Source: Candidatus Omnitrophota bacterium
GTDB taxonomy: Bacteria; Omnitrophota; Gorgyraeia; Gygaellales; Profunditerraquicolaceae
Reading direction: 5' to 3'
Assembly (NCBI GenBank): GCA_041653055.1
Contig: JBAZGD010000002.1
Span: forward strand, 13,751-77,750
Length of the DNA stretch: 64,000 nucleotides
A program made the position numbers and the translations under genes. This document shows positions 1 through 64,000 of this stretch, in pieces. How positions within the stretch are numbered: the first letter of the stretch is position 1; each line of letters opens with the position of its first letter. The notes beneath the pieces were generated by a model. It was not told the origin of the DNA, made no database searches, and was given only the letters and a program-made list of their open reading frames with translations.

Positions 1-279
1 GAGGGTATCAGCCTTAATCAGGGAAACTATCTTGGCAAAGGCAAGCGAGGGATTGTCAGTGCGGATAACTGCCTTACTGGTTTCTAATTTATCCCTGGAT
101 GTTATGACCGCGGAGGCAGCAGTTGAATCAAGCAACGGATAATATTTAGGATTAGATAAAAAGGTAATATCCCCGGCCTCTGACTCTTTTATGCCGTTTG
201 CGCCGGTTATAACAATACTATCATCGCCTACAACCTCACCCTTAATAAGCAAAGCAATTTCTTTTAAGGTCTTACGCAT
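1..279 (-). CDS. lpxD: UDP-3-O-acylglucosamine N-acyltransferase, N-terminal part (gene runs off window start)
   Basis: Reverse-strand translation from ATG at 277-279 gives MRKTLKEIALLIKGEVVGDDSIVITGANGIKESEAGDITFLSNPKYYPLLDSTAASAVI..., which matches the LpxD N-terminal domain (…ITFLSNPKY…ASAVI…). The skp-bamA neighbours give the classic bamA-skp-lpxD order. Confidence 0.6.
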   Translation of the reverse strand, partial: MRKTLKEIALLIKGEVVGDDSIVITGANGIKESEAGDITFLSNPKYYPLLDSTAASAVITSRDKLETSKAVIRTDNPSLAFAKIVSLIKADTL

Positions 280-292
280 TATATTCCGAAGA

Positions 293-793
293 CTACCTCT
301 TTTTGTTTAATATCGCGATAATGTCATCCGTAATATCCATACTCTTAGTCTGATAGACTAAAACACGGTCGTTAAATACAAAGGTGATCCCGGATTTCTC
401 GGAATATGATTTAACGGCATCCTGTATATCCTTAAGGATCTCCTTCATCTTCTCCTCTTGTTGCTTACGCAAATCTTCTTCCTTCTGGGTCACAAAATCC
501 TTAAGTACCTTTGCCTTTGATTCAAGCTCGCCCTTCTTGGCCTCTTTTTCTTTATCGCTTAAAAGCGCAAATTTATCCTTTAATGCATTAAATTCTCCGA
601 CCTTCTTGTCTCTTTCGCTAACATAACTGTTTTCTTGATCAGTTAATTTCTTATCGTAATCTTTTGTTTTATTATACTCACTGAAGGACCGGCTTAAATC
701 AATATAAGCAAGCTTATCCTGGGCATACACCGAATTGGTTACGATAAACATCCCCAACAATGCCGCTGCTAAAACCAAAACTAACTTCCTCAT
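293..793 (-). CDS. skp: periplasmic chaperone Skp/OmpH
   Basis: 166 aa with an N-terminal signal peptide (MRKLVLVLAAALLGMFIV…AQ). K/E-rich coiled-coil composition typical of OmpH. Immediately downstream of bamA. Confidence 0.8.
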   Translation of the reverse strand: MRKLVLVLAAALLGMFIVTNSVYAQDKLAYIDLSRSFSEYNKTKDYDKKLTDQENSYVSERDKKVGEFNALKDKFALLSDKEKEAKKGELESKAKVLKDFVTQKEEDLRKQQEEKMKEILKDIQDAVKSYSEKSGITFVFNDRVLVYQTKSMDITDDIIAILNKKR

Positions 794-827
794 TTTGTAT
801 CCTCCTTTTATATACTTGTTATATACT

Positions 828-3182
828 TTAGAAGCTGTTACTTACGCTAAAGTGGAACCTGCCGCTGGATTTACTATCTTCTCCCGGCGCCTTATCCATA
901 GGTATGCCGTAATCAAGCATAATAGGGCCGATAGGCGTCTTAATCCTAAAACCCAGGCCAAAACTTGACTTAAGCTTTCCGGTGTTATTTGCCGTATTGC
1001 GGGAAGAACCAATATCGCCTATCTTCTCCCAAACATTTCCTACGTCATAAAACGCAGCCACCTTGAGAAATCCGAAAAGAGGATAGACATATTCGATATT
1101 TCCGATAAACATGGCATTACCGCCGAGAGGGTCTTTAGTCGTGGGGTCGTACGGGCCGATTTTTCTTTCTTCATAACCTCTGACAGTATAAGCTCCTCCG
1201 GCAAAAAACCTTTCGTATATCGGTATCTTGCTTGAATCGCCATAAGGGTCTGCCAACCCGATCCTGCCGCGAAGCTCTAAGGTAGAATTGCGCGGTAACG
1301 GAATATAATGGCTTGCCCGGCCAAAGAATTTCCAGTAGTCCTTATCCCCTCCCAAGGGCCCTCCGGCAAACTCTAAAGAACCAGAGAGAAAATCACCCTT
1401 ATGCGTATCAAAAATATTATCCCTGCTATCAAAGGTAAAGCTGGGGGTAATACTGCTTATAACATTAGACCCCTTCTCTTCCTCTAAATAAGTAGCCCCT
1501 GAAGAAATGTTGCTTATATCTATTGAGTCGAGCCTGTATACAAGGTCGCCCCTTAAATATTCGGACAACTCCTTGCCTAAACGCAGCGCGCCTCCGGTTA
1601 CCTCTTCATCATAACCATACCCCACATCGCTATCCCTTTCATGGGTACGCCTGTAGGCATCAAATCCGAATGATACCGGATAGTCAAAAAGCCACGGCTC
1701 GGTGAAGCTTAAATCAAAACCGCTGCTTATGGTTCCGATTGTAGCGCGCAGTTTCAGGTTTTGGCCTGCCCCGGTGAAATAAGGCCAATTCTTCCAGTCA
1801 AAGTTCTTTTGCTCCACCTCTACAAACCCTACAAAATCATCTACGGTACTATATCCGCCGCCGAAACTAAAAGAGCCTGTCTTGGACTCCTTGACATCAA
1901 CAATCAAATTCTTTTTATCGGGCAGGTCTGTATCTTCGGTATCGTAACTAACCTCTTCAAAATAACCCAGGTTATTAAGCCTCTCCTTGCTGCGCCTTAA
2001 TTTTTCCCCGTCAAACCTATCGCCCGGGCGCAAACGCATCTCTCTGCGTATTACAATATCTTTAGTCTTAATATTTCCCCTCACCCTGACCCTATCGACA
2101 TAGGTAATATTATTTTCAACTATATTATAAACTATATCAACCCGGCTTGTCTGGGGATTTAAAGAAACCGTTTCTTGCACAGAAGCGGAAATATACCCGC
2201 GGTCAAAATAAAGCCCCTGCACATAAGAAACATCGTAGCGCATCGCCTCTTCGCTGAAGGTCTTTCCGGTAACGCATTCCTTAAGGCGCATAAGGATCTC
2301 TTTCTCGGTTATATCCTTATTCCCCTTTACGGCCACATCACCGACTAAATACTTATTTCCTTCCGTTATATCTATGTTAATAAAAAGCAAAAAAGGTTTT
2401 TTCTCATCGGGCACCACCTCAAAGGCAACCGCAACATCAATATAACCCTCCCTGCGGTAAAACGCCTTTATGCGCTCAATATCCTCGGTAAGGACCTCAT
2501 CCTTCAGGACCCCGGCGTTGAAAAACCACGCCCTTTTAGTCTTTAAAAGTTTTAATATGCGCCCATCCTTAAAATTGTTGTTCCCCTTAATAACGATATC
2601 CTTGATACGGACCCTGCCGCCTTCTACGACATTAAAATTAATTTTAGCCTTATTGGTAGCTTCGTCGATATCCAATTTATAATCAATCTTTGCCCCGTTG
2701 TAACCTATCTTTTCATACATCTTTTGAAAAATGCGCAGGTCTTCGGCAAGGCTTGGGTAATCCAGATACTGGCCTTCTCTGGATTTTAACTGGGATTTTA
2801 ACTTTTCATCCTTTATTGTAATACGGTTAATCCCGGAAAAGGTGATCTTTTCAATAATCGGCCTCTCAACTACCGCAACGATAACCTTTACCCCCTCTTT
2901 ATATAAATGGCTGTCTATTTTAATGTCGCTAAAGAAATTTAAAAGATAAAGCCTCTTTAAGTCATCGCTGATGACATTTTCCTGATAGGGGCTTCCAATG
3001 CGGGTCTTCATCTTGGAAACGATAGTATTAGTAGATATGGCCTTATTTCCCGTTATTTCTATTGCGTTGACCGGCTTGCCTTCTTTGGAAATCTCCGCTT
3101 CTTTCTCCGCAAAAGAGAATGAGGCGGCCCAGAAGACAAAAAGAAAGGATAAGATTAAGAAGAGTGTTTTACGCATTTTCAT
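828..3182 (-). CDS. bamA: outer membrane protein assembly factor BamA (Omp85; POTRA repeats plus beta-barrel)
   Basis: About 785 aa with repeated POTRA-like segments and the C-terminal Omp85 barrel ending …RFHFSVSNSF. The ORF track extends to 3242, but the signal peptide begins at MKMRKTLFLILSFLFVFW (ATG at 3182). Confidence 0.9.
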   Translation of the reverse strand: MKMRKTLFLILSFLFVFWAASFSFAEKEAEISKEGKPVNAIEITGNKAISTNTIVSKMKTRIGSPYQENVISDDLKRLYLLNFFSDIKIDSHLYKEGVKVIVAVVERPIIEKITFSGINRITIKDEKLKSQLKSREGQYLDYPSLAEDLRIFQKMYEKIGYNGAKIDYKLDIDEATNKAKINFNVVEGGRVRIKDIVIKGNNNFKDGRILKLLKTKRAWFFNAGVLKDEVLTEDIERIKAFYRREGYIDVAVAFEVVPDEKKPFLLFINIDITEGNKYLVGDVAVKGNKDITEKEILMRLKECVTGKTFSEEAMRYDVSYVQGLYFDRGYISASVQETVSLNPQTSRVDIVYNIVENNITYVDRVRVRGNIKTKDIVIRREMRLRPGDRFDGEKLRRSKERLNNLGYFEEVSYDTEDTDLPDKKNLIVDVKESKTGSFSFGGGYSTVDDFVGFVEVEQKNFDWKNWPYFTGAGQNLKLRATIGTISSGFDLSFTEPWLFDYPVSFGFDAYRRTHERDSDVGYGYDEEVTGGALRLGKELSEYLRGDLVYRLDSIDISNISSGATYLEEEKGSNVISSITPSFTFDSRDNIFDTHKGDFLSGSLEFAGGPLGGDKDYWKFFGRASHYIPLPRNSTLELRGRIGLADPYGDSSKIPIYERFFAGGAYTVRGYEERKIGPYDPTTKDPLGGNAMFIGNIEYVYPLFGFLKVAAFYDVGNVWEKIGDIGSSRNTANNTGKLKSSFGLGFRIKTPIGPIMLDYGIPMDKAPGEDSKSSGRFHFSVSNSF

Positions 3183-3216
3183 TATTATATAAGAATTGCC
3201 GCCTTGGCGCAATAAC

Positions 3217-4554
3217 TTATTCCATTCTGGCAATATTTTCAAAACGGGTATACTCCTTGATAAAAGCCAGCCTTAAGGAGCCTACCGGGCCATTTCTCTG
3301 CTTTGCAATAATTACTTCAGCTACACCCTGGTTATCTGAAGTAGGGTTATAATATTCTTCCCTAAGGATAAGAACGACGACATCCGCATCCTGCTCAATA
3401 GCCCCGGATTCCCTCAGGTCAGACAATTGAGGGCGGTGGTCAGTCCTGGACTCTACCGCACGGGACAACTGGCTGATAGCTACAATAGGCACCCTTAATT
3501 CCCTGGCCAACGCTTTAAGCGACCGGGAAATCTCCGATATCTCCTGCTGCCTGCTCTCTACCGCGCTTGAACCCCTCATAAGCTGCATATAATCCAAGAC
3601 AATAAATTTAATATCCTGCTGCGCCTTGAGCCTGCGGGCCTTTGCCCGCAGTTCCATAACTGAAATACCGGGCGTATCGTCTATGAATATCGGCGCCTCT
3701 GATAATTTACCTGCCGCGGCAGTAAGCTTAGGCCAATCAGATGTAGCGAGGTAGCCTGTGCGCACTTTCTGGGCATCAACGCGCGCATGCGAACAAAGCA
3801 TCCTTTGGGCAAGCTGCTCCTTAGACATCTCCAGGCTAAAAACAGCAGTAGGAATCTTTTCCACAATTCCCGCATGCTCAATCATACCTAAGGCAAAAGC
3901 GCTCTTCCCCATGGAAGGCCTTCCGGCAACAACGATTAAATCCGATTCCTGAAGCCCTGCTGTCTTAATATCAAAATCTATATATCCGGTAGGTATTCCG
4001 GTAACATGGGCTTTCTTGCGATATAAGGAATCAATGGTTTCGATACTATCTGAAACAATCTCCTTAATATGCAGGTAAGAACCCTGGGCCTTCCTCTCCC
4101 TTACCTCAAAAATGAACCTTTCCGCGTTATCAACTACTTCGTCAATATTGCCTTCACTCTCGTAACAAAGCGAAATAATCTTGGTGGCATTATTAATCAG
4201 GGTCCTTAAAATACTCTTTTCTTTTACGATATGGACGTAGTGCCCGATATTAGCGGAACTGGGGACAGAATTAGCTAAGGCCGTAAGATAGCTTGCCCCG
4301 CCCACGGCATCAATTATACCTTCCCTCTTTAAGGCATCAGTCAGGGTAATAAGGTCTACTGCCTTATTGGCGCTATATAAATCTGAAATAACCTGAAATA
4401 TCCTTTGGTGGGAATCCTTGTAAAAGAAATTCCTATCCAGCTTTTCAACTGCCGTAGCAATTGCCTCTTCATCAAGGAGCATAGAGCCTAATACCGCCAT
4501 TTCGGCATCAAGGTTCTGGGGGGTAATTTTTTCTATCTGCTGATTGCCGGGCAT
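3217..4554 (-). CDS. dnaB: replicative DNA helicase DnaB
   Basis: 445 aa. N-terminal DnaB domain (LPQNLDAEMAVLGSMLLD…), Walker A GRPSMGKSAFAL, RecA-like helicase motifs. Confidence 0.9.
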   Translation of the reverse strand: MPGNQQIEKITPQNLDAEMAVLGSMLLDEEAIATAVEKLDRNFFYKDSHQRIFQVISDLYSANKAVDLITLTDALKREGIIDAVGGASYLTALANSVPSSANIGHYVHIVKEKSILRTLINNATKIISLCYESEGNIDEVVDNAERFIFEVRERKAQGSYLHIKEIVSDSIETIDSLYRKKAHVTGIPTGYIDFDIKTAGLQESDLIVVAGRPSMGKSAFALGMIEHAGIVEKIPTAVFSLEMSKEQLAQRMLCSHARVDAQKVRTGYLATSDWPKLTAAAGKLSEAPIFIDDTPGISVMELRAKARRLKAQQDIKFIVLDYMQLMRGSSAVESRQQEISEISRSLKALARELRVPIVAISQLSRAVESRTDHRPQLSDLRESGAIEQDADVVVLILREEYYNPTSDNQGVAEVIIAKQRNGPVGSLRLAFIKEYTRFENIARME

Positions 4555-4555
4555 C

Positions 4556-4999
4556 TTATTTTTTAACGACCCAAACTTTCAATTTTAAGTTTACTTCCGG
4601 ATGAAGTTTAAGCGGGACTTCATAAATACCCAAGGCCTTAATAGGCTCCTCCATGATAACACAGGCTTTCTCAACCTCAATACCTTCGCTCTTTAAGGCA
4701 GCGCAGATATCAACCTCTGAAATGCTTCCGTAAAGGCTGCCGTCTTCCTGCACAAGCACCGGGATATTAAGCGAAAATTTATCTAAACGCGACTTTAATT
4801 CTTCAGCTAATCCCTTTTCCTTCTCAATCACCAAGGCCATCTTCTCCTGATCCTGCTTTAGCCTCTTTAAATTCCCGGCATTTGCCTCTATCGCGTAGCC
4901 TTTGGGTAAAAGAAAATTACGGGCAAACCCGTCTTTTACTTTCATCAAGGCTCCAGCCTTGCCAATTTTTTCTACGTCTTTAGTAAGTATGACTTTCAT
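4556..4999 (-). CDS. rplI: 50S ribosomal protein L9
   Basis: MKVILTKDVEKIGKAGALMKVKDGFARNFLLPKGYA… is the canonical L9 N-terminus. Last gene of the rpsF-ssb-rpsR-rplI operon. Confidence 0.9.
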   Translation of the reverse strand: MKVILTKDVEKIGKAGALMKVKDGFARNFLLPKGYAIEANAGNLKRLKQDQEKMALVIEKEKGLAEELKSRLDKFSLNIPVLVQEDGSLYGSISEVDICAALKSEGIEVEKACVIMEEPIKALGIYEVPLKLHPEVNLKLKVWVVKK

Positions 5000-5020
5000 C
5001 TTATCCTCTCTTAAGCGCTT

Positions 5021-5299
5021 TTAACGCGTATAGGGTAACAAAGAAACGAATCTGGATTTGGTTATTGCCTCAGCGATAAGCCTCTGGTGCTTAGCGCAGT
5101 TGCCCGAATAACGCCGGGAGACAATCTTGCCTCTCTCGGTAATAAATGCCTCTAGCCTCTTGCCGTCCTTATAATCCAGTGATTTTACTTTATCCACGCA
5201 TAAACGGCAAAATTTCTTCCTGACCACTATATGCGCGGAGCGTTTTTTCTCTCCTAATTTACCCTTAGAGAATGCCTTTACCTTTGCTTTAACTTTCAT
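5021..5299 (-). CDS. rpsR: 30S ribosomal protein S18
   Basis: C-terminal …KKFCRLC…DYKD…[42 protein letters not shown] is the S18 signature. The ORF track extends to 5320 inside ssb, so an internal Met (5299) or later is the likelier start. Confidence 0.8.
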
Positions 5300-5732
5300 T
5301 TGTACCAACCTCGCTTTCACCTAACCATGTTGATTCTGTTGACGGCTCACCTGATACTTCCTCTATCGCCTCTACCGGCGCAGCCTGTGTTTTTCCCTGT
5401 CCGGGGGCGCCTAGAAACTGTACCCTCTCTGCCCTAACCTCTATAACATTACGCTTAGCCCCCGTATTGTCCTCCCAGGAACGAGACTGCAGCCTTCCCT
5501 CAATAAAAACGCTGCTTCCCTTATGCAGGTACTGATTGCAAGTCTCCGCCTGCTTGTTCCATACTACGGCGGTTATAAAACAAACCTCTTCCTTCAGCTC
5601 TTGGTTTTTATCCTTATACCTGCGGTTAACCGCAAGCCTTAAATTCGCTACTGCCGCACCCGAAGGAGTATAACGAAGCTCCGGGTCCTTGGTTAAATTA
5701 CCCATCAATAAAACTTTATTATAGCTTGCCAT
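5289..5732 (-). CDS. ssb: single-stranded DNA-binding protein
   Basis: OB-fold N-terminus [39 protein letters not shown]…VVWNKQAE…[13 protein letters not shown]. The C-terminal tail is G/E/P-rich but lacks the usual DDDIPF tip. Confidence 0.85.
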
Positions 5733-5748
5733 AAAATCTCCTATCTGG

Positions 5749-6036
5749 TTATTCTAGTTTTGAAATAAGGACCCTCAAGATACCTTCATTAAGCTTATAC
5801 GCATGCCTAATATCCTTTATTACAAGCGGATCAAGAGAAAAGTTCAAAAGGTAATAAACACCTTCCATATATTTCTTGATCGGAAAATAAAGCTTTCTCT
5901 TCTCTGACCATATAGCGCCCTGGCTAACAATCCCGTTGTGCTTTGTAACAACATCATTGAGCTGCTGAAAAAGGGTATTTTTCTCTTCTTCAGATAAATC
6001 GGGCTTAACAATAAACATTGCTTCATACTTATTCAT
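5749..6036 (-). CDS. rpsF: 30S ribosomal protein S6
   Basis: MNKYEAMFIVKPDLSEEE… is the S6 signature. First gene of the rpsF-ssb-rpsR-rplI operon. Confidence 0.9.
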   Translation of the reverse strand: MNKYEAMFIVKPDLSEEEKNTLFQQLNDVVTKHNGIVSQGAIWSEKRKLYFPIKKYMEGVYYLLNFSLDPLVIKDIRHAYKLNEGILRVLISKLE

Positions 6037-6050
6037 GCCTTACGCTCCTT

Positions 6051-6620
6051 TTATATATCCTTACGGTTAAAACTGTTCATGGCGCAATCAACGCCTTTTT
6101 CTGCCCACTCCTTACAACATCGGGCCGCCCTATCAATAATCCCCGGAAGATCGGCTCTTTCCCTGCGATTAAAACGTGACAGAACAAAATCTCTGGCATC
6201 TTTATCCGCCGGCCTGCCTATTCCTAGGCGTACGCGGTTAAAATCATTCCCCTTGAGGGCCCCTATTATAGATTCAACGCCTCTATGCCCCGCGGAAACC
6301 CCGGATGAACGGATTTTAACCCTCCCAAACTCCAGGTCTAAATCGTCATAAATTACCAAAAGACCGGAGGCTTCTACCTTGTGCCTTTTAAGCAAAAGCC
6401 TGACCGCTTCGCCGGATAAATTCATAAAAGTAAGCGGCAGGGATAAAATTACATCTAAAGAATCAAGCCTTGCTTTGGCTGATAACGCCCTGATACCTTT
6501 TTCTTTCTTCAGCGCTACCTTCTGTGTTTTAGCAAGATGCTTGACAACCTCAAAACCAATATTATGTCTTGAGCCGGCATACTGTAAGCCCGGATTGCCT
6601 AACCCTACAATAAGCTTCAC
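6051..6620 (-). CDS. pth: peptidyl-tRNA hydrolase
   Basis: MKLIVGLGNPGLQYAGSRHNIGF… is the canonical Pth N-terminus. 189 aa. Confidence 0.9.
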   Translation of the reverse strand: MKLIVGLGNPGLQYAGSRHNIGFEVVKHLAKTQKVALKKEKGIRALSAKARLDSLDVILSLPLTFMNLSGEAVRLLLKRHKVEASGLLVIYDDLDLEFGRVKIRSSGVSAGHRGVESIIGALKGNDFNRVRLGIGRPADKDARDFVLSRFNRRERADLPGIIDRAARCCKEWAEKGVDCAMNSFNRKDI

Positions 6621-7312
6621 TTCTTCTCTTTATTCTCTTTTTCTTCGGATTCTCCGCCCTCAGCAGCAACCTCTTTCTTCTCTTTGATTACCTCAGGCTC
6701 CTGGGAACCCTCTCCTTCTAAAGGCTCAGCCAAAGCTTCTTCCTTCATCGGAGCGGCGACAGAAAGAATAATTGCCTCCGGGTCATTCAATATTTCAGCT
6801 CCCGGGGGTAGAGATATATCTTTAATATGTATTGAGCCTCCTAACTTAAGGGCAGAGACATCTATCTCTATATCCTGCGGGATATTGGTAGGCAAACACT
6901 CCACCTCTATCTCCCAAAGCACATGCTCTAAGGAACCCCCTTCTAGCTTAACGCCAACAGGCTCACCCTTAGTTACAACGGGGACATTAACCTTAATCTT
7001 CTTGGTTAGAGAAATCTGGTTAAAATCTACATGCACAATATCTCCGTGGACAGGATCATGCTGAATCTCCCTTATAATGCAGGGCCGGGATTTCTGCTTT
7101 TTATCGTCCTTTATATGGACATTAATTACAACGCCTTCGATCCTGTGCTGATGGACCAACTGCACCAATTGACGGTGCGACAACTTAAGCGCCAGGGCAT
7201 CCTTACCTTCAGAATAAAGCACCGCCGGGACAAAACCCTGATCCCTTAAACCCTTAGTCTTGCCTCTTCCTATCTCTTCCCTTACCTGCGCGTCCAGAAA
7301 TAATTCATCCAT
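6617..7312 (-). CDS. rplY: 50S ribosomal protein L25 / general stress protein Ctc (long form with acidic tail)
   Basis: N-terminal L25 domain (…REEIGRGKTKGLRDQGFVPAVLY…) plus the Ctc-type beta-barrel extension and an E/K-rich tail. 4-nt overlap with pth. Confidence 0.85.
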   Translation of the reverse strand: MDELFLDAQVREEIGRGKTKGLRDQGFVPAVLYSEGKDALALKLSHRQLVQLVHQHRIEGVVINVHIKDDKKQKSRPCIIREIQHDPVHGDIVHVDFNQISLTKKIKVNVPVVTKGEPVGVKLEGGSLEHVLWEIEVECLPTNIPQDIEIDVSALKLGGSIHIKDISLPPGAEILNDPEAIILSVAAPMKEEALAEPLEGEGSQEPEVIKEKKEVAAEGGESEEKENKEKK

Positions 7313-7379
7313 AACTTTAACTCCATTTCTTTAATGTTAATCAACCCTTCGGCTTCTCTCAGATTAAATTATTATTTGC

Positions 7380-8375
7380 TCAGGGTTGATGCTGAGCAGG
7401 CGCCCTATCTTTAGAATAATTTTCCGGAGCCGTCGAAGCATCAAATAAACAGCTTATTGATTCTTCATTATGTATCCTCTTGATCGCCTCCGCCAGAAGG
7501 CTGGCTATAGTAAGAACCTTTATCCGCGGATGCTCTTTACTCTGAGATAAAGGGATGCTATCCGTAATAACCAGTTCTTTTAAGTGTTTGCAATTTTCCA
7601 AACGCTCAATAGCGTCACCCGATAAAACTCCGTGGGATATAGCGGCGTAAATATTCTTAGCCCCCGCCTTCTTTAACGCCTCTACCCCTTCAAAGAGAGA
7701 GCTGCCGGTAGCCACCAGATCATCTACCATAATCGCATTCTTGCCTTCAACGGTACCTAAAATATGCATCGCCTCAGTCTTCTCCGGAGACTCACGCCTC
7801 TTATCGATAATGGCTAAAGGGACACCTAACCTCTTGGCATAAGCACGGGCGGTTTTAATGCCGCCTACATCAGGAGAGACAGCCACCGAATTTTTTATAT
7901 CAAGGCCTTTAAAATAATCCGTAAATACCCCCACAGAGAAAAGATGATCTACCGGTATATCGAAGAAACCCTGGATCTGCCCTGCATGCAAGTCCATGGT
8001 TAATACCCTGTTAGCCCCGGCAACAGTCAAAAGGTTGGCCACCAATTTCGCGGTTATAGGCACACGGGGCTGATCTTTCCTGTCCTGGCGGGCATATCCA
8101 AAATAAGGGACCACTGCGGTAATGCGCGCGGAGGAAGCCCTCCTTAAGGCGTCCATCATAATCAAAAGCTCCATCAGGTTTTCGTTCGCCGGGGGGCAAG
8201 TAGGCTGGACTATAAATACATCTTTGCCGCGGACGTTATCATTAATCTTAACCCTTACCTCCCCTTCGCTGAACCTTGTAACCAGAGCATCAGAGAGCTT
8301 TGTCTTAAGGCATTTACAGATATCCTCTGCCAGACGCTGATGTGCATTGCCGCTGAATATCGCCAATTTATCCAT
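7380..8375 (-). CDS. prs: ribose-phosphate pyrophosphokinase (PRPP synthetase)
   Basis: …VVPYFGYARQDRK…, a DxHxxQxQGFF-like motif (DLHAGQIQGFFDIPVDHL) and the PRPP-binding loop DDLVATGSS. Confidence 0.9.
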   Translation of the reverse strand: MDKLAIFSGNAHQRLAEDICKCLKTKLSDALVTRFSEGEVRVKINDNVRGKDVFIVQPTCPPANENLMELLIMMDALRRASSARITAVVPYFGYARQDRKDQPRVPITAKLVANLLTVAGANRVLTMDLHAGQIQGFFDIPVDHLFSVGVFTDYFKGLDIKNSVAVSPDVGGIKTARAYAKRLGVPLAIIDKRRESPEKTEAMHILGTVEGKNAIMVDDLVATGSSLFEGVEALKKAGAKNIYAAISHGVLSGDAIERLENCKHLKELVITDSIPLSQSKEHPRIKVLTIASLLAEAIKRIHNEESISCLFDASTAPENYSKDRAPAQHQP

Positions 8376-8377
8376 AT

Positions 8378-9631
8378 CTATCCCTTCTTTTTTAAAATCC
8401 TCGCCGGGACCCCTACCGCAGTCTTGCCCTCTGGTATGTCCCTTATCACTACCGCGCCTGCGCCGGTTTTTGATCCTTTGCCTACTTTAACCGGAGCAAC
8501 CATAACTGTATCGGAACCGATAAAAACCTTATCTTTTATAACTGTATTATGCTTATTTAGGCCGTCGAAATTTGCAGTAACCGTACCTGCGCCGATATTA
8601 ACGGAATTTCCCACCCTGCTGTCTGCTATATAACAAAAATGCTTGGCAAAGGTATTTTTACCGATTTTAGCGCGGGTAATCTCCAGGAAATTACCGAGGG
8701 TTACATCGTCAAGTATACGCGCCCCATCCCTTAAGCGCGCGAAGGGGCCCACAGAACAACGTTTTCCGATTTTAACATCACTTTCAATAACTGTAAAGGG
8801 ATAAATAACCGAATCCCGGCCTATCCTGGCCCCGTAATTTATGAAGGTAGAACCCGGGTCGATTATGGAAACACCCTTAAGCATAAAATCTTCGTTTATC
8901 TTTGACTGCATTAAAAGATTTGCCTTAGCTAACTCTACTCTCGAGTTTATCCCCATAGCCTCGTTTACATCTTCGATCTTCACCCCTTCAATAAGCCCGC
9001 CCCGGGAATAAAGTATCTTAATGACATCGGTAAGGTAATACTCTTTCTTTTTGTTATCCGCCCTGACCTTGCCCAATGCCGCCTCCAGGCTCTTCTTATT
9101 AAAACACATAATCCCGGTATTGATCTCTTTAATATCCTTATCAAAATCATCCGCTTCTTTTTCTTCTACTATCCCGCAAACAGACGAATATTTATCGCGT
9201 AAGACCCTTCCGTAACCTTTGGGTTTTTTCAAATCCGCGGTCAGACAAGTTACATCGGCATTATTTTCAAGATGGCGTTTAATAAGGCCCTTAACCGTCT
9301 CCTTCTTCAATAAAGGGACATCACCATAAAGAATCACTACCGCGCCATTAAACCCTTTCAGCTCTTTCAGGGACACCTTAACCGCATCCGCAGTCCCGGC
9401 GAGCCTCTTTTGGAGGGCAACCTTGACCCCGGCAGGGACTTCTTCTCTGACCAGCTGATGCTTGTGGCCTAATACGGCAACTATACGCTTAGGATTCAAG
9501 GAAAACGCTAAATCCACCACATAGCCTAACATAGGCCGGCCGCAGACCTTATGCATCACCTTGGGGATAGAGGATTTCATCCTTACCCCCTTGCCCGCTG
9601 CCAGAATTATGATTGCTAATTTTTTATCCAT
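8378..9631 (-). CDS. glmU: bifunctional UDP-GlcNAc pyrophosphorylase / GlcN-1-P N-acetyltransferase GlmU
   Basis: N-terminal nucleotidyltransferase motif LAAGKGVRMKSSIPKV. C-terminal left-handed beta-helix hexapeptide repeats (…NIGAGTVTANFDG…). Sits in the glmU-prs-ctc-pth synteny. Confidence 0.85.
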   Translation of the reverse strand: MDKKLAIIILAAGKGVRMKSSIPKVMHKVCGRPMLGYVVDLAFSLNPKRIVAVLGHKHQLVREEVPAGVKVALQKRLAGTADAVKVSLKELKGFNGAVVILYGDVPLLKKETVKGLIKRHLENNADVTCLTADLKKPKGYGRVLRDKYSSVCGIVEEKEADDFDKDIKEINTGIMCFNKKSLEAALGKVRADNKKKEYYLTDVIKILYSRGGLIEGVKIEDVNEAMGINSRVELAKANLLMQSKINEDFMLKGVSIIDPGSTFINYGARIGRDSVIYPFTVIESDVKIGKRCSVGPFARLRDGARILDDVTLGNFLEITRAKIGKNTFAKHFCYIADSRVGNSVNIGAGTVTANFDGLNKHNTVIKDKVFIGSDTVMVAPVKVGKGSKTGAGAVVIRDIPEGKTAVGVPARILKKKG

Positions 9632-9842
9632 TTTTTATTGGTTACCCTTTATGTACGATTTTAAAACTTGGCTTTACTCAAAATAATCAGAAAAACTAAC
9701 AAAAGATTGGTTCTATGTATCTTTGACCACTCCCGCAATCCCTACGCACAACCAATCCTGATTCTAAAGGCATTCGTAATTTATATACTACCCTAAAAGG
9801 GAAACCCTCGCAAATAGTTTATTTACAAGGACTTCCTCAAGT

Positions 9843-9916
9843 TGGTTGGGACGTGTGGATTCGAACCACAATAGCGAGACCCAAATTCTCGTGTCCTACC
9901 ATTGGACGACATCCCA
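9843..9916 (-). tRNA. tRNA-Gln (anticodon UUG), CCA encoded
   Basis: The reverse complement folds as a cloverleaf: acceptor TGGGATG/CGTCCCA (U1-A72, typical of bacterial tRNA-Gln), D-arm GTCC-AATGGTA-GGAC, anticodon arm CGAGA-ATTTGGG-TCTCG (anticodon TTG), T-arm TGTGG-TTCGAAT-CCACA, then A-CCA. The plus-strand ORF 9846..10091 overlapping it is spurious. Confidence 0.8.
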
Positions 9917-10020
9917 ATTTCTACTTTTATTAATTCGCCAAGGAGGGAAATGGCCTCACAAAATCCATTTCTTCAATAAATTTACGCACTTCGATTTTAT
10001 TTGCCAACCTTACTTAAGAA

Positions 10021-10413
10021 TCATATACTCATGCCTTTTGTTTTCTCCAGCTCATACGCGTCAAGAACTCTTTTCTGCAGATACTCCCTGAAACTTTGAG
10101 TTACAGGATGAGCGATATCCTTATGCTCTGACTGAGAAGAACCTGCCTCCCCGATAGTGTTAACCTTTGAGCTTTCAGATAAAGAGCCTGCGCACTGATT
10201 ACAATACTTGCTGCGAAGTTCGTTCTTAAAACCACACTTAGGGCAAGGCTGCTTGACCCTTCTTGAAGGCATAGCGATAAAAAGCCCGCTGGTTCCTTCA
10301 ATAACCTTTATATTCCTTACCACAAAAGAATTGTCAAATGTTACCGTTGCGTAAGCTTGAAGTTTTTTATCGGGCGAATCTTTAAGGGCAATCCTAACCT
10401 CGGTAATCTCCAT
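10021..10413 (-). CDS. spoVG: SpoVG family nucleic-acid-binding protein with an inserted Cys4 zinc-ribbon
   Basis: MEITEVRI…ATVTFDNSFVVRNIKVIEG.SGLFIAMPSRR…DIAHP… matches the SpoVG core. A roughly 45-aa insertion carrying CPKCG…CNQCAG lies between MPSRR and DIAHP. Confidence 0.8.
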   Translation of the reverse strand: MEITEVRIALKDSPDKKLQAYATVTFDNSFVVRNIKVIEGTSGLFIAMPSRRVKQPCPKCGFKNELRSKYCNQCAGSLSESSKVNTIGEAGSSQSEHKDIAHPVTQSFREYLQKRVLDAYELEKTKGMSI

Positions 10414-10447
10414 AAGTTACCCCCTTATCCGGAATAGGCCCCGCTAA

Positions 10448-11314
10448 TTAAGCCGTACTTACCGCAAAAAAACGCCAAGTTTTATATTTCCTCCTTAGGG
10501 CCTCGGCCAGCTTAAGGGCCTTTTTGCGTGAAGGAACAATTCCGAAAACTGCCGGGCCGCTCCCGGACATAAGCACATGGTTTAACCCTAAACTTAAAAG
10601 CAAATCCTCAGCGTGTTTTACTTGCGGATATAATTTTATTGTTACCTGCTCCAGGCTATTAAAGAATAAATTAAAAGCAGGAAGAGCCTCATTTTTAGAC
10701 AATGCTGAAGTTAATATTTTAACATTGCAAGATGGCTTTGTCAACACCGTAAAACTATCCCATTTATCGTATATTAAAGGCGTGGAAACATGTATTTTAG
10801 GCACAATAAGCAGATGCCAAAGCCTGGCCTTATTAAGGCCCTTTATCGGCTCTATTTTCTCTCCTCTGCCGAAACCATAAGCAAAAGGCTTCTCATAAAT
10901 AAAGAAAGGGACATCGCTTCCTATTTTAACGGCAAACTTTGCTAATCTCTTCTTAGAAAGCTTCAGCCCCCATAATTTATTTAAACCCAATAAAACAACA
11001 GCGGCGTTAGAAGAACCCCCTCCCAAGCCTGCACCCACAGGAATACGTTTTATTATTTTTATATCCAGGCCTCTTGAGGGGTAAAATTGATCCCTCAATA
11101 GCTTAGCCGCCTTAAAACAAAGATTGCCCTTACCCGCAGGCAGGCTCCTATCATCAGAGCTGACCCTGATCTCATTGTCTTTGCGTTTTTTTAAGGTTAT
11201 TGAGTCAAAAAGGCTGATTCTCTCAAAGACCGTCCTTACGCTATGGTAGCTATCCAAACGCTTATTGATAACCTGAAGGTAAAGATTTACTTTGGCGAAG
11301 GATTTAAGGTTCAA
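10448..11314 (-). CDS. ispE: 4-diphosphocytidyl-2-C-methyl-D-erythritol kinase
   Basis: GHMP kinase motifs: KVNLYLQV…, PVGAGLGGGSSNAAVVL. 288 aa. Confidence 0.85.
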   Translation of the reverse strand: MNLKSFAKVNLYLQVINKRLDSYHSVRTVFERISLFDSITLKKRKDNEIRVSSDDRSLPAGKGNLCFKAAKLLRDQFYPSRGLDIKIIKRIPVGAGLGGGSSNAAVVLLGLNKLWGLKLSKKRLAKFAVKIGSDVPFFIYEKPFAYGFGRGEKIEPIKGLNKARLWHLLIVPKIHVSTPLIYDKWDSFTVLTKPSCNVKILTSALSKNEALPAFNLFFNSLEQVTIKLYPQVKHAEDLLLSLGLNHVLMSGSGPAVFGIVPSRKKALKLAEALRRKYKTWRFFAVSTA

Positions 11315-11324
11315 TTTTTCTGGT

Positions 11325-12254
11325 TTAGCGAAGCAATTCTTGAGCGGACTTCTCTATATCTAGGCTTGTAAGATTATATTCTTTTAGAAGCTCTGAAGGA
11401 TCCCCTGATTGGCCGAATCTGTTCCTTATCCCCATGCGTATAACCTTAGTAGGATGGTTTCCGGAGACCACCTCATCAATACTTGAAGCAAGCCCTCCGA
11501 TTATAGTGTGCTCTTCACAAACTATGATGCCGCGGGTTTGAGAAGCAGCATTGATAATCGTTTCAGTATCAATAGGCCTTAAGGTGTGCAGGTTTATAAG
11601 ACGGACATTGATTCCTTTTTTGGCTAGATTTTCTACCGCCAGCATGGCCTGATTAACCATTATGCCGCAAGCAATAATTGTTAAATCATTGCCCTCGGTT
11701 AAAACCTGGGCCTTGCCAAATTCAAATACACTTTTGCTTGTTAATGTAGGGACCTTAGGCCTGCCAAGCCTGATATAAAAAGGACCCTTAACATTGGCGG
11801 CAACCCTTATAGCATCTGCGGTCTGCGGCCCATCGCAGGGAACAATAATATTCATATTAGGAATAACCCGCATAAGCGCAAGATCTTCCAGGGCCTGATG
11901 GCTTGCCCCGTCCGGGCCTACGCTTATTCCGGCGTGAGTAGCCACGATCTTCACGTTAAAATTATTATAACAGATGGAATTACGTACCTGATCCCACGCA
12001 CGACCGGAGGCGAATATGGCAAAGGTGGAAAGAAAAACAGTCTTGCCGCAGGAGGCAAGCCCCGCGGCAGCTGCCATCATATTCTGTTCGGCAACGCCGA
12101 AATTGAAAAACCTGCCGGGAAATTCCTTAGCGAATAGGTTAGTACGGGTAGAACTGGATAAATCGGCATCCAGGACTACAATATCCCTGTTATCCCTGCC
12201 CAACTCAACCAGGGCCTGCCCGTAAACATCCCTCTGAAATAATTGCTCTGCCAT
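11325..12254 (-). CDS. transketolase, C-terminal (pyrimidine-binding) subunit
   Basis: …FNFGVAEQNMMAAAAGLA…ATHAGISVGPDGASHQALEDLALMR… is typical of the split-transketolase B subunit. Confidence 0.85.
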   Translation of the reverse strand: MAEQLFQRDVYGQALVELGRDNRDIVVLDADLSSSTRTNLFAKEFPGRFFNFGVAEQNMMAAAAGLASCGKTVFLSTFAIFASGRAWDQVRNSICYNNFNVKIVATHAGISVGPDGASHQALEDLALMRVIPNMNIIVPCDGPQTADAIRVAANVKGPFYIRLGRPKVPTLTSKSVFEFGKAQVLTEGNDLTIIACGIMVNQAMLAVENLAKKGINVRLINLHTLRPIDTETIINAASQTRGIIVCEEHTIIGGLASSIDEVVSGNHPTKVIRMGIRNRFGQSGDPSELLKEYNLTSLDIEKSAQELLR

Positions 12255-12255
12255 A

Positions 12256-13077
12256 TTAAGCCAGTTCCTTTAAGGCTTGCTGAGATTCTTCCTGGGTAGG
12301 GGCACGCCCGTGAAAATCGCAGATATTCTCCATGAAAGAAACGCCCTTGCCCTTAATTGTATGCGCAATAATTATAGACGGCTTGCCCTTGACTGCCCCG
12401 GCTTCTTCATAGGCTGACAATATTTCTTCCATATTATGCCCGTTTATCTCTATGGTGTGCCACCCGAAAGAACGCCATTTATCCACTATCGGCTCCAGGC
12501 TCATGATATTGCATGTTTTACCGTCAATCTGGAAACCGTTGTAATCCAATATTGCGCAAAGATTATCGCATTTATAATGCGCGCTCGCCATGGCTGCTTC
12601 CCAGATATTCCCCTCCTGTATCTCACCATCCCCCATAAGCACGTAAACCCTATAATCCTTCTTATCAATTCTGGCAGCTAAACTAATACCCAAGGCAACC
12701 GATAACCCCTGCCCCAGCGATCCGGAGGCTGACTCTATCCCGGGCGTACGACGGTCAGGATGCCCCTGCAGCAAGGAACCCAGCTGCCTTAAGGTAAAAA
12801 GCTTGTTCTCGGGAAAGTACCCCGTGGCTGATAAAAGGGCATACCATAAAGGACAACAATGCCCTTTTGACATATGAAACCTATCCCGGTCGGGCCATTT
12901 TGGATTCTTGGGGTCATGCCTTAACACAGAAAAGAATAAAGCAGTAATTAAATCCGCCGAAGAAAGGCTCCCTCCCGGATGGCCTGAGCCTGCCTTAGTA
13001 ATCATCTGTATAATTAGCCGCCTTATATTCTTTGCCTTGGCCTCTAAATCCCTGAGATTATCCTTAGTATATTTCAT
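12256..13077 (-). CDS. transketolase, N-terminal (TPP-binding) subunit
   Basis: …GSGHPGGSLSSADL…, GDGEIQEGNIWEA. Split-transketolase A subunit adjacent to the B subunit. Confidence 0.85.
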   Translation of the reverse strand: MKYTKDNLRDLEAKAKNIRRLIIQMITKAGSGHPGGSLSSADLITALFFSVLRHDPKNPKWPDRDRFHMSKGHCCPLWYALLSATGYFPENKLFTLRQLGSLLQGHPDRRTPGIESASGSLGQGLSVALGISLAARIDKKDYRVYVLMGDGEIQEGNIWEAAMASAHYKCDNLCAILDYNGFQIDGKTCNIMSLEPIVDKWRSFGWHTIEINGHNMEEILSAYEEAGAVKGKPSIIIAHTIKGKGVSFMENICDFHGRAPTQEESQQALKELA

Positions 13078-14036
13078 TTCTTAAGGCCTTTCAGCTTTTC
13101 CTCAACCTTTTCCTGGCCGGGGTTAAGCCTTAAAGATTCCTGCCAGTTAATCCTGGCATTTTCCGCGTCCTTCATCTTAAAGTATACATCCCCCAAATGA
13201 TCGAATATAACCTCATCAGGCATTAAAGATGCCGCCCTGATTAAGATTTCCCTTGCTTCCTTAATCCTGCCCTTCTTGTAGAAGAGCCAGCCCAGGCTGT
13301 CTAAATAAGCGCCGTTATCCGGGTCAACCGCAAGAGCCTTTCTGATTAACCCCTCTGCCTCCTTAAGGTTCCTGTTATCCTCTACGTAAGTGTAACCTAA
13401 AAAGTTCAGCGCCTGAGCATAATCAGGTTTTAAGGATATCGCCTTTTTGAGTGCTTCCTCTAAAGAGGCACTCTCCTTAAGTTCGGCGTAAACTACTCCC
13501 AGATAAAAATGTACCTCGGGATCATTAGGCGCAAGTTCCGATATAATGCGGTAGGTATCTTTCGCTTCCTCTATATTCCCCTGCCTGATATACAAACCCG
13601 CTAAGACTTTGTATATCTCTACATCTTTAGGATTAAGCCTTACGGCACCCTTAAGCGCTAACTCGTATTCATTCGCCGCAAGATCAAACTTGCCTTCTGC
13701 CAAATTCAATACGGCCAATAAAGCATGCGGCTCTGAAGCTTCGGGATTAATCTTAACCGCCTGGCTTAACGAATCCCTTGCCCTTTCAATATCGTTTTTT
13801 CTTACCCGGATTAACGCTAAATTAAAATGCGTAAGGTAATTGTCCCAGTCTAGCTTTAAGGCCTGTTCATACTCTTTAATAGCCAGGTCCCATTGTCCCT
13901 TACCGTCGTAATAAAGGGCCATTATATAATGGCTTAAGGGCAAGGAATCTTTTCTATTCGAAGCCAGTGAGGTATTTCCTAAGCCTAGCACAATAAAAAA
14001 CAGGGCCGGGATAAACCAAGAAAACCTCTTAGCCAC
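13074..14036 (-). CDS. secreted tetratricopeptide-repeat (TPR) protein
   Basis: GTG start. Signal peptide MAKRFSWFIPALFFIVLGLGNTSLA followed by repeated approx. 34-aa TPR-like units (AL.LDP.N..A…LG..Y). No catalytic motif seen. Confidence 0.65.
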   Translation of the reverse strand: MAKRFSWFIPALFFIVLGLGNTSLASNRKDSLPLSHYIMALYYDGKGQWDLAIKEYEQALKLDWDNYLTHFNLALIRVRKNDIERARDSLSQAVKINPEASEPHALLAVLNLAEGKFDLAANEYELALKGAVRLNPKDVEIYKVLAGLYIRQGNIEEAKDTYRIISELAPNDPEVHFYLGVVYAELKESASLEEALKKAISLKPDYAQALNFLGYTYVEDNRNLKEAEGLIRKALAVDPDNGAYLDSLGWLFYKKGRIKEAREILIRAASLMPDEVIFDHLGDVYFKMKDAENARINWQESLRLNPGQEKVEEKLKGLKK

Positions 14037-14042
14037 TATTTT

Positions 14043-14144
14043 CTAACCCCAGGCTCTCTTCTTCAGATGGCGAAGCTTACGGCGCATTTTCTTTCTTTTA
14101 TGCGTCTTAATCTTCTGCTTCTTTCTTTTCTTGCCGCAAGGCAT
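14043..14144 (-). CDS. candidate 33-aa hyper-basic small protein (MPCGKKRKKQKIKTHKRKKMRRKLRHLKKRAWG)
   Basis: Not in the ORF track because it is under 60 aa. ATG at 14144 is preceded by AAAGGA at -10 (good SD). The stop lies 6 nt before the GTG start of the TPR gene, which has no SD of its own, consistent with translational coupling. Identity unknown. Confidence 0.3.
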   Translation of the reverse strand: MPCGKKRKKQKIKTHKRKKMRRKLRHLKKRAWG

Positions 14145-14199
14145 TGCTTGGTCCTTTCGTCGCTCGCAGTTTTCAGCTATCGGTTCCCAGATCTTTATC

Positions 14200-14220
14200 T
14201 GACAACTGACAACTGACAAC
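14200..14220. repeat. perfect 3x tandem heptamer TGACAAC (TTGTCAG x3 on the coding strand), immediately 3' of the hisG stop
   Basis: Read directly: ctgacaactgacaactgacaac, abutting the hisG TAG at 14220-14222. About 55 nt upstream of the small basic ORF. Confidence 0.6.
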
Positions 14221-15107
14221 TAATATATAACTTTGTTCAACGGATACTCTATAATCCCTTCGGCACCTGCCTTTTTCAATCCGGGGATTATGGAACGGAC
14301 AACCTTTTCGTCAATAATAGTCTCTATGGCAAACCAGCCATCCTGGGAAAGCCCGGAGATAGTAGGCCTCTTTAACGCCGGAAGGCTGGAAATAACCTTT
14401 TTTAAGTTTTCCTTCCTGACATTCATCTTAAGGCCCACCTTTTCTTCTGCGGCAATCGCCCCTTTTAAAAGAAGGGCTACCTCTTCCATCTTTGACCTTT
14501 TCCAGCTGTTTTTATAAGAAACCTTATTGGCGATAAGCTGAGTGGTCGATTCGCAAAGCGTTGCAATTTCAACCAGCTTATTTGCCCTTAAAGAGCTGCC
14601 GGTTTCAGTCAGCTCAACAATAGCATCAACTAATCCGGAGCTCACCTTGACTTCCGTTGCCCCCCAGCTAAACTCCACATCAACCTTTACTTTATTCTTT
14701 CTAAAGTATTCTTTTGTCACATTGACCAGCTCGGTGGCAATGCGTTTGCCCTGCAGTTGCTTGATAGATTTAATACCGCTGTCAAAAGGAACCGCCAATA
14801 CCCAGCGCACTTTACTCAAGCTCTGTTTTGCATAACTTAAATCCGTGATCCTTGTAATATCCGCCTTGTTCTCCAGGATCCAGTCCTCTCCGGTAATCCC
14901 GCAGTCAAGCGCGCCATCCTGCACGTAACGGGCCATCTCCTGGGCACGCAATAAAACAGGCCTGATCTCAATGTCGTTTATAGAAGGAAAATACGAGCGT
15001 TGCGAAGGCAAAGAAACATTAAACCCCGCCTTCTTGAACATCCTGAAAGTCGCCTCCTGCAAACTACCCTTAGGTAAACCCAGTTTTAATACCCTATTCT
15101 TTTCCAT
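14220..15107 (-). CDS. hisG: ATP phosphoribosyltransferase, long form
   Basis: 295 aa. …[23 protein letters not shown]…, [13 protein letters not shown]. The C-terminal regulatory domain is present. Confidence 0.9.
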
Positions 15108-15181
15108 TTAATATCCTTTTTAATCCCAGTTTAGCTTTTTGGCGGGAATAAACCTTTTTACTTTTCTTAACCCTTGTCGCC

Positions 15182-15194
15182 GGATTAATAATCC
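15182..15194. promoter_or_regulatory. perfect 13-bp palindrome GGATTAaTAATCC in the hisG / ppiD-like divergent intergenic region
   Basis: Read directly (cggattaataatccagcc), about 75 nt upstream of the hisG ATG. Candidate dimeric-regulator operator. Speculative. Confidence 0.2.
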
Positions 15195-15366
15195 AGCCCT
15201 TTCTTAATTTTAACGGTTTTTCTAACACGGGTAATTATTATAACTAGACAGTATTATTTTGTAAAGAGAAAGTTTATCCGGTTTATTTTATAGTTGAAAT
15301 GGAAAAATATTGGCTTATAATGATGGCTAAATGATATAATCGCTGGTTAACCTGGGAGGCCTTACT

Positions 15367-16440
15367 ATGCTTAAGATATTACGCAATAAGAAAACTGCCA
15401 AGAAAATATGGATCGGGCTGGGCCTAATCATAATGCCTGCTTTTATTTTCTGGGGGCTGGGCGGGGCAATTGGGGGCAAGAACGAGAAGAAATACGCCGG
15501 AGAGATCTCGGGCAAAAAGATAACCATCCAGGAGCTTATTGAATCAATTTCGGCTGTCAAAAACACTCTGCTCATGCAATATGGAGAAAACTTCAGGCAA
15601 GTCATCAATGATACCGGCCTAGAATCCCAGGCCTGGCAGAGGTTAGCCTTAACCCAGGAAACCAGGAAAATGAAAATTGAGGTCTCTGACAGAGAGGTGG
15701 TGGAAAGAATTGAAGAACTCCCTTTCTTCCTGCGTAATGGCAAGTTTGATAACCGGCTTTACAATGATCTTTTAAGGTACACCTTTCGCACCCAGCCTCG
15801 CGCCTTTGAAGAACAGACCCGCCAGAATATCGCAATTTTGAAACTATACCGAAAGATAACCGAAAATGTCACTATAGATGAGCAAAAGATAAGGGATAGC
15901 TATGAGAGGGGAAATCAGGAATTTAGCGTTTATTATGTTTCAAGCCTTCCGGCTGATTTCGCAAAGAAAATCAGGCCCAAAGAAAAAGAACTCAAGGATT
16001 ATTTCAGCAAGAATCCAAAGCTGCCCAAAGACAAAATCAAAGAAGCTTTTATTAACGCTGAGGCCTTAAAGAAAGCGGAAGAAAAAATCAACCAATTCGC
16101 CCAAGAACTGAAATCGCGGGAATTCAAACAGGCAGCAAGAAAATGCGGGTTAAAAGTAAGGACAAGCGGATTTTTTAAATTTACGGATAAAATCGAGGGG
16201 ATCGGCGCTTCAGATATATTCTGGAATGCAGCGCGGGACTTAAAGGCAGATAAACCTGGCGCAATTATACGGCTTCCTTCCGGTTTTTATGTAATTAAGC
16301 TAAAGGCTGCTACGGAGATCGATGAAAAGGAATATAATGAAAAGAAAACTGTTATCAAGGAAACCCTGCTTAACCAAAAAAGACAAGAGAAATTTAACGA
16401 ATTCCTGATTGAGCTGGACAAAAAAATAAGCCGGCAATAA
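15367..16440 (+). CDS. periplasmic chaperone of the PpiD/SurA N-domain family, membrane anchored
   Basis: N-terminal TM anchor (KKIWIGLGLIIMPAFIFWGLGG), then a SurA_N-like region (…QAWQRLALTQETRKMKIEVSDREVVERI…). SD GGGAGG 7 nt upstream. Two TATAAT-like boxes upstream. Confidence 0.6.
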   Translation: MLKILRNKKTAKKIWIGLGLIIMPAFIFWGLGGAIGGKNEKKYAGEISGKKITIQELIESISAVKNTLLMQYGENFRQVINDTGLESQAWQRLALTQETRKMKIEVSDREVVERIEELPFFLRNGKFDNRLYNDLLRYTFRTQPRAFEEQTRQNIAILKLYRKITENVTIDEQKIRDSYERGNQEFSVYYVSSLPADFAKKIRPKEKELKDYFSKNPKLPKDKIKEAFINAEALKKAEEKINQFAQELKSREFKQAARKCGLKVRTSGFFKFTDKIEGIGASDIFWNAARDLKADKPGAIIRLPSGFYVIKLKAATEIDEKEYNEKKTVIKETLLNQKRQEKFNEFLIELDKKISRQ

Positions 16441-16466
16441 AAATAAACCCTGCCTTAATATAAGGC

Positions 16467-16649
16467 TTAGCTTATTTTTATTGAGTTAACCGGGCAGGAA
16501 TCCGCAACTTCCTGCAGATTACAGCTTGTGCAGACCTGAGTTTTTACATGCGCGATTCCATCCCCCTGGATCTCAAATACTTCAGGGCATGCCTGCTCGC
16601 ATAAACCGCAACCTACGCAAGTTGAAGCATCAACGCTTACTTTACTCAT
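16467..16649 (-). CDS. small ferredoxin ([4Fe-4S]/[3Fe-4S] single-cluster type)
   Basis: 60 aa with CVGCGLCEQACP…C…CP spacing typical of Thermotoga/Pyrococcus-type ferredoxins. Confidence 0.75.
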   Translation of the reverse strand: MSKVSVDASTCVGCGLCEQACPEVFEIQGDGIAHVKTQVCTSCNLQEVADSCPVNSIKIS

Positions 16650-16657
16650 ATCCTCTC

Positions 16658-17137
16658 CTATCTTTCTAAAAGATTCTCAAACATCTCTTCGTGGTCAATT
16701 TCTTCCGACAGAATATGGGTAATTACCTGGTAGATAACATGCTCTTTACCAAAAGTCTTTTTAGCCAACTTATTATAAACCTCTATTGCCTCTGCTTCTG
16801 CCTCGGAAACAATACGAATGATACGATTGATATCCGCGGTGTTCTTCGGAGGAAGCAGGTAGGGGGCATTAGCATTTTTCTCCAAATCCATAGGGTTAGC
16901 TATGGGGGCATCTCCCAATTTGCTAATTAAATCCGCCAATTCGCCTGCATGCTCCAGCTCATCCTTTGCTAACTTTTCCAAAGCGCTCTTTACCCCATGG
17001 TAATTCTTCCCGGAAACTGTCTGGGCCATATACCAATAAAGATAATAAGCCAACCATTCATCCGCATAGGCCTTATTTAAATCTTTAACCAGCTCTTTTA
17101 AGCTCATCTCTGTTATTGCCCTTGCCTGTTTACCCAT
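16658..17137 (-). CDS. ferritin-like / Dps-bacterioferritin superfamily di-iron protein
   Basis: 159 aa. Paired E…ExxH-like ligand motifs (…DELEHAGELA… and …EEIDHEEM…) in an all-helical context. Confidence 0.5.
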   Translation of the reverse strand: MGKQARAITEMSLKELVKDLNKAYADEWLAYYLYWYMAQTVSGKNYHGVKSALEKLAKDELEHAGELADLISKLGDAPIANPMDLEKNANAPYLLPPKNTADINRIIRIVSEAEAEAIEVYNKLAKKTFGKEHVIYQVITHILSEEIDHEEMFENLLER

Positions 17138-17153
17138 ATTTACCTCCTTGGCA

Positions 17154-18032
17154 TTAAGAAGCTGCTAGTTTCAACCCGTACTTCTTGATATTATTATCTG
17201 CTATATCCTGAATTTTCTTAATCTCTTCGGGATTTTTAAGCAGATGCTTAAACCTGCCCTGGGCCTTCAAGTACTCCTCAACAGGTTTAGGAGTAATCTG
17301 GCGACGGGCAGAGATTATACCGTTTTCATATTCAATCAAGGGATAAAGCCCGGTATCAACCGCGAGCTTTGCTACATCAATAGTACGGTTGCTTTCATGC
17401 CTCCAGCCCAAAGGGCAGGGAACATGCACCTGAATATATTTTGGCCCTTTTATAGAGATAGCCTTCTTAACCTTCCTCTGTAAATCCTGAGGGAATCCTG
17501 CCGAGGCAGTAGCCACGTAAGGGATCCCGTGGGCATTGACAATCTCAGGCACAGGTTTCTTAGGCCTCAAGTTCCCGGAAGAGGCGCTCCCTACAGGACT
17601 AGTAGTGGTATTAGTATCAAATGGCGTCAGGCCGCTACGCTGTACGCCGGTATTCATATAAGCCTCGTTATCATAGCAAACATATAGGATATTATGGCCG
17701 CGTTCCAGCATGCCGGATAAAGCCTGAAGGCCTATATCCGCAGTCCCGCCATCCCCCGCCTGGGCAATAATATTAATCTCATCCCCCTTGCCTAAATACT
17801 TAACCGCGGATTCAACCCCTGATGCGACCGCGGCAGCATTCTCGAAAAGGGAATGAATAAAAGGCACCCCCCAGCTTGTCTCGGGGTATTTTGTGGAGAA
17901 AACCTCAAGGCAACCGGTGTTATTAGCTATTATGGTATTCGTTCCTGCGGCATCAATAACCAAACGCGCTGCCATAGATTGCCCGCAGCCTGCGCAAGCA
18001 GTATGCCCGGAATTAAATAAGGTTTTACTCAT
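17154..18032 (-). CDS. porB: pyruvate:ferredoxin oxidoreductase, beta (TPP-binding) subunit
   Basis: …GHTACAGCGQSMA…, GDGGTADIGLQALSG. Four-subunit POR operon porGDAB. Confidence 0.85.
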   Translation of the reverse strand: MSKTLFNSGHTACAGCGQSMAARLVIDAAGTNTIIANNTGCLEVFSTKYPETSWGVPFIHSLFENAAAVASGVESAVKYLGKGDEINIIAQAGDGGTADIGLQALSGMLERGHNILYVCYDNEAYMNTGVQRSGLTPFDTNTTTSPVGSASSGNLRPKKPVPEIVNAHGIPYVATASAGFPQDLQRKVKKAISIKGPKYIQVHVPCPLGWRHESNRTIDVAKLAVDTGLYPLIEYENGIISARRQITPKPVEEYLKAQGRFKHLLKNPEEIKKIQDIADNNIKKYGLKLAAS

Positions 18033-19206
18033 AACTCTCCTTCAAAAGTTCAGGCTTTAGGTCAATGAATTCCCCCTGCTTCTCTTTACCGGTTAGAAGC
18101 CGGAAGATCTCTTTAATTGATTCCCTTGTGATATCTCGCCCGCCTAAACCTACTACAAAACTGCTTATAGTCTTAGGCGTCTTGGGCCTGCCGAAGAAAA
18201 CCGCTTTAATTTCAGCGGCAAGCGGGGCAAAAGAACCCAGGGAAAGCGCCCGGTCAATCACGGCAACCTTAGGTATATTCTTCAGGGCTTCGTATATATG
18301 GCTTGCCGGGAAAGGCCTTAAGGATGTTATTTTAAGCAGCCCTACCTTCTTGCCCTTCTTTCTCAACTCATCTACCACATCCTTGACCGTCCCGCAGACT
18401 GAACCCATAGCCACAATCACGCGTTCTGCATCTTTCATCTGATAGCCTTCTATCAAACCATTATAATTACGCCCGAAGACTTTAGAAAACTCACTGGTAA
18501 TCTTAGGTATAAGCGCCAGGGCTTCTTTGTGGGTTTCGTTAAGGGCAAAACGCGCCTCTGTATAAAACTCCGGGTCAACTAAAGGCCCTAAGGTCAGGGG
18601 GTTTGTTATGTCTAATTTATAAGGGGCCTTGTAGGGAGGGAGGAATTTATCCACCTCTTCCTGGGAAGGCATATTTACAGTCTCTAATCCGTGCGTGAGA
18701 ATAAAACCATCCACGCATACCATAACCGGAAGCATGATAGATTTATCCTCCCCTAATCTATAAGCGATAAGATGCAGATCTACCGCCTCCTGAATATCCT
18801 CGGCATGAAATTGAATCCATCCCGAATCACGCAAAGAAACGACATCCTGATGGTCATTCCAGATATTAATCGGCGCGGATATTGCGCGCGCGGCAGTGGT
18901 CATAATTACCGGAAGGCGCATACCCGCGATATTGTAAAGCACCTCTGCCATCAAAAACAGCCCCTGGGAACTTGTGGCGGTATAGCTACGGACACCGCAG
19001 GCAACCGAACCCAATACAGTCGAGGCTGCTGAATGCTCGCTCTCTACATTAACGAATTGGGCGTTAAGCTTTCCGTTTGCCACTATCTGAGCCAATTCTT
19101 CAACTATATGAGTCTGAGGGGTAATAGGGTAAGCGGAAATTACCCCCGGCTTGCAAAGCCTGACTATTTCGGCTACAGCTAAGGAACCCTCTAATAACTC
19201 TTTCAT
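18025..19206 (-). CDS. porA: pyruvate:ferredoxin oxidoreductase, alpha subunit
   Basis: MKELLEGSLAVAEIV…ISAYPITPQT…ESEHSAASTVLGS… is the PorA signature. Confidence 0.85.
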   Translation of the reverse strand: MKELLEGSLAVAEIVRLCKPGVISAYPITPQTHIVEELAQIVANGKLNAQFVNVESEHSAASTVLGSVACGVRSYTATSSQGLFLMAEVLYNIAGMRLPVIMTTAARAISAPINIWNDHQDVVSLRDSGWIQFHAEDIQEAVDLHLIAYRLGEDKSIMLPVMVCVDGFILTHGLETVNMPSQEEVDKFLPPYKAPYKLDITNPLTLGPLVDPEFYTEARFALNETHKEALALIPKITSEFSKVFGRNYNGLIEGYQMKDAERVIVAMGSVCGTVKDVVDELRKKGKKVGLLKITSLRPFPASHIYEALKNIPKVAVIDRALSLGSFAPLAAEIKAVFFGRPKTPKTISSFVVGLGGRDITRESIKEIFRLLTGKEKQGEFIDLKPELLKESYE

Positions 19207-19469
19207 ACGCTATCTTCCTTGACCATTTCAATATCTTTTTTAGGGCAGACCGCGGCACAATTACCGCAACCCTTGCAGAAATCAGGGTCAAAATCATAAC
19301 TATTCTTGCCTTGCCCGGTTATACAAGCCTCGGGGCAGACAATCAAACACATATTACAGGCGATGCATTCTTTTTTAAGGAACTTAGGCCGCAATTCAGT
19401 GCGCCACGGGCCGGTCTTATTGTTCCTGCTTGACCCGGGCTTACATACCAATGGACCGAACATAATCAA
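19203..19469 (-). CDS. porD: pyruvate:ferredoxin oxidoreductase, delta subunit (2x[4Fe-4S] ferredoxin)
   Basis: 88 aa with CIACNMCLIVCP and CKGCGNCAAVCP. Confidence 0.85.
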   Translation of the reverse strand: MIMFGPLVCKPGSSRNNKTGPWRTELRPKFLKKECIACNMCLIVCPEACITGQGKNSYDFDPDFCKGCGNCAAVCPKKDIEMVKEDSV

Positions 19470-19992
19470 ATCCTTCCTTTGCCGCTTTAATGTTTGCTTC
19501 TTGTAATTTCAAATCAAACCTGTGTTTAATAGCGGAATTCAAATCTTCCAGGCTCAATTCTTTTGTAGCCGCACAAAAAGCCCCCAGCATAGCGGTATTA
19601 CCTAAGGGCCGTCCTATATGCCTTAAGGCAATTTCATTAGCAGGCACAAGATAGGCTTTCTGTTTAGCCTTAATTTTCGGGACTTCAATTGCGCCTTCCT
19701 TAGCGCTAATAATGGCAACGCCGTCTTCTTTCAATCCCGAGAAACAGTTAAAGCCTCTCATAATAGTATGGTCCACTATTAATAAATAATTAGGCTCGTA
19801 AATCTGGCTTCTTAAACGGACAGGGCTAGAGTCAACGCGCACAAAGGCATTCATAGGCGCGCCCATACGGGCAGCGCCAAAACTGGGGAAGGCATAAGGA
19901 TACATACCCTTTAAAAAATAGGCATATCCTAACAATGAAGCTGTAGTTATTGCCCCCTGGCCTGCGCGGGCATGGATACGTATTTCTTTCAA
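19441..19992 (-). CDS. porG: pyruvate:ferredoxin oxidoreductase, gamma subunit
   Basis: MKEIRIHARAGQGAITTASLL… is the PorG signature. TTG start at 19992 with SD AAGGGGAG at -9. Confidence 0.85.
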   Translation of the reverse strand: MKEIRIHARAGQGAITTASLLGYAYFLKGMYPYAFPSFGAARMGAPMNAFVRVDSSPVRLRSQIYEPNYLLIVDHTIMRGFNCFSGLKEDGVAIISAKEGAIEVPKIKAKQKAYLVPANEIALRHIGRPLGNTAMLGAFCAATKELSLEDLNSAIKHRFDLKLQEANIKAAKEGFDYVRSIGM

Positions 19993-20029
19993 TTCTTTTA
20001 TCTCCCCTTAAAAGTAAAAATGCTTAAGT

Positions 20030-20058
20030 ATGATATAACCTTTCTTGTGGTTTGTCAA
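20030..20058 (-). promoter_or_regulatory. candidate sigma70-type promoter for the porGDAB operon
   Basis: Minus strand: TTGACA (20058..20053), 17-nt spacer, TATCAT (20035..20030). About 40 nt upstream of the porG start. Confidence 0.4.
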
Positions 20059-20069
20059 ATAATTTATTT

Positions 20070-21110
20070 TTAGAAGTTTTTTCTGATAAAATCAGAGGTT
20101 TCATTAAGAAGGCTGAATATCCTTTCAGCTTTCTGCGCTGCGAAGGTCCCCAGCCCGCAGGCAGGAGAGATAAGAAGCCTCTCCTTAAGCAATCGCTCGT
20201 CTACCCCCTTCTTCACCAGGCTATCTATCCCCTGGCGGATCCTGCGGATTAAAAGCGCTACGTCTTCCTGTCCGGTAAACTCTTTAGTCGGGACAATACC
20301 CCAGCAGATAACCCCTCCCCTGCTTAAAAAAGACCTGATATCATCGGCATAAAGCACAAACTTATCCAGGTAATCAAAAGCGTCAAAACTTATTATATCA
20401 ATATCTTTGGAACCGGTAAATATAGACCAGTCCGTATTCCCGCAACAATGTACCCCCAGCATAACCGACTCAGATTTAAGCCCGTCGGTGAATTCTGCCA
20501 GGGAGCTTACTACACCCCCCTTATCTAAAGGAGTATAGGCGGAACCAAAACACCCAAGATAAGGCTCATCAATAAACATGGCCATTTTCTTGCCGAACTC
20601 CTTAAACATATCAAGCTGCCAAAACGCCTTCATATTTAAAGACTTTATTACCGCCTGCATAAATACCTTATCATGCATAAGGGCTACCCCATTTTCATCA
20701 TTAACTGCCGCGGCAAAGGTAAACGGCCCGGTAACCTGGAGTTTAATTAATTCAACCTTAGAAAACGCCTCCCCTTTAAGCCTTTCGTAAAACCTGTAAA
20801 GTCCAGGAGCATATTCCCGGCTTATCTTAAAATAGTCTAAATCATTGGCAATAGCCTTTTCATAGAATTTCTCAAGCTCGCCCTCCTTGTCCCGGGGATC
20901 AAAATAAACACCTGAATCGCCAAATCTTAGACAAGGCATATTTTCGCTAAATTGGGCCACCATCCCCTCGCGCAAATCACGCTGAGGCAATTGGGGCCAG
21001 AAAGGAATACCGGGAAGGTCCTTGAATATCAAATCAAGCGCGAGGTCTGCGTCCTGATGAGGCAGGCTTCCTATGCCAGTAGCTAAACCCTTTAGACTGC
21101 GCATAATCAA
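20070..21110 (-). CDS. MetE C-terminal-domain-like (core cobalamin-independent methionine synthase / URO-D superfamily) protein
   Basis: 346 aa. …GIGSLPHQD… N-terminus and the zinc-ligand-like motif GVHCCGNTDW resemble the catalytic domain of MetE / core-MetE methyltransferases. Confidence 0.5.
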   Translation of the reverse strand: MIMRSLKGLATGIGSLPHQDADLALDLIFKDLPGIPFWPQLPQRDLREGMVAQFSENMPCLRFGDSGVYFDPRDKEGELEKFYEKAIANDLDYFKISREYAPGLYRFYERLKGEAFSKVELIKLQVTGPFTFAAAVNDENGVALMHDKVFMQAVIKSLNMKAFWQLDMFKEFGKKMAMFIDEPYLGCFGSAYTPLDKGGVVSSLAEFTDGLKSESVMLGVHCCGNTDWSIFTGSKDIDIISFDAFDYLDKFVLYADDIRSFLSRGGVICWGIVPTKEFTGQEDVALLIRRIRQGIDSLVKKGVDERLLKERLLISPACGLGTFAAQKAERIFSLLNETSDFIRKNF

Positions 21111-21733
21111 ATACCCAAGCTTTCTTGGCAGAGGATAAACTTAACCCTGCCGGGATTAATTTCTGCTTCTATAATTAAGGTCTGGCAGCACATTCTCCTG
21201 TACCGGGGGGATAAACATATATCCTTTTGGCAGGACCCTTTATCCAGGCAAGCCGAACCCCAATTAAGCCGCTTACAATTTAAAGGGGCAACATATTCCC
21301 TGGCCCGAGTTAACGCCGCATTAAGATCATTGGTAATTTTATTCATTCCGCAAACTATAATTAAATTCTTGGCATTAGCTATACCTGCGCTCCTGTGCCC
21401 AAAGGCGCTCAAAAAAACAAGCTCCCCATCGCAAGATACGGCGTTAGCGCTAGTTAAATAATAATCGGCTCCTATCCCAAGCTGCCTCAGCCTCATGCCC
21501 TCTTCTTTGTCTGCGCCTAAGCCGTATTGATCAAAAACCCTGACCCCCCGGCCCTTAAGCATTTCAACAAGATTCAGTTCCTGAAGGGTTTTTGATCCGG
21601 AGATCCCGACGCTAGAATCAAATGGAATCAATTCCGAAACCTTATCCTTTACACCCTGGGCATTAGCACAATAAAACGCGCTTATATTCCTCTTGGCTAA
21701 ATTATTGATTAATTCCATCTGACGGTCATTCAT
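21107..21733 (-). CDS. LUD-domain protein (LutC/YkgG lactate-utilisation family)
   Basis: 208 aa. …VGISGSKTL…YYLTSANAVSCDGELVFLS… pattern of LUD domains. Cys-rich C-terminus. Confidence 0.45.
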   Translation of the reverse strand: MNDRQMELINNLAKRNISAFYCANAQGVKDKVSELIPFDSSVGISGSKTLQELNLVEMLKGRGVRVFDQYGLGADKEEGMRLRQLGIGADYYLTSANAVSCDGELVFLSAFGHRSAGIANAKNLIIVCGMNKITNDLNAALTRAREYVAPLNCKRLNWGSACLDKGSCQKDICLSPRYRRMCCQTLIIEAEINPGRVKFILCQESLGI

Positions 21734-22239
21734 GGATCTATTCCTGCCTCAGAAAGTAATTCTTTTAATCTGGCCTCCGGTAAAGTGTTGCCCTTAAATA
21801 TTATTTTACCTTCTTTGCTTATAAAAAAATAGGTAGGGACTCCCAGGACGTTATAGCCGTAGGCAACATGGGCATCACGGTCAAGAAGGCTCTTAAACCC
21901 CAGATCAAGGCCTTCTACGAAACTTCTTACCTTTTGCGTGGACTCTCCGGTATTTATAGACAATATCTCAATGCCTGTATCCTTATATGACCGGTAACTA
22001 TCTTTTAATGATTTTAACGCAGCCCTGCAATAAGGGCACCAGGTGGTCCAGAATATCAGAATAACCGGTTTAACTCCTCTATAATCGCTCAAGGAGACTG
22101 GATTGCCCCCAAGATCATTTAAGTTAAATTCCGGGGCTAAATCACGGCCCTGGGCAATAGCAAGATCTTTCCCCGGGCTGCATCCCGAGGCCATTAAGAA
22201 AATTAATAATATTAATAAATAACCCTTTCCCTTCCTCAT
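21730..22239 (-). CDS. TlpA/ResA-like periplasmic thiol:disulfide oxidoreductase (thioredoxin fold)
   Basis: Lipoprotein-like signal (…LMASGCSP), thioredoxin motif WCPYC. Confidence 0.75.
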   Translation of the reverse strand: MRKGKGYLLILLIFLMASGCSPGKDLAIAQGRDLAPEFNLNDLGGNPVSLSDYRGVKPVILIFWTTWCPYCRAALKSLKDSYRSYKDTGIEILSINTGESTQKVRSFVEGLDLGFKSLLDRDAHVAYGYNVLGVPTYFFISKEGKIIFKGNTLPEARLKELLSEAGIDP

Positions 22240-22914
22240 TTACCCTATCCTTATTACTCCTTTATAAATAAAATAGGCGCCCATAGAAACCAATATTAAC
22301 CCCGACGCCTTTTGAAAGTATACCATCCACTTACCGGGCTTTAATACGTTACTCAATAAGCCCGCGAATATCCCTGAAAAAATAAGTATTAATCCCATAC
22401 CATAAGCAAAAACGGCCAAAAGGCTTGCTCCGTAGAATATATTCTTCCTGGTAGCAAGATAGGAAAGTATCGAAGCCAAAACCGGAGTAAGGCAGGGAGA
22501 GATAATAAAACCCGAGGTTATGCCTAAAAAGAAAATGGACAGGTATTTTCTGCCTTTAAAAAACGCGGGCCTCAACCCCGGATTTATATTAGGGGGGGTG
22601 AAAAATAATCCAAGCATGGAAAAACCAAAGATAACTATGACCAGCCCTACGGCGATATTGGTTAAGGGATGGCTGCTTATACTACCGAAAAGCCTGCCGG
22701 TTAAAGATGCAGCTACTCCTAGAATTGAATAAGTTAAGGCTATGCCGCTTACATAGACCAGGCTTAAGATAAATCCTCCGGACCTTGGCTTACCCTCAAC
22801 TCCGATATAACCCAAGATTACCGGGACCAAAGGATAAACGCAGGGAGTAAAACTAACCGTTACGCCGCCTAAAAAAGCCAAAATATAATCCAAGGGATTA
22901 CCTGAGAGATTCAT
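22240..22914 (-). CDS. ccdA: cytochrome c-type biogenesis / thiol:disulfide interchange membrane protein CcdA (DsbD family)
   Basis: Polytopic membrane protein with the two conserved Cys in TM segments (…FTPCVYPLVP… and …IISPCLTP…). Confidence 0.8.
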   Translation of the reverse strand: MNLSGNPLDYILAFLGGVTVSFTPCVYPLVPVILGYIGVEGKPRSGGFILSLVYVSGIALTYSILGVAASLTGRLFGSISSHPLTNIAVGLVIVIFGFSMLGLFFTPPNINPGLRPAFFKGRKYLSIFFLGITSGFIISPCLTPVLASILSYLATRKNIFYGASLLAVFAYGMGLILIFSGIFAGLLSNVLKPGKWMVYFQKASGLILVSMGAYFIYKGVIRIG

Positions 22915-23209
22915 CTATCCAATTTAAATACGGCTTAAAACCTGAAACTACGGGTAAACTGATTATTTCGGGGACCTTATAGCTATGCATCGATTTTACC
23001 AGCTTTACAAGCATAGGCACTAATGCCTTCTTGGACTTTATAATTAAAAGGACCTCGCTGGCCTTATCAATCTTGCCCTGCCACCAGAATAAAGATTCCA
23101 CCTTACCCGTAATATTAACGCAGGCGGCAAGCTTATTCTTAATTAAGGCATTCGCGATCTTGCGGGCATCTTTTTTATCCGGGGCAGTCACCAATACCAG
23201 GCTGTACAT
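22898..23209 (-). CDS. cutA: divalent-cation tolerance protein CutA (PII-like)
   Basis: MYSLVLVTAPDKKDARKIANALIKNKLAACVNI…ESLFWWQGKI… is the CutA1 signature. The ORF track starts 7 codons earlier, overlapping the upstream gene. Confidence 0.75.
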   Translation of the reverse strand: MYSLVLVTAPDKKDARKIANALIKNKLAACVNITGKVESLFWWQGKIDKASEVLLIIKSKKALVPMLVKLVKSMHSYKVPEIISLPVVSGFKPYLNWIDESLR

Positions 23210-23213
23210 TTTT

Positions 23214-23459
23214 CTAAACCCCCTCCTCATCTATTTTAACCGATCTGATCCTGCCGAATTGAGAACATATATCAAAAACAAGCGCAGGATCCTCGGTGCT
23301 CATATTAACAATAAAATTACTCCCCTTTTCCTGCCTGCCTGAAGATTCCTGAATATTAAATTTATCCCCGAATTCAGCCAGGGCATTCTTAACCGCCTGC
23401 AGGGAAGTATTATAAACATGCAACGTAAACTCTAATTTGTACCTTTGCGAAAGGCTCAT
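23214..23459 (-). CDS. hypothetical small protein (81 aa), predicted beta-alpha-beta-beta-alpha-beta fold
   Basis: No recognisable motif. Alternating hydrophobic strand and amphipathic helix pattern. Reading-frame overlap with both neighbours suggests co-translation. Confidence 0.35.
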   Translation of the reverse strand: MSLSQRYKLEFTLHVYNTSLQAVKNALAEFGDKFNIQESSGRQEKGSNFIVNMSTEDPALVFDICSQFGRIRSVKIDEEGV

Positions 23460-24193
23460 TTAAGCATCATCACCGAGATCATCCTCCCGCAGGCTGGCCC
23501 CTCCTTGCGAAAAGAAAAGAATTCGTCGTTATGGCAGAAAGTACAGGCCTGGGGAGGAAAGATATGCTCTTTTTTAACCCCCGCCACAAGAAGCTCTTTA
23601 GTATTAACCTCTGCCAGATCCAGATAAAGGCGCGCGCCTTCTTCCCTCAGGCCGTCAGAAAAATATTCCTTAAAATCTTTGGAGACCTCATAGCAGCACC
23701 CTCTTATGCTGGAGCCGAAACCTGCGTATAAGTTATCCGGCCGGGCATTAAACTTCTCCCGCATTAACCCTATGGCCCTTGAAATGATCCTTGCCTTTGA
23801 GCTACGCCAACCGCAATGCACCAGCCCTATAGAAGGCGTAAGGGGATCGTAAATAAAAACCGAAAGGCAATCGGCGGTAAACACGGATATTGGTATATTC
23901 TTTTTGTCCGTAATAAACCCGTCGGTATCCGCGATAGATCCTCCGTATGCGCTGGCTCCGCTTCCCCTGTCTTCCTCAGTTACATACCTTATGCTATCAC
24001 CGTGTATCTGCCGGGCGCAAACTAAATCCCGGTAATCAATGCCTAAGCTGCTTAAGAAAATCCTGCGGTTATTTAAAGCCTCGGATGCCTCTCCGTAATA
24101 CAATGACATATTCCCGTGCTTGCGCCCGCTAAAGGCAATGATAAGATTGGGTTCATTCGGAAATCCGGACAAGCTTACACCTCGCTTTTTCAC
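23456..24193 (-). CDS. pgeF: purine nucleoside phosphorylase / peptidoglycan editing factor PgeF (YfiH, Cu-oxidase_4 family)
   Basis: …FTADCLSVFIYDP…GLVHCGWRS…CTFC… are conserved YfiH/LACC1 motifs. Confidence 0.8.
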   Translation of the reverse strand: MKKRGVSLSGFPNEPNLIIAFSGRKHGNMSLYYGEASEALNNRRIFLSSLGIDYRDLVCARQIHGDSIRYVTEEDRGSGASAYGGSIADTDGFITDKKNIPISVFTADCLSVFIYDPLTPSIGLVHCGWRSSKARIISRAIGLMREKFNARPDNLYAGFGSSIRGCCYEVSKDFKEYFSDGLREEGARLYLDLAEVNTKELLVAGVKKEHIFPPQACTFCHNDEFFSFRKEGPACGRMISVMMLK

Positions 24194-24374
24194 CCTTGAT
24201 GATATTAACCAGGTACTTTTTAACCCCCAAATACTCAGCCAGCCTTTTTACAAGCTCTTCATTAGCCTGCCCTTCTATCGCCGGCCTGGTAAGATAAACC
24301 TTAAAACTTTTCTCTGACTCCCGCTTGATCAAATTCCTACTGGCCCTTGGAACTACCCGCACATTAATAACCAT
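24153..24374 (-). CDS. DUF167 / YggU family protein
   Basis: …VRVVPRASRN…VYLTRPAIEGQANEELVKRLAEYLGV… matches UPF0235. The YggU-YfiH pairing is common. Confidence 0.7.
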   Translation of the reverse strand: MVINVRVVPRASRNLIKRESEKSFKVYLTRPAIEGQANEELVKRLAEYLGVKKYLVNIIKGEKARCKLVRISE

Positions 24375-24377
24375 TGG

Positions 24378-25313
24378 TTATTTACCGGTTCCGATCTGCC
24401 TATGCTCCTGTATATTAACAAATTTATCCGTCAACCTAACCAAGCGCTTTGAACTATCAAGGTATTTAGCATTAGCATTACTCAAATGCCCTCCCAAAAT
24501 ATCAAACTCCTCCTTAAACTTATCCACCTCTATCCCCAGCGCGCTTAAGGATTTTAAGATAGCCTTAGCATTCTCTTCAACCTCCAGCCCTTTTAACCCC
24601 AGGCAGATTACCTGCAAATAGGCATAGAATGTATTGGGAGAAACAGGAATGACCTTTTTACTTAAGGCATAAGAAAAAACGTCCTCCTTGACAATAACCT
24701 CATAGTAAACATTCTCGGCGGGAATATACATAAGCGCAAAATCATAGGTATTCTCGGCAGGGAGTATATATTTTGAAGAGACCTCATCAATACGGTTCTT
24801 TACATCTTGAATAAATTTCTTCCTGAATAACGCCTTGGATTGCTCCTCATCCGTATCCAGCATCTTCTGAAAATTTTCCAAGCTGAACTTTGCATCCACA
24901 GGGACTAAGCGTTCGCCCAGCTTAATAACCGCGTCCACCGTATCGCCGGTCTTAAAACGATACTGGGCCATATAATGCTGCTTGGGCAAAACCTGAGATA
25001 ATAGATTCTCCAGCAGGGTTTCGCCCATAGCCCCTCTAAATTTTGGGGCCCGCAAAAGCTCCTGCAGGCTTGAGATATTCCGGCTTATATCAACTATCTG
25101 CCTGTTGGTAACCTCAAGCTTTCCCAATTGTTCCTTAACATTGCCGAAGGCGCTTACAGTACTGCCTAGATTCTGGGAAATTATCTTATTAGCCTCCTGC
25201 AGGGCCTGGTTCATCTGGTTAAGCCTGTCATTCATCTGGCCGGATATCCTCAATACCAATAAAAGCGCTCCGGCAGACAAAGCCAATAATAATATTCCAA
25301 ATGCCCAGTTCAT
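24378..25313 (-). CDS. rmuC: DNA recombination protein RmuC
   Basis: N-terminal TM plus coiled coil, then …FRGAMGETLLENLL… and the …MYIPAENVYYE… nuclease-like core. Confidence 0.8.
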   Translation of the reverse strand: MNWAFGILLLALSAGALLLVLRISGQMNDRLNQMNQALQEANKIISQNLGSTVSAFGNVKEQLGKLEVTNRQIVDISRNISSLQELLRAPKFRGAMGETLLENLLSQVLPKQHYMAQYRFKTGDTVDAVIKLGERLVPVDAKFSLENFQKMLDTDEEQSKALFRKKFIQDVKNRIDEVSSKYILPAENTYDFALMYIPAENVYYEVIVKEDVFSYALSKKVIPVSPNTFYAYLQVICLGLKGLEVEENAKAILKSLSALGIEVDKFKEEFDILGGHLSNANAKYLDSSKRLVRLTDKFVNIQEHRQIGTGK

Positions 25314-25362
25314 CTCTTCTCCATGCTAGATGTTAACTAATTATATCACAGGGCAAATTTTA

Positions 25363-26082
25363 TCAAAGCAAATATTCTTTTTTTATCCTTTTAACGCTTC
25401 TGAATATATTAGTTTTAACTTCGGGGCATACCTTCTCTAACTCCCCTATTATCCTGGCCATCTTCCGGCGGTTAGAAAGGGATGAACGCGGGCAGGCACA
25501 CATATCATGAGGAATATTCTCCTCGCGCGCAAAAGACCTGATCATGCGCTCTTCAACATAAGCAAGCGGGCGTATAATAGTAATCTTGCCCCTAAACAGC
25601 TCCTGTTTAGGGGACATCGCCGAAATCTCACCCTGGAAGAATAAATTCAACAAAATTGTCTCTGCTATATCGTCCTTATGGTGGCCGAATGCTATTTTGG
25701 TGCATTTTAAACGGTGCGATGCCTCAAAAATAGCCTTCCTCCTGTTCCAGGAACACCAAAAACAATTAATATCTTTCCTTTTTGTGTTCTTAAGCAGGTT
25801 TAGTTTTTCAATATAATACCTAACCCCTGTTTTCTCCAGGTATTTCCTTACCTTGGGAGAACTGGGCTTAGGATAACCTGAATCGATATGGATAGCAACG
25901 ACCTCATATTTAATCGGGACAAATTTCATGCGGTCAGTTAAAACACGCAAAAGGGTCATGCTGTCCTTGCCGCCCGATACTGCTACCGCAATCTTATCGC
26001 CGTCAGAAAGCATCTTATAATCCATGATTGCCTTCCCTACGCGTTTCGAAATATAGAACTCTTTTCCTTTTAACAAAGGCAT
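25363..26082 (-). CDS. ttcA: tRNA 2-thiocytidine(32) synthetase TtcA-like PP-loop ATPase
   Basis: PP-loop SGGKDSMTLL, CxxC motifs (CFWCSW…, C…C). Size 239 aa. Confidence 0.75.
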   Translation of the reverse strand: MPLLKGKEFYISKRVGKAIMDYKMLSDGDKIAVAVSGGKDSMTLLRVLTDRMKFVPIKYEVVAIHIDSGYPKPSSPKVRKYLEKTGVRYYIEKLNLLKNTKRKDINCFWCSWNRRKAIFEASHRLKCTKIAFGHHKDDIAETILLNLFFQGEISAMSPKQELFRGKITIIRPLAYVEERMIRSFAREENIPHDMCACPRSSLSNRRKMARIIGELEKVCPEVKTNIFRSVKRIKKEYLL

Positions 26083-26096
26083 TTAGGCATCCTTGT

Positions 26097-27905
26097 TTAT
26101 TTCCTGCCTGAGCCTGAAACCATAGCGCGGATATCGCTGGTAACCTGATGTTTTAACAAATCTTCTAACGGCATAGGGGCCCTTAAAGACCAATTAGCCC
26201 CTGATACCGTCCCGGGAGTATTAATACGATACTCATACGCATCTCTCTTAATTAACCCTGATGGATAGAGCCAATCAAAGATATTATTTATGCAAAAGAC
26301 TGAATTTACATCTAATACGAACCTTAAGATTGCCCGCATAGCCTCAGGGGCGCATTTCTCGCGCATAACACCGGGCAAGGCTAATAGTTTCCAAAGCTTC
26401 TCTTTCTCATGGAAACTATCTTTCCATAAACCTGCAAAGTCGCGGAGATGTTCCCTCGGAAGGGAGGCTGCGCACGAGAGTTCTTCCAGCAACTTATCCA
26501 CAGAATCAATCTCATCTCTCCAGCGCAACCTGCCATGCCTGGACAAAGCCAGGTTAAACAACCTTTCTTTCACTCTCTCAAAACCTATTGCGCGATGGTC
26601 GCTGCATTTGCGGATAAAAAGCGCCTCATCTACAGTCCCGGCCTCATTTTCCCACCAGGCAGCCCAATTAGTTGTATCGTGAGTAGAAAGCATGGTAACC
26701 GACAAGAAACGGTATTCTTCTTTATTTAAGAAATCGTGCCTTATGTTCCAATCCTTTACCCAGCGCTGCACGTCATTCCCCGGTATACCTAAATCTCTTA
26801 ATGTATCTGTGCAGATCAAGGGAATAATCCCTAAATCTTCAGCGCAAAGAAACATATCGCAGTTATCTATCATAAACTGGAGGATCTTCCTTCCGCGAGG
26901 CCCCCATAAAGATTCATCCGCAGGGTCAAAAAAACCGTTCAGCCCCTTATTTTCCAGGGGTTCATTATAAGGTATACTCCAAATACGAAACAGTCCGACC
27001 ACATGGTCTATGCGTAAAATATCATAGAAATTTCCTGCATATTTCAATTTCTCCTTAAGGTATACATACCCGCCCTCTTCAATCTTACCCCAATCATAAG
27101 TAGGCATACCCCAACGCTGCCCTAGCGCACAATACATATCCGGCGGCGCGCCTGCGGCAAGCTTTAGCTTAAAGAATTCAGGATGTTCCCAGACATCGCT
27201 TGAGTCCCTGGATACCAAAATAGGCAGATCCCCTTTTAGGCATATCCCTTTCCCACCGGCATATTCTTTGGCCTCTTTGAACTGTTCAAATAACTGCCAT
27301 TGCGCCCACTCCTGGAACCTGACCTCTTCGATATTATCTTTACGGAAATTCTCGAGGCTTTCCCTATCCCTCTCCTTATATTCCCTGGGCCAATCATACC
27401 AAGGCAACCCGTTATAGCGGATTTTAAGCGCTTTAAATAAAGAAAAACCGTAAAGCCAATATGCGTTTTCTTCCCTGAAACGCAACAGCCCCCGGGGCTC
27501 TTCCTGCCCCTGCATTAAAAATACCTCTCTTAAAATGCGCAGTTTCTCTTCCTTAACCGCATAATCGCAACTGCCGCTATCCAACGGGAAATTATTCTTG
27601 AGATTATCTATCTGCCTTTTTAAGGATTTATCCTTAGGCATAGGCAAGTCCCGCAGGCATATGTAGGCCGGCTCAAGGGCAAATGAGCTTAAGGCGTCAT
27701 AAGGGCAGAAAACAGGGCCCATTTCATTCATCGGCAAAAGCTGAAGTATGGAATGGCCCGTAAGCTTAACCCAGTCAATGAGCAGTTTCAGATCGCCGAA
27801 ATCAGCGATCCCGAAGCTTTTCTTTGAATAAACAGAAAAAAGCGGGATAAGGATTCCCGCTTTTCTATGTGACAGCATTTCTTTAAACTTAATTTTTTGC
27901 GTCAT
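26097..27905 (-). CDS. malQ: 4-alpha-glucanotransferase (amylomaltase, GH77)
   Basis: …KAGILIPLFSVYS…FGIGDFGDL…LLPMNE… and downstream GH77 catalytic-region motifs. Confidence 0.85.
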   Translation of the reverse strand: MTQKIKFKEMLSHRKAGILIPLFSVYSKKSFGIADFGDLKLLIDWVKLTGHSILQLLPMNEMGPVFCPYDALSSFALEPAYICLRDLPMPKDKSLKRQIDNLKNNFPLDSGSCDYAVKEEKLRILREVFLMQGQEEPRGLLRFREENAYWLYGFSLFKALKIRYNGLPWYDWPREYKERDRESLENFRKDNIEEVRFQEWAQWQLFEQFKEAKEYAGGKGICLKGDLPILVSRDSSDVWEHPEFFKLKLAAGAPPDMYCALGQRWGMPTYDWGKIEEGGYVYLKEKLKYAGNFYDILRIDHVVGLFRIWSIPYNEPLENKGLNGFFDPADESLWGPRGRKILQFMIDNCDMFLCAEDLGIIPLICTDTLRDLGIPGNDVQRWVKDWNIRHDFLNKEEYRFLSVTMLSTHDTTNWAAWWENEAGTVDEALFIRKCSDHRAIGFERVKERLFNLALSRHGRLRWRDEIDSVDKLLEELSCAASLPREHLRDFAGLWKDSFHEKEKLWKLLALPGVMREKCAPEAMRAILRFVLDVNSVFCINNIFDWLYPSGLIKRDAYEYRINTPGTVSGANWSLRAPMPLEDLLKHQVTSDIRAMVSGSGRK

Positions 27906-27912
27906 TAAGTTT

Positions 27913-28719
27913 CTAAGGAATTAAAAGGCGTATTATCTTATCAGACCAAAACAGGGATATCAGCGCAGCTAAAGAAAGAAAAGGCCCGTATGGTATAGTG
28001 TGGTCTTTTTTAGTAACGAGAAAATAAATACCTATGGCTGCGCCGAGAAAAGGAGCGAGGAAAAAAGTCATTACCGACCTTTGCCATCCCAGAAAAGCCC
28101 CTATCATGGCTAAAAGTTTTACGTCCCCTCCCCCCATAGACTCTGTCTCTCCCTGAATCGGAGGTTTCTTAAGAAGCTTGAAATAAATAAGGTCGAATAG
28201 CCATCCGGTAAAATATATAATTGCGCCTCCTATAATAATCCCCAGAAAAGAATTCAGCATCGGCTTAAAGCTAAAAGCAAAAGGATTGATATTAACCCCC
28301 CTGATGGAACTTAAAATAAAACCTACGGCAATCCCTCCGATACTTATTTCATCGGGTATAATCCTGTGGGGTATATCAATAAAGGTGGCAACGATTAAGG
28401 CGCTGACTAATACGATATAAAAGAAAAGGTCGTAGCTTAAGCCGTAACGCATAAAAAGCAAAAGAAAAAGCGAAGCGGTAATAAATTCTACCAGCGGGTA
28501 ACGCAGGGATATCTTCTCTTTGCATATGCGGCATCTCCCCCCTAACAGGATAAAGCTTATAAAAGGTATATTATCATAAGGGGGAATACGTTTCTTACAC
28601 TTCGGGCAATGCGAACGCGGCCAGACTACGGATTCGCCTTTAGGCATGCGGTGTATGCAAACGTTTAAGAAACTTCCCAGAATCGCGCCAAGAATAAATA
28701 TAACTATCATTGCCGTCAT
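27913..28719 (-). CDS. type IV prepilin peptidase (A24 family)
   Basis: Zinc-binding CPKC…CRIC tetra-Cys. Polytopic membrane protein with a D…GGGD(V)KL catalytic region. Confidence 0.85.
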   Translation of the reverse strand: MTAMIVIFILGAILGSFLNVCIHRMPKGESVVWPRSHCPKCKKRIPPYDNIPFISFILLGGRCRICKEKISLRYPLVEFITASLFLLLFMRYGLSYDLFFYIVLVSALIVATFIDIPHRIIPDEISIGGIAVGFILSSIRGVNINPFAFSFKPMLNSFLGIIIGGAIIYFTGWLFDLIYFKLLKKPPIQGETESMGGGDVKLLAMIGAFLGWQRSVMTFFLAPFLGAAIGIYFLVTKKDHTIPYGPFLSLAALISLFWSDKIIRLLIP

Positions 28720-29588
28720 AATACCCTCGCCTTTCTTGGCCTTACCTTGTTAACGCAGGCCTTTTCCAAAGCGCCCTGCATTGCATCTACCGGCGCCTTT
28801 TTCGGACGTAGCCAAATATTAAAAGACTCTACCCCTTGATAAAGAAGCATGCCTAAGCCGTTTGCATGGGGGATCCCCGAATCTCCGGCAAGCTTTAATA
28901 ATTTAGTCTCGCAGGGATTATAAATCAGGTCATAAACAAATAGCCCCGGATGGAGCATCCTCCTATCGATTAAAAGAGGATCATCAGGCCTCATCCCTAC
29001 TGAAGAGGCATTGACTAAAAGGTCTTTAGCGCTTAATCCCAGCTCGCCTATATTTCCTACTGCCTTAAATTTCGTATTCGGGAATATATTATTAAATATT
29101 TTCATAAGGCTTAAGGAGCGAAAATTATCAATATCATAAATGTCTACCTCAGGCACCTTCTTTCTCCCTAAAGCAAAACATACAGCCCTGGCAGCGCCCC
29201 CGGCACCTATTATTGCCGCTCTTCTGGGCTTAAGCCTTAAAAAAGCAATGTGCCTTAGAAACCCTAAATAATCGGTATTAAAAAACTTAAATTTACCGGA
29301 TTTATCCACCAGCAGGGTATTGGCCGCTCCGATAGATATAACCGCGCTATTCTTAGCCCCGGGGATAAGACGCAGGATCTTTTCTTTATAAGGTATGGTT
29401 ATATTCAAGCCGCGGATGTTCCTCTTGCCGAGGCCTGCAAAAAAAGCCCTGAGATCTTTTTCTTCCAACGGGAAGAGTTTATACTTTGCCCTTATCCTAA
29501 GCCTGGAAAAAGCGGCATTATGCATCAAGGGAGAAAGGCTGTGAGAGAGGGGGTTTCCTACTAAACCAAAGGTGAGGTTTTGAGTCAT
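28716..29588 (-). CDS. aroE: shikimate 5-dehydrogenase
   Basis: …FGLVGNPLSHSLSPLMHNAAF…, Rossmann GAGGAARAV. Confidence 0.8.
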   Translation of the reverse strand: MTQNLTFGLVGNPLSHSLSPLMHNAAFSRLRIRAKYKLFPLEEKDLRAFFAGLGKRNIRGLNITIPYKEKILRLIPGAKNSAVISIGAANTLLVDKSGKFKFFNTDYLGFLRHIAFLRLKPRRAAIIGAGGAARAVCFALGRKKVPEVDIYDIDNFRSLSLMKIFNNIFPNTKFKAVGNIGELGLSAKDLLVNASSVGMRPDDPLLIDRRMLHPGLFVYDLIYNPCETKLLKLAGDSGIPHANGLGMLLYQGVESFNIWLRPKKAPVDAMQGALEKACVNKVRPRKARVL

Positions 29589-31090
29589 TTAAGCTCTAAC
29601 CTGTTGATTGCATCCAGATACGCCCTGATTGCCGCTTCAATGATATCGGTACTCGCTCCTCGTCCGCTTAGGATTTTATTCTTGATCTTAAGCTTAAGGC
29701 TTGCCTGGCCAAGGGCATCTTTACCGGCAGTAACTGCCTCCAGGCGGAAATCATCCAACTTAGCATTATATCCGGTAATTTTATCTATTGCCTTAAAGAC
29801 TGCATCCACCGGGCCGTCTCCGCAAGATACCCCGGATACAGCCTTGCCTTTCTTGCTCAAGAAAACATTTGCCCGGGGATTAATCTTGGTACCTGAGGTA
29901 ATCTCAAAGCTTATTAACCCCCATAAGGGCCTTATTATCCGTATTTCATCCTCGGCAATTATCCTTAGATCGTCATCGAAAATGTCTTTCTTCTTATCCG
30001 CAATCTCTTTAAAACGGGCAAAGGCCTTGTTAAGCTTTTCATCATTAAGATGAAACCCCAGGGCCTTGAGCCTGTCGCTAAAGGCATGCCTACCGGAATG
30101 TTTCCCTAAAATAAGCTGGCTTGAAGAGATACCTACATCATGAGGGTCCATAATCTCATAGGTAATACGTTTTTTCAATACTGCATCCTGATGGATGCCG
30201 GATTCATGAGAAAAGGCATTCCTTCCCACAATTGCCTTATTAGGAGGCACGACAAAATCAGTAAGGTTGCTTATCATCCGGGAAGTAGAGAATATTTCTT
30301 TGGTATTTATATCCGTATAGAGGCCGCTAAAAACATCCCTGCGTGTTTTAACCGCCATAACAATTTCCTCTAAGGAGGCATTACCCGCCCTCTCCCCTAT
30401 CCCGTTTATTGTGCAATGCGCCTGGCGAGCCCCGGCTAGAATCCCGGATAATGAATTTGCCACAGCCATCCCTAAATCATCATGGCAGTGTACGGCGATA
30501 ACTGCCTTATTAATATTTGGAACATTATTTCTGATATCCTTAATCAGCGAATACATCTCCTGAGGATAGGTATAACCGGTAGTATCGGGGATATTAATTG
30601 TCTTCGCCCCGGCCTTTATTACCGATTCAATTACCCTATAGAGAAAATCTTTCTCCGAACGAGTGGCATCTTCAGGCGAAAACTCTATATCATGGCAAAA
30701 CCCTCTTCCTAACTTGACCGCCTCAATCGCCAGCTTAAGTATCTCATCCTCTGCTTTCTTGAATTTGTATTTAAGATGGATCTTTGAAGTAGCCAGGAAA
30801 ATATGGAGCCGGGGGTGTTTAGCTGCCTTAGTAGCATTATAGGCGGCCTCTATATCGGGCCTTAAGCAACGCGCAAGCGCGCAGACTGCGCCTTTTTTAA
30901 TAACCTTGGATATCTTAGCGACTGCCTTAAAATCTCCGGGAGAGGCAATAGGAAAACCTGCCTCAATAACATCAACCCCCAGTTTCTCCAGCTGAAACGC
31001 AACCTCCAGCTTTTCCTGGTCGGTTAAAGAACCGCCCGGCGCCTGCTCTCCGTCGCGTAATGTCGTATCAAATATTATTATCTTTTCCAT
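29585..31090 (-). CDS. leuA: 2-isopropylmalate synthase / (R)-citramalate synthase family (with C-terminal LeuA-dimer regulatory domain)
   Basis: …IFDTTLRDGEQAPG… HMGL-like TIM barrel, HCHDDLGMAVAN. 501 aa. Embedded in the ilv cluster. Confidence 0.8.
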   Translation of the reverse strand: MEKIIIFDTTLRDGEQAPGGSLTDQEKLEVAFQLEKLGVDVIEAGFPIASPGDFKAVAKISKVIKKGAVCALARCLRPDIEAAYNATKAAKHPRLHIFLATSKIHLKYKFKKAEDEILKLAIEAVKLGRGFCHDIEFSPEDATRSEKDFLYRVIESVIKAGAKTINIPDTTGYTYPQEMYSLIKDIRNNVPNINKAVIAVHCHDDLGMAVANSLSGILAGARQAHCTINGIGERAGNASLEEIVMAVKTRRDVFSGLYTDINTKEIFSTSRMISNLTDFVVPPNKAIVGRNAFSHESGIHQDAVLKKRITYEIMDPHDVGISSSQLILGKHSGRHAFSDRLKALGFHLNDEKLNKAFARFKEIADKKKDIFDDDLRIIAEDEIRIIRPLWGLISFEITSGTKINPRANVFLSKKGKAVSGVSCGDGPVDAVFKAIDKITGYNAKLDDFRLEAVTAGKDALGQASLKLKIKNKILSGRGASTDIIEAAIRAYLDAINRLELK

Positions 31091-31098
31091 AAACCCTT

Positions 31099-32091
31099 TT
31101 ATTTCTTCATCCAGGGCATCATCTCCCTGAGCTGCCTGCCGACCTTTTCAATCAGATGGTTATCGCCTTCAGAGATGAGCTTATTGAAATTAGGCCTGCC
31201 ATCCTCATTCTCCCTGATCCACTCTTTGGCAAATTTGCCGGACCTAATCTCTTTTAAGATTTTCTGCATCTCTTTACGGGTCTTGGCCGTGATAATCCTG
31301 GGCCCTCGGGTTAAATCACCATAACAAGCGGTATTAGAAACCCCCCTGCGCATTCCGGAAATACCTCTTTCCTGGATTAAATCCGTAATGAGCTTCAACT
31401 CATGCAGCACTTCAAAATAAGCAATTTCAGGCTGGTATCCGGCGGCAATCAGGGTATCAAAACCGGCCTTGATTAATTCCGTAACCCCTCCGCAAAGGAC
31501 TGCCTGCTCCCCAAAAAGATCGGTCTCGGTTTCTTCCTCAAAGGTAGTTTCAATTACTCCGGCAGTAGTAGCTTTGATCGCCTTGGCATATGCTAAAGCT
31601 AAATCCTTAGCATCACCGGTTGCATCCTGGTATATAGCAATCAGGGAAGGGACACCCTTGCCCTCTTCATACATCTTTCTGACTAGGGCACCCGGGCCCT
31701 TAGGCGCCACCATAAAGACATCGACATTTTTAGGCGGTTTTATCTGCCTGAAACGAATATTAAAACCATGCGAGAAACAAAGTGCCTTGCCCTTCTTTAA
31801 GTTAGGCTTAATATCTTCATTGTAAACCTTAGCCTGGACATGATCCTGAGTTAATATCTGGATAATGTCTCCTGCGCTGGCTGCCTCCGCTGCCGAAACA
31901 GGGACAAAACCATCCTGTTTTGCCTGCTCAAAGTTAGGAGTACCCGGCATCTCAGAGACCACAACGCGGCAACCGGAATCTCTAAGGCATAGCGCCTGGC
32001 CACGGCCCTGTATCCCGTAACCGATAATTGCTATTGTTTTGCTCTTTATAAGATTTAAATCCGCATCCGCATCATAATAAACCTTTGCCAT
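31099..32091 (-). CDS. ilvC: ketol-acid reductoisomerase
   Basis: [29 protein letters not shown]… is the class I KARI signature. Confidence 0.9.
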
Positions 32092-32104
32092 TTCTTGATC
32101 CTCC

Positions 32105-32578
32105 TTAATTACTGATTGCTAATTTTCCTGTTCTGACTAATTCCACAATCCCGAAACTTTGCAGTTCTTCCAGCAGGGACTTAATCTGGGGTCCGTTGCC
32201 CACCGCTTCGATTATCGCAATTTTATCCGTATAATGAATAATCTTGCCGACATATTTATTGAAAATCATCTCTAGCCTATCTTTGTCTTTAGGTAAATAA
32301 TTTATTTTTGCCAGAACCAGCTCTCTGTCTATATGTTCTTTCTTGGTAAAATCGGTAACGGTAATAACATCAATTAATTTATTCAGCTGTTTATTTATCT
32401 GCTCTAATATTTTCTCATCCTGGGCCTCAACCACAATAGTCATATATGAGATTGTAGGATCCAGCGTCTCAGAAACAGACAGCGAAGCGATATTATATCC
32501 GCGCGCGCTGAATAACCCTGCTATGCGGGCTAAAACTCCGAATTTATTCTCCACTAGTACCGATATCGTATGTCTCAT
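32105..32578 (-). CDS. ilvN: acetolactate synthase small (regulatory, ACT) subunit
   Basis: [30 protein letters not shown]… is the IlvN/IlvH signature. Confidence 0.85.
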
Positions 32579-32627
32579 CTTTTCCTGATTCTGAGGAGTG
32601 TCCCTTTGGGGAGCGTCCCCAAGGTTT

Positions 32628-34295
32628 TTAGGCTAAGCCGTCGATCATATTATTAATTGCCTGCCCGGCAGGCACCATCGGCCAAACATTTTCTTCCGGC
32701 TCGATGATAAATTCCACAAAAACCGTATTATTTGTTCTTATTGCCCTCTGCAGAGCCTTACGGACATCCTCCTTCTTGGTTACCCGTATCCCAACAGCCC
32801 CGTAACTCCGGGCCAGTTTTACGAAATCAGGGCTGGTAATCGGAGTATGGGAATAACGTTTCTTGTAAAATAATTCCTGCCATTGCCTCACCATCCCCAA
32901 GAAACCGTTATTAAAAATCAATACCTTAACATTAATTTTATTAGCCACGCAGGTGGCCAGTTCCTGGATATTCATTTGGATAGACCCATCGCCCGCGATA
33001 TTGAATACTTCTTTCCCGGGCGATCCCATCTTTGCCCCCATTGCGGCAGGAAAACCAAACCCCATCGTGCCTAATCCGCCGCTGGAGATCCATGTCCTGG
33101 GGCTTAAATGCTTATACCACTGGCATGCCCACATCTGGCTTTGCCCCACTTCAGTGCAGATGATCGCATCGCCCTTAGTTAATTCCCATAGCTGCTCTAG
33201 TATAAACTGGGGCTTAATCAACTTATCCCCTTTTTCATAGGTTAACGGGTGTTTTTTCTTCCAGGCGTCAATAGTCTTAAGCCACAAAGCAGTATCCGGT
33301 ATCTTCTTAATCCCTCCCAGCAACTCTGCGAGAATATTCCCGGCATCGCCGACTATCGGAATATCCACCCGCACATTCTTGCTGATTGAAGAAGGATCAA
33401 TATCAATATGTATAATCTTTGCATACGGAGCAAAATGATCAAGCCTTCCGGTTACCCGGTCATCAAAACGTGCGCCCACGGCAATAATCAAATCTGCTTC
33501 CATGGTGGCATGGTTAGCATAAGCAGTGCCGTGCATTCCAAGCATCCCCAAATATAGCTTATGGGTGGCCGGAAAAGAACCCAACCCCATGAAAGTAGTG
33601 GTTACCGGGGCCTGAATCTTTTCCGCCAATTCTTTTAACGCCAAACTAGCCCCTGCGGTAATTACTCCGCCGCCGGCATAAATGAGAGGTTTCTTAGCCT
33701 GGGATATAAGCCTTGCCGCTTTTTTTATCTGCCCGGGATGGCCAAAATAAGTAGGCTGATAACTGCGTATCTTTACCTCTTCCGGCCAAATAAAATCCGC
33801 CTCTGCTCGCTGTATATCAACGGGAATATCAATAAGCACAGGGCCCGGCCGGCCGCTGGAGGCGATATAAAAAGCCTCGGCAATAGTCCGGGCTAAATCC
33901 CTGACATCCTTCACTAAAAAGTTATGCTTGGTTATAGGGCGCGTAATTCCGGTTACATCCGCCTCCTGGAAAGCATCATTACCGATAAGATGAGTGCCGA
34001 CCTGCCCGGTTATAGCAACCATAGGTATGGAATCCATATAGGCGTTGGCAATGCCTGTAACTAAATTTGTCGCTCCCGGCCCTGAAGTAGCAAGGCATAC
34101 CCCGACCTTTCCGGTTGCGCGGGCATAACCATCAGCTGCATGCGCGGCCCCCTGTTCATGGCGGGTCAGGATAAATTTAATATCAAAATCATAAAGAGAA
34201 TCAAAAATAGGCAGCACCTGGCCTCCGGGGTAACCGAATATAACCTCTACCCCCGCGCGCCTTAAAGATTCCAGTAAAATTTGCGAACCCTTCAT
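32628..34295 (-). CDS. ilvB: acetolactate synthase large subunit (TPP/FAD)
   Basis: …GSQILLESL…GYPGG…, [12 protein letters not shown]. Confidence 0.9.
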
Positions 34296-35944
34296 TTTAA
34301 AACTGCTCCCTTATCTGCCGATGTAACTAATCTGGTATACCTGGATAAATAACCTGTTTTAATCTTAGGCTCCACAGGCTTCCAGCTCTTAAATCTCTTT
34401 GTTATCTCCTCTTTGCTTACCTTAAGATTCAGCTTACGCGCAGGAATATCTATTTCTATAATATCGCCTTCTTTTATTATCGCAATCGGCCCGCCGGAAG
34501 AAGCCTCAGGAGAAATATGCCCGATACAGGGCCCTTTTGTGCCGCCGGAAAACCTGCCGTCGGTGATCAAGGCTACTGAATCTGCCAAACCTAAACCTAC
34601 TATCGAAGCGGTAGGGGCAAGCATCTCGCGCATCCCGGGCCCCCCCGCAGGGCCTTCATAGCGGATAACCACAACATCCCCGGGCTTAATCTTCTTGTTC
34701 ATAATCGCCTTCATTGCCTCTTCTTCGCGGTTAAATACCCGCGCCCGACCGGAAAACTTCATCATCTTTTCATTTACCCCGGATTGCTTAACAACTGCCC
34801 CATCCGGCGCGATATTCCCGTAAAGAACAGCAATACCACCCTGTTTATGGTATGCCTTAGAGAAAGGCCGGATAACATCTTCGTCATAAATTACCGCATT
34901 ATCGGCTATCTCAAATGTTTTCTGGCCGTTTACATTCAAGGTATTGTTCAATTTCCGCTTCAGCCTTTTTAATACCGCAGGAATACCCCCTGAATATTCA
35001 ATATCTTCCATAAGATGCGTTCCCGCAGGCTCAATACTGGAGATATGGCAGACACCCTTGCTTATCCTATCGAAGGTCTTTAAATCTAAATCAATCCCTG
35101 CCTCATGCGCAATAGCCATAAGGTGCAAAACCGTATTGCTTGAGCCTCCTAAACCCATATCAACAACAATAGCATTCTCCAGGGACTTTCTGGTAATAAT
35201 ATCTCTGGGCTTAATATCCTTTCTTACCAATTCCACGATCCTCTCCCCGCTTTCTTGCGCGATCCTTCTTTTCTTGGCCGAACCGGCTAAAGCCGTCCCG
35301 CAACCGGGTATAGACATCCCCATTGTTTCAGTAAGGCAAGCCATGGTATTTGCAGTATACAAACCCTGGCAGGAGCCCTGCCCGGGACAAGCCTCCATCT
35401 CAAGGCAGGATAACTCCTTCATAGAGATATCGCCCTTTTTAGCCCTGGCCATCCCTTCATAGGTATCGTGGACAAAGGCCAGCCTTTTTTTATTCCAATG
35501 GCCTCCTAACATCGGGCCGGCAGTCACAATAATCGCCGGAATATTAAGCCTGGCTACCCCCATAAGCATACCCGGGGTAATCTTATCACAGTTAGTAAGG
35601 CATACAATACCGTCAAGCTGATGGGCATTGCAAACGGTTTCAATTGTATCAGCGACGATCTCGCGAAGCGCCATAGGATAGCACATCCCCAAATGCCCCA
35701 TAGCAACCCCGTCGCAGATACCGGGTATCCCGAAGAAAAAAGGAGTGCCTTTTCCATAGCAGACCCCGCGTTCGATAAAACGCTCTAAATCGCGCATCCC
35801 CACATGCCCGGGGATAAGATCTGTAAAAGATGTAGCAACGCCGATAAAAGGCCTGGCCAGATCCTTATTGGATAAACCCGTAGCATGCAAAAGCGCCCTA
35901 TGCGGCACCCTTTCCAAGCCCTTCTTTATTTTATCCGACCGCAT
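34292..35944 (-). CDS. ilvD: dihydroxy-acid dehydratase
   Basis: …[10 protein letters not shown]…, C…C cluster ligands, …SGGTKG… are IlvD/EDD family motifs. Confidence 0.9.
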
Positions 35945-35974
35945 TATCTACTCCCCTCCTTCCGGACAACTGGC

Positions 35975-37300
35975 CTAATCCGCTCCTTCTCCGTCATGTA
36001 CAACCTCTTTTGCCTCTTTGCGGCTGCGCACAATCACGCGCTTTAAAGTTACATATTTCTCGACTATGCCCTTATTATTCACGCAATCAAGCTGCTTAAA
36101 AAGAAAATCGAACTTTTTCTCGATCTCAAATGCGATTTTATCGCGCGCATCCGCAGAAAGCCCCATAATCTCTTTCTTAAAAGGCCCTAAAGCCTTTTTG
36201 CGGGTCTTATAAAAGAACTGCTCGTCGGTCTCCCCCTCTTTACGTTCGGATGCAGCATTGGTTTTTAACCATTCATAAATCTTATTTCTCAGTTCTGACG
36301 GGAAATGCACGCTGTCAAACATCATATTCTGGAAACCCGTAGCCAGATGGACCTCAAGGGTGTCATTCTCCGGGAACTTATGGAACATATCCTCGGGTAA
36401 GGTAGATGCGCCATGCTGAACCGCGCCCCCTATGCCAAACTCTTCCTTTGCCATCCCGGAAATTGTCTTTAAGGTATCAAAATCCAGTTTTACCTCGGCA
36501 ATACTTCCGTCAGCTTTAACCACGCCGCCGTGAGAGGTGCCGGTTTGTATGGATATCTTGCTTATGCCCGCCAACCCCTTACGCAGCCTTTCATTATAAC
36601 CTTCCATAAAAGCGCGCAGGTCTTCAGGCGTTGAATTTGTATGGCCTACCTCTCCGATCTCCCCGCCCACAGAAACAGTAACGCCCTTAGGCTCAATCCT
36701 GCGGATAAACTGCGTTAGCTTTGCACAAACCTCATAATTATCCTTTTGCTGCTTTTTTATCTCCTTCTTTGATAAATCTACCAAGGTTGAAGAATCAATA
36801 TCAATATTATAAAAACCGCAGGATATCGCGTCAGCAATTAAATCCCGCAGGGCCTGCATCTCTTTTTCCGGGGCCTCCTTAAATTTCTTAAGGTTAACCT
36901 GGGTATGGTCGGCCTGAATAAATACCGCCCCATTCCATCCCTCCCTTATGGCTGCAGCTAAAATAACGCCCGTAAACTCCGCGGGAGGTTGAGAGGTATA
37001 ACCCATCTCAGATTTCGCAATCTCAAAAATAAACGCCCCGCTGTTATTCTTTAAGGCGGTCCGGAAAATAGCGCGGGCCAGATCATAAGACATGCTTCTT
37101 AAATTGATCGCCGGCACCGTAAAACCGCGAACCTCTCCCCTGCCCGCTGCCATATAAAGCTCATGAATGCTGGAAGGATAAATACCTTTTTTATAAGCCA
37201 TCCCCAGAATTTTCTTAGATAATCCCTTTTTAGTTAAGGCATCATCAGTAAGTATTAATTCCATAACAATCTTATCAATGCTTAAAGTCTTTCTACCCAT
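35975..37300 (-). CDS. GatZ/KbaZ-like class II ketose-bisphosphate aldolase family protein (possible tagatose/fructose-phosphate aldolase or epimerase subunit)
   Basis: 441 aa. …FEIAKSEMGYTSQPPAEF…FIQADH… parallels the GatZ pattern (EATSNQV…GYTGMTPADF…GGDH). Adjacent to pfkA. Confidence 0.5.
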   Translation of the reverse strand: MGRKTLSIDKIVMELILTDDALTKKGLSKKILGMAYKKGIYPSSIHELYMAAGRGEVRGFTVPAINLRSMSYDLARAIFRTALKNNSGAFIFEIAKSEMGYTSQPPAEFTGVILAAAIREGWNGAVFIQADHTQVNLKKFKEAPEKEMQALRDLIADAISCGFYNIDIDSSTLVDLSKKEIKKQQKDNYEVCAKLTQFIRRIEPKGVTVSVGGEIGEVGHTNSTPEDLRAFMEGYNERLRKGLAGISKISIQTGTSHGGVVKADGSIAEVKLDFDTLKTISGMAKEEFGIGGAVQHGASTLPEDMFHKFPENDTLEVHLATGFQNMMFDSVHFPSELRNKIYEWLKTNAASERKEGETDEQFFYKTRKKALGPFKKEIMGLSADARDKIAFEIEKKFDFLFKQLDCVNNKGIVEKYVTLKRVIVRSRKEAKEVVHDGEGAD

Positions 37301-37331
37301 CTTATCTGCCTGCTCCTTTCATGATCAGCCC

Positions 37332-38291
37332 TTAGGTAAGGGTTTTAATAAGATTATACCAATACTCAGCCCTTATTTCCTTCTTTTTTATAGCGGTGGC
37401 AAAATCTACCTCGTTAATCTTACCGCAACATAAACCTACGGCTATATTCTTCCGCCCCTTCAGCAGTGAATCTACCGCTGCCTCGCCTAAACGCAAAGCC
37501 AAATCCCTGCTGAAAGCGGTCGGCCTACCCCCTCTTTGGACATGGCCCAATACTACGGCACGGGTTTCAAGGGAGGTAAACTCGGTTATTTTGTTTGCTA
37601 TATCAATTGCGCTTCCTGCGCCTTCCGCCACTACCACAATCCAGCTTAATTTACCGCGTATATTCCCCTGGACAATATCATGGCACATCCTCTCCCAGTC
37701 AGGCCTTAATTCTGGTATAAGCACATCTTCGCATCCGCCTGCTAAGGCAACTGAAAGGGCAATAAAACCGCAGTCTCTACCCATTACCTCAATAACAAAT
37801 ATCCTCTCCATGCTGGTTGCGGTATCGCGGATATTATCTACTGCCGCTAACGCGGTATTAATGGCAGTATCTGAACCTATAGTTAAATCTATGCCGTTTA
37901 TATCATTATCTATCGATGCGGGGATACCCACACAAGCCACATTATAGGCCTCTCCAAAATGATGTGCTGCGGTGAAGCTCCCGTTACCACCGATAACCAC
38001 CAGCCCGTCGATAGCGTTCTTCTTTATAGTGTTAAACGCCCGGTCCTGATACTCCTTCTTCGCAAATTCAGGGCAACGGCCGGTCTTTAAGATTGTCCCC
38101 CCCTGGCTGATTATGCCGGATACCGAATGGTGCTCAAACTCCTTTAACTCTTCATTAATCAACCCCCACCATCCGCGCATTATCCCTAAAACTTTCAAAT
38201 TCTTAGAGATTCCGTAACGCACAACCGAACGTATCGCCGGATTCATCCCCGGGGCGTCTCCTCCCGTAGTCAATACTGCTATCCTCTTCAT
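37332..38291 (-). CDS. pfkA: ATP-dependent 6-phosphofructokinase
   Basis: MKRIAVLTTGGDAPGMN…, GGNGS, MGR are PFK-A family motifs. Confidence 0.9.
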   Translation of the reverse strand: MKRIAVLTTGGDAPGMNPAIRSVVRYGISKNLKVLGIMRGWWGLINEELKEFEHHSVSGIISQGGTILKTGRCPEFAKKEYQDRAFNTIKKNAIDGLVVIGGNGSFTAAHHFGEAYNVACVGIPASIDNDINGIDLTIGSDTAINTALAAVDNIRDTATSMERIFVIEVMGRDCGFIALSVALAGGCEDVLIPELRPDWERMCHDIVQGNIRGKLSWIVVVAEGAGSAIDIANKITEFTSLETRAVVLGHVQRGGRPTAFSRDLALRLGEAAVDSLLKGRKNIAVGLCCGKINEVDFATAIKKKEIRAEYWYNLIKTLT

Positions 38292-38429
38292 AACCCTTCT
38301 ATCTCCATATCGCGGGGATGCTCAATAATATAATTATAGAATATTTCCTTCTTTTCTTCAGGCTTAAGGTTGAATTCCCGCACCCGGATGCCCCTTTTTA
38401 ATATCGTTATTATTTTCAAGGGTTGCTTA

Positions 38430-39686
38430 TCAAGTCCCCATCTCCCAGCTTGCCAGGTACTTCTTCTGCTGCAAGGTCAATACATCTATTTTAACCCCTA
38501 ATGATTTTAATTTCAAGAAGGCAATATTCTTATCGATATTTTCAGGTACGCTGTAAACCTGCTTCTTTAGCTTTTTATAATTATTCGCCATATATTCGGC
38601 TGAAAGCGCCTGATTTGCAAAAGACATATCCATCACTGATGCCGGATGCCCCTCTGCTGCGGCTAAATTAATAAGCCTGCCCTCTCCCAAAAGATATATC
38701 CTGCGGCCGTCTTTCAAGGTATATTCTTCCACAAAATCACGGATTACCTTCTTAGACTTAGAGAGCAGCTTCAGCCCTTCGATATCCAACTCAACATTAA
38801 AATGCCCCGAGTTAGAAACTATTGCGCCGTCCTTCATCACCTTAAAATGCTCCCTGCGTATGACATTAATATCTCCGGTGACGGTTACAAAGATATCGCC
38901 GATTCTCGATGCCTGCATTATCGGCATGACTTCAAAACCGTCCATTACTGCCTCTAAGGCACGCAGGGGGTCTATCTCTATAACTATTACCTTGGCGCCC
39001 ATTCCCTTGGCACGCATAGCCACACCCTTACCGCACCAGCCGTATCCGGCAACTACAAAATTACTTCCGGCGATAAGCTTATTGGTAGCGCGGATAATAC
39101 CATCAAGGGTAGACTGGCCGGTTCCGTAACGATTATCAAATAAATGCTTGGTCAAGGCATCGTTTACCGCAATAATCGGATAACGGAGCTTATTTTCACT
39201 GGCAAGGGCCTTTAACCTGATTACGCCGGTAGTAGTTTCTTCAGTCCCTCCGATGATATTGCCGTGCAAATGAACAGGGCGCTGATGTATCGTGCTGACC
39301 AGATCAGCCCCGTCATCCATAGTGATATCCGGCTTTACCTCTAGCGCAGATTTAATATGGCTGTAATAAGTCTTGGTATCTTCTCCTTTTATGGAAAAGA
39401 CTGAAACCTTAAGGTTTTTGACCAAAGACGCGGCAACGTCATCCTGGGTTGAAAGAGGATTAGACGCGCAAACAAAAACTTCAGCCCCGCCCGCCTTAAG
39501 GACTTCTGCCAAAACACCCGTCTCTGTAGTCACATGTAAACAAGCAGCCACCTTTAAGCCCTTCAGCGGCTTCTCCTTCAAAAACCTTTGTTTTATTAAG
39601 TTTAAGACCGGCATATTATTACTTGCCCATTCGATTCTTAATGCCCCTCTCCTGGCTAACCCGATATCCTTAACATCATATTTCAT
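38430..39686 (-). CDS. ahcY: adenosylhomocysteinase
   Basis: …MPVL…[11 protein letters not shown]…, NAD-binding GYGWCGKG. Confidence 0.9.
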
Positions 39687-39698
39687 TATTTCTCCTTT

Positions 39699-40874
39699 TT
39701 ATAATCTACCCGCCTGCAGCTTAAGGGCAGCAGCCTTGTCTGTCTTCTCCCAGCTGAAACCATCCCTGCCAAAGTGCCCGTAACAGGCAGTCTTCTTATA
39801 AATAGGCGTGAGCAACCTTAAAGAAGAGATTATCCCCTTGGGGGTAAGCTCGAAATTCTGACGGATCAACTTTACCAGCTTATCATCGGAGATCTTTCCC
39901 GTGCCATAAGTATCTACAAAAATAGAGAGCGGGTTTGCGTAGCCGATGACATAAGATAGCTGGACCATAAACCTCTCTGCTAACTTGGCAGCTACAATAT
40001 TCTTGGCAATATACCTGCACATATAGGCTGCAGAACGGTCCACCTTAGTAGGGTCTTTACCCGAGAATGCCCCTCCGCCATGGGCAATGCTTCCGCCGTA
40101 AGTATCTACGACAATCTTCCTTCCGGTCATACCCGTATCCGATTGAGGCCCGCCCACCACAAACTTGCCTGTTTGATTCACAAAATATTTAGTATTCTTA
40201 TCTGAAAAGCCCTTTAAAACAGGGTCAGCGATAACCTTGATCATCTCAGAGCGCGCCTTAGAAGTAATATTCTTACCCGAGGCATCCAGTATATCATCGG
40301 TATGCTGGCAGGCGATGACAACAGAATCAACGCGCTTAGGCTCTCCATTCTCATACTCAACCGTAACCTGGGATTTGCAATCAGGCCCTAAATACTTAAG
40401 AATATTAGCCCTGCGCACATCGGCCATGCGCTTAACCAACCTGTGCGCCAAAGTTATAGGAAGAGGCATTAGTTCAGAAGTTTCGCTACAGGCATACCCG
40501 AACATAATACCCTGATCCCCCGCCCCTCCGCTATTCACGCCCTGGGCAATATCCGGGGACTGGGCATTGATAGTATTTACAATTGCACAGGTATTATAAT
40601 CAAACCCGTACCTAGGGTGCGTATAGCCGATATCCCTGACAACTTCCCGGGCTAATTTCTGTATATCAATATAGGCATTAGTCGTAATTTCACCGCCTAC
40701 TATCAAAAGGCCCATAGTCACATAGGTCTCGCAGGCAACCCGGCTTTTTTTTGCATCTTTATCCAAAGATAATACCCTATCCAACACTGCGTCAGATATC
40801 TGATCGCAGACCTTATCCGGATGGCCTTCTCCGACTGACTCTGAAGTAAAAAAATACTTACACGGCATCTTCAA
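39699..40874 (-). CDS. metK: S-adenosylmethionine synthetase
   Basis: …[21 protein letters not shown]…, GGGAFSGKD. Confidence 0.9.
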
Positions 40875-40889
40875 GCCTCCTTTATGTTT

Positions 40890-41627
40890 TTATTTAAAAT
40901 TCTTTTTCGCCGCAGCCAAATACTTATGGTCGCCTATATCAAACCAGGAACCCTTAAAGACAAAACAAAATATATCCGCCTTCTTTTTCAGCCAGCTTAT
41001 ATATTTGCCCGTGGCATCCACTTTATTCTTATTAAGTTTCATATAATTACTGATTAAATGAAACTGTTTTCTAGGGATATAATATAAACACATCGCCACT
41101 AAAGGCGAATTTGGCTTCTTGGGCTTTTCTTTAAATGCCAGGATCTTATTATTCTTGTCAACCTTAAGCACGCCATATTTGCTTGCGTCTCTTTTATCCT
41201 TCAGCCTGTAGGCGCCGATTGTCGTATTAGGTTTATTATTGAGCGCGAAATTGACAAATTCATTAAGGTTTCCGCTAAATAAGTTATCCCCTCCGATAAC
41301 CAAAAGGTCGCCCTTGATGCGCTTGTTCCTTAAAACAAAATTTATGTCCCCTATTGCCCCCAGCCGGTCTTCATTGCTTTTGGTTTGGTCATCGACCAAG
41401 GTTATCTTCTTTCGCCCTTTACACCGTAATTTCCATTGCCTGAACTTCCCGATAAATTTACTGTTAGTAACTACGATTAACTCATCTATAACCTTAACAG
41501 AGTTGAGATTATTAATTATATAATTAATAATCGGCTTGTTATTAACCTTCAATAATGGCTTAGGGTATTCCTTTGTTAAGGGATAAAGCCTGGTAGCATA
41601 ACCTGCGGCTAAAATTAAAGCTTTTAT
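40890..41627 (-). CDS. sugar-phosphate nucleotidyltransferase (NTP_transferase family), re-annotated with a non-canonical ATA start
   Basis: The ORF track starts at TTG 41552, which omits the nucleotide-binding motif. The same frame continues upstream as (I)KALILAAGYATRLYPLTKEYPKPLL up to a stop at 41697. There is no ATG/GTG/TTG in this extension. An ATA at 41625-41627 is preceded by AGGAG with 8-nt spacing and overlaps the ptsI TAA (ATAA). Confidence 0.65.
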   Translation of the reverse strand: MKALILAAGYATRLYPLTKEYPKPLLKVNNKPIINYIINNLNSVKVIDELIVVTNSKFIGKFRQWKLRCKGRKKITLVDDQTKSNEDRLGAIGDINFVLRNKRIKGDLLVIGGDNLFSGNLNEFVNFALNNKPNTTIGAYRLKDKRDASKYGVLKVDKNNKILAFKEKPKKPNSPLVAMCLYYIPRKQFHLISNYMKLNKNKVDATGKYISWLKKKADIFCFVFKGSWFDIGDHKYLAAAKKNFK

Positions 41628-43354
41628 TTTAAGATCTCCTTTAATTTTGACTGGGCATAATCCTCCACCTCTCTCCCGGTAGAAAGCTTTAATGCCTCAT
41701 CTGCGATTTCTTTAGCCTGCTTCAAGGTAATTGAGCGGATTAAATATTTCAACTCCGGTATAACCTGAGGCGGCACGCTAAACTCATCAAGCCCCATCCC
41801 TAAAAGTATTAAAGCCAGGCTGGGCTCGCCGGCCATCTCCCCGCACATCCCTACGTTTATATCCCCCTTATGCGCAGAATCGATAATATTCTTAATAAGC
41901 CTTAAAACCGCGGGATGAGCAGGCTCATAAAGATAGGCCACCTTTTCATTAGCCCGGTCAACTGCCAGAGAATACTGAATCAGGTCATTACTGCCGATAC
42001 TAAAGAAATCTGCCTCTTTTGCTAATATATCCGCGGTCATCGCCGCGGAAGGGACTTCAATCATAGCGCCTACCTGAATATCCTCATCAAAAGGAACACC
42101 TTTAGACCTAAGCTCTTCCTTTGCCTCATCAAGTATCTTATTGGCCTGGCGCAATTCTTCGATTCCGGATATCATAGGGTACATAAGCTTTAGGTTCCCG
42201 TGGACTGAGGCCCTCAAGATAGCCCTTAATTGCAATTTGAATATTTCAGGATGCGCCAGGCAAAAACGTATGGCCCTCCAGCCCAAGAATGGCTGCATTT
42301 CATGAGGAATCTGAAATTGCGATAAGAATTTATCTCCTCCCAAATCTATAGTGCGTATAATAACAGGGTAAGGATTCATCTGTTCGGCAACATATTTATA
42401 TGAAAGATAATGCTCATCCTCTGAAGGAGAGTCTTTGCGGTTCATATAGAAAAACTCCGTGCGATAAAGGCCTATCCCTTCCCCGCCGTGCAACTTTACA
42501 CCCGAGACTTCATCTGGAAACTCTATATTTGCATTTATCTCTACCTTGACCCCGTCTAAGGTTATTGCGGGAAGGTCTTTGGCAGAAAGGAGCTTTTCAT
42601 TAACTCCCCTTAACTTCTCCTCTTCGGTATGATATAAATCCAGGGTCTTCTGATCGGGGTCAACAATAACAAGCCCCAGCGCCCCGTCTACTATCAGTAT
42701 ATCTCCCGCATTAATCTCAGTTGTGGCATTCTGGACGCCTACAACAGCAGGTATCTCAAGGGACTTAGCCATAATCGCGGTATGCGAGGTTTTCCCTCCC
42801 ACATCCGTGACAAAAGCCGAAACACGCTTCTTATGCATAGCCGCGGTATCCGAAGGGGAGAGATCATGGGCTACGATTATTACCTTTTCCTTAAGCTCGC
42901 TTAAGCCTTTTCTCTCCTTGCCCAAGATATTCCTTAAGATTCTCCTTCCGACATCATTGATGTCGGAAATACGCTCCTTTAGGTACTCATCTTCGATCTT
43001 GGCAAAAATAGATACATATTTTTTTAAAACCTCCTGAAAAATAAAAGCAACGTTTAATTTATCTTTCTTCAGGCGGGAGATTACCTCTTCAATAAGCATC
43101 CGGTCTTCTAAAACCAGCAGGTGCGCATCAAAAATTTGAGCCTCATTCTTGCCCATATCGTAACCTATCCTCTTCTGAAGCTCAATAATCTCCCTGCGCG
43201 TCTTGATCAACGCCTCTTCGAAAAGCTGTATCTCTAACGGAATCTGGGCCTCGGTAATATTATTTTTAGGGACAATAAAGTCCTCCTTGCCGATTTTATG
43301 GGCGACCCCTATGCTTATGCCATTAGCCGCAGCTATACCTTTAAGCTCTGTCAT
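41624..43354 (-). CDS. ptsI: phosphoenolpyruvate-protein phosphotransferase (PTS enzyme I)
   Basis: …GGKTSHTAIMAKSLEIPAVVG… phospho-His region, PEP-utilising C-terminal TIM barrel. Confidence 0.9.
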   Translation of the reverse strand: MTELKGIAAANGISIGVAHKIGKEDFIVPKNNITEAQIPLEIQLFEEALIKTRREIIELQKRIGYDMGKNEAQIFDAHLLVLEDRMLIEEVISRLKKDKLNVAFIFQEVLKKYVSIFAKIEDEYLKERISDINDVGRRILRNILGKERKGLSELKEKVIIVAHDLSPSDTAAMHKKRVSAFVTDVGGKTSHTAIMAKSLEIPAVVGVQNATTEINAGDILIVDGALGLVIVDPDQKTLDLYHTEEEKLRGVNEKLLSAKDLPAITLDGVKVEINANIEFPDEVSGVKLHGGEGIGLYRTEFFYMNRKDSPSEDEHYLSYKYVAEQMNPYPVIIRTIDLGGDKFLSQFQIPHEMQPFLGWRAIRFCLAHPEIFKLQLRAILRASVHGNLKLMYPMISGIEELRQANKILDEAKEELRSKGVPFDEDIQVGAMIEVPSAAMTADILAKEADFFSIGSNDLIQYSLAVDRANEKVAYLYEPAHPAVLRLIKNIIDSAHKGDINVGMCGEMAGEPSLALILLGMGLDEFSVPPQVIPELKYLIRSITLKQAKEIADEALKLSTGREVEDYAQSKLKEILK

Positions 43355-43620
43355 AATTCTTCCTCTGACATAATAATTCTCTCTAACTCTTCCATTGCGA
43401 TAAGCGCGTCTTCCCCGTCTGCCTCAATAATAATGGAGCTGCCCTTTTCAGCGCCAAGCATGAGTATGCCCATGATAGACTTACCGTTCACTTCTTCATC
43501 ATCGTGCCTGACGGTAATACGCGAATCGAATTTATTGGCTATCTGCACAAATAATGCGGCAGGCCGGGCATGTAAACCCTGCTTATTCTTCACCACTAAT
43601 TCTTTTTTGATAGTAGCCAT
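43351..43620 (-). CDS. ptsH: phosphocarrier protein HPr
   Basis: …NKQGLHARPAA… (His15 region) and a Ser46-like region …VNGKSIMGIL…. Confidence 0.85.
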   Translation of the reverse strand: MATIKKELVVKNKQGLHARPAALFVQIANKFDSRITVRHDDEEVNGKSIMGILMLGAEKGSSIIIEADGEDALIAMEELERIIMSEEEL

Positions 43621-44861
43621 TAAATTTCCTCGATAAGCCCCAAAATAATCTTGGCCAGCTTAAGATGATCGTGCCTGATTAAAGTGTCTTCAATAATACT
43701 AAAATCGTCCTCAACTATACGGTAACCCATCTCTTCTATCTTTCTTCTGTCATTTACCACCAGGTATGAACCCTGTTCAGCATACCGCCTTAGTATATCT
43801 TTAGGCACCTCTGCGGTATTTACAACGCAGTAATCAATTACCTTAGGATGAGAATGCGATGTAAGAGACCTTATATGTTCCGAAGCGCTGTAACCATCGG
43901 TCTCCCCCGGCTGGGTCATAGCATTGCATACATAAACCTTAACCGCATCCGAAGCAACTATGGCTTCGGTAATCTCTTTAATTAAAAGATTGGGTATTAT
44001 GCTTGTATAAAGCGAACCCGGGCCTAAAACAACAATCTGCGCCTCATTTATAGCCTTTATAGCATCGGGAGTTGCCTGAGGCTTATCCGGGCTAAGATAA
44101 ACCTTTTCTATGGAACGATGCGTCTTGGGGATATTGTTTTCACCCAGGGTAACGGTCCCATCCTTATGCTTGGCGGCTAAGACTACCTTATCTAAGGTAG
44201 AAGGAATAACCTGCCCGCGTAAAGCCAGCACCTTGCTTGTTTCTTTAATCGCCTTCTCAAAATCTCCGGTTAAGCGCGTCATTACCGTGATAAAAAGGTT
44301 TCCGAAGCTATGGCCACAGAGCTGCGAACTTGTATCAAAACGAAACTGGAATAAATCACGCATTAAAACAGGGGCATCAGCTAAGGCCACTAGGCAGTTG
44401 CGTATATCCCCGGGAGGCAAAATATCGAATTCCTCCCTTATCCTTCCGGAAGAACCTCCGTCATCAGCAACCGTGACTATTGCCGATATATTCGAGGTAA
44501 ACTGCTTAAGCCCGGTTAAAAGAACTGAAAGGCCTGTGCCGCCGCCGACTACCGCTACCTTAGGGCCGCGGTTAACCTGCTTATTCTGGTAAATTATATC
44601 AAAAAGCTCTGACCCCCTTGACTCAGGGACGAAAACAGCGATCAACGACCTTAATATTCTTTTTACCCCCAGGATCAAAATAACAATCCCGGAGAATAAT
44701 ATTATGGAATCCAGTATTTTAAAAAACAGGAATTCGTCGCTTCGCAGCCTCCCTGCGGAAAAAACCAAGATGACAATGCCAAAGAAACTTAAGATAACCC
44801 AACGCTTAACGCCTATCCCGGGATAAAACCACTTGAATAAGCTATTAATTTTAATAGGCAT
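43620..44861 (-). CDS. yvcK: YvcK/CofD-like gluconeogenesis factor (UPF0052) with N-terminal membrane anchor
   Basis: …VAVVGGGTGLSVLLTGLK…TVADDGGSSGR…. The yvcK-ptsH(crh) neighbourhood mirrors Bacillus. Confidence 0.8.
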   Translation of the reverse strand: MPIKINSLFKWFYPGIGVKRWVILSFFGIVILVFSAGRLRSDEFLFFKILDSIILFSGIVILILGVKRILRSLIAVFVPESRGSELFDIIYQNKQVNRGPKVAVVGGGTGLSVLLTGLKQFTSNISAIVTVADDGGSSGRIREEFDILPPGDIRNCLVALADAPVLMRDLFQFRFDTSSQLCGHSFGNLFITVMTRLTGDFEKAIKETSKVLALRGQVIPSTLDKVVLAAKHKDGTVTLGENNIPKTHRSIEKVYLSPDKPQATPDAIKAINEAQIVVLGPGSLYTSIIPNLLIKEITEAIVASDAVKVYVCNAMTQPGETDGYSASEHIRSLTSHSHPKVIDYCVVNTAEVPKDILRRYAEQGSYLVVNDRRKIEEMGYRIVEDDFSIIEDTLIRHDHLKLAKIILGLIEEI

Positions 44862-44871
44862 ATCAATGCTA

Positions 44872-45342
44872 TTAGACTCTCTTTTCGTCTTCCTGAGTTA
44901 TGATTCTGACAACTGCCTTGTCATCTTCAGAAGCGCGTAAGGTATCGCGGAAATATTTATCTTTAAGAAGCCTTGAGATGCGCGCTAAGGCTTTTAAATG
45001 CGGGCCGGCTGAATCCTGAGGAGCTACCAACAGAAAGAATATATACGCGGGTTCACCGTCTAAAGAATCAAAATCGACTCCCTTCTTAGAGAGCCCAAAG
45101 GCAGCCACCAATTTACCGACACAATCAGACTTTGCGTGGGGTATGGCTATGCCCTGTCCGATGGCAGTGGAGCCAAGCGCCTCCCTACCCATCAAGGACT
45201 CGATTAATTTATTGCGCGAGCGCTTCTCAATATCTCCGCCCTCGATTAAGGCATCCACCAGCTCACGCATAACATCTTCCTTTTTGCTGGACTTTATGTC
45301 CGTAATAATGGCCTTTTTAGATAAAAAATCCATAATCTGCAT
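44872..45342 (-). CDS. ptsN: PTS EIIA type-2 (nitrogen-regulatory PtsN-like)
   Basis: …AIPHAKS… with the active His, fold pattern of EIIA-Ntr/Fru. SD AGGAG 6 nt upstream. Confidence 0.8.
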   Translation of the reverse strand: MQIMDFLSKKAIITDIKSSKKEDVMRELVDALIEGGDIEKRSRNKLIESLMGREALGSTAIGQGIAIPHAKSDCVGKLVAAFGLSKKGVDFDSLDGEPAYIFFLLVAPQDSAGPHLKALARISRLLKDKYFRDTLRASEDDKAVVRIITQEDEKRV

Positions 45343-45371
45343 CTGTTTCTCCTTTCAGGTTTTAATTTAAA

Positions 45372-45444
45372 AGCGGGAGACGGGGTTCGAACCCGCGACA
45401 TTAACCTTGGCAAGGTTACGCTCTACCAACTGAGCCACTCCCGC
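45372..45444 (-). tRNA. tRNA-Gly (anticodon GCC)
   Basis: Reverse complement GCGGGAG-TG-GCTC-AGTTGGTA-GAGC-G-TAACC-TTGCCAA-GGTTA-ATGTC-GCGGG-TTCGAAC-CCCGT-CTCCCGC-T. CCA not encoded. Confidence 0.85.
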
Positions 45445-45460
45445 ATGTTTTAAAATATTT

Positions 45461-45545
45461 TGGTGGGCGGAAGAGGATTTGAACCTCCAAGGGTTGCCCC
45501 AATAGCTCCTAAGGCTATCGCGTCTGCCAATTTCGCCATCCGCCC
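45461..45545 (-). tRNA. tRNA-Leu (anticodon UAG), long variable arm, CCA encoded
   Basis: Reverse complement GGGCGGA…ATAGC-CTTAGGA-GCTAT-(long variable arm)-GGAGG-TTCAAAT-CCTCT-TCCGCCC-A-CCA. Confidence 0.85.
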
Positions 45546-45588
45546 TATTTCCTCTTGCCGCTTAAAAAACTATAAGACTTAAAGATAA

Positions 45589-45787
45589 CCTGTGGTTTTG
45601 CGACGTGCATTAGAAATTTTTCGGCACTTCGATTACACTCAGTGCCGATGGTGAGTACAACCGAACCATCGACAAATGGGAGCAAGGAATTACGACGAGT
45701 GGAGACCGACGATTTATATGGTCGGTCGTAACGAGTCGTAAACCGTAGCTCCCGGCGAAAAATTTCAGCACGGAGCGAAACCGCAGG
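45589..45787. ncRNA. candidate structured RNA or miniature inverted-repeat element (about 200 nt, ORF-free) inside the tRNA-Lys/Leu/Gly cluster
   Basis: A terminal 13-bp helix (CCTGTGGTTTTGC / GCGAAACCGCAGG) continues through tandem G-A into CGTGC/GCACG, then an 8-bp AAATTTTT/AAAAATTT helix. Inside are hairpins CGGCACT…AGTGCCG and GATGGT…ACCATC, and a GGGAGC/GCTCCC helix enclosing nested TTACGAC…GTCGTAA and GACCGAC…GTCGGTC stems. No match found by eye to tmRNA, SRP, RNase P or 6S signatures. Confidence 0.3.
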
Positions 45788-45799
45788 TTATCAAATATA

Positions 45800-45872
45800 T
45801 GAGCCTCCCGAGACTCGAACTCGGCACACGCGGCTTAAAAAGCCGCTGCTCTACCGGATGAGCTAGAGGCCC
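45800..45872 (-). tRNA. tRNA-Lys (anticodon UUU)
   Basis: Reverse complement GGGCCTC-TA-GCTC-ATCCGGTA-GAGC-A-GCGGC-TTTTTAA-GCCGC-GTGTG-CCGAG-TTCGAGT-CTCGG-GAGGCTC-A. Confidence 0.85.
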
Positions 45873-45877
45873 AAACC

Positions 45878-46438
45878 TTAAAATTCCAGTATTTCCTTTT
45901 CCTTGTTCTTCAATAACTCGTCGACCTTAAGGATATATTTATCGACGTTCTTTTGCAGCTCATCTAACCCGCGGAATTTATCATCCTCGGATATAACCTT
46001 ATCCTTCTCTAATTTCTCCAAATGCTCCCTGGCATCACGCCTTATGGTACGCAGCGATATCCTTCCTTCCTCGGACATCTTATGTATCACCTTGGCCAGT
46101 TCCTGGCGCCTGTCTTTTGAAAGCTGCGGAACAGAGAGCCGTATAACTTTGCCATCATTAGAAGGATTAACGCCTAAATTTGACTTCATTATCGCCTTTT
46201 CTATTTCCGGTATCGCGCTTGCATCCCAAGGCTGGATAACTAAAAGATGCGCATCCGGAACAGAGATAGAGGCCAGTTGCTTCAGCAGGGTCGGGGTGCC
46301 GTAATAGTCGACAAATATCCCTTCCACAAGCGCAGGGCTTGCCCTGCCGGTACGTATTTCGGAGAAATCACGTATTACCGATTCAAAGGCCTTTTTCATC
46401 TTTTCATCCGTAGTATGCAAAATTTCCTTAGTAGTCAT
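45878..46438 (-). CDS. frr: ribosome recycling factor
   Basis: 186 aa RRF signature (…RTGRASPALVEGI…VIRLSVPQLS…RR…). rpsB-tsf-pyrH-frr operon. Confidence 0.9.
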   Translation of the reverse strand: MTTKEILHTTDEKMKKAFESVIRDFSEIRTGRASPALVEGIFVDYYGTPTLLKQLASISVPDAHLLVIQPWDASAIPEIEKAIMKSNLGVNPSNDGKVIRLSVPQLSKDRRQELAKVIHKMSEEGRISLRTIRRDAREHLEKLEKDKVISEDDKFRGLDELQKNVDKYILKVDELLKNKEKEILEF

Positions 46439-46471
46439 TTAACCTCCTGCCTTGCCTGAAAAATAAAAGAA

Positions 46472-47200
46472 TTATTTAGCCACAACCGTGCCGATATTCT
46501 CCCCTAAAACCACCCGCTTAATATTCCCGGGCTTATTCAGATTGAATACCACGATGGGAAGGTTATTATCCATGCAAAGGCTGATTGCGGTTGCATCCAT
46601 AACCTTTAACCCCTTTTTCAATACTTCGATATATTTTAAGCGCAGAAACTTTCTGGCTCCTTTTACCCTTAGGGGATCCGCAGAATAAACCCCGTCAACC
46701 TGGGTGCCCTTAAGGATAGCGTCTGCATTAATCTCCATTGCACGCAAGGCAGCAGCCGTATCAGTGGTAAAGTAAGGATTGCCGGTGCCGGCAACAAATA
46801 TTACTACCCGGCCCTTCTCCAAATGCCTTATTGCACGCCTTCTGATATAAGGCTCTGCAATCCTTTCCATATCTATGGCAGTCATAACACGGGTAGGCAC
46901 GCCTGATTTCTCAAGGACATCCTGCAAGGCTAATCCATTAATAACAGTAGCCAGCATTCCCATATAGTCGGCGACTGACCTATCCATATCCAATCCGCGG
47001 GAACCTGTATTCTCCTGGCCGCGGAATATATTCCCAGCCCCTAAAACAACCGCTACATCAACCTCTAAATCGCGGATTTCCTTGATCTGGCGGGCAATTG
47101 ATACCAAAATAGCGTGGTCTATGCCGTGCGACTTCTTCCCCTGAAGGGCTTCACCGCTTAACTTAAGCACTATCCTTCTGTAGACTGAAGAGGTTATCAT
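46472..47200 (-). CDS. pyrH: UMP kinase
   Basis: …[11 protein letters not shown]…, …[11 protein letters not shown]…. Confidence 0.9.
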
Positions 47201-47724
47201 TATTCGCCGATCTTATAACGGATAAATCGGCGGATAACCACATTCTCGCCGACCTTAGCCACAATACTGCCTAAATAATCATTAATAGTTATGGAGGGGT
47301 CCTTGACAAAAACCTGTTCCATTAAACAATGATTCTTACAAAAATCTTCCTTGCTTTTCTCGCTCTCCAATACCTCCTTTGGCACATCTTCCTTCTTAAG
47401 GTAAAGCGGGCTAGTAGCGGCTATCTGCATTGCAACATTCTTAGCAAAATTAACAAAGTCTTCATTACGCGCTACAAAATCAGATTCGCAGTCTACTTCC
47501 AGAAGCACTCCGATTTTATTGCCGTGATGTATATAGGACTCAACCCTTCCTTCTTTTGCCGCCCGGCACTGTTTTTTAGCGGCAATTTCTAAACCCTGCT
47601 TACGCAATAAAACCGCTGCCTTCTTTAAATCACCTTTGGTCTCCTCAAGCGCCTTCTTACAATGTGCCACGCTAGAAGAGGTCATCTCCCTTAACTCCTT
47701 GATTAAATCTACCGATATCTTCAT
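47200..47724 (-). CDS. tsf: elongation factor Ts (short form)
   Basis: N-terminal UBA-like …LIKELREMT…[10 protein letters not shown]…GDLKKA… is the EF-Ts signature. 174 aa. Confidence 0.8.
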
Positions 47725-48624
47725 TTAATTAACGCCTTTCTTTCTACCCTTTAACTTAACGTCGGCAGGCTTTACATGCCCCTTTTTTAATATCTTGCTT
47801 TCTTCCCCTGCCGGTTCTATGGTTTCAACGATTTCTTCTATTTCCTTAATCTTCAGTTCCTCCTCGGGTAAAAGACCTGCCCCATCCAAGCCCTTATCCT
47901 CATCCTGAACCTTCACGCCTTCCTGGCTTAAGTAAGAGAGAAATTTCTTCCTACCTTCTATAATGGTATCCGTAATAATGTTGGCCACCGCCTTAATAGA
48001 TTTAGTGGCATCATCATTGCCGGGGATAGGATAATCTACCAGGTCGGGATTGGAATTAGTATCAATTAAGGCAATAATAGGGATATGCAGCCTGCGGGCC
48101 TCTTTTACCGCTGTTTCCTCTTTACAGGTATCTATCACAAACATCGCCTTAGGCATCTTCTCCATAGGCACAATCCCGGAGAAATTTTTATTAAGCTTAG
48201 AGAGTTCCTTCTCTAAACCGGCGACCTCCTTCTTAGTAAGGCTATCAAAGGTGCCATCCCCCCGCATCCTTTCGATCTCCTTAAGGCGGTTTATGCTCTT
48301 CTTAATAGTAGTGAAATTAGTAAGCATGCCCCCTGGCCAGCGATCCGTTACATAATACATGCCGCAACGCATTGCCTCTTGATGCATGACCTCCTGAGCC
48401 TGCTTTTTAGTCCCGACAAAGAGGACAAACTCTCCTTTAGAGGTTATATCCATGAGGAAATCCCGGGCCGAATTGATACACTCCTCGGTTTTCTCAAGGT
48501 CTATAATGTAAATACCGCTTCTTGAACCAAAAATAAATTTTTTCATTTTCGGATTCCAGCGTTTAGTCTGATGCCCGAAATGAACACCTGCCTCTAGCAA
48601 TTGCTTAATTAAATCTGATGGCAC
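47725..48624 (-). CDS. rpsB: 30S ribosomal protein S2 (with acidic/basic C-terminal extension)
   Basis: GTG start. …LLEAGVHFGHQTKRWNPKM… is the S2 signature. SD GGAGG at -9. Confidence 0.9.
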   Translation of the reverse strand: MPSDLIKQLLEAGVHFGHQTKRWNPKMKKFIFGSRSGIYIIDLEKTEECINSARDFLMDITSKGEFVLFVGTKKQAQEVMHQEAMRCGMYYVTDRWPGGMLTNFTTIKKSINRLKEIERMRGDGTFDSLTKKEVAGLEKELSKLNKNFSGIVPMEKMPKAMFVIDTCKEETAVKEARRLHIPIIALIDTNSNPDLVDYPIPGNDDATKSIKAVANIITDTIIEGRKKFLSYLSQEGVKVQDEDKGLDGAGLLPEEELKIKEIEEIVETIEPAGEESKILKKGHVKPADVKLKGRKKGVN

Positions 48625-48736
48625 TTTTTATTACCTCCCTTTCCCTCCAGGTTTACTTTTACAGGCGGGATCCCGCATTAAATATGATCATAACACGGGA
48701 AATTGTTAATATTTACTTTTCTCTACAAAAAGCAGT

Positions 48737-48764
48737 TTAGTGTAATATTATACAAAAATGTGGT
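48737..48764 (-). promoter_or_regulatory. candidate sigma70-type promoter of the rpsB-tsf-pyrH-frr operon
   Basis: Minus strand TTGCAA (48764..48759), 16-nt spacer, perfect TATAAT (48742..48737). About 110 nt upstream of the rpsB GTG. Confidence 0.45.
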
Positions 48765-48774
48765 AAATTTGCAA

Positions 48775-50565
48775 CTATTTTTGTATCTCCTGCATATGGT
48801 AAAGATTTTTATACATCCCACCCCTTGCCAACAACTCCTGGTGGGTTCCGATCTCACTAATGCTCCCCTTATTCATAACCGCAATTAAATGGGCATTGCG
48901 TACCGTTGAAAGCCTGTGGGCAATAACAAATACCGTCCTGCCCATCATCAACCGGTCTAATGCCTCCTGCACCACCCTCTCCGAATGGGAATCCAGCTGA
49001 GAAGTGGCTTCATCTAAAATTAATATCGGAGGGTTTTTTAAAAGTGCGCGGGCTATGGCAATCCTTTGGCGCTCACCGCCGGAAATACGCATACCCCGAT
49101 CTCCGATAACAGTACCGTATCCGCCTGAAAGCTGGAGTATAAAATCATGGGCATTGGCCTGGCGCGCCGCATCCTCTATCTCCTTATCCGTTGCGTTAGG
49201 CCGCCCGTAAGCTATATTATTCCTGATACTATCATTAAAGAGGATGGTTTCCTGGCTGACTATCCCGGTCATACTACGCAAGGATTTTAAGGTAAACTCC
49301 CGTATATCTGCTCCGTCAATTAATACCCTGCCCTTACTGGGATCGTAAAATCGCGGGATTAAATCTAAAAGCGTGGTCTTCCCCGTGCCGCTGGGGCCTA
49401 CAATGGCAAGCATAGAACCGAAAGGAACGTCCAATTTAATCCCTTTAAGGACCGTATTCTCTCCATAGCTAAACCAAACGTCATCAAAAATAACCCCCTT
49501 CTTAAATTCTTTAAGGACGCGCGCCGAAGGAGACTCCCCTACTGAAGGCTTAGCCTCTAAAACCTCGTATATCCTGTCGCTGGCTGCAACCGCCTGTTGA
49601 TTCAATGAATTTACCTGGCTTAACTTCTTAAATGGGCGGATAGTAGACAGAAGCGCTCCGATAAAGAGCCCAAAAACACCGAAAGAGATCTTTCCTGCGA
49701 TAACCTCCCGGCCCCCCAAGTAAAAAACCGTAATCCCCGCAAGGCAGCCTAAAATCTCGGTAGCCGGGCTTAAGAGCAGGGTGCGCTTAATAGACTTCAT
49801 TGATAAGCGGTAGGAATCATTATTAATCTTATTGAACTTCTTAACCTCGTAATCCTCCATGTTAAAGGCCTTAACGATCCTTGCCCCGATAATCGTTTCG
49901 TGCAGCACGGAATTTATATCTGCCGCCTTTTCCTGCGAGCTGCGGGATAGCTTCCTTAGCTTTTTCCCTACCCTGGAAATCGTATACCCTAGTATAGCCA
50001 AAGGAGGAAGGATAAATATAACAAACTTCGGGTATATAAAGAGCGTGATGGAGAAGAATATTATAACCTGCAGGCCCTGATAAACCAGGTCGCTTGAGCC
50101 GTAAGAAACCGCATTTTCAACCACCCTGGCGTCATTAGTAATACGGGAGACCATCTCTCCGCCTCGCTTATGAGTGAAATAATCCAAAGAGAGGTTCTGG
50201 AATTTAGCATAGAGCTTCGCCTTAATATCCCTTACTATCCTCTGCCCGATATCTGACATGAGATAGCTTTGCAGGAAACCAAAGAGCCCCTTGATTATAA
50301 AGAGCAGGATAATCGCTACGGCCATATAGCCTAAAAGGTCCTCTGGGGGGATAGTATTTATCTTATCTATAAAATTACTTAAGAAATCCGGCAGCTTGGC
50401 AGGGATAACTATTTTCTTATTGGTAAGGACTTTATCCGCCAGGGGCACCATCATCGCCAGGGATACCCCGTCAAATACAGCGGAAAAACCCATGCATACG
50501 CTGGCTAGAACAAAAAGCCCCAGATAAGGCCTTACAAACTTAAGTAATTTAAAATAGTCGCGCAT
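48775..50565 (-). CDS. msbA: ABC transporter, fused permease/ATPase, MsbA-like lipid A/lipid exporter
   Basis: Six-TM ABC exporter domain plus an NBD with Walker A GPSGTGKTT, signature LSGGERQRIAIARAL, Walker B ILILDEATS. Adjacent to lpxB. Confidence 0.75.
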   Translation of the reverse strand: MRDYFKLLKFVRPYLGLFVLASVCMGFSAVFDGVSLAMMVPLADKVLTNKKIVIPAKLPDFLSNFIDKINTIPPEDLLGYMAVAIILLFIIKGLFGFLQSYLMSDIGQRIVRDIKAKLYAKFQNLSLDYFTHKRGGEMVSRITNDARVVENAVSYGSSDLVYQGLQVIIFFSITLFIYPKFVIFILPPLAILGYTISRVGKKLRKLSRSSQEKAADINSVLHETIIGARIVKAFNMEDYEVKKFNKINNDSYRLSMKSIKRTLLLSPATEILGCLAGITVFYLGGREVIAGKISFGVFGLFIGALLSTIRPFKKLSQVNSLNQQAVAASDRIYEVLEAKPSVGESPSARVLKEFKKGVIFDDVWFSYGENTVLKGIKLDVPFGSMLAIVGPSGTGKTTLLDLIPRFYDPSKGRVLIDGADIREFTLKSLRSMTGIVSQETILFNDSIRNNIAYGRPNATDKEIEDAARQANAHDFILQLSGGYGTVIGDRGMRISGGERQRIAIARALLKNPPILILDEATSQLDSHSERVVQEALDRLMMGRTVFVIAHRLSTVRNAHLIAVMNKGSISEIGTHQELLARGGMYKNLYHMQEIQK

Positions 50566-50628
50566 GTTTTTATCCTTTAAAGAAAATGTATTTTATCATA
50601 GCAATTGACTTTTGTCGAGCCATTTGCT

Positions 50629-51567
50629 ATGATTCTTTCTATGGATAAAATCAAGGTTGGAGTCATAGGGACAGGCCATCTAGGGAGCATCCATGCTAGG
50701 GTTTACAGGGAAATCCCCGGATGCAGCCTTGTGGCGGTATGCGACACAAACAGCAAGACGCTTGACTCAGTATCAAGAAAACTCAATGTCCCTGGCTATA
50801 GCGACCACCGTAAACTTTACGGCGAGGTTGACGCCGTAAGTATAGCCACGCCCACAAGAATGCATTTTAAGGTTGCCGCTGATTTCCTGAATAACAAAAT
50901 ACACACCCTTGTAGAAAAACCCTTCACCCCAACCCTCCAGGAAGCAGACAGCTTAATAAAAATAGCCAAAGATAACGGCTTAATCCTGCAGGTAGGGCAT
51001 ATCGAAAGGTTCAATTCCGCCTTCAGCGCGACTAAAAAAATCATCAAAGACCCAAAATTTATAGAATGCCACCGCCTCTCCTCTTTTCCTAACCGCTCCC
51101 TTGACGTAGGGGTAGTATTGGATATAATGATTCACGATATTGACATAATCTTGGGCCTGGTTAATTCACCGGTAGAACGGATGGAATCAGTGGGCGTCAA
51201 TGTGCTTACTGATTTTGAGGATATTGCCAATGCCCGCCTTACCTTTAAAAACGGATGCGTCGCCAATCTCACTGCCTCGCGGGTATCGGATGAGGCCATG
51301 CGTAAAATCAGAATTTTCCAGGAAAATACCTATATCTCCCTTGATTACAAGAATGCGCAGGCAGTAGTATACCGTAAAGGCCTATTTAAAATCACAAAAG
51401 AGGGCCTTCCTATCGAAAAAGAACAGCCCCTGCAAAAAGAATTGGCTTCTTTTATCGAATGCGTGGCTCAGCATAAAGAACCGCTGGTCTCGGGAGAAGT
51501 TGCCCGCGGGGCGCTGGATTGTGCGCTTAGAATTCAGAATCAAATATGGCAAAAAAACAGATCCTGA
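50629..51567 (+). CDS. Gfo/Idh/MocA family NAD(P)-dependent oxidoreductase (possible UDP-GlcNAc 3-dehydrogenase GnnA-like)
   Basis: Rossmann N-terminus KIKVGVIGTGHLG… and the Gfo/Idh/MocA core (…EKPFTPTLQEADSL…). Track start TTG 50605. ATG at 50629 or 50641 is more plausible. Overlaps lpxB by 22 nt. Confidence 0.65.
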   Translation: MILSMDKIKVGVIGTGHLGSIHARVYREIPGCSLVAVCDTNSKTLDSVSRKLNVPGYSDHRKLYGEVDAVSIATPTRMHFKVAADFLNNKIHTLVEKPFTPTLQEADSLIKIAKDNGLILQVGHIERFNSAFSATKKIIKDPKFIECHRLSSFPNRSLDVGVVLDIMIHDIDIILGLVNSPVERMESVGVNVLTDFEDIANARLTFKNGCVANLTASRVSDEAMRKIRIFQENTYISLDYKNAQAVVYRKGLFKITKEGLPIEKEQPLQKELASFIECVAQHKEPLVSGEVARGALDCALRIQNQIWQKNRS

Positions 51568-52682
51568 TTATTTGCGGAGAACCTTCAGGCGAAATGCATG
51601 CCGCCGGATTAGTCAGGGAAATGAAAAAGATAGACCCCGATATTAATATCTCCGGAATAGGCTCAAGCCTGCTGAGAAACGCAGGTGCTGATATTTTTTA
51701 TGATATCAAGGGCCTCTCGGTAATGGGCCTGTTCGATGTCTTTAAGAAACTCCCTAAATTTATCTCCTTAAGAAACCTTATCCTGAAGAAAATAAAAAGC
51801 GGGAACTGGAATGCAGTAATTTTCGTGGACTTCTCAGGCTTTAACCTCAGGCTGGCAAAGAAGATTAATAATGAGATTTTGACTATTTACTATGTCTCTC
51901 CTCAATTATGGGCTTCCCGGGAAGGAAGGATAAAAACCATAAAAAAATATATTAAGAAAGTCATTGTCCTTTTTAAATTTGAACGGGCTTTTTATAAAAA
52001 ACACGGCGTGGACGCTGACTGGGCGGGGCATCCTCTTTTAGACATAGTAAAGCCCACTATGGCAAGGGATGAATTAATGAAAAATCTAAAGCTAGACAAG
52101 GATAAAATCACTATATCCCTTTTCCCGGGGTCAAGAAAACAAGAGGTAAAAAAGATACTCCCGATTATGCTGAAAAGTGCTGGCCTTATAGAGAAAAAAC
52201 TGAACGCCCAGTTTATAGTCGCCAAATACCCCCAGGTTGAATGGGGCGCCTATAACGAATTAATTAAAAAATACGGAGTGGACGTAAAGATCATAGAAGG
52301 CAAACCTTATGATTGCATGAACATCGCGGACTTCTGCCTGGTATGTTCCGGAACCGCTACCCTGGAGACAGCCATAATGCAAAAACCCTTCTGCCTTATT
52401 TACAAAATGGGTTTCTTGAATTTCCTATTATACCGTCCGCAGGTAAAGCTGCCCTATATCGGGCTGGCTAATATTGTGGCCGGCAAGAAAATAATCCCGG
52501 AATTTATACAGCTTAAGGCAAGCCCGGGAAGGATTGCCGATTACGCGGTTAAAACCCTTAAAGATCCCGCTAAAATAAAGGCTATCAAAGAAGACCTATC
52601 CGCAATAAAGCCGCATCTTGGCGAAACCGGCGCGGCCTCTTACGCCGCCCGCTCCATCATCAATTTCCTCGCTAAACCTTAA
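51546..52682 (+). CDS. lpxB: lipid-A-disaccharide synthase
   Basis: MAKKQILIICGEPSGEMHAAGLV… (GT19 family N-terminus) and conserved downstream LpxB blocks. 378 aa. Confidence 0.85.
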   Translation: MAKKQILIICGEPSGEMHAAGLVREMKKIDPDINISGIGSSLLRNAGADIFYDIKGLSVMGLFDVFKKLPKFISLRNLILKKIKSGNWNAVIFVDFSGFNLRLAKKINNEILTIYYVSPQLWASREGRIKTIKKYIKKVIVLFKFERAFYKKHGVDADWAGHPLLDIVKPTMARDELMKNLKLDKDKITISLFPGSRKQEVKKILPIMLKSAGLIEKKLNAQFIVAKYPQVEWGAYNELIKKYGVDVKIIEGKPYDCMNIADFCLVCSGTATLETAIMQKPFCLIYKMGFLNFLLYRPQVKLPYIGLANIVAGKKIIPEFIQLKASPGRIADYAVKTLKDPAKIKAIKEDLSAIKPHLGETGAASYAARSIINFLAKP

Positions 52683-53773
52683 AAAGAAACTGACTCAGCG
52701 CTTTTAATGCGCTCATCAATCGGAGGATGGTCAAAAAAGAAAAATTTGATTATCGGGTGGGGATTTCTGTCGGCGAGATTCTGGCTGGCAAGTTTATTCA
52801 TAGTAGAAACAAATGCCTCTTTGAGCCTTGTCGCCTCCAACGCCATTAAATCAGCGCTTCTCTCAAAACTCCTGCTTACAAAAGCCTCCAGCGGCCTCGT
52901 AATTATACTAAAGACAAGAAAATAGATGAAAATCAACGGCAAGGCGGCAATATCAGAAAGTCCGGGCAAACCAAAGAAACTTAAGGCGTATGCATTAGTA
53001 TTAAAGATTAAATAAAAAACAGCCAGGGTAACAAAGGAATTCAGCATAATTAGCTTTATTAAATGCCTGAGCTTATAATGCGCGAACTCATGGGCCAAGA
53101 TTACTTCAATCTCATCATGGGTATATTTATCCTTTAGGGTATCCGCGAGGATTACCCTGCGCGTATTCCCTACTCCCACAAAAGCGGCATTTGCCTTTAA
53201 GGTCTTCTTACTAAAATCAATCTCAAAACAATCTATTAATTTGACATCCATCCTCTTGGCCAAAAGCAGGATTCTTTCCCTTAAAACTTCATCCGCGAGC
53301 CTTTTGTATTTGAAGAAAACAGGAATAATAACAACCGGCATTACCTTGGCCAGCAAAACAGAGAAGAATATCCAGAATAACGAAATAACCAGCCACCACC
53401 CATAAGGAAAATGATCCAGGATAATATAAAAGACGCTAAACAATAAAAGGCTGATAATGTAGGAGATTGCCCCTGATTTGAACTGGTCCTTCCACCAATC
53501 GTTGACCCTCTGCCTGGAGAGTAGAAATTTATGCTCCAGGGTATAGGACTGGTAAAAACTTAAAGGGAAATTTAGAAGAAAATAGAGTACGAAAATTATG
53601 ATTAGATATACGGGCAAAACCAATGAATCCAAAAGGCGATCCCCCAGCACAAGGGCAATACGTCCGGATATCCCCAGCTTTAAAAATAAAAAAAGCAGGA
53701 CAAAGGCATAAACTAATCCGGCAATATTCAATCCATATCTAATATTGGAATAGCTCTTTGCTTTATCCTGCAT
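52679..53773 (-). CDS. M48 family zinc metalloprotease (Ste24/HtpX-like) with N-terminal multi-TM domain
   Basis: HEXXH motif HEFAH and the downstream third ligand region (…NPHPIIKFFFFDHPP…ERI…). Confidence 0.75.
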   Translation of the reverse strand: MQDKAKSYSNIRYGLNIAGLVYAFVLLFLFLKLGISGRIALVLGDRLLDSLVLPVYLIIIFVLYFLLNFPLSFYQSYTLEHKFLLSRQRVNDWWKDQFKSGAISYIISLLLFSVFYIILDHFPYGWWLVISLFWIFFSVLLAKVMPVVIIPVFFKYKRLADEVLRERILLLAKRMDVKLIDCFEIDFSKKTLKANAAFVGVGNTRRVILADTLKDKYTHDEIEVILAHEFAHYKLRHLIKLIMLNSFVTLAVFYLIFNTNAYALSFFGLPGLSDIAALPLIFIYFLVFSIITRPLEAFVSRSFERSADLMALEATRLKEAFVSTMNKLASQNLADRNPHPIIKFFFFDHPPIDERIKSAESVSF

Positions 53774-53786
53774 AGCAGAAAACTTG

Positions 53787-54029
53787 CTAAGCCTTCTTAA
53801 CCGCAGGCTTAATATTCACAAATGTACGTAATTTCCCGCGGCTTGTTTTCTTGCGGGTAAAATAAATCTTTCCATCGCAGAAGGCAAAAAGCGTACCTAG
53901 GCCCCGCACATTAACCCCCGCCTTATAGGTATCTACCCCCCTGACCAATATCTGCCCGGCCTTAACAGCCATCCCCCCCGAAACCTTGCTTGCCTTATCT
54001 TTCTTGGGTGTTGAAAATCCGCCTATCAT
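53787..54029 (-). CDS. rpmA: 50S ribosomal protein L27-like (divergent N-terminus)
   Basis: The C-terminal two thirds align with L27 (…AGQILVRGVDTYKAGVNVRGLG.TLFAFCDGKIYF…). The N-terminus MIGGFSTPKKDKASKVSGG lacks the conserved AHKKG…GSTRNGRDS. No rplU adjacent. Confidence 0.55.
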   Translation of the reverse strand: MIGGFSTPKKDKASKVSGGMAVKAGQILVRGVDTYKAGVNVRGLGTLFAFCDGKIYFTRKKTSRGKLRTFVNIKPAVKKA

Positions 54030-54070
54030 TGTATATCCTCCTTATGTTTCGCAATTTTACCACACAATTA

Positions 54071-55465
54071 TTAATTTAGCAACACTTCTTCATTTTTCAC
54101 CGGGGCATGGACATTTATGCCTTTTTGCGCAAGGATGCTGGATAAAATATTTATCTGCTCCTCCTCGCCGTGCACCAGGAAAATGCGCTTTAAAGGCATA
54201 CATGCAGAAACAAATTCCAGAAGCTCGCCTTGATCGGCATGCCCCGACATGGCATTAACCGTAACCACCTCGGCGTTAAGCTCATACTCAATACCGAATA
54301 TGCGCACCAGCTTCTCTTTATCTACAATCCGCCTGCCCAGAGTATCGCGGGCCATATAACCAACCGCAAGAATCATATTGCGGCTATCTTCAATATTATT
54401 CTGCAGGTGATGCAGGATCCTGCCGGATTCGCACATTCCGCTCCCCGCGATAATAATCATCGGGCGCTTGTCCGCATTCAAGGCCTTGGACTCTTTTTGA
54501 TCCCGGATAAACCTTAAATTAAGCAAACCAAAAGGGCTATTCCCCTTTGCTATATCATCACCTGTCTTCTTATCGAGATAATCACAGTGGTATTCAAACA
54601 TCTCAGTAATATCCGTAGCCAGCGGGCTATCTACATATATCGGTACCGAAGGAATGAGTTTGTCTTTTAGTAATTCATTTAGGAAATAGACTACTTCCTG
54701 CGCGCGCTCAAGGGTAAAGGAAGGGATAAGAACCTTCCCTCCCCTGCGCAAGGTACGCGATATGGCCTCCCTTAATTTTGACTGGGCCTCCTCAATAGGC
54801 GCATGCAGCCTGCCGCCATAAGTACTCTCCATAATAAGGTAATCGAGGTTTTTAGGTATAACCGGGTCATTAAGCAGGGGAAGATTTTTTCTGCCCAAAT
54901 CCACAGCATAACCCAGGCGGATAGAGCGGCCTTCGTTTTTAATATCTAAAACAGTTATCGCTGAACCTAAAATATGCCCGGCATTCACCAGGGTCGCATA
55001 AACATCCTTAGCCACGCAAAACTTCTGCCCGTAAGCTATAGGCCTGAAAATTTTAGTTGCCCTGGCAGCTTCCTTCTTAGTATAAAGCGGCTCCCTTTTA
55101 GGCAGGCCAATCCTCTTATTTATCTTATTCAAGTACTTTATATCTTCTTCCTGTATTTTCCCCGAATCCTCAAGCATCAATCCCGCCAAATCTTTAGTAG
55201 CAGATGTTGTATATATCTTGCAACGCAACCCCTTCTTGATTAAGCTGGGGATATTGCCGCAATGGTCAATATGGGCATGCGATAAGATGAGGGCGTTGAT
55301 TGAGCGCGGATTAAAATCAAAAGTCGTATTTATCTTATAGAACTCATCACGCCGCCCCTGAAATAATCCGGCATCGAGCAAAACTTCAGTTTTACCGGCG
55401 GTAATCAAATGGCTTGAACCTGTAACCGTCATTACCCCGCCAAGAAATTTTAATTTTACGGGCAT
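54071..55465 (-). CDS. beta-CASP family MBL-fold RNA/DNA-processing nuclease (CPSF73 / TTHA0252-like)
   Basis: MBL motif LSHAHIDHCG, beta-CASP region and C-terminal …MSGHADQGEL… motif. Confidence 0.7.
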   Translation of the reverse strand: MPVKLKFLGGVMTVTGSSHLITAGKTEVLLDAGLFQGRRDEFYKINTTFDFNPRSINALILSHAHIDHCGNIPSLIKKGLRCKIYTTSATKDLAGLMLEDSGKIQEEDIKYLNKINKRIGLPKREPLYTKKEAARATKIFRPIAYGQKFCVAKDVYATLVNAGHILGSAITVLDIKNEGRSIRLGYAVDLGRKNLPLLNDPVIPKNLDYLIMESTYGGRLHAPIEEAQSKLREAISRTLRRGGKVLIPSFTLERAQEVVYFLNELLKDKLIPSVPIYVDSPLATDITEMFEYHCDYLDKKTGDDIAKGNSPFGLLNLRFIRDQKESKALNADKRPMIIIAGSGMCESGRILHHLQNNIEDSRNMILAVGYMARDTLGRRIVDKEKLVRIFGIEYELNAEVVTVNAMSGHADQGELLEFVSACMPLKRIFLVHGEEEQINILSSILAQKGINVHAPVKNEEVLLN

Positions 55466-55470
55466 ATAAG

Positions 55471-56151
55471 CTAATCCTTTTTTATTATCTTAAAAATAAC
55501 CATAACTACCAATATAATATAGATAAAACTGGATAAAAACAATACTTTATTATTTAAAAAATATTCCGTAAGCGCCAGCGGGTCATTCAAGATGCTTTTA
55601 CCCACGGCATAAACAATATACTGGATCCAGAACATTTTCAATGGGGTACCAAGGATAACCGCTACCAAATACTTTCCAAAGCGCATCCCGGTTAAGCCGG
55701 CAGCCAAATCCATAAATCTGTAGGGCACTAAAGGTGCGGCCCTAAATACAAGCAGCCAGAAGATATTCAGCCTGCTCAATTTTTCATCCAGGGCCTGATA
55801 CCTTCCGGACAATTTTTTGTGAACATACCCCCTTCCGAGAAAACGAGATAAATAGAATAAAATAAAGGCGTTGATAAATTCAGCTACGCAGATTAACGAG
55901 GCACTTAAAAAAGGCCCGAAGAGCAGTGCCCCGCTAAACCAAAATACATCCTTGGAGAAAAAAAGAAAAAAACTAATAGTTACGTAAAACAAAACGTATA
56001 ATGACGCGCTTAAAAAAAGAGGGTAACCGGAAAGAGAATCCTGCAGCGCGGGGATATCTATACCTAAATAACGGCTTAAGTACCACAACAATAATATAAC
56101 CAGGACAAAAACAATGAACTTAAACTCCTGGCTGTACTTTCGGATAGCCAT
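55471..56151 (-). CDS. TVP38/TMEM64 (DedA-related, VTT-domain) membrane protein
   Basis: 226 aa polytopic protein with the VTT-domain pattern (…FRAAPLVPYRFMDLAAGLTGMRFGKYL…). Confidence 0.7.
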   Translation of the reverse strand: MAIRKYSQEFKFIVFVLVILLLWYLSRYLGIDIPALQDSLSGYPLFLSASLYVLFYVTISFFLFFSKDVFWFSGALLFGPFLSASLICVAEFINAFILFYLSRFLGRGYVHKKLSGRYQALDEKLSRLNIFWLLVFRAAPLVPYRFMDLAAGLTGMRFGKYLVAVILGTPLKMFWIQYIVYAVGKSILNDPLALTEYFLNNKVLFLSSFIYIILVVMVIFKIIKKD

Positions 56152-57671
56152 TAAGTTACAAAGAGGTTGCGCGAAGAGAACTTCCCGTCTGTGGTAAGGT
56201 TAACGCCGAGCCTTTTTAATCCCACTTCATCCCCGGGGGTGGGGATATGAGTCATATGCACCTCGCAGCCCTTAAGGAGCACAAGTTTCTGCATAGCTAT
56301 TTCTGCGGTATGATTCGTAGTAGCGCTTATAGACAAGGCGATAAGGGATTCTTCCAGGTCGAGGCTCTCGGAATCAGAGTCCAATATTCCTTCCTTAAGC
56401 TTGGCGATCTGGCTAATTATATGAGGGGAGAGCAGGAGTATCTCATCCGGTATGTTGGCCAAAACCTTAACCGCGTTTAAAATCAGGCTTGAAGCCGCAT
56501 GCATAAGCCTGGAATTCTTACCCGTGATAATCCTTCCGTCGGCAAGGGCAATGGCCGCGCCGCAAAATATTCCGGCATTCCCTTTACCCTCCGCCTCTGC
56601 CTCATCCGCGGTCTTTCTGGCCACTTCCACAACTGCCCGGTCAATAACCTTAACCCCCAGCTCCTCCATTAACAAAGTTACCCTGTCCACAGTTTCTTTC
56701 CTCTCAATACCCAGGAGATATTCGCTATTGTATCTAAAGAACCTGCGGACCAACTCCTGCTTAGCGGCATCCTGGACAATCTTATCATCCACTATCCCAA
56801 ACCCCGCACGGTTAACCCCCATATCCGTAGGAGAATTATAAACAGGCTGATTTAAATTTTTATCAAATATACGGGTTAAGATAAGCTTTAAAATCGGAAA
56901 ACATTCCACATCGCGGTTATAATTAATCGAGGTCTTGCTATATTTGTTGAGATGAAAGGGGTCTACCAGGTTAAAATCCTGAATATCTGCGGTAGCCGCC
57001 TCATAGGCAACGTTAACCGGATGCTTAAGGGCAAGGTTCCAGATCGGAAATGTCTCAAACTTGGCATATCCGGCGTTTATCCCGCGTTTATGCTCGTGGT
57101 ACAGCTGGGAGAGGCATACCGAAAGCTTGCCGCTGTTTGGCCCCGGGGCCGTAACAACGCAAATTGGGCTCTTTGTTTCTATAAAATCATTTTTCCCAAA
57201 ACCCTTCTCGCTTACTATTGAATCTACGTCTGCCGGGTAACCCTCTATAGGATAATGCAGGTAAACCTTTACCCCCCTGCGTTCTAACTTATTCTTAAAG
57301 ATTACGGCAGAGGACTGGTTGTTAAAACGCGTAATGACTACTGCCAGTATATCCAGCCCCCACTTCCTTAGGTCGTCTATTAATTTCAAGGTAGCCGCAT
57401 CATAAGTAATCCCGAAATCGCCGCGCACCCTGCCCTTCTCAATGTCTCCGGCATATATAGATAAAACAATGTCTATCTTATCTTTTAACGACTGCAACAG
57501 CCTTATCTTTACGTTAGGGTCATATCCGGGAAGTACGCGTGAGGCGTGGTAATCAAAGCAAAGCTTGCCCCCGAATTCAAGATATAGTTTATTATCAAAC
57601 TTGCGTACGCGGTCAATTATAGCCTGAGTTTGCTCTTTAAGATATTTTTCGTTATCAAAACCTGTTTTCAA
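56151..57671 (-). CDS. DUF1846 / UPF0371 family protein (function unknown)
   Basis: 506 aa. The N-terminus MKTGFDNEKYLKEQTQAIIDRV…KLYLEFGGKL.FDYHASRVLPGY.P… is the characteristic UPF0371 opening. TTG start with SD AAGGGAG. Confidence 0.6.
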   Translation of the reverse strand: MKTGFDNEKYLKEQTQAIIDRVRKFDNKLYLEFGGKLCFDYHASRVLPGYDPNVKIRLLQSLKDKIDIVLSIYAGDIEKGRVRGDFGITYDAATLKLIDDLRKWGLDILAVVITRFNNQSSAVIFKNKLERRGVKVYLHYPIEGYPADVDSIVSEKGFGKNDFIETKSPICVVTAPGPNSGKLSVCLSQLYHEHKRGINAGYAKFETFPIWNLALKHPVNVAYEAATADIQDFNLVDPFHLNKYSKTSINYNRDVECFPILKLILTRIFDKNLNQPVYNSPTDMGVNRAGFGIVDDKIVQDAAKQELVRRFFRYNSEYLLGIERKETVDRVTLLMEELGVKVIDRAVVEVARKTADEAEAEGKGNAGIFCGAAIALADGRIITGKNSRLMHAASSLILNAVKVLANIPDEILLLSPHIISQIAKLKEGILDSDSESLDLEESLIALSISATTNHTAEIAMQKLVLLKGCEVHMTHIPTPGDEVGLKRLGVNLTTDGKFSSRNLFVT

Positions 57672-57696
57672 GATAGGCTCCCTTGATTATTGAATT

Positions 57697-57725
57697 ATTA
57701 TATTACTCTACTATATCTTTGTAAA
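57697..57725 (-). promoter_or_regulatory. candidate internal sigma70-type promoter in front of the DUF1846 gene
   Basis: Minus strand TTTACA (57725..57720), 17-nt spacer, perfect TATAAT (57702..57697), within the 65-nt gap after the HD-GYP stop. Confidence 0.45.
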
Positions 57726-57736
57726 TAGGACAAGAA

Positions 57737-59098
57737 CTATCCTAACAAATGCAGAAAATCCTTCCCATCTGTCCAGGGGTTAAGATAACGCTCAATCTTA
57801 AGGTTATCCTTATTATCCTTAAGGTCTACCTGGGCCTCTTTCTTTTCAGGATAGATTACCTTTACTACAGGCGCAAATATATCATCCTGATTTTCTTCGG
57901 ATACTACCGCCACTCTTTTATCACTCAAGGCCACAATCGAGCCGATCGGCCAGACCCCGACTATCTGAAAGAATCTATCGATTAAAAAAGGGTTATAAGT
58001 CGTGCCTTTACCGCGCATCATAAGGTTATATATTGCATCCGGAGGGTAATCTGACTTGTAGCTTCTTCTCGAGGAGAGCGCATCATAAACATCGCAAATA
58101 GAAACTATTTGAGAAACAATGTTCGGTTTCCTGGGAAAAGAAAGCTTGGGGTACCCGCTTAAATCATATTTTAAATGATGTTCAAAACTTACCACCACCG
58201 GCATAATACCTAATGTATCTGCATATTGCAGCAGGAGCGCTGAACCAAGTACTGTATGGCTTTCAATCTGGGAGAATTCAAATTCACTTAACTGCCCGGG
58301 TTTACGGATAATCTTCCTCGATATATAAAGCTTGCCTATATCATGGAAAAGGGCGGCTAATCCAATCTCTAATATTGAATCCTTGGGAAAACCGATTTTG
58401 GAAGAAAAATACATGCTTAAGACAGAGGTATTAATAATATGAGTGAATGTCCCCAGGTCATACCTTTTAAGGGTATTGAGTTTAAGCAGCTGCTGGTATT
58501 GCCCCCCTAAATTATTGATAATATTATTTATGGATGATTTTAAGGCCATGCCATCCACGGCCTCATGATTAAATATCCGGGCTAAAGGAGAAGCAATGTC
58601 AATAAAGGAATCCTCTTCCTGAACTGGCTTGCCCAAACCTACGCCTATTTTGCCAATACTTATATTATTAACCCCCATTGAAAAAAGATAGTCCTGGGGC
58701 TGGCCCTGAATATCTTCCTTAGGCATCGAGAGAAGCGAAACAAATTTTTCAAGCTCAGCAAACTCAATACCCCTGTTGAAGGTAATCCTTTCAATGCCCC
58801 TCTCTTTAATATAGCCTACTCCTACCTCAGCTAGCTTGCTCAGGGAAAAAAGTATCTCTTTCTCAAAAGCAATTTCATCGCCGATAATGCCTATTGTAAA
58901 CTCAGCCCTGTCAATTAACGCATCCTGAATGCTGTTAAAAGCCTTTTCAAGCGCTTTTTTAAGTATGGAATGCCCCATCCCGTAAAGCCTGGCTGTCTGT
59001 ACCGCAGCCAGGAAATCCTTAAAAAATAACTCTATTTCTTCCTGCACGTTAGGCTCTCCAATATATCCCTGGCTTTCTTTTTTAAAGAGGCATGCCAA
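57737..59098 (-). CDS. HD-GYP domain phosphodiesterase (c-di-GMP signalling) with an uncharacterised N-terminal domain
   Basis: HD motif LFHDIGK and HHxxxDxSGYP (HHLKYDLSGYPK). TTG start in the track. The N-terminal approx. 110 aa is homologous to the N-terminus of the upstream 645-aa protein. Confidence 0.8.
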   Translation of the reverse strand: MACLFKKESQGYIGEPNVQEEIELFFKDFLAAVQTARLYGMGHSILKKALEKAFNSIQDALIDRAEFTIGIIGDEIAFEKEILFSLSKLAEVGVGYIKERGIERITFNRGIEFAELEKFVSLLSMPKEDIQGQPQDYLFSMGVNNISIGKIGVGLGKPVQEEDSFIDIASPLARIFNHEAVDGMALKSSINNIINNLGGQYQQLLKLNTLKRYDLGTFTHIINTSVLSMYFSSKIGFPKDSILEIGLAALFHDIGKLYISRKIIRKPGQLSEFEFSQIESHTVLGSALLLQYADTLGIMPVVVSFEHHLKYDLSGYPKLSFPRKPNIVSQIVSICDVYDALSSRRSYKSDYPPDAIYNLMMRGKGTTYNPFLIDRFFQIVGVWPIGSIVALSDKRVAVVSEENQDDIFAPVVKVIYPEKKEAQVDLKDNKDNLKIERYLNPWTDGKDFLHLLG

Positions 59099-60969
59099 AA
59101 TAAATTCATTTTAGTAAAAGGCAGCAGGTAATCCGCGCCTTCCCTTAAACCCAATTCTTCTATAATCGACATATTCTCCAGTATTACCCTATTCTTGCTA
59201 CCCCAGGGGCTTTTAACCTCAAGCAGAAGCCTGGCCCCTTCCCTCTGCGCTTCCTTATCTCTTGATAAAACCTTAAGGATCTCTTTTTTTAAGATCCTGC
59301 TGCTCTCCTTAAGCGCGCCCAAGAGAAAATCCCGGTCGAACCGAGTCATGCTGCGCATCGACTTTAATATTTCTGACCTTATCATCTCGTTGGAAAAAAA
59401 GTAAATCTGCTTCAGCATTGGCAGGGAAAGATCCAAATTTACCTTCGAAATAGTCCTTACTATTGAAACCAGGAATTCTAAATCATTAGACCTTGACTTT
59501 ACCCGGGAATAGAAAATATCCAGTTGAGAAGGAAAAAACTTAAAAAACATGGTTAATCCGCAAACATTTGCCCCGCCTTCCCCAAAAATCTTATCAAGAT
59601 AGAACTGGCTCCCCTTGCAGCTCTTAACCAAACCCTCGGCCATTGAATTTAAGCCGGCATTTGAATCCCCTCCCCAAACCCCCTCTTCTATCAGCTGGGA
59701 TATCCTATCCTCCAAAACGCCTAACTGGGCTATGGGCCCTGTCCCATTCCGCAGGCTTTCTTTAACTACCTGCAGAAGGTATTTTATATATTCATAGTCT
59801 CTATTTTCAGCTATAAAACCCCATTCCTTCTCTAATCTTTCCAATATATTCTTCTTTCTGGCGGCATCGTTTTCTTTGCTTAACATGTTAAGCAGAATAA
59901 AACAGTAATTAATCCGCATTTCAACAGGGTCAAAAAAGAAACCCTCAGATGATGACATATCCTTAAGCATGGAAGAAAGCGTATTGCGATATACCGGAGA
60001 TAAATTCTGAGAATCAGGGCTTAAAAGAAGGCTCTGGATCCTTTTTGCTAAAAGAGGATTTTTCTTTAACGACAACTTAGGCTCTATGCTCCTGGATAAA
60101 GAGGCTGCGATATTTTGGGCGCCCACGCTTTCGGAGATAGTGGAAAAGAAGTTATAAAACAACGGGTCAGGAGGCTCATCTTTGGAAACATTAGACCATA
60201 AAACCTGGGCCAGGTCATGCTCATTTAAATCATTAAAGAGAACCTTAAGGGACTGAAAATCCTGGCCGGTTAAAGTATTTTCTGAATTAACTAAGTAATT
60301 GAATAGCTCGCCGGAACACTGAGAAAACTTTTCATTATTGCTTTCTTTAAGCTGCCGCATAAACTTAACCAAATCCTCCTTTAAGTCGCAATCGGCGATT
60401 ATATCCTGCGCATGCATCTTCCTCAGCGAGAGCGAAAAATTGTCCGCAAATTCGCTCAGCTTGGCCTTATCCTGGCCTGAAACAGCTCCCTTAAATAGAT
60501 AGCGCCATACATCCTGTGAATCCTCCTGGGATTGGGCGTTAAGCAGGCTGGAATAATCCAGCTCCTCAACTAAGATATGCCTGGGCGCTGTCTTCTTTAA
60601 TATCTCCCCTAACCCGCCGTTTTTAATAATATCCCTTGGGGAAAGAGCCAGGGCGCTTAATAAATCCATCAGCTCATCGCTGTTACACCCGGGGCTTATT
60701 ACTATTTTCTTTATTTTGCGCTGGTGCAGTATCTTGGCCAACTCGATATATGCTTCGGGTTTAACCCAGTACCTCTCGTCCATAAAAAGAGAACCCGGAG
60801 CAATACCCAGTTCTATGGGGTTAATAAAACGCAGCAGCTCTTGTATTGTAAAATTAAACTCCTCTACAGACTTAATGAGATAGGGGTGGTTTCTAGGATA
60901 GGCTAGGGCATTATTAAAAGCTATGCGCAAACCTTTAATAAAACCTTCTATGGCTTCTTCTTTATTCAT
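59032..60969 (-). CDS. hypothetical 645-aa alpha-helical protein, paralogous N-terminal domain to the downstream HD-GYP protein
   Basis: No catalytic motif recognised. Residues approx. 6-115 align without gaps to HD-GYP residues approx. 20-130 (anchors Y-x3-H, IQ, G-I, SP+DI). The 3' end overlaps the HD-GYP ORF by 67 nt. Own promoter-like TTGAAT-16-TAAAAT and SD upstream. Confidence 0.5.
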   Translation of the reverse strand: MNKEEAIEGFIKGLRIAFNNALAYPRNHPYLIKSVEEFNFTIQELLRFINPIELGIAPGSLFMDERYWVKPEAYIELAKILHQRKIKKIVISPGCNSDELMDLLSALALSPRDIIKNGGLGEILKKTAPRHILVEELDYSSLLNAQSQEDSQDVWRYLFKGAVSGQDKAKLSEFADNFSLSLRKMHAQDIIADCDLKEDLVKFMRQLKESNNEKFSQCSGELFNYLVNSENTLTGQDFQSLKVLFNDLNEHDLAQVLWSNVSKDEPPDPLFYNFFSTISESVGAQNIAASLSRSIEPKLSLKKNPLLAKRIQSLLLSPDSQNLSPVYRNTLSSMLKDMSSSEGFFFDPVEMRINYCFILLNMLSKENDAARKKNILERLEKEWGFIAENRDYEYIKYLLQVVKESLRNGTGPIAQLGVLEDRISQLIEEGVWGGDSNAGLNSMAEGLVKSCKGSQFYLDKIFGEGGANVCGLTMFFKFFPSQLDIFYSRVKSRSNDLEFLVSIVRTISKVNLDLSLPMLKQIYFFSNEMIRSEILKSMRSMTRFDRDFLLGALKESSRILKKEILKVLSRDKEAQREGARLLLEVKSPWGSKNRVILENMSIIEELGLREGADYLLPFTKMNLFWHASLKKKARDILESLTCRKK

Positions 60970-61001
60970 CGGCTTATTTTACCTCTAAAATAAGTTTATT
61001 C

Positions 61002-61037
61002 AATAATAAAAACGCCCTCTGAGCATAAGAGGGCGTT
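61002..61037 (-). terminator. rho-independent terminator downstream of gdhA
   Basis: 9-bp GC-rich stem AACGCCCTC / GAGGGCGTT (61011-61019 / 61029-61037) with a 9-nt loop, followed on the minus strand by a U-run (plus-strand aataataaaa at 61002-61010). Confidence 0.65.
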
Positions 61038-61066
61038 TTCAGGATAAAATATCTTTAGTGCTATTA

Positions 61067-62404
61067 TCAGACTATTCCCTGGTCAATCATGGCATCGGCA
61101 ACCTTAACAAAACCGGCGATATTTGCTCCTTTAACGTAGTTGATATAACCGCCTTCTCTCCCGTACTTAACACATTGCTCATGTATAGCCACCATTATGT
61201 CGTGCAATCTTCTATCTACCTCCTCGCGCGGCCAAGAGAGGCGCATACTGTTCTGAGACATCTCTAACCCGGAAGTAGCCACGCCTCCGGCATTAGATGC
61301 CTTGCCCGGAGCGAAAAGAATCTTAGCCTTCTGGAAAACCTCAACGCCGGCAGGTGTAGTAGGCATATTCGCCCCTTCACCTATGGCAATACAGCCGTTT
61401 TTAACCAGGGTTTTTGCCTCCTGCTCATCTATTTCATTTTGCGTTGCGCTGGGAAAAGCTACGTCGCATTTTATCGACCAGGGCTTTTGCTTATCGAAAT
61501 ATTCGCATTTAAATTCCTTCGCGCATTCCTTTATTCGGCCGCGCTTGACATTCTTTAAATTCAAAACGCACTTCAGCTCTTTCTGGTCGATACCTTCATG
61601 GTCATAGATAAATCCGTCAGAATCAGAAAGGGTTACTACCTTTGCCCCCAGATGAAGCAGCTTCTCTACGGTATACTGGGCAACATTACCCGATCCGGAG
61701 ACCGCGCAAACCTTACCCTTAAGAGACTCTCCCCTTGTCTTAAGCATTTCTTCAACAAAATATACACAGCCGTATCCCGTAGCTTCCGGGCGGATAAGGC
61801 TTCCTCCCCAGTTTAATCCCTTGCCGGTTAAAACACCGGTAAATTCATTGCGTAATCTTTTATACTGGCCGAACATATAGCCTATTTCGCGGCCACCCAC
61901 CCCTATATCACCGGCGGGGACATCTGTATTAGGGCCTATATATTTGGAGAGTTCTACCATAAAGCTCTGGCAAAACCTCATTACCTCGTTATCCGACTTC
62001 CCCTTAGGGTCAAAATCTGACCCCCCCTTGCCTCCGCCCATAGGCAGGGTAGTCAATGCATTCTTAAAAACCTGCTCAAAAGCCAAAAATTTCAAGATAC
62101 CCAAATTCACACTGGGATGAAAACGCAGGCCGCCCTTATAAGGCCCAATTGCGCTGTTCATCTCTATGCGATAACCCCGGTTAATCTGAATCTCCCCTTT
62201 ATCATCAAGCCAGGGGACACGAAAAATAATAGTCCTTTCAGGCTCAACCATTCTCTCTAATATTTTAGCCTTAAGGTACTTAGGATTTTCTTCGATAAAC
62301 GGAAGCACCGATTCTACAACCTCCCTGACTGCCTGATGAAATTCAACCTCTCCAGGGTTCTTGCTTATAACATTACTCATAAACTCTTCGATTTTTACCG
62401 ACAT
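61067..62404 (-). CDS. gdhA: NADP-specific glutamate dehydrogenase
   Basis: …KGGLRFHPSVNLGILKFLAFEQVFKN…PMGGGKGGSDFDPKGKSDNEVMRF… are canonical Glu/Leu/Phe/Val dehydrogenase motifs. SD GGAGGT. Confidence 0.9.
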   Translation of the reverse strand: MSVKIEEFMSNVISKNPGEVEFHQAVREVVESVLPFIEENPKYLKAKILERMVEPERTIIFRVPWLDDKGEIQINRGYRIEMNSAIGPYKGGLRFHPSVNLGILKFLAFEQVFKNALTTLPMGGGKGGSDFDPKGKSDNEVMRFCQSFMVELSKYIGPNTDVPAGDIGVGGREIGYMFGQYKRLRNEFTGVLTGKGLNWGGSLIRPEATGYGCVYFVEEMLKTRGESLKGKVCAVSGSGNVAQYTVEKLLHLGAKVVTLSDSDGFIYDHEGIDQKELKCVLNLKNVKRGRIKECAKEFKCEYFDKQKPWSIKCDVAFPSATQNEIDEQEAKTLVKNGCIAIGEGANMPTTPAGVEVFQKAKILFAPGKASNAGGVATSGLEMSQNSMRLSWPREEVDRRLHDIMVAIHEQCVKYGREGGYINYVKGANIAGFVKVADAMIDQGIV

Positions 62405-62428
62405 TTACTTCACCTCCTTAAGTTTAAA

Positions 62429-63859
62429 TTATTTAATAGGTAACTGATAAAGATAATCCTTAATCGCAAAGGCTGCCTTCTTGGCCATACCCATTGCCTC
62501 AATCACTGTCCCTTCCCCTCCGACTATGTCGCCTCCGGCAAATACCCCTCTCATAGAAGTCTCCATAGTTTGAGGATTGACTATAACATCCGAATATTTA
62601 TCTGTTTTGATTTCCGGGGTTACGCTGGTTAAAACCTGATTCGCCTTAAGCCCTATGGCAATGATAGCCAGGTCGCATTCAATTTCAAAATCGCTTCCCT
62701 CAATGGCAACCGGCCTCCTTCTGCCAGAGGCATCCGGCTGCGCTAATTTACACTCCAAAGATTTTAACACCTTTACAAAACCGGCATCATCACCCTTAAA
62801 CTCTTTCGGGCTAACCAGCACCTTAAACTTAACGCCCTCTTCCTTGGCGTGCTCTATCTCAAGCCTGCGGGCAGGCATCTCTACCTCTGTCCTTCTATAA
62901 ACAATAGTAGTGTCAGGCTCAATATTATTCATCTTTTGCAGCCTTAAAGCACAGCGCGCGGCATCCATTGCCGTATTCCCCCCCCCTATCACTAAGATAT
63001 GCTTACCTATATTAACGGGGGTATGGGCCTTAGGAAACTCATATGCGGACATAAGATTAACCCTGGTCAGAAATTCATTTGCAGAATAAACATTGCAAAG
63101 GTTCTCTCCCGCAATACCGAGAAAGGAAGGGACCCCTGCGCCCAAACCTAAAAAGACCGCAGAAAAACCTTCTTTAAACAAATCCGCTAAATCATTAGTC
63201 TTGCCTACAATAAAATTTGGCAGAATCTCAACGCCTAAGCTTTTTAAATAATTTATCTCAAAATCAAGTATATCGCGCGGCATCCTGAAAGGCGGAATGC
63301 CATACCTTAATACCCCTCCGTTTTTATGCAGCGCCTCAAAGACCGTAACCTTAACCCCCAAACGCGCTAACTCTCCTGCGCAACATAATCCGGCGGGCCC
63401 GGAACCTACAACCGCAACTCTATGCCCGGCTATTTTTTCGTCGGGAATGATATTTACCATTAAACCGTTTCTCATCCCGAAATCGCCGACAAACCTCTCA
63501 ATAAAATGTATATTTATGGAATCCTCTCCGGCAAATGGCGAACCTTTTTTTGTTAAAACGCAGGCCTTCCTGCACTGGTATTCCGCAGGGCAAACCCTCC
63601 CGCAGATGCACGGAAAATTACTCTTCTCCCTAATAGTATAATAGGCACCGGCAAAATCCTTCTGCGTAACCTGCTTTATGAACTGCTTGATATTTATTCC
63701 TACCGGGCAGCCGGATATACACTTGGGGTCTTTACACTGCAGGCAGCGCGATGCCTCTGAAACGGCCTCTTCCTGAGTATACCCGCAGGTTACCTCTGAG
63801 AAACCTAAAATTCTCTCACAGGCAGGCACTTCTTTTGTCTTAACCGCCGGTTTTGGCAT
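62429..63859 (-). CDS. gltD: glutamate synthase small-chain-like FAD/NAD(P)H oxidoreductase (GltD / NfnB / SudA type)
   Basis: N-terminal Fe-S Cys clusters, GxGxxG (VAVVGSGPAGL), second dinucleotide fold (…ILVIGGGNTAMD…). Confidence 0.85.
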   Translation of the reverse strand: MPKPAVKTKEVPACERILGFSEVTCGYTQEEAVSEASRCLQCKDPKCISGCPVGINIKQFIKQVTQKDFAGAYYTIREKSNFPCICGRVCPAEYQCRKACVLTKKGSPFAGEDSINIHFIERFVGDFGMRNGLMVNIIPDEKIAGHRVAVVGSGPAGLCCAGELARLGVKVTVFEALHKNGGVLRYGIPPFRMPRDILDFEINYLKSLGVEILPNFIVGKTNDLADLFKEGFSAVFLGLGAGVPSFLGIAGENLCNVYSANEFLTRVNLMSAYEFPKAHTPVNIGKHILVIGGGNTAMDAARCALRLQKMNNIEPDTTIVYRRTEVEMPARRLEIEHAKEEGVKFKVLVSPKEFKGDDAGFVKVLKSLECKLAQPDASGRRRPVAIEGSDFEIECDLAIIAIGLKANQVLTSVTPEIKTDKYSDVIVNPQTMETSMRGVFAGGDIVGGEGTVIEAMGMAKKAAFAIKDYLYQLPIK

Positions 63860-63867
63860 AATTTACC

Positions 63868-64000
63868 CTAGAATAACTTATTAAGATTACAGATATGCTT
63901 CTCTTTATCCTGATAGACACGATTTCTCTGAATTAGCTCATCCCAGTCTATCTCCTGCGCCTCAAACTCCGGGCCGTCAATACAGCTGAATTTTGTTTGC
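63868..64000 (-). CDS. C-terminal fragment of an NfnA/SudB/PyrK-like ferredoxin-NADP reductase-type subunit (gene runs off window end)
   Basis: Reverse-strand translation …QTKFSCIDGPEFEAQEIDWDELIQRNRVYQDKEKHICNLNKLF* resembles the C-terminus of the small partner subunit that precedes gltD/nfnB-type genes. Confidence 0.45.
   Translation of the reverse strand, partial: QTKFSCIDGPEFEAQEIDWDELIQRNRVYQDKEKHICNLNKLF

Follow-up and report, generated by a model that had tools for sequence, protein, structure and literature searches.

We identified a family of small structured non-coding elements situated between the genes of Omnitrophota, one copy of which lies in the 64-kb stretch of Candidatus Omnitrophota DNA that was analysed (the window). 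The element has a genuine fold, preserved through compensatory changes, and insertion of its copies has taken place at many unrelated operon junctions, some of them between genes that overlap in relatives. Our preferred explanation, to which we give about an even chance, is that the window element belongs to a family of small structured non-coding insertion elements which act, if at all, in cis. To judge from sequence searches the family appears to be previously uncatalogued. None of 4227 Rfam models matched the element, either in a scan of the whole window at the gathering score or in one of positions 45500-45850 at E ≤ 10, which returned only the flanking tRNAs; at 26 related loci Rfam matched only tRNAs, with group I introns elsewhere. 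A full-text search combining the phylum name with 'noncoding RNA' found no paper on Omnitrophota non-coding RNAs. The family provides a concrete and well-supported structured element for a phylum of uncultured bacteria, for which a calibrated covariance model has been built.

On the minus strand of the window, referred to here as the tRNA-sense strand (the plus strand being antisense), the genes around the element are ordered rpsB-tsf-pyrH-frr-tRNA-Lys-[element]-tRNA-Leu-tRNA-Gly (Table 1). Its neighbours at this locus are the tRNAs, frr and PTS EIIA. The ARAGORN and Rfam tRNA calls leave a gap of 254 nt between tRNA-Lys and tRNA-Leu, in agreement with the length of about 250 nt given in an earlier note on this sequence. 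The tRNA-Lys gene lacks an encoded CCA, ending in GGCTCA followed by TATATT, and the tRNA-Leu leader GCGGCAAGAGGAAATA is kept both with and without the element. The earlier note saw no plausible ORF in the gap and the wider family bears this out: no ORF is conserved across the copies, and a small-protein reading was rejected since the longest open frames vary in both frame and strand from copy to copy.

With RNA parameters the gap has a minimum free energy of -93.5 kcal/mol on the minus strand (z -7.7 against shuffles) and -108.5 kcal/mol on the plus strand (z -10.2), and on neither strand did any of 200 shuffles match the native fold. Folding with single-stranded DNA parameters agrees (z -8.3 and -10.3). 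The architecture of nested helices and junction hairpins proposed in the earlier note was recovered, although the closing helix comprises 18 rather than 13 bp and the A/U helix 11 rather than 8 bp. Two G-U pairs in the closing helix of the window copy, as read on the plus strand, become C-A on the minus strand.

Table 1 Features of the structured element and its flanking tRNA genes in the window
Feature	Position (nt)	Strand or coordinates	Basis and remarks
tRNA-Gly	45372-45444	(-)	ARAGORN and Rfam
tRNA-Leu(UAG)	45461/45464-45545	(-)	ARAGORN and Rfam; 38 nt downstream of element
Covariance-model match	45580-45798	(-)	162 bits, E 5.5e-38
nhmmer match of element	45583-45796	(-)	
Whole structured element, 209 nt	45584-45792	(-)	RNA and DNA folds, covariance model, nhmmer
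Closing helix (helix 1), 18 bp	45584-45601 with 45775-45792	plus	Fold
Tandem G-A	45602-03 opposite 45773-74	plus	Fold
Helix 2, 5 bp	45604-08 with 45768-72	plus	Fold
4x1 internal loop; 4-nt bulge	45609-12		Fold; AUUA on plus, UAAU on minus
A/U-rich helix 3, 11 bp	45613-23 with 45756-66	plus	Fold; 100% complementary
Junction hairpins (two)	45624-45645 and 45646-45671	plus	Fold
Optional 48-nt two-hairpin module	45625-45672		Inserted at junction; absent from L104
Conserved core arm: helices 4-6, GG/CC pair, apical loop on helix 6	45678-45753		Fold
Helix 4 (GGGAGC/GCTCCC)	45678-83 with 45748-53	plus	Encloses helices 5 and 6
Helix 5, 7 bp	45690-96 with 45735-41	plus	Fold
Helix 6, 7 bp, apical loop	45704-10 with 45721-27	plus	Fold
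tRNA-Lys(UUU)	45799/45800-45872/45873	(-)	ARAGORN and Rfam; directly upstream of element (sense strand)

The covariation for which the earlier note proposed a test in related genomes is present. Across the family 97% of cells are paired and 27 of the 57 pairs have changed on both sides, a level of compensation reached by 0 of 500 shuffles, with slid controls about 40% paired. No helix varies more than helix 1, which is present in every copy: 12 of its 15 pairs have changed on both sides, and it has three different terminal sequences among the subfamilies, which share nothing of its sequence (GATAACCTGTGG..., GCTTTTCCGTTTTCGC..., GCTCGGGATATTG...). Changes on both sides affect 3 of 5 pairs in helix 2 and 5 of 12 in helix 3, with pairing in 99.7% of cells; for helices 4 to 6, which also carry compensatory changes, this figure is 99-100%, the sequence conservation of helices 5 and 6 stemming partly from the search pattern used. 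Many changes are transversion-type flips of a pair, such as A-U to U-A or G-C to C-G. Columns of the 4-nt bulge are invariant or nearly so, and even the second, diverged copy in L083 retains the bulge. Unpaired residues are conserved at least as well as paired ones, and the core, unpaired residues included, is better conserved than the termini, the terminal inverted repeats being the least conserved part of the element and the interior the most. Internal loops in the consensus structure are all small, and its junction has 1 nt on the 5′ side. At 10 orthologous loci the mean pairwise identity of the element is 0.84, making it more conserved than the adjacent frr, which averages 0.49 at third codon positions. 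Paralogues within the same genome are old and differ from each other by compensatory changes.

Metagenomes were first scanned with a pattern, and searches with nhmmer and the covariance model came after; about 33 homologous copies were found in total. These searches recovered 31 complete copies, a diverged one and several that are truncated; two further copies, mutually diverged, share one 20-kb contig (L169), and L083 likewise carries two, the second of which is diverged. Element sizes range from about 160 to 221 nt and predicted folds from -64 to -110 kcal/mol. The earlier note raised the possibility of additional copies; none was found in the remainder of the 64-kb window by blastn, nhmmer or the covariance model, although copies do occur at other Omnitrophota loci, with a density of one in the 64-kb window and of 1-2 per 6-20 kb elsewhere. 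About half of the copies (some 13 loci) occupy the tRNA-Lys/tRNA-Leu spacer of other species, while at least 14 other intergenic contexts lie outside it. These include proS|rimP, ORF87|queH, positions after topA, ftsA and genes for an MFS transporter, an MqsA-like protein and an ORF6N protein, a site near PilZ, positions before comF-like, cupin and PNP genes, and one upstream of an ABC transporter gene. Essential operons are among the hosts (proS-rimP-nusA-infB, ftsA), and many copies sit near contig ends. Every copy with a callable flanking gene has its tRNA-sense strand on the same strand as that gene, the sole exception being the second L083 copy, which lies at a contig end and is uninformative. 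No gene or protein recurs among the ORFs flanking the dispersed copies. The earlier suggestion of a small RNA embedded in tRNA operons therefore holds for the novelty of the element, which has no Rfam match, but not for its restriction to tRNA genes.

Filled and empty sites were seen at several junctions. The proS|rimP spacer of L169 is 220 nt long with the element, whereas the two genes overlap or abut in the syntenic L175 and L177, empty sites which at 51% RimP identity are too diverged to define exact junctions. The gap from ruvB to queH measures 579 nt with a copy in L169 versus 47 nt in L177, and the site upstream of the ABC transporter gene holds a copy in L083 versus 39 nt in the window. 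In L001, the closest genome (frr 97% identical), the tRNA spacer lacks the element. Copies also differ by internal insertions and deletions. L104 is otherwise near-identical to the window copy but lacks the 48-nt two-hairpin module; L108 and the second L169 copy have related two-hairpin modules at this position, and the 48-nt module was not found as a separate repeat outside the element. Deletion derivatives occur in L009, L013 and L020 and a tandem duplication in L099. The copies of L085 and L106 enclose an 18-bp palindrome, which together with another hairpin module was seen next to or inside copies of the element.

With its dispersal, more than one copy per genome and filled and empty sites the family corresponds to interspersed repeats in the broad sense, and an individual element, at less than about 250 bp, non-coding and predicted to form a long stable stem-loop, resembles a small interspersed repeat. 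Repeats of this kind with effects at the RNA level include ERIC, Correia (NEMIS) and the BOX type (PMC2229807, PMC3049150). ERIC and Correia are non-coding units of about 100-200 bp found in transcribed intergenic regions, often within operons, and have orientation-dependent effects on the flanking mRNA, involving RNase E for ERIC and RNase III for Correia (PMC2229807, PMC3049150). Like the element they have filled and empty sites and transcripts that fold (in our case by prediction) as long stable stem-loops; Correia units of 107 versus 155 bp parallel the 161- and 209-nt forms of the element, the two lengths differing in both cases by some 50 bp of internal sequence at one fixed position. 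Unlike ERIC and Correia the element has no conserved terminal inverted repeats, TA ends or target-site duplication, is low-copy and strictly co-oriented with its host genes, and has old same-genome paralogues with compensatory differences; it also belongs to a different phylum and shares no sequence similarity with them. It combines with other repeat modules into mosaics as REP/BIME elements do, although it is five times longer than a REP, branched, low-copy and present in one orientation only. REPs are simple hairpins of 20-40 nt that number in the hundreds, occur in either orientation and are mobilised by RAYT transposases; REP/BIME sequences, co-transcribed as intergenic hairpins at the 3′ ends of cistrons, protect the mRNA upstream of them from 3′ exonucleases.

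A promoter scan detected no sigma-70-like promoter, the only terminator-like site lies inside tRNA-Lys, and the closing helix is not followed by a U-tract in any context. Under our preferred explanation the element would be co-transcribed with its host operon and would act, if at all, as RNA in cis. In the window it would be read through by the frr-tRNA transcript. The lack of an encoded CCA would place the RNase Z cut after the tRNA-Lys discriminator; RNase P would cut at the 5′ end of tRNA-Leu, and the two cuts together would release a spacer RNA of about 250 nt. The 209-nt rod and its three-way-junction core should resist exonucleases and so leave a stable by-product RNA, by analogy with RtT RNA, a structured RNA of about 170 nt which is freed by tRNA processing from tRNA operons of E. 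coli (RF00391; Bosl and Kersten 1991, as summarised in PMC4986893). The element is placed where processing of the flanking tRNAs by RNase Z and RNase P would release it in the same way, but unlike RtT it also occurs away from tRNA genes, carries no copy of a tRNA 3′ end and does not match the RtT model. In mRNA contexts its long near-continuous helices would impede 3′ exonucleases, serve as an RNase III site or do both, which would uncouple the stability of the upstream cistron from that of the downstream one, an effect documented for REP, ERIC and Correia repeats. In that case the strict orientation would be the outcome of selection against its reverse, which would expose purine-rich, Shine-Dalgarno-like loops. 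A cis-acting RNA module of this type would show how very compact genomes gain processing or stability signals. Against this explanation are the low copy number, compared with hundreds for REP and ERIC, and the absence of any target-site duplication, conserved inverted termini or associated transposase among the copies seen. The conserved core with its unpaired residues, the old paralogues and the conservation above frr also argue against a passive hairpin, and give the element more the look of a functional RNA with a specific partner.

Such a partner is central to a tentative alternative, a dedicated trans-acting ncRNA family of a new class encoded on the sense strand, whose core would bind a protein or a target RNA and whose copies would be paralogous genes; in the window this RNA would be matured by tRNA processing as is RtT RNA. 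We consider it possible but doubtful. A conserved core and loops beneath a freely covarying closing stem is the classic pattern of a functional RNA, variable expansion hairpins are confined to one junction, the old compensatory paralogues of single genomes, the low copy number and the conservation relative to frr fit a gene family, and the orientation puts the sense strand in the host-gene transcript. In its conserved core, covarying closing stem, variable expansion hairpins, scattered contexts and fixed orientation the element is similar to orphan ncRNA motifs such as 6S, Y RNA/YrlA and the self-cleaving ribozymes. It differs from these in having no Rfam match, 6S-type central bubble, SRP helix-8 motif or tRNA-like module, and in its clear insertion-like behaviour, some genomes having it and their close relatives lacking it. 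This dispensability, L001 being the nearest case, is difficult to reconcile with a trans-acting gene, as are the tolerated deletion derivatives, the placement of copies inside compact essential operons without a promoter or terminator of their own and the lack of any gene or protein recurring beside them. The U/C-rich, G-poor loops of the sense strand could pair with purine-rich Shine-Dalgarno regions, but such a composition is unusual in structured RNAs.

A bolder form of this alternative, which we likewise think rather unlikely, takes the family as a new structured-RNA class with a specific function, as a protein scaffold, a ribozyme or an anti-Shine-Dalgarno regulator, that is carried by the core, and which would spread as a self-contained module into transcribed operon junctions of Omnitrophota. 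The UAAU bulge, the A/U helix, the three-way junction and helices 4-5 would make up this core, and the strict orientation and the conservation above frr would then reflect selection on the RNA itself. Should the conserved core have a specific partner, it would define a new RNA class.

A purely DNA-level origin, in which the hairpin is a by-product of the inverted repeats of a transposon-derived MITE or a single-stranded DNA structure oriented by the replication fork, its pairing kept by template switching within the palindrome and not by selection on an RNA, seems improbable to us. The MITE-like insertion suggested in the earlier note is supported in its core by the dispersed copies, the filled and empty sites and the insertion and deletion variants, of which the central deletion derivatives in particular are expected of unstable DNA palindromes. 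Also in accord with DNA are the single-stranded DNA folds, which lie far from their shuffles, the many transversion-type flips, the frequent location near contig ends and the near-total Watson-Crick pairing on both strands. Wobbles are few (G-U makes up 1.9% of paired cells on the sense and 1.0% on the antisense strand), and their rarity on both strands suits a DNA hairpin or a two-strand requirement at least as well as it suits a one-strand RNA. Genes are largely co-oriented in these genomes and the window shows a strong strand skew, so that orientation relative to genes is not separable from orientation relative to replication. However, termini that are the least and an interior that is the most conserved is the reverse of what is found in a MITE recognised by a transposase. 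The flanks of 26 copies hold no consistent target-site duplication or TA ends, about 100 kb of flanks around dispersed copies contain no transposase, and conservation of unpaired residues at least equals that of paired ones. The conserved terminal repeats and target-site duplication that define a MITE are lacking, as is a transposase partner within these flanks. The R′′/R′ boxes of integron attC sites (RYYYAAC/GTTRRRY) are absent by direct reading of the termini (TTGATAAC...GTTATCAA; AGCTTTTCC...GGAAAAGCT; GCTCGGG...CCCGAGC), and attC was rejected on this basis and on the essential operons that act as hosts.

We regard as very unlikely the reading, tentatively suggested in the earlier note, that the functional molecule is the antisense (window plus) RNA, which would be transcribed from its own promoter against the host operon. 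The antisense fold is the more stable in 24 of 25 copies, by 10.5 kcal/mol on average (-108.5 versus -93.5 kcal/mol in the window), and purines make up 78% of its loop residues (A 44%, G 34%, with C at 4%), the tandem G-A included, as in known structured RNAs, observations that also count against a sense-strand role in cis. Purine-rich loops are the usual composition in functional structured RNAs. Direct reading further shows that in several tRNA-spacer copies the antisense start is preceded, at a distance of 4-7 nt, by AT-rich -10-like hexamers (TATAAG, TACAAT). The promoter scan was nevertheless negative and the flank that would bear the promoter is not conserved between contexts. An independent gene that is antisense to its hosts in every informative context is hard to explain, and its expression would cause head-on transcription in tRNA and essential operons. 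The earlier note saw in the only G-U pairs of the window copy weak evidence that the plus strand may be the folded one; these do read on the plus strand here, but across the family G-U cells are somewhat commoner on the tRNA-sense strand (27 versus 14), and with the co-orientation with hosts they oppose the stability and loop composition that favour the plus strand.

A number of known RNAs and mobile elements were considered and rejected. The failure of the earlier note to recognise tmRNA, SRP, RNase P or 6S signatures is confirmed by the Rfam scans and by an ARAGORN tmRNA search: tmRNA, SRP RNA, RNase P RNA and YrlA gave no Rfam or ARAGORN match, the only hit to YrlA (E 0.84) falling on the tRNAs of L104 and off the element, and 6S RNA (RF00013) has neither an Rfam match nor its large two-sided central bubble here. 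RtT RNA (RF00391) was not matched at E ≤ 10 in the window or in other family members. A retron msr-msd, the omega RNA of TnpB/IscB and an IS110 bridge RNA were dismissed as no gene for a reverse transcriptase, TnpB/IscB or an IS110 recombinase is adjacent; away from the window the neighbours are housekeeping or small accessory genes. A phage origin was dismissed on viral pattern scans that gave chance matches only, and a plasmid origin on the lack of any match among plasmids.

The tRNA-Lys/tRNA-Leu/tRNA-Gly spacers of Omnitrophota are a hotspot for exchangeable structured modules. Kinship of the element with the other structured spacer families (B, C and D), or with the group I intron present in certain tRNA-Lys genes, was rejected because blastn, nhmmer and the covariance model showed no similarity. 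The window element itself has no copy of a tRNA 3′ end, and the idea that dispersed copies carry the 3′ end of tRNA-Lys was discarded as their upstream flanks aligned no better than shuffles; the flank of L090 did beat its shuffles but matches the 5′ half of tRNA-Lys and was taken as chance. Several other spacer elements of Omnitrophota tRNA-Lys operons do end in copies of a tRNA 3′ end. The tyrT repeats of E. coli also bear copies of the tRNA 3′ end, and these spacer modules resemble the tyrT/RtT arrangement.

The 254-nt gap between the tRNA-Lys and tRNA-Leu genes folds far more stably than shuffled sequence on both strands, reaching -93.5 kcal/mol (z -7.7) on the minus strand, the sense strand of the tRNAs, and -108.5 kcal/mol (z -10.2) on the plus strand, with 0 of 200 shuffles as low in either case; DNA folding parameters gave z values of -8.3 and -10.3. 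Open frames compared among copies of the structured element within this gap revealed no conserved ORF, which bears out the earlier note's description of a structured, ORF-free spacer. The overall layout drawn there also holds, although the closing helix comprises 18 bp and not 13 and the A/U helix 11 bp and not 8. Rfam returned no match to the element even at E ≤ 10, leaving it uncatalogued, and Rfam and ARAGORN likewise gave no tmRNA, SRP, RNase P or 6S signature, as the note had judged by eye. A scan found neither a promoter-like site nor a terminator of the element's own. The minus strand carries, in order, rpsB, tsf, pyrH, frr, the tRNAs and a PTS EIIA gene, and the nearest relatives of the frr product are from Candidatus Omnitrophota metagenome-assembled genomes (up to 97% identity). 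The whole-window plus strand carries 16404 C against 11917 G, a strong skew that, together with the mostly minus-strand genes around the element, fits a leading-strand role for the minus strand. The 5′ leader of tRNA-Leu (window 45546-45561, GCGGYAAGAGGA, then a few bases) includes a Shine-Dalgarno-like AAGAGGA and is kept in many of the related loci examined, with or without the element.

Features of the window copy and sites of associated repeats in related Omnitrophota loci (L numbers)
Feature	Position	Strand or detail	Basis
tRNA-Lys(UUU)	45799-45873	minus	ARAGORN, Rfam
tRNA-Leu(UAG)	45461-45545	minus	ARAGORN, Rfam
tRNA-Gly(GCC)	45372-45444	minus	ARAGORN, Rfam
Structured element	45584-45792	inside tRNA-Lys/tRNA-Leu gap	RNA folding
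Closing helix (helix 1)	45584-45601 with 45775-45792	18 bp, two G-U pairs on plus strand	predicted fold
Inward of closing helix		tandem G-A, 5-bp helix (2), 4x1 internal loop, 11-bp A/U helix (3)	predicted fold
Innermost part		two-hairpin junction and GGGAGC/GCTCCC arm around two 7-bp stems (helices 4-6)	predicted fold
Palindrome CTGCCTGCCGGCAGGCAG	L029 652-669; L044 2973-2990; L048 2762-2779; L056 673-690; L083 6-23, 2336-2353; L085 2505-2522; L106 8312-8329
Hairpin module CGTCATCCTGAACGAGCCGCAGGCGAGTGAAGGATC	L105 ~11905-11945; L106 ~8200-8245	partial second copy upstream in L106
Hairpin module CGTCATCCTGAACGAGCCGCAGGCGAGTGAAGGATC	L085	downstream of element, inverted

We scanned public metagenome contigs with a search pattern based on the element's conserved apical region and obtained 35 loci, 26 of which nhmmer upheld as true homologues. 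A covariance model built from 25 copies recovered 31 full copies, one diverged copy (L083 165-362) and one cut by a contig end (L033), along with short deletion derivatives directly after tRNA-Lys in L020 and L013; a similar derivative was read directly in the sequence of L009. The family is previously uncatalogued and so far restricted to Omnitrophota. No further copy lies within the 64-kb window. Thirteen metagenome copies occupy intergenic contexts outside the tRNA spacer: between proS and rimP, after topA, ftsA and the genes for an MFS transporter, a BNR-repeat protein, an MqsA-like antitoxin and an ORF6N protein, adjoining a PilZ gene, and before comF-like, cupin and PNP genes. The element is thus not tied to tRNA genes; the note's proposal of a dedicated tRNA-operon small RNA holds as to its uncatalogued status but not as to such a tie.

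The 20.5 kb retrieved of the proS-rimP contig (L169), via the RimP protein of L096, include another copy, which lies 7.6 kb from the first, between queH and an ORF of 87 residues; L083 likewise has two copies in 5.8 kb of sequence. In the syntenic contigs L175 (from the genome of L005) and L177, proS either overlaps or directly adjoins rimP, with no inserted copy. The ruvB-to-queH gap of L177 is 47 nt, and the window has 39 nt at the site of the second L083 copy. The copies have therefore been inserted into operon junctions that are otherwise compact. Across 62 kb of syntenic relatives we found no copy except a 5′-arm remnant after ruvB in L175 and L176. This sequence, TTTGCTTCAGGGTTTTGTTCGCGTGCTGAAG (L175 16600-16680, L176 8897-8969), apparently comprises the 5′ arm alone, joined to unrelated structured sequence, and is probably what rearrangement has left at the position of a full L169 copy. 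Wherever a neighbour is callable the sense strand of the element is the strand of the flanking genes, although contig genes are almost all co-oriented and replication direction is inseparable from this pattern; the second L083 copy is uninformative, its one visible neighbour being divergent and its other side cut by the contig end.

Copies also differ by internal blocks. L089 is identical to the window copy, while L104, the same locus in a near-identical organism, lacks exactly the 48-nt two-hairpin module (window 45625-45672). L108 and one L169 copy belong to another subfamily, with a related two-hairpin module at the same junction, where other copies have one small hairpin. L099 carries a tandem pair, and in L085 and L106 an 18-bp palindrome, itself dispersed, is nested inside the element. 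Seven Omnitrophota loci, but not the window, contain this perfect palindrome, CTGCCTGCCGGCAGGCAG, which has the appearance of a REP-like dispersed palindrome. A repeated hairpin module, CGTCATCCTGAACGAGCCGCAGGCGAGTGAAGGATC, adjoins element copies in either orientation, and the intergenic regions of the L105, L106 and L085 genomes appear to be mosaics of repeat modules.

In being dispersed, non-coding and located in transcribed intergenic regions, in its internal-block length variants, deletion derivatives and nesting with other repeats, and in its presence or absence between close relatives, the family behaves as do the small interspersed structured repeats of bacteria. Such elements span 100-200 bp, form long stable stem-loops in transcripts, exist in shorter and longer forms set apart by a ~50-bp internal block (Correia, 107 versus 155 bp) and affect flanking mRNAs in an orientation-dependent manner, through RNase E (ERIC), RNase III (Correia) or 3′ exonuclease protection (review PMC2229807; pneumococcal study PMC3049150). 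On the strength of this behaviour and these published effects we favour, with about even confidence, the reading of the element as a structured insertion module that is transcribed together with its host operon and would act, if at all, as RNA in cis. If tRNA maturation takes its established course, RNase Z would cleave behind the tRNA-Lys discriminator, because that gene encodes no CCA, and RNase P at the 5′ end of tRNA-Leu, setting free a stable spacer RNA bearing the 209-nt fold in the same way as RtT RNA is set free from E. coli tRNA operons (PMC4986893). More speculatively, strict orientation may reflect selection against purine-rich, Shine-Dalgarno-like opposite-strand loops exposed inside operons.

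The fold is strongly supported by covariation, the check that the earlier note had proposed. RNAalifold on 25 aligned sequences gave 57 pairs, 27 of them changed on both sides, with 97.0% of cells paired versus 84% in shuffles (0 of 500 reaching the observed value) and ~40% with partners slid by 1-3 columns; the covariation score was 0.354 versus 0.129. The closing helix is most variable, with both partners altered in 12 of 15 pairs, and the termini fall into three unrelated sequences by which subfamilies are defined. Conservation is highest in the core arm, in the UAAU bulge and at the junction; that of the apical part is partly imposed by the search pattern, outside which lie the bulge, helix 3 and helix 4 regions, and the diverged L083 copy keeps these regions though its apical hairpin is replaced. 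Compensatory differences in helices 2, 3 and 4 separate the two L169 copies, which are old paralogues and no recent burst. Over ten orthologous tRNA-spacer loci the element has a mean pairwise identity of 0.84, and the adjacent frr 0.49 at third codon positions (~0.75 overall), suggesting either strong constraint on the element or homogenisation or transfer between lineages; its identity pattern partly tracks that of frr (Spearman 0.32, p 0.03).

Several traits are together those of a functional structured RNA: the core is conserved while the closing stem covaries, unpaired residues are kept, one junction accommodates expansion hairpins, the paralogues are old and compensated, and copies are few. 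For this reason a new class of trans-acting RNA stays a serious rival to the cis-acting insertion module, if a distinctly less probable one. A similar minority probability attaches to the conserved core being the mark of a truly novel class of functional RNA. Both strands have few wobble pairs, as might also be expected of a DNA hairpin; a purely DNA-level element is conceivable but unlikely.

Evidence for the strand conflicts. The antisense fold is lower in energy in 24 of 25 copies (mean 10.5 kcal/mol), and pyrimidines make up 78% of unpaired core positions in the sense orientation (U 44, C 34, A 18, G 4%), which leaves the antisense loops rich in purines, with tandem G-A. Purine-rich loops are the usual composition in functional RNAs. 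Both points agree with the note's suggestion of a folded plus strand; against it stand G-U cells, which number 27 on the sense strand (14 positions) versus 14 on the antisense (9 positions), and co-orientation with host genes, by which the sense strand is certainly transcribed whenever the operons are. An antisense RNA seems improbable and is the least favoured of these readings. The MITE-like insertion also proposed in the note is right as to dispersed insertion, but in the strict sense fails: the inverted termini are the most variable part of the element, neither target-site duplications nor TA ends were seen at copies, and no transposase was found among the neighbouring genes examined. The note's interpretation is partly supported: the insertion idea is nearer the truth than a dedicated tRNA-operon RNA, but neither label fits fully. 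Comparisons with RtT, 6S, SRP, tmRNA, RNase P and YrlA (Rfam), integron attC boxes, retron or guide-RNA contexts, and phage or plasmid origin gave no match.

The order frr, tRNA-Lys, tRNA-Leu, tRNA-Gly is shared by ~50 Omnitrophota species genomes, whose two tRNA spacers range from 12 to 624 nt, many of them strongly structured, and all-against-all comparison revealed several mutually unrelated element families. Homologues of the element occupy the same spacer in L002, L006, L018 and L027 (77-88% identity) and, truncated, in L033; the closest genome, L001 (frr 97%), has a different 123-nt element there. An unrelated family ('B', ~150-180 nt) occurs in the tRNA-Lys/tRNA-Leu spacers of L002, L006, L030, L035, L040 and L054 (e.g. 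L054 3640-3822), with conserved blocks GACGAGAAC, GGGGTGCGGGG...CCCCGCG and GGGGTRACAGCGA. Its terminal part consists of a T-arm with a covarying stem (CGAG/CTCG, CGTG/CACG, CGCG/CGCG) and then the tRNA-Lys acceptor 3′ strand GGGAGGCTCA, which together look like a tRNA-like 3′ domain; ARAGORN made no tmRNA call and Rfam no match. Other tRNA-Lys/tRNA-Leu spacer elements (L001, L004, L005, L010, L031) terminate in a duplicate of the final 7-16 nt of tRNA-Lys, TCTCGGGAGGCTCA, as does the linker joining the tandem copies of L099 (1700-1724). The impression is of a spacer built from successive modules, every one terminated by a tRNA 3′ end, resembling the E. coli tyrT/RtT repeats. A family 'C' is common to the Leu-Gly spacer of L005, the Lys-Leu spacer of L028 and both L051 spacers, and the 624-nt tRNA-Lys/tRNA-Leu spacer of L040 (3674-4297) is very long and very stable at -263 kcal/mol; Rfam gave no match to the long L040, L005, L028 and L051 spacers. 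At the tRNA-Lys(UUU) position Rfam identified group I introns in L009 (3731-3999, 93 bits) and L045 (2841-3095, 75 bits), where ARAGORN missed the tRNA; that of L009 is flanked by exon sequence within the anticodon loop (GGGCCACTAGCTCA...CCACCCT / intron / TTTAAGGTGG...GGTGGCTCA).

Follow-up and report, generated by a model that had tools for sequence, protein, structure and literature searches.

A 645-aa protein (A) and an HD-GYP phosphodiesterase (B), encoded by overlapping genes in the window (the whole 64,000-nucleotide stretch of DNA analysed), share a homologous N-terminal domain of about 135 residues, hereafter N-dom. A dedicated two-protein signalling unit built around this shared module is well supported by the sequence comparisons, because the N-doms are similar, the two genes are consistently paired, and A matched no characterised non-signalling family. 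We consider it probable that A and B form a conserved, translationally coupled two-gene module in which their N-doms pair and A regulates or targets the phosphodiesterase B. The features of the locus are as follows.

61009..61039, minus strand: hairpin of the intrinsic terminator of gdhA, the gene upstream (z -4.3, fold energy -22.3 kcal/mol)
59032..60969, minus strand: gene A, TAG stop included, encoding a 645-aa protein with the shared N-dom, a helical middle region and a HEAT-like alpha-solenoid
60562..60969, minus strand: A residues 1-136, shared alpha/beta N-dom with a Y24-x3-H28-P29 motif (hhalign, reciprocal HMM matches, AF2)
60550..60567, minus strand: A residues 135-140, EELDYS motif closing N-dom (invariant or near-invariant columns)
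59965..60525, minus strand: A residues 149-335, all-helical middle region of lower model confidence (AF2 pLDDT 63-90)
59035..59928, minus strand: A residues 348-645, HEAT/ARM-like alpha-solenoid
59059..59054, minus strand: GGAGAG Shine-Dalgarno-like sequence of gene B, 6 nt before the GTG
59032..59047, minus strand: 16-nt overlap of the 3' end of gene A with gene B, which starts at the GTG (sequence, ortholog alignment, P0124)
57737..59047, minus strand: gene B, stop included, encoding a 436-aa HD-GYP phosphodiesterase with N-dom, a linker, the HD-GYP domain and a small beta domain
58652..59047, minus strand: B residues 1-132, N-dom homologous to that of A, with a Y22-x3-H26 motif (hhalign, HMM, AF2)
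57959..58471, minus strand: B residues 193-363, catalytic HD-GYP domain
57785..57937, minus strand: B residues 371-421, small beta-rich C-terminal domain (AF2 strands, block-mean pLDDT ~85-94)

Both open reading frames lie on the minus strand where an earlier sequence-only reading of this DNA had placed them. That of gene A runs from the ATG at 60969 to the TAG at 59034-59032 (645 aa), and the longest one for gene B from a TTG at 59098 to 57737 (453 aa). The TTG start, with the 67-nt overlap that it had suggested, was dropped, because the alignment of orthologs and a database protein of 436 aa with 100% identity (P0124) place the start of gene B almost certainly at the GTG at 59047; 43 of 69 B-family sequences start exactly at the alignment column of this codon. 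With this start the two genes do overlap, by 16 nt and not 67. The proposed gdhA terminator upstream is a real hairpin, at which the A-B transcription unit of this genome has its 5' boundary. A promoter specific to the pair had also been proposed and was rejected: the candidate is a weak match to the consensus (9/12), is not conserved, and is poorly placed, as 7 nt separate the end of its -10 box from the ATG of gene A, which would exclude the ribosome-binding site. In other genomes, gene A begins only 13 nt after its upstream neighbour.

The first ~135 residues of A and B are truly homologous. Pairwise BLASTP of the two N-termini gave an E value of 2e-4 with 29% identity over 120 columns, and hhalign, run on family alignments of 69 sequences (A 1-145 with B 1-135), gave a probability of 98.8% and an E value of 9.2e-17, with five control region pairs at 0.014-0.33. 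An HMM of the A N-terminus matched the N-terminus of all 75 usable B orthologs, and, over the 81 related loci described below, the N-terminus HMMs of A and B cross-matched the N-terminus of essentially all members of the partner family, with E values mostly below 1e-5 in either direction. The similarity pointed out in the sequence-only reading is therefore statistically significant. In a six-frame translation of ~1 Mb, these HMMs gave no further match except in a second A-B pair (locus L028). Two independent AF2 models, one of each protein, showed the secondary-structure elements of N-dom in the same order: two long helices, then a beta-meander, then alpha/beta elements. The Tyr-x3-His motif is located in the turn that joins the first helix to the second, and no other feature of the domain is as well conserved: for Y24/H28 of A and Y22/H26 of B, conservation is 99-100% in both families. 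Of the anchors read from the original alignment, which is nearly but not fully gap-free, Y-x3-H thus stands, whereas the A family as a whole does not conserve “IQ” or “G-I”. The proposed family features of N-dom were found in both proteins of the window and in all orthologs.

N-dom is the best-conserved part of A, with a median identity of 37.5% against ~29% for the rest of the protein. It closes with the EELDYS motif, specific to the A family, in which Y139 is invariant and D138 and S140 are at least 90% conserved; distant A-like proteins keep a motif of this type (“EELDYS” in L088, “VEFIDYS” in L083). A class-specific charge difference within N-dom (K87 in A, E86 in B) was not kept in distant A-B pairs.

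The A family comprises ~640-aa “hypothetical proteins” of Omnitrophota and Aminicenantes. The AF2 model of A (pLDDT 84.5) has stacked antiparallel helix-pair repeats from residue ~348 to 645, a region that also matched a HEAT model. Searches with A gave no match to any enzyme family, nor to a characterised non-signalling family; a match of the latter kind would have spoken against a role in signalling. With its alpha-solenoid fold and no enzyme-family match, A is non-catalytic, and the large non-catalytic partner envisaged in the sequence-only reading holds. The same reading had suggested a degenerate paralog as a possibility, and A could be imagined as a pseudoenzyme, i.e., a duplicate of full-length B whose HD-GYP domain decayed past recognition and that later gained a helical C-terminal extension. 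Such an origin would fit the full-length profile-profile alignment, collinear from N-dom into the HD-GYP domain (A 5-358 against B 3-363, E 9.6e-12), in which “LFNDLNE” of A is set on “LFHDIGK” of B and “FFFDPVEMRINY” of A on “TTYNPFLIDRFF” of B. It would also fit the all-helical nature of both the A middle region and the HD-GYP region of B, and the existence of a degenerate B-family member (L087), in which HN, RT and RYP replace HD, HH and GYP. When N-dom was left out, however, hhalign of the A middle region against the HD-GYP domain returned an E value of 0.086 and a probability of 0.7%, like the controls, and residues ~150-345 of A had no detectable sequence or fold similarity to that domain. 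Moreover, 48 A-family members had no Pfam HD or HD_5 match, even a weak one, at E values up to 1, and no HD-GYP metal ligand is conserved in A. Only N-dom is common to the two proteins; A is not a degenerate HD-GYP, and decay from a full-length B is highly improbable.

The pairing of the two genes is strict. Among 81 related loci of Omnitrophota and Aminicenantes, collected with a 12-sequence alignment, A adjoins B on the same strand in 76, always with A first, and the remaining five are cut by contig ends. The 645-aa family thus always has an HD-GYP gene with N-dom beside it, as would be expected of a functional pair. By the longest-ORF criterion, A and B overlap in 73 of the 76 loci, mostly by 4-17 nt. 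Three very distant variants (L083, L085 and L088) encode the same succession of an N-dom-solenoid protein and an N-dom-HD-GYP protein, and the second, tandem A-B pair in L028 shows both genes duplicating together. Every N-dom-HD-GYP gene examined has an upstream partner gene; that of L087 is a putative partner, represented by its last 43 codons, which do not extend to where an N-dom would lie. No third conserved gene emerged when flanking ORFs were clustered over 79 loci (next commonest family in at most 15 of 79), and scanning these loci, as distinct from whole genomes, for GGDEF motifs gave one chance match only. The gene neighbourhoods include gdhA/gltD, the ATP synthase operon, pyrG and ftsQ/ftsA-like genes. 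In each of the 68 A-B pairs compared, B is the better conserved of the two proteins (median ~47% identity to the window protein), and its slow evolution together with the housekeeping neighbours suggests a central rather than an accessory role.

B has the HD-GYP fold, and its AF2 model is of moderate quality (pLDDT 69.9; linker residues 136-196 unmodelled). Its Pfam matches, HD (1.8e-10) and HD_5 (1.9e-9), are above the gathering scores, and it matched the solved HD-GYP domains of PmGH (4MCW, E 5e-22), V-cGAP3 (1e-14) and PA4781 (1.6e-13). The metal-binding residues H203, H235-D236, H264, H290-H291 and D319 are retained, invariant in 40 family members and aligned with the PmGH ligands. G298-Y299-P300 is likewise retained, as are the c-di-GMP-binding motifs K249-P-G and R328-S-Y330-K331 (R328, Y330 and K331 invariant). 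Compared with the consensus HHExh[D/N]GxGYP as defined in the HD-GYP survey, the B signature HHLKYDLSGYP has HH, D and GYP, all invariant, and departs from it family-wide in having Leu for the Glu after HH and Leu for the Gly after Asp. The trinuclear-site Glu of PmGH, E185, is associated with hydrolysis through to GMP and defines a subclass, not family membership; the aligned residue of B is Gly, with an Asp two residues earlier, which suggests a binuclear-type enzyme. The activity of B and its product (pGpG or GMP) are not to be assumed, because E185 is replaced by Gly and HHE...DG by HHL...DL. Orthologs keep the small C-terminal beta domain, but the distant L083 variant of 365 aa lacks it.

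B, a cytoplasmic protein, is predicted to be active and specific for c-di-GMP. We think it rather improbable that the same architecture acts on something else, be it 3'3'-cGAMP, pGpG or another nucleotide, or that B is mainly a receptor with A as scaffold. Some HD-GYP proteins do hydrolyse cGAMP, and one of them, V-cGAP3 (5Z7C), is both a sequence and a fold match of B; the altered signature, the lack of an E185 equivalent, and neighbourhoods unusual for c-di-GMP turnover enzymes also point that way. Against this, the RxY[K/R] motif, KPG and GYP are invariant in B, and its best sequence and fold matches (PmGH, PA4781 and DvhD) are c-di-GMP-specific. Galperin & Chou link RxY[K/R] to c-di-GMP specificity, and cGAMP is less likely than c-di-GMP as the substrate because this motif is kept.

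N-dom had no sequence match in the PDB, where no fold relative was identified either, and no Pfam model matched 19 isolated N-doms at E values up to 1; at the same threshold the REC, DUF3391 and GAF models matched neither these nor B. A word-indexed homolog search with the N-terminal 197 residues of B found only three proteins and was replaced by an exhaustive profile search, which gave 1280 clusters (clustered at 50% identity) at E values up to 1e-3. N-dom also occurs at the N-terminus of a histidine kinase (N-dom-PAS-HisKA-HATPase), and enzymes of this class are obligate homodimers. A 987-aa fusion protein carries it after a Ser/Thr kinase domain and ahead of HEAT repeats, showing an A-type scaffold joined in cis to a signalling enzyme. 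N-dom therefore appears to behave as a signalling input or dimerisation module.

These occurrences would also suit an arrangement of parallel sensors without a complex, in which N-dom binds a small molecule or cofactor, A and B sense the same signal independently, B alters c-di-GMP hydrolysis, A acts through separate protein-protein interactions of its solenoid, and co-regulation is the sole reason for the linkage of the genes. In the histidine kinase, N-dom stands where an input domain is usual, the Ser/Thr kinase has no HD-GYP neighbour, and the Tyr and His, invariant in all four N-dom architectures, suggest a binding site; binding of a ligand or cofactor accounts for these residues at least as well as an interface does. 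We nevertheless regard independent sensing as unlikely: the pairing, with its near-universal overlap, joint duplication, distant variants and a partner upstream of every N-dom-HD-GYP gene examined, is far stricter than co-regulation usually needs. The two accounts are also compatible, as a ligand-binding domain may dimerise as well.

Because N-dom is common to both proteins and the genes are adjacent across whole phyla, A and B are probably one signalling unit. In the heteromeric arrangement that we favour, B would be an HD-GYP phosphodiesterase with its ~135-residue alpha/beta N-dom as input region, and the N-doms of A and B would pair like the identical input domains of homodimeric signalling enzymes. 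Coupled translation would give an A:B complex in near-equimolar amounts. The A solenoid would then serve as a regulatory or targeting subunit that gates or localises the phosphodiesterase or recruits partners to it, in response to whatever N-dom senses. Adjacency and overlap show co-expression and a common function, not binding; we infer the physical contact of A and B, the direction of regulation, the ligand and the substrate. More tentatively, N-dom may be a new cytoplasmic signalling domain of fairly wide occurrence (~1,300 clusters at 50% identity) that serves sensing, dimerisation or both and is used as the input of HD-GYP enzymes and of histidine and Ser/Thr kinases. On this wider view, A-B would be the first case of an HD-GYP holoenzyme that has its own non-catalytic subunit, a HEAT-like solenoid docking through a heterotypic N-dom:N-dom pair and controlling c-di-GMP hydrolysis, and the genes would be a near-core pair in Omnitrophota and Aminicenantes.

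Of the two c-di-GMP phosphodiesterase classes, the HD-GYP enzymes are, to our knowledge, less well understood, with the control of catalysis by input domains largely unexplained. Omnitrophota and Aminicenantes are, as far as we know, represented almost wholly by metagenome-assembled genomes, which leaves their signalling biology essentially unstudied. The locus defines an input domain that lacks a Pfam model and a PDB sequence match and occurs in at least four signalling architectures, together with a strictly conserved partner protein bearing the same domain, and the two genes form a clean unit open to direct cloning and testing. A heteromer, if real, would provide a new model for local, subunit-controlled degradation of a second messenger, and N-dom would be a new entry for signalling-domain censuses. 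Our literature search found no HD-GYP protein with a HEAT partner and no c-di-GMP work in Omnitrophota, and a dedicated non-catalytic subunit for HD-GYP enzymes appeared neither in those searches nor in the searched passages of the HD-GYP survey.

Several known systems resemble parts of the pair. PmGH of Persephonella marina (PDB 4MCW/4MDZ) is a GAF-HD-GYP protein, whereas the input domain of B is N-dom, with no Pfam match including GAF; B further differs in having Gly where PmGH has E185 as ligand of the third metal, in its extra C-terminal beta domain and in its obligate upstream partner gene with the same input domain, nothing comparable to this gene being found for PmGH in the searched passages of the HD-GYP survey. 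In the Bd1817 family (DUF3391-HD-GYP, also PA4108 and VC2497), DUF3391 consists of four beta-strands and then two long helices, whereas N-dom opens with two long helices, followed by the beta-meander and alpha/beta elements. PF11871 (DUF3391) had no match in B or in the isolated N-doms, and Bd1817-family proteins are not known to have a partner with the same domain. A like concept is that of degenerate GGDEF/EAL proteins as regulatory partners or “trigger” components in c-di-GMP networks (e.g., E. coli YciR/YdaM/MlrA, PMC3715855; interactome, PMC5635695), where an enzyme of c-di-GMP metabolism and a paralogous or related non-catalytic partner form a dedicated complex for local, specific signalling. 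Such partners can still be recognised as degenerate catalytic domains and are usually not translationally coupled, whereas A has only the input domain in common with its enzyme, an HD-GYP, and is otherwise an alpha-solenoid. The likeness of A to HEAT/ARM scaffold subunits such as the PP2A A subunit is at the level of fold only, common among helical repeats (9-17% identity, no homology); A has N-dom in addition, and it is through this domain, rather than through the solenoid, that we propose it would attach to its enzyme.

The N-termini of A, the 645-aa protein, and B, the HD-GYP protein encoded downstream of it, contain a homologous domain of ~135 residues (N-dom). BLASTP aligned A and B of the window over 120 columns with an E-value of 2e-4. 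We took 68 orthologous A–B pairs from related loci in other genomes and aligned each family separately. Comparison of the family alignments by hhalign (A 1–145 against B 1–135) gave a probability of 98.8% and an E-value of 9.2e-17, whereas five control region pairs from other parts of A and B gave E-values of 0.014–0.33. The HMM of either N-terminus matched the N-terminus of essentially all members of the opposite family, and in a ~1 Mb six-frame translation neither had any other match except a second A–B pair in L028, an Aminicenantes locus. In the AlphaFold2 (AF2) models, A and B both begin with two long helices and continue in matching order through a three-stranded meander, a helix, a strand, helices and a strand. 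The N-terminal similarity of A and B is real, as the sequence-only reading had claimed; its description of a degenerate paralog holds for N-dom and fails beyond it. N-dom had no Pfam match, either in scans of the complete proteins or when scanned by itself, and no NCBIfam match, and no sequence relative was found in the PDB.

In the 436-aa B, a poorly modelled linker connects N-dom to the HD-GYP domain, which is followed by a small beta domain (AF2). Its catalytic domain matched PmGH, the Persephonella marina GAF-HD-GYP enzyme (PDB 4MCW), with an E-value of 5e-22. The metal ligands (H, HD, H, HH, D), GYP, KPG and RxYK were invariant in 40 B-family members; RxYK is tied to c-di-GMP specificity, with motif roles as given by Galperin & Chou (bioRxiv 10.1101/2021.11.05.467447). 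B is thus a predicted phosphodiesterase with intact motifs. It departs from the consensus in having HHLKYDLSGYP instead of HHExxDGxGYP and Gly where PmGH has E185, which suggests a binuclear-type enzyme. In A, a non-catalytic solenoid partner, the EELDYS motif that follows N-dom is specific to the family; a middle region of helices comes next, and a C-terminal alpha-solenoid, modelled confidently (AF2), completes the protein. HEAT_2 matched weakly in 13 of 48 A-family members.

Gene A occupies the following positions of the window:

ATG 60969 to TAG 59034–59032, minus strand: gene A, 645-aa ORF

The longest form of the B ORF, also on the minus strand, begins at TTG 59098, and a 67-nt overlap with A had been proposed. 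Direct reading of the sequence shows an in-frame GTG at 59047 preceded by GGAGAG 6 nt upstream, and its alignment column is the first residue in 43 of 69 B-family proteins, with most others starting within 1–4 residues. The NCBI protein P0124 (‘HD domain-containing protein [Candidatus Omnitrophota bacterium]’; 436 aa) is 100% identical to B. These observations place the B start at GTG 59047 and reduce the overlap to 16 nt. Upstream of A, the proposed gdhA terminator was confirmed: gdhA ends in a strong hairpin with a T-run after it. The promoter-like element ascribed to the pair has weak support: the sigma-70-like site between this terminator and A is a weak 9/12 match, too near the ATG to accommodate a ribosome-binding site, and in one relative gene A lies only 13 nt after atpC, so that a dedicated promoter is not a conserved feature. 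The best sigma-70-like site of the region (57697–57725, minus strand, TTTACA-17-TATAAT, 11/12) lies after the B stop (57737) and ahead of the following ORF (57671..56151, 506 aa). This downstream gene is thus probably transcribed from a promoter of its own, and the A–B unit probably ends there.

The A family comprises more than 186 database clusters, all annotated ‘hypothetical’ or ‘HEAT repeat’, from Omnitrophota and Aminicenantes/Acidobacteriota bins. A full-length B ortholog was the next same-strand gene after A in 76 of 81 loci; the remaining five stop short of the position expected for B. The two genes overlapped in 73 of these 76 loci, mostly by 4–17 nt (longest-ORF criterion). Clustering of all flanking ORFs left only A (79/79) and B (75/79) as conserved; the next commonest families (ftsQ/ftsA-like, gdhA, gltD and pyrG, named by eye from sequences without a Pfam scan) occurred in 15 loci at most. 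The pairing of the genes is strict and translationally coupled. B was the better conserved member of every one of the 68 pairs (median identity to its window counterpart 46.8%, vs 31.5% for A), and N-dom was the most conserved portion of A.

Housekeeping genes surrounded the pair in every neighbourhood (L003–L081), and clusters typical of signalling or motility were never seen. Cell-division/cell-wall genes (murC/murB/ddl/ftsQ/ftsA-like, likewise named by eye without a Pfam scan) lay directly upstream in about 13–15 of 79 loci; gltD-gdhA lay upstream, as in the window, in ~14. In one locus 13 nt separate the pair from the ATP synthase operon that precedes it. L028 (Aminicenantes contig JADHWO010000043.1) carries its second A-like/B-like pair at 9152–11927, ~2 kb downstream of the first, as a 651-aa stop-to-stop ORF with N-dom and then an N-dom ORF cut by the locus end. 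A and B seem to be duplicated together.

An exhaustive profile search with the B N-dom retrieved 1280 clusters at E-values up to 1e-3 and 178 at up to 1e-10, and B-like proteins of 430–480 aa formed the majority of top matches. Informative exceptions were as follows:

L084:1386–3525, P0367, histidine kinase of 588 aa (N-dom-PAS-HisKA-HATPase) with N-dom as N-terminal input, and the next gene
L082:5001–7964, P0371, fusion of 987 aa with Ser/Thr protein kinase (27–280), N-dom (307–441) and HEAT repeats (697–963)
L083:2161–3258, distant B-like protein of 365 aa ending directly after the HD-GYP domain, without the C-terminal beta domain
L087:129–1571, P0330, B-like protein of 480 aa with a clear N-dom and degenerate catalytic motifs

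The gene after P0367 overlaps it and encodes a single-domain response regulator (receiver). In P0371, which has no HD-GYP gene nearby in L082, a scaffold of the A type is in effect attached in cis to another kind of signalling enzyme. The distant A-like proteins, 694, 713 and 793 aa long, all have an N-dom-HD-GYP gene directly downstream; the L083 protein is one of these B-like products and indicates that the beta domain is not essential to the A–B module. P0330 has LLHNVG in place of HD and FERTLKWEEHRYP in place of HH...GYP, lacks a Pfam HD match and is probably an inactive receptor-type variant; the gene upstream overlaps it by 4 nt. N-dom has the character of a mobile input domain for signalling, and these distant architectures indicate that the module of an N-dom-solenoid followed by an N-dom-HD-GYP is older and wider than the two sampled phyla.

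Both A and B carry homologous input domains, and identical input domains pair in homodimeric kinases and dimeric HD-GYPs. By analogy, N-dom of A may pair heterotypically with N-dom of B to form an A:B complex, in which A would gate, localise or connect the phosphodiesterase. One N-dom column carries opposite charges by class, Lys in 91% of A (K87, 60709–60711) and Glu in 97% of B (E86, 58790–58792), and would fit a heterodimer-specific salt bridge; the very distant pairs L083, L085 and L088 do not retain this pattern. Tyr-x3-His at the helix 1/helix 2 turn and Glu-Leu in helix 4 are conserved across the A and B families alike. The invariant Tyr/His would suit ligand sensing, and A and B might each sense one ligand independently, the main rival to a heteromer, but the two are mutually compatible. 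We lean towards the heteromeric-regulator reading with moderate confidence. Functional coupling of A and B and their common module are supported, and an A:B heteromer is plausible. The original observation is confirmed with its overlap and promoter corrected, and its interpretation partly supported.

B belongs to the HD-GYP family but, because of its different input domain, falls outside the architectural families of RpfG, Bd1817 and PmGH. The literature searched describes no HD-GYP that has a dedicated partner carrying a shared input domain. Structurally, the nearest analogue of A is a HEAT scaffold subunit (for example the A subunit of PP2A), at the fold level only, and the closest concept to A–B is that of degenerate GGDEF/EAL proteins acting as partners in local c-di-GMP signalling.
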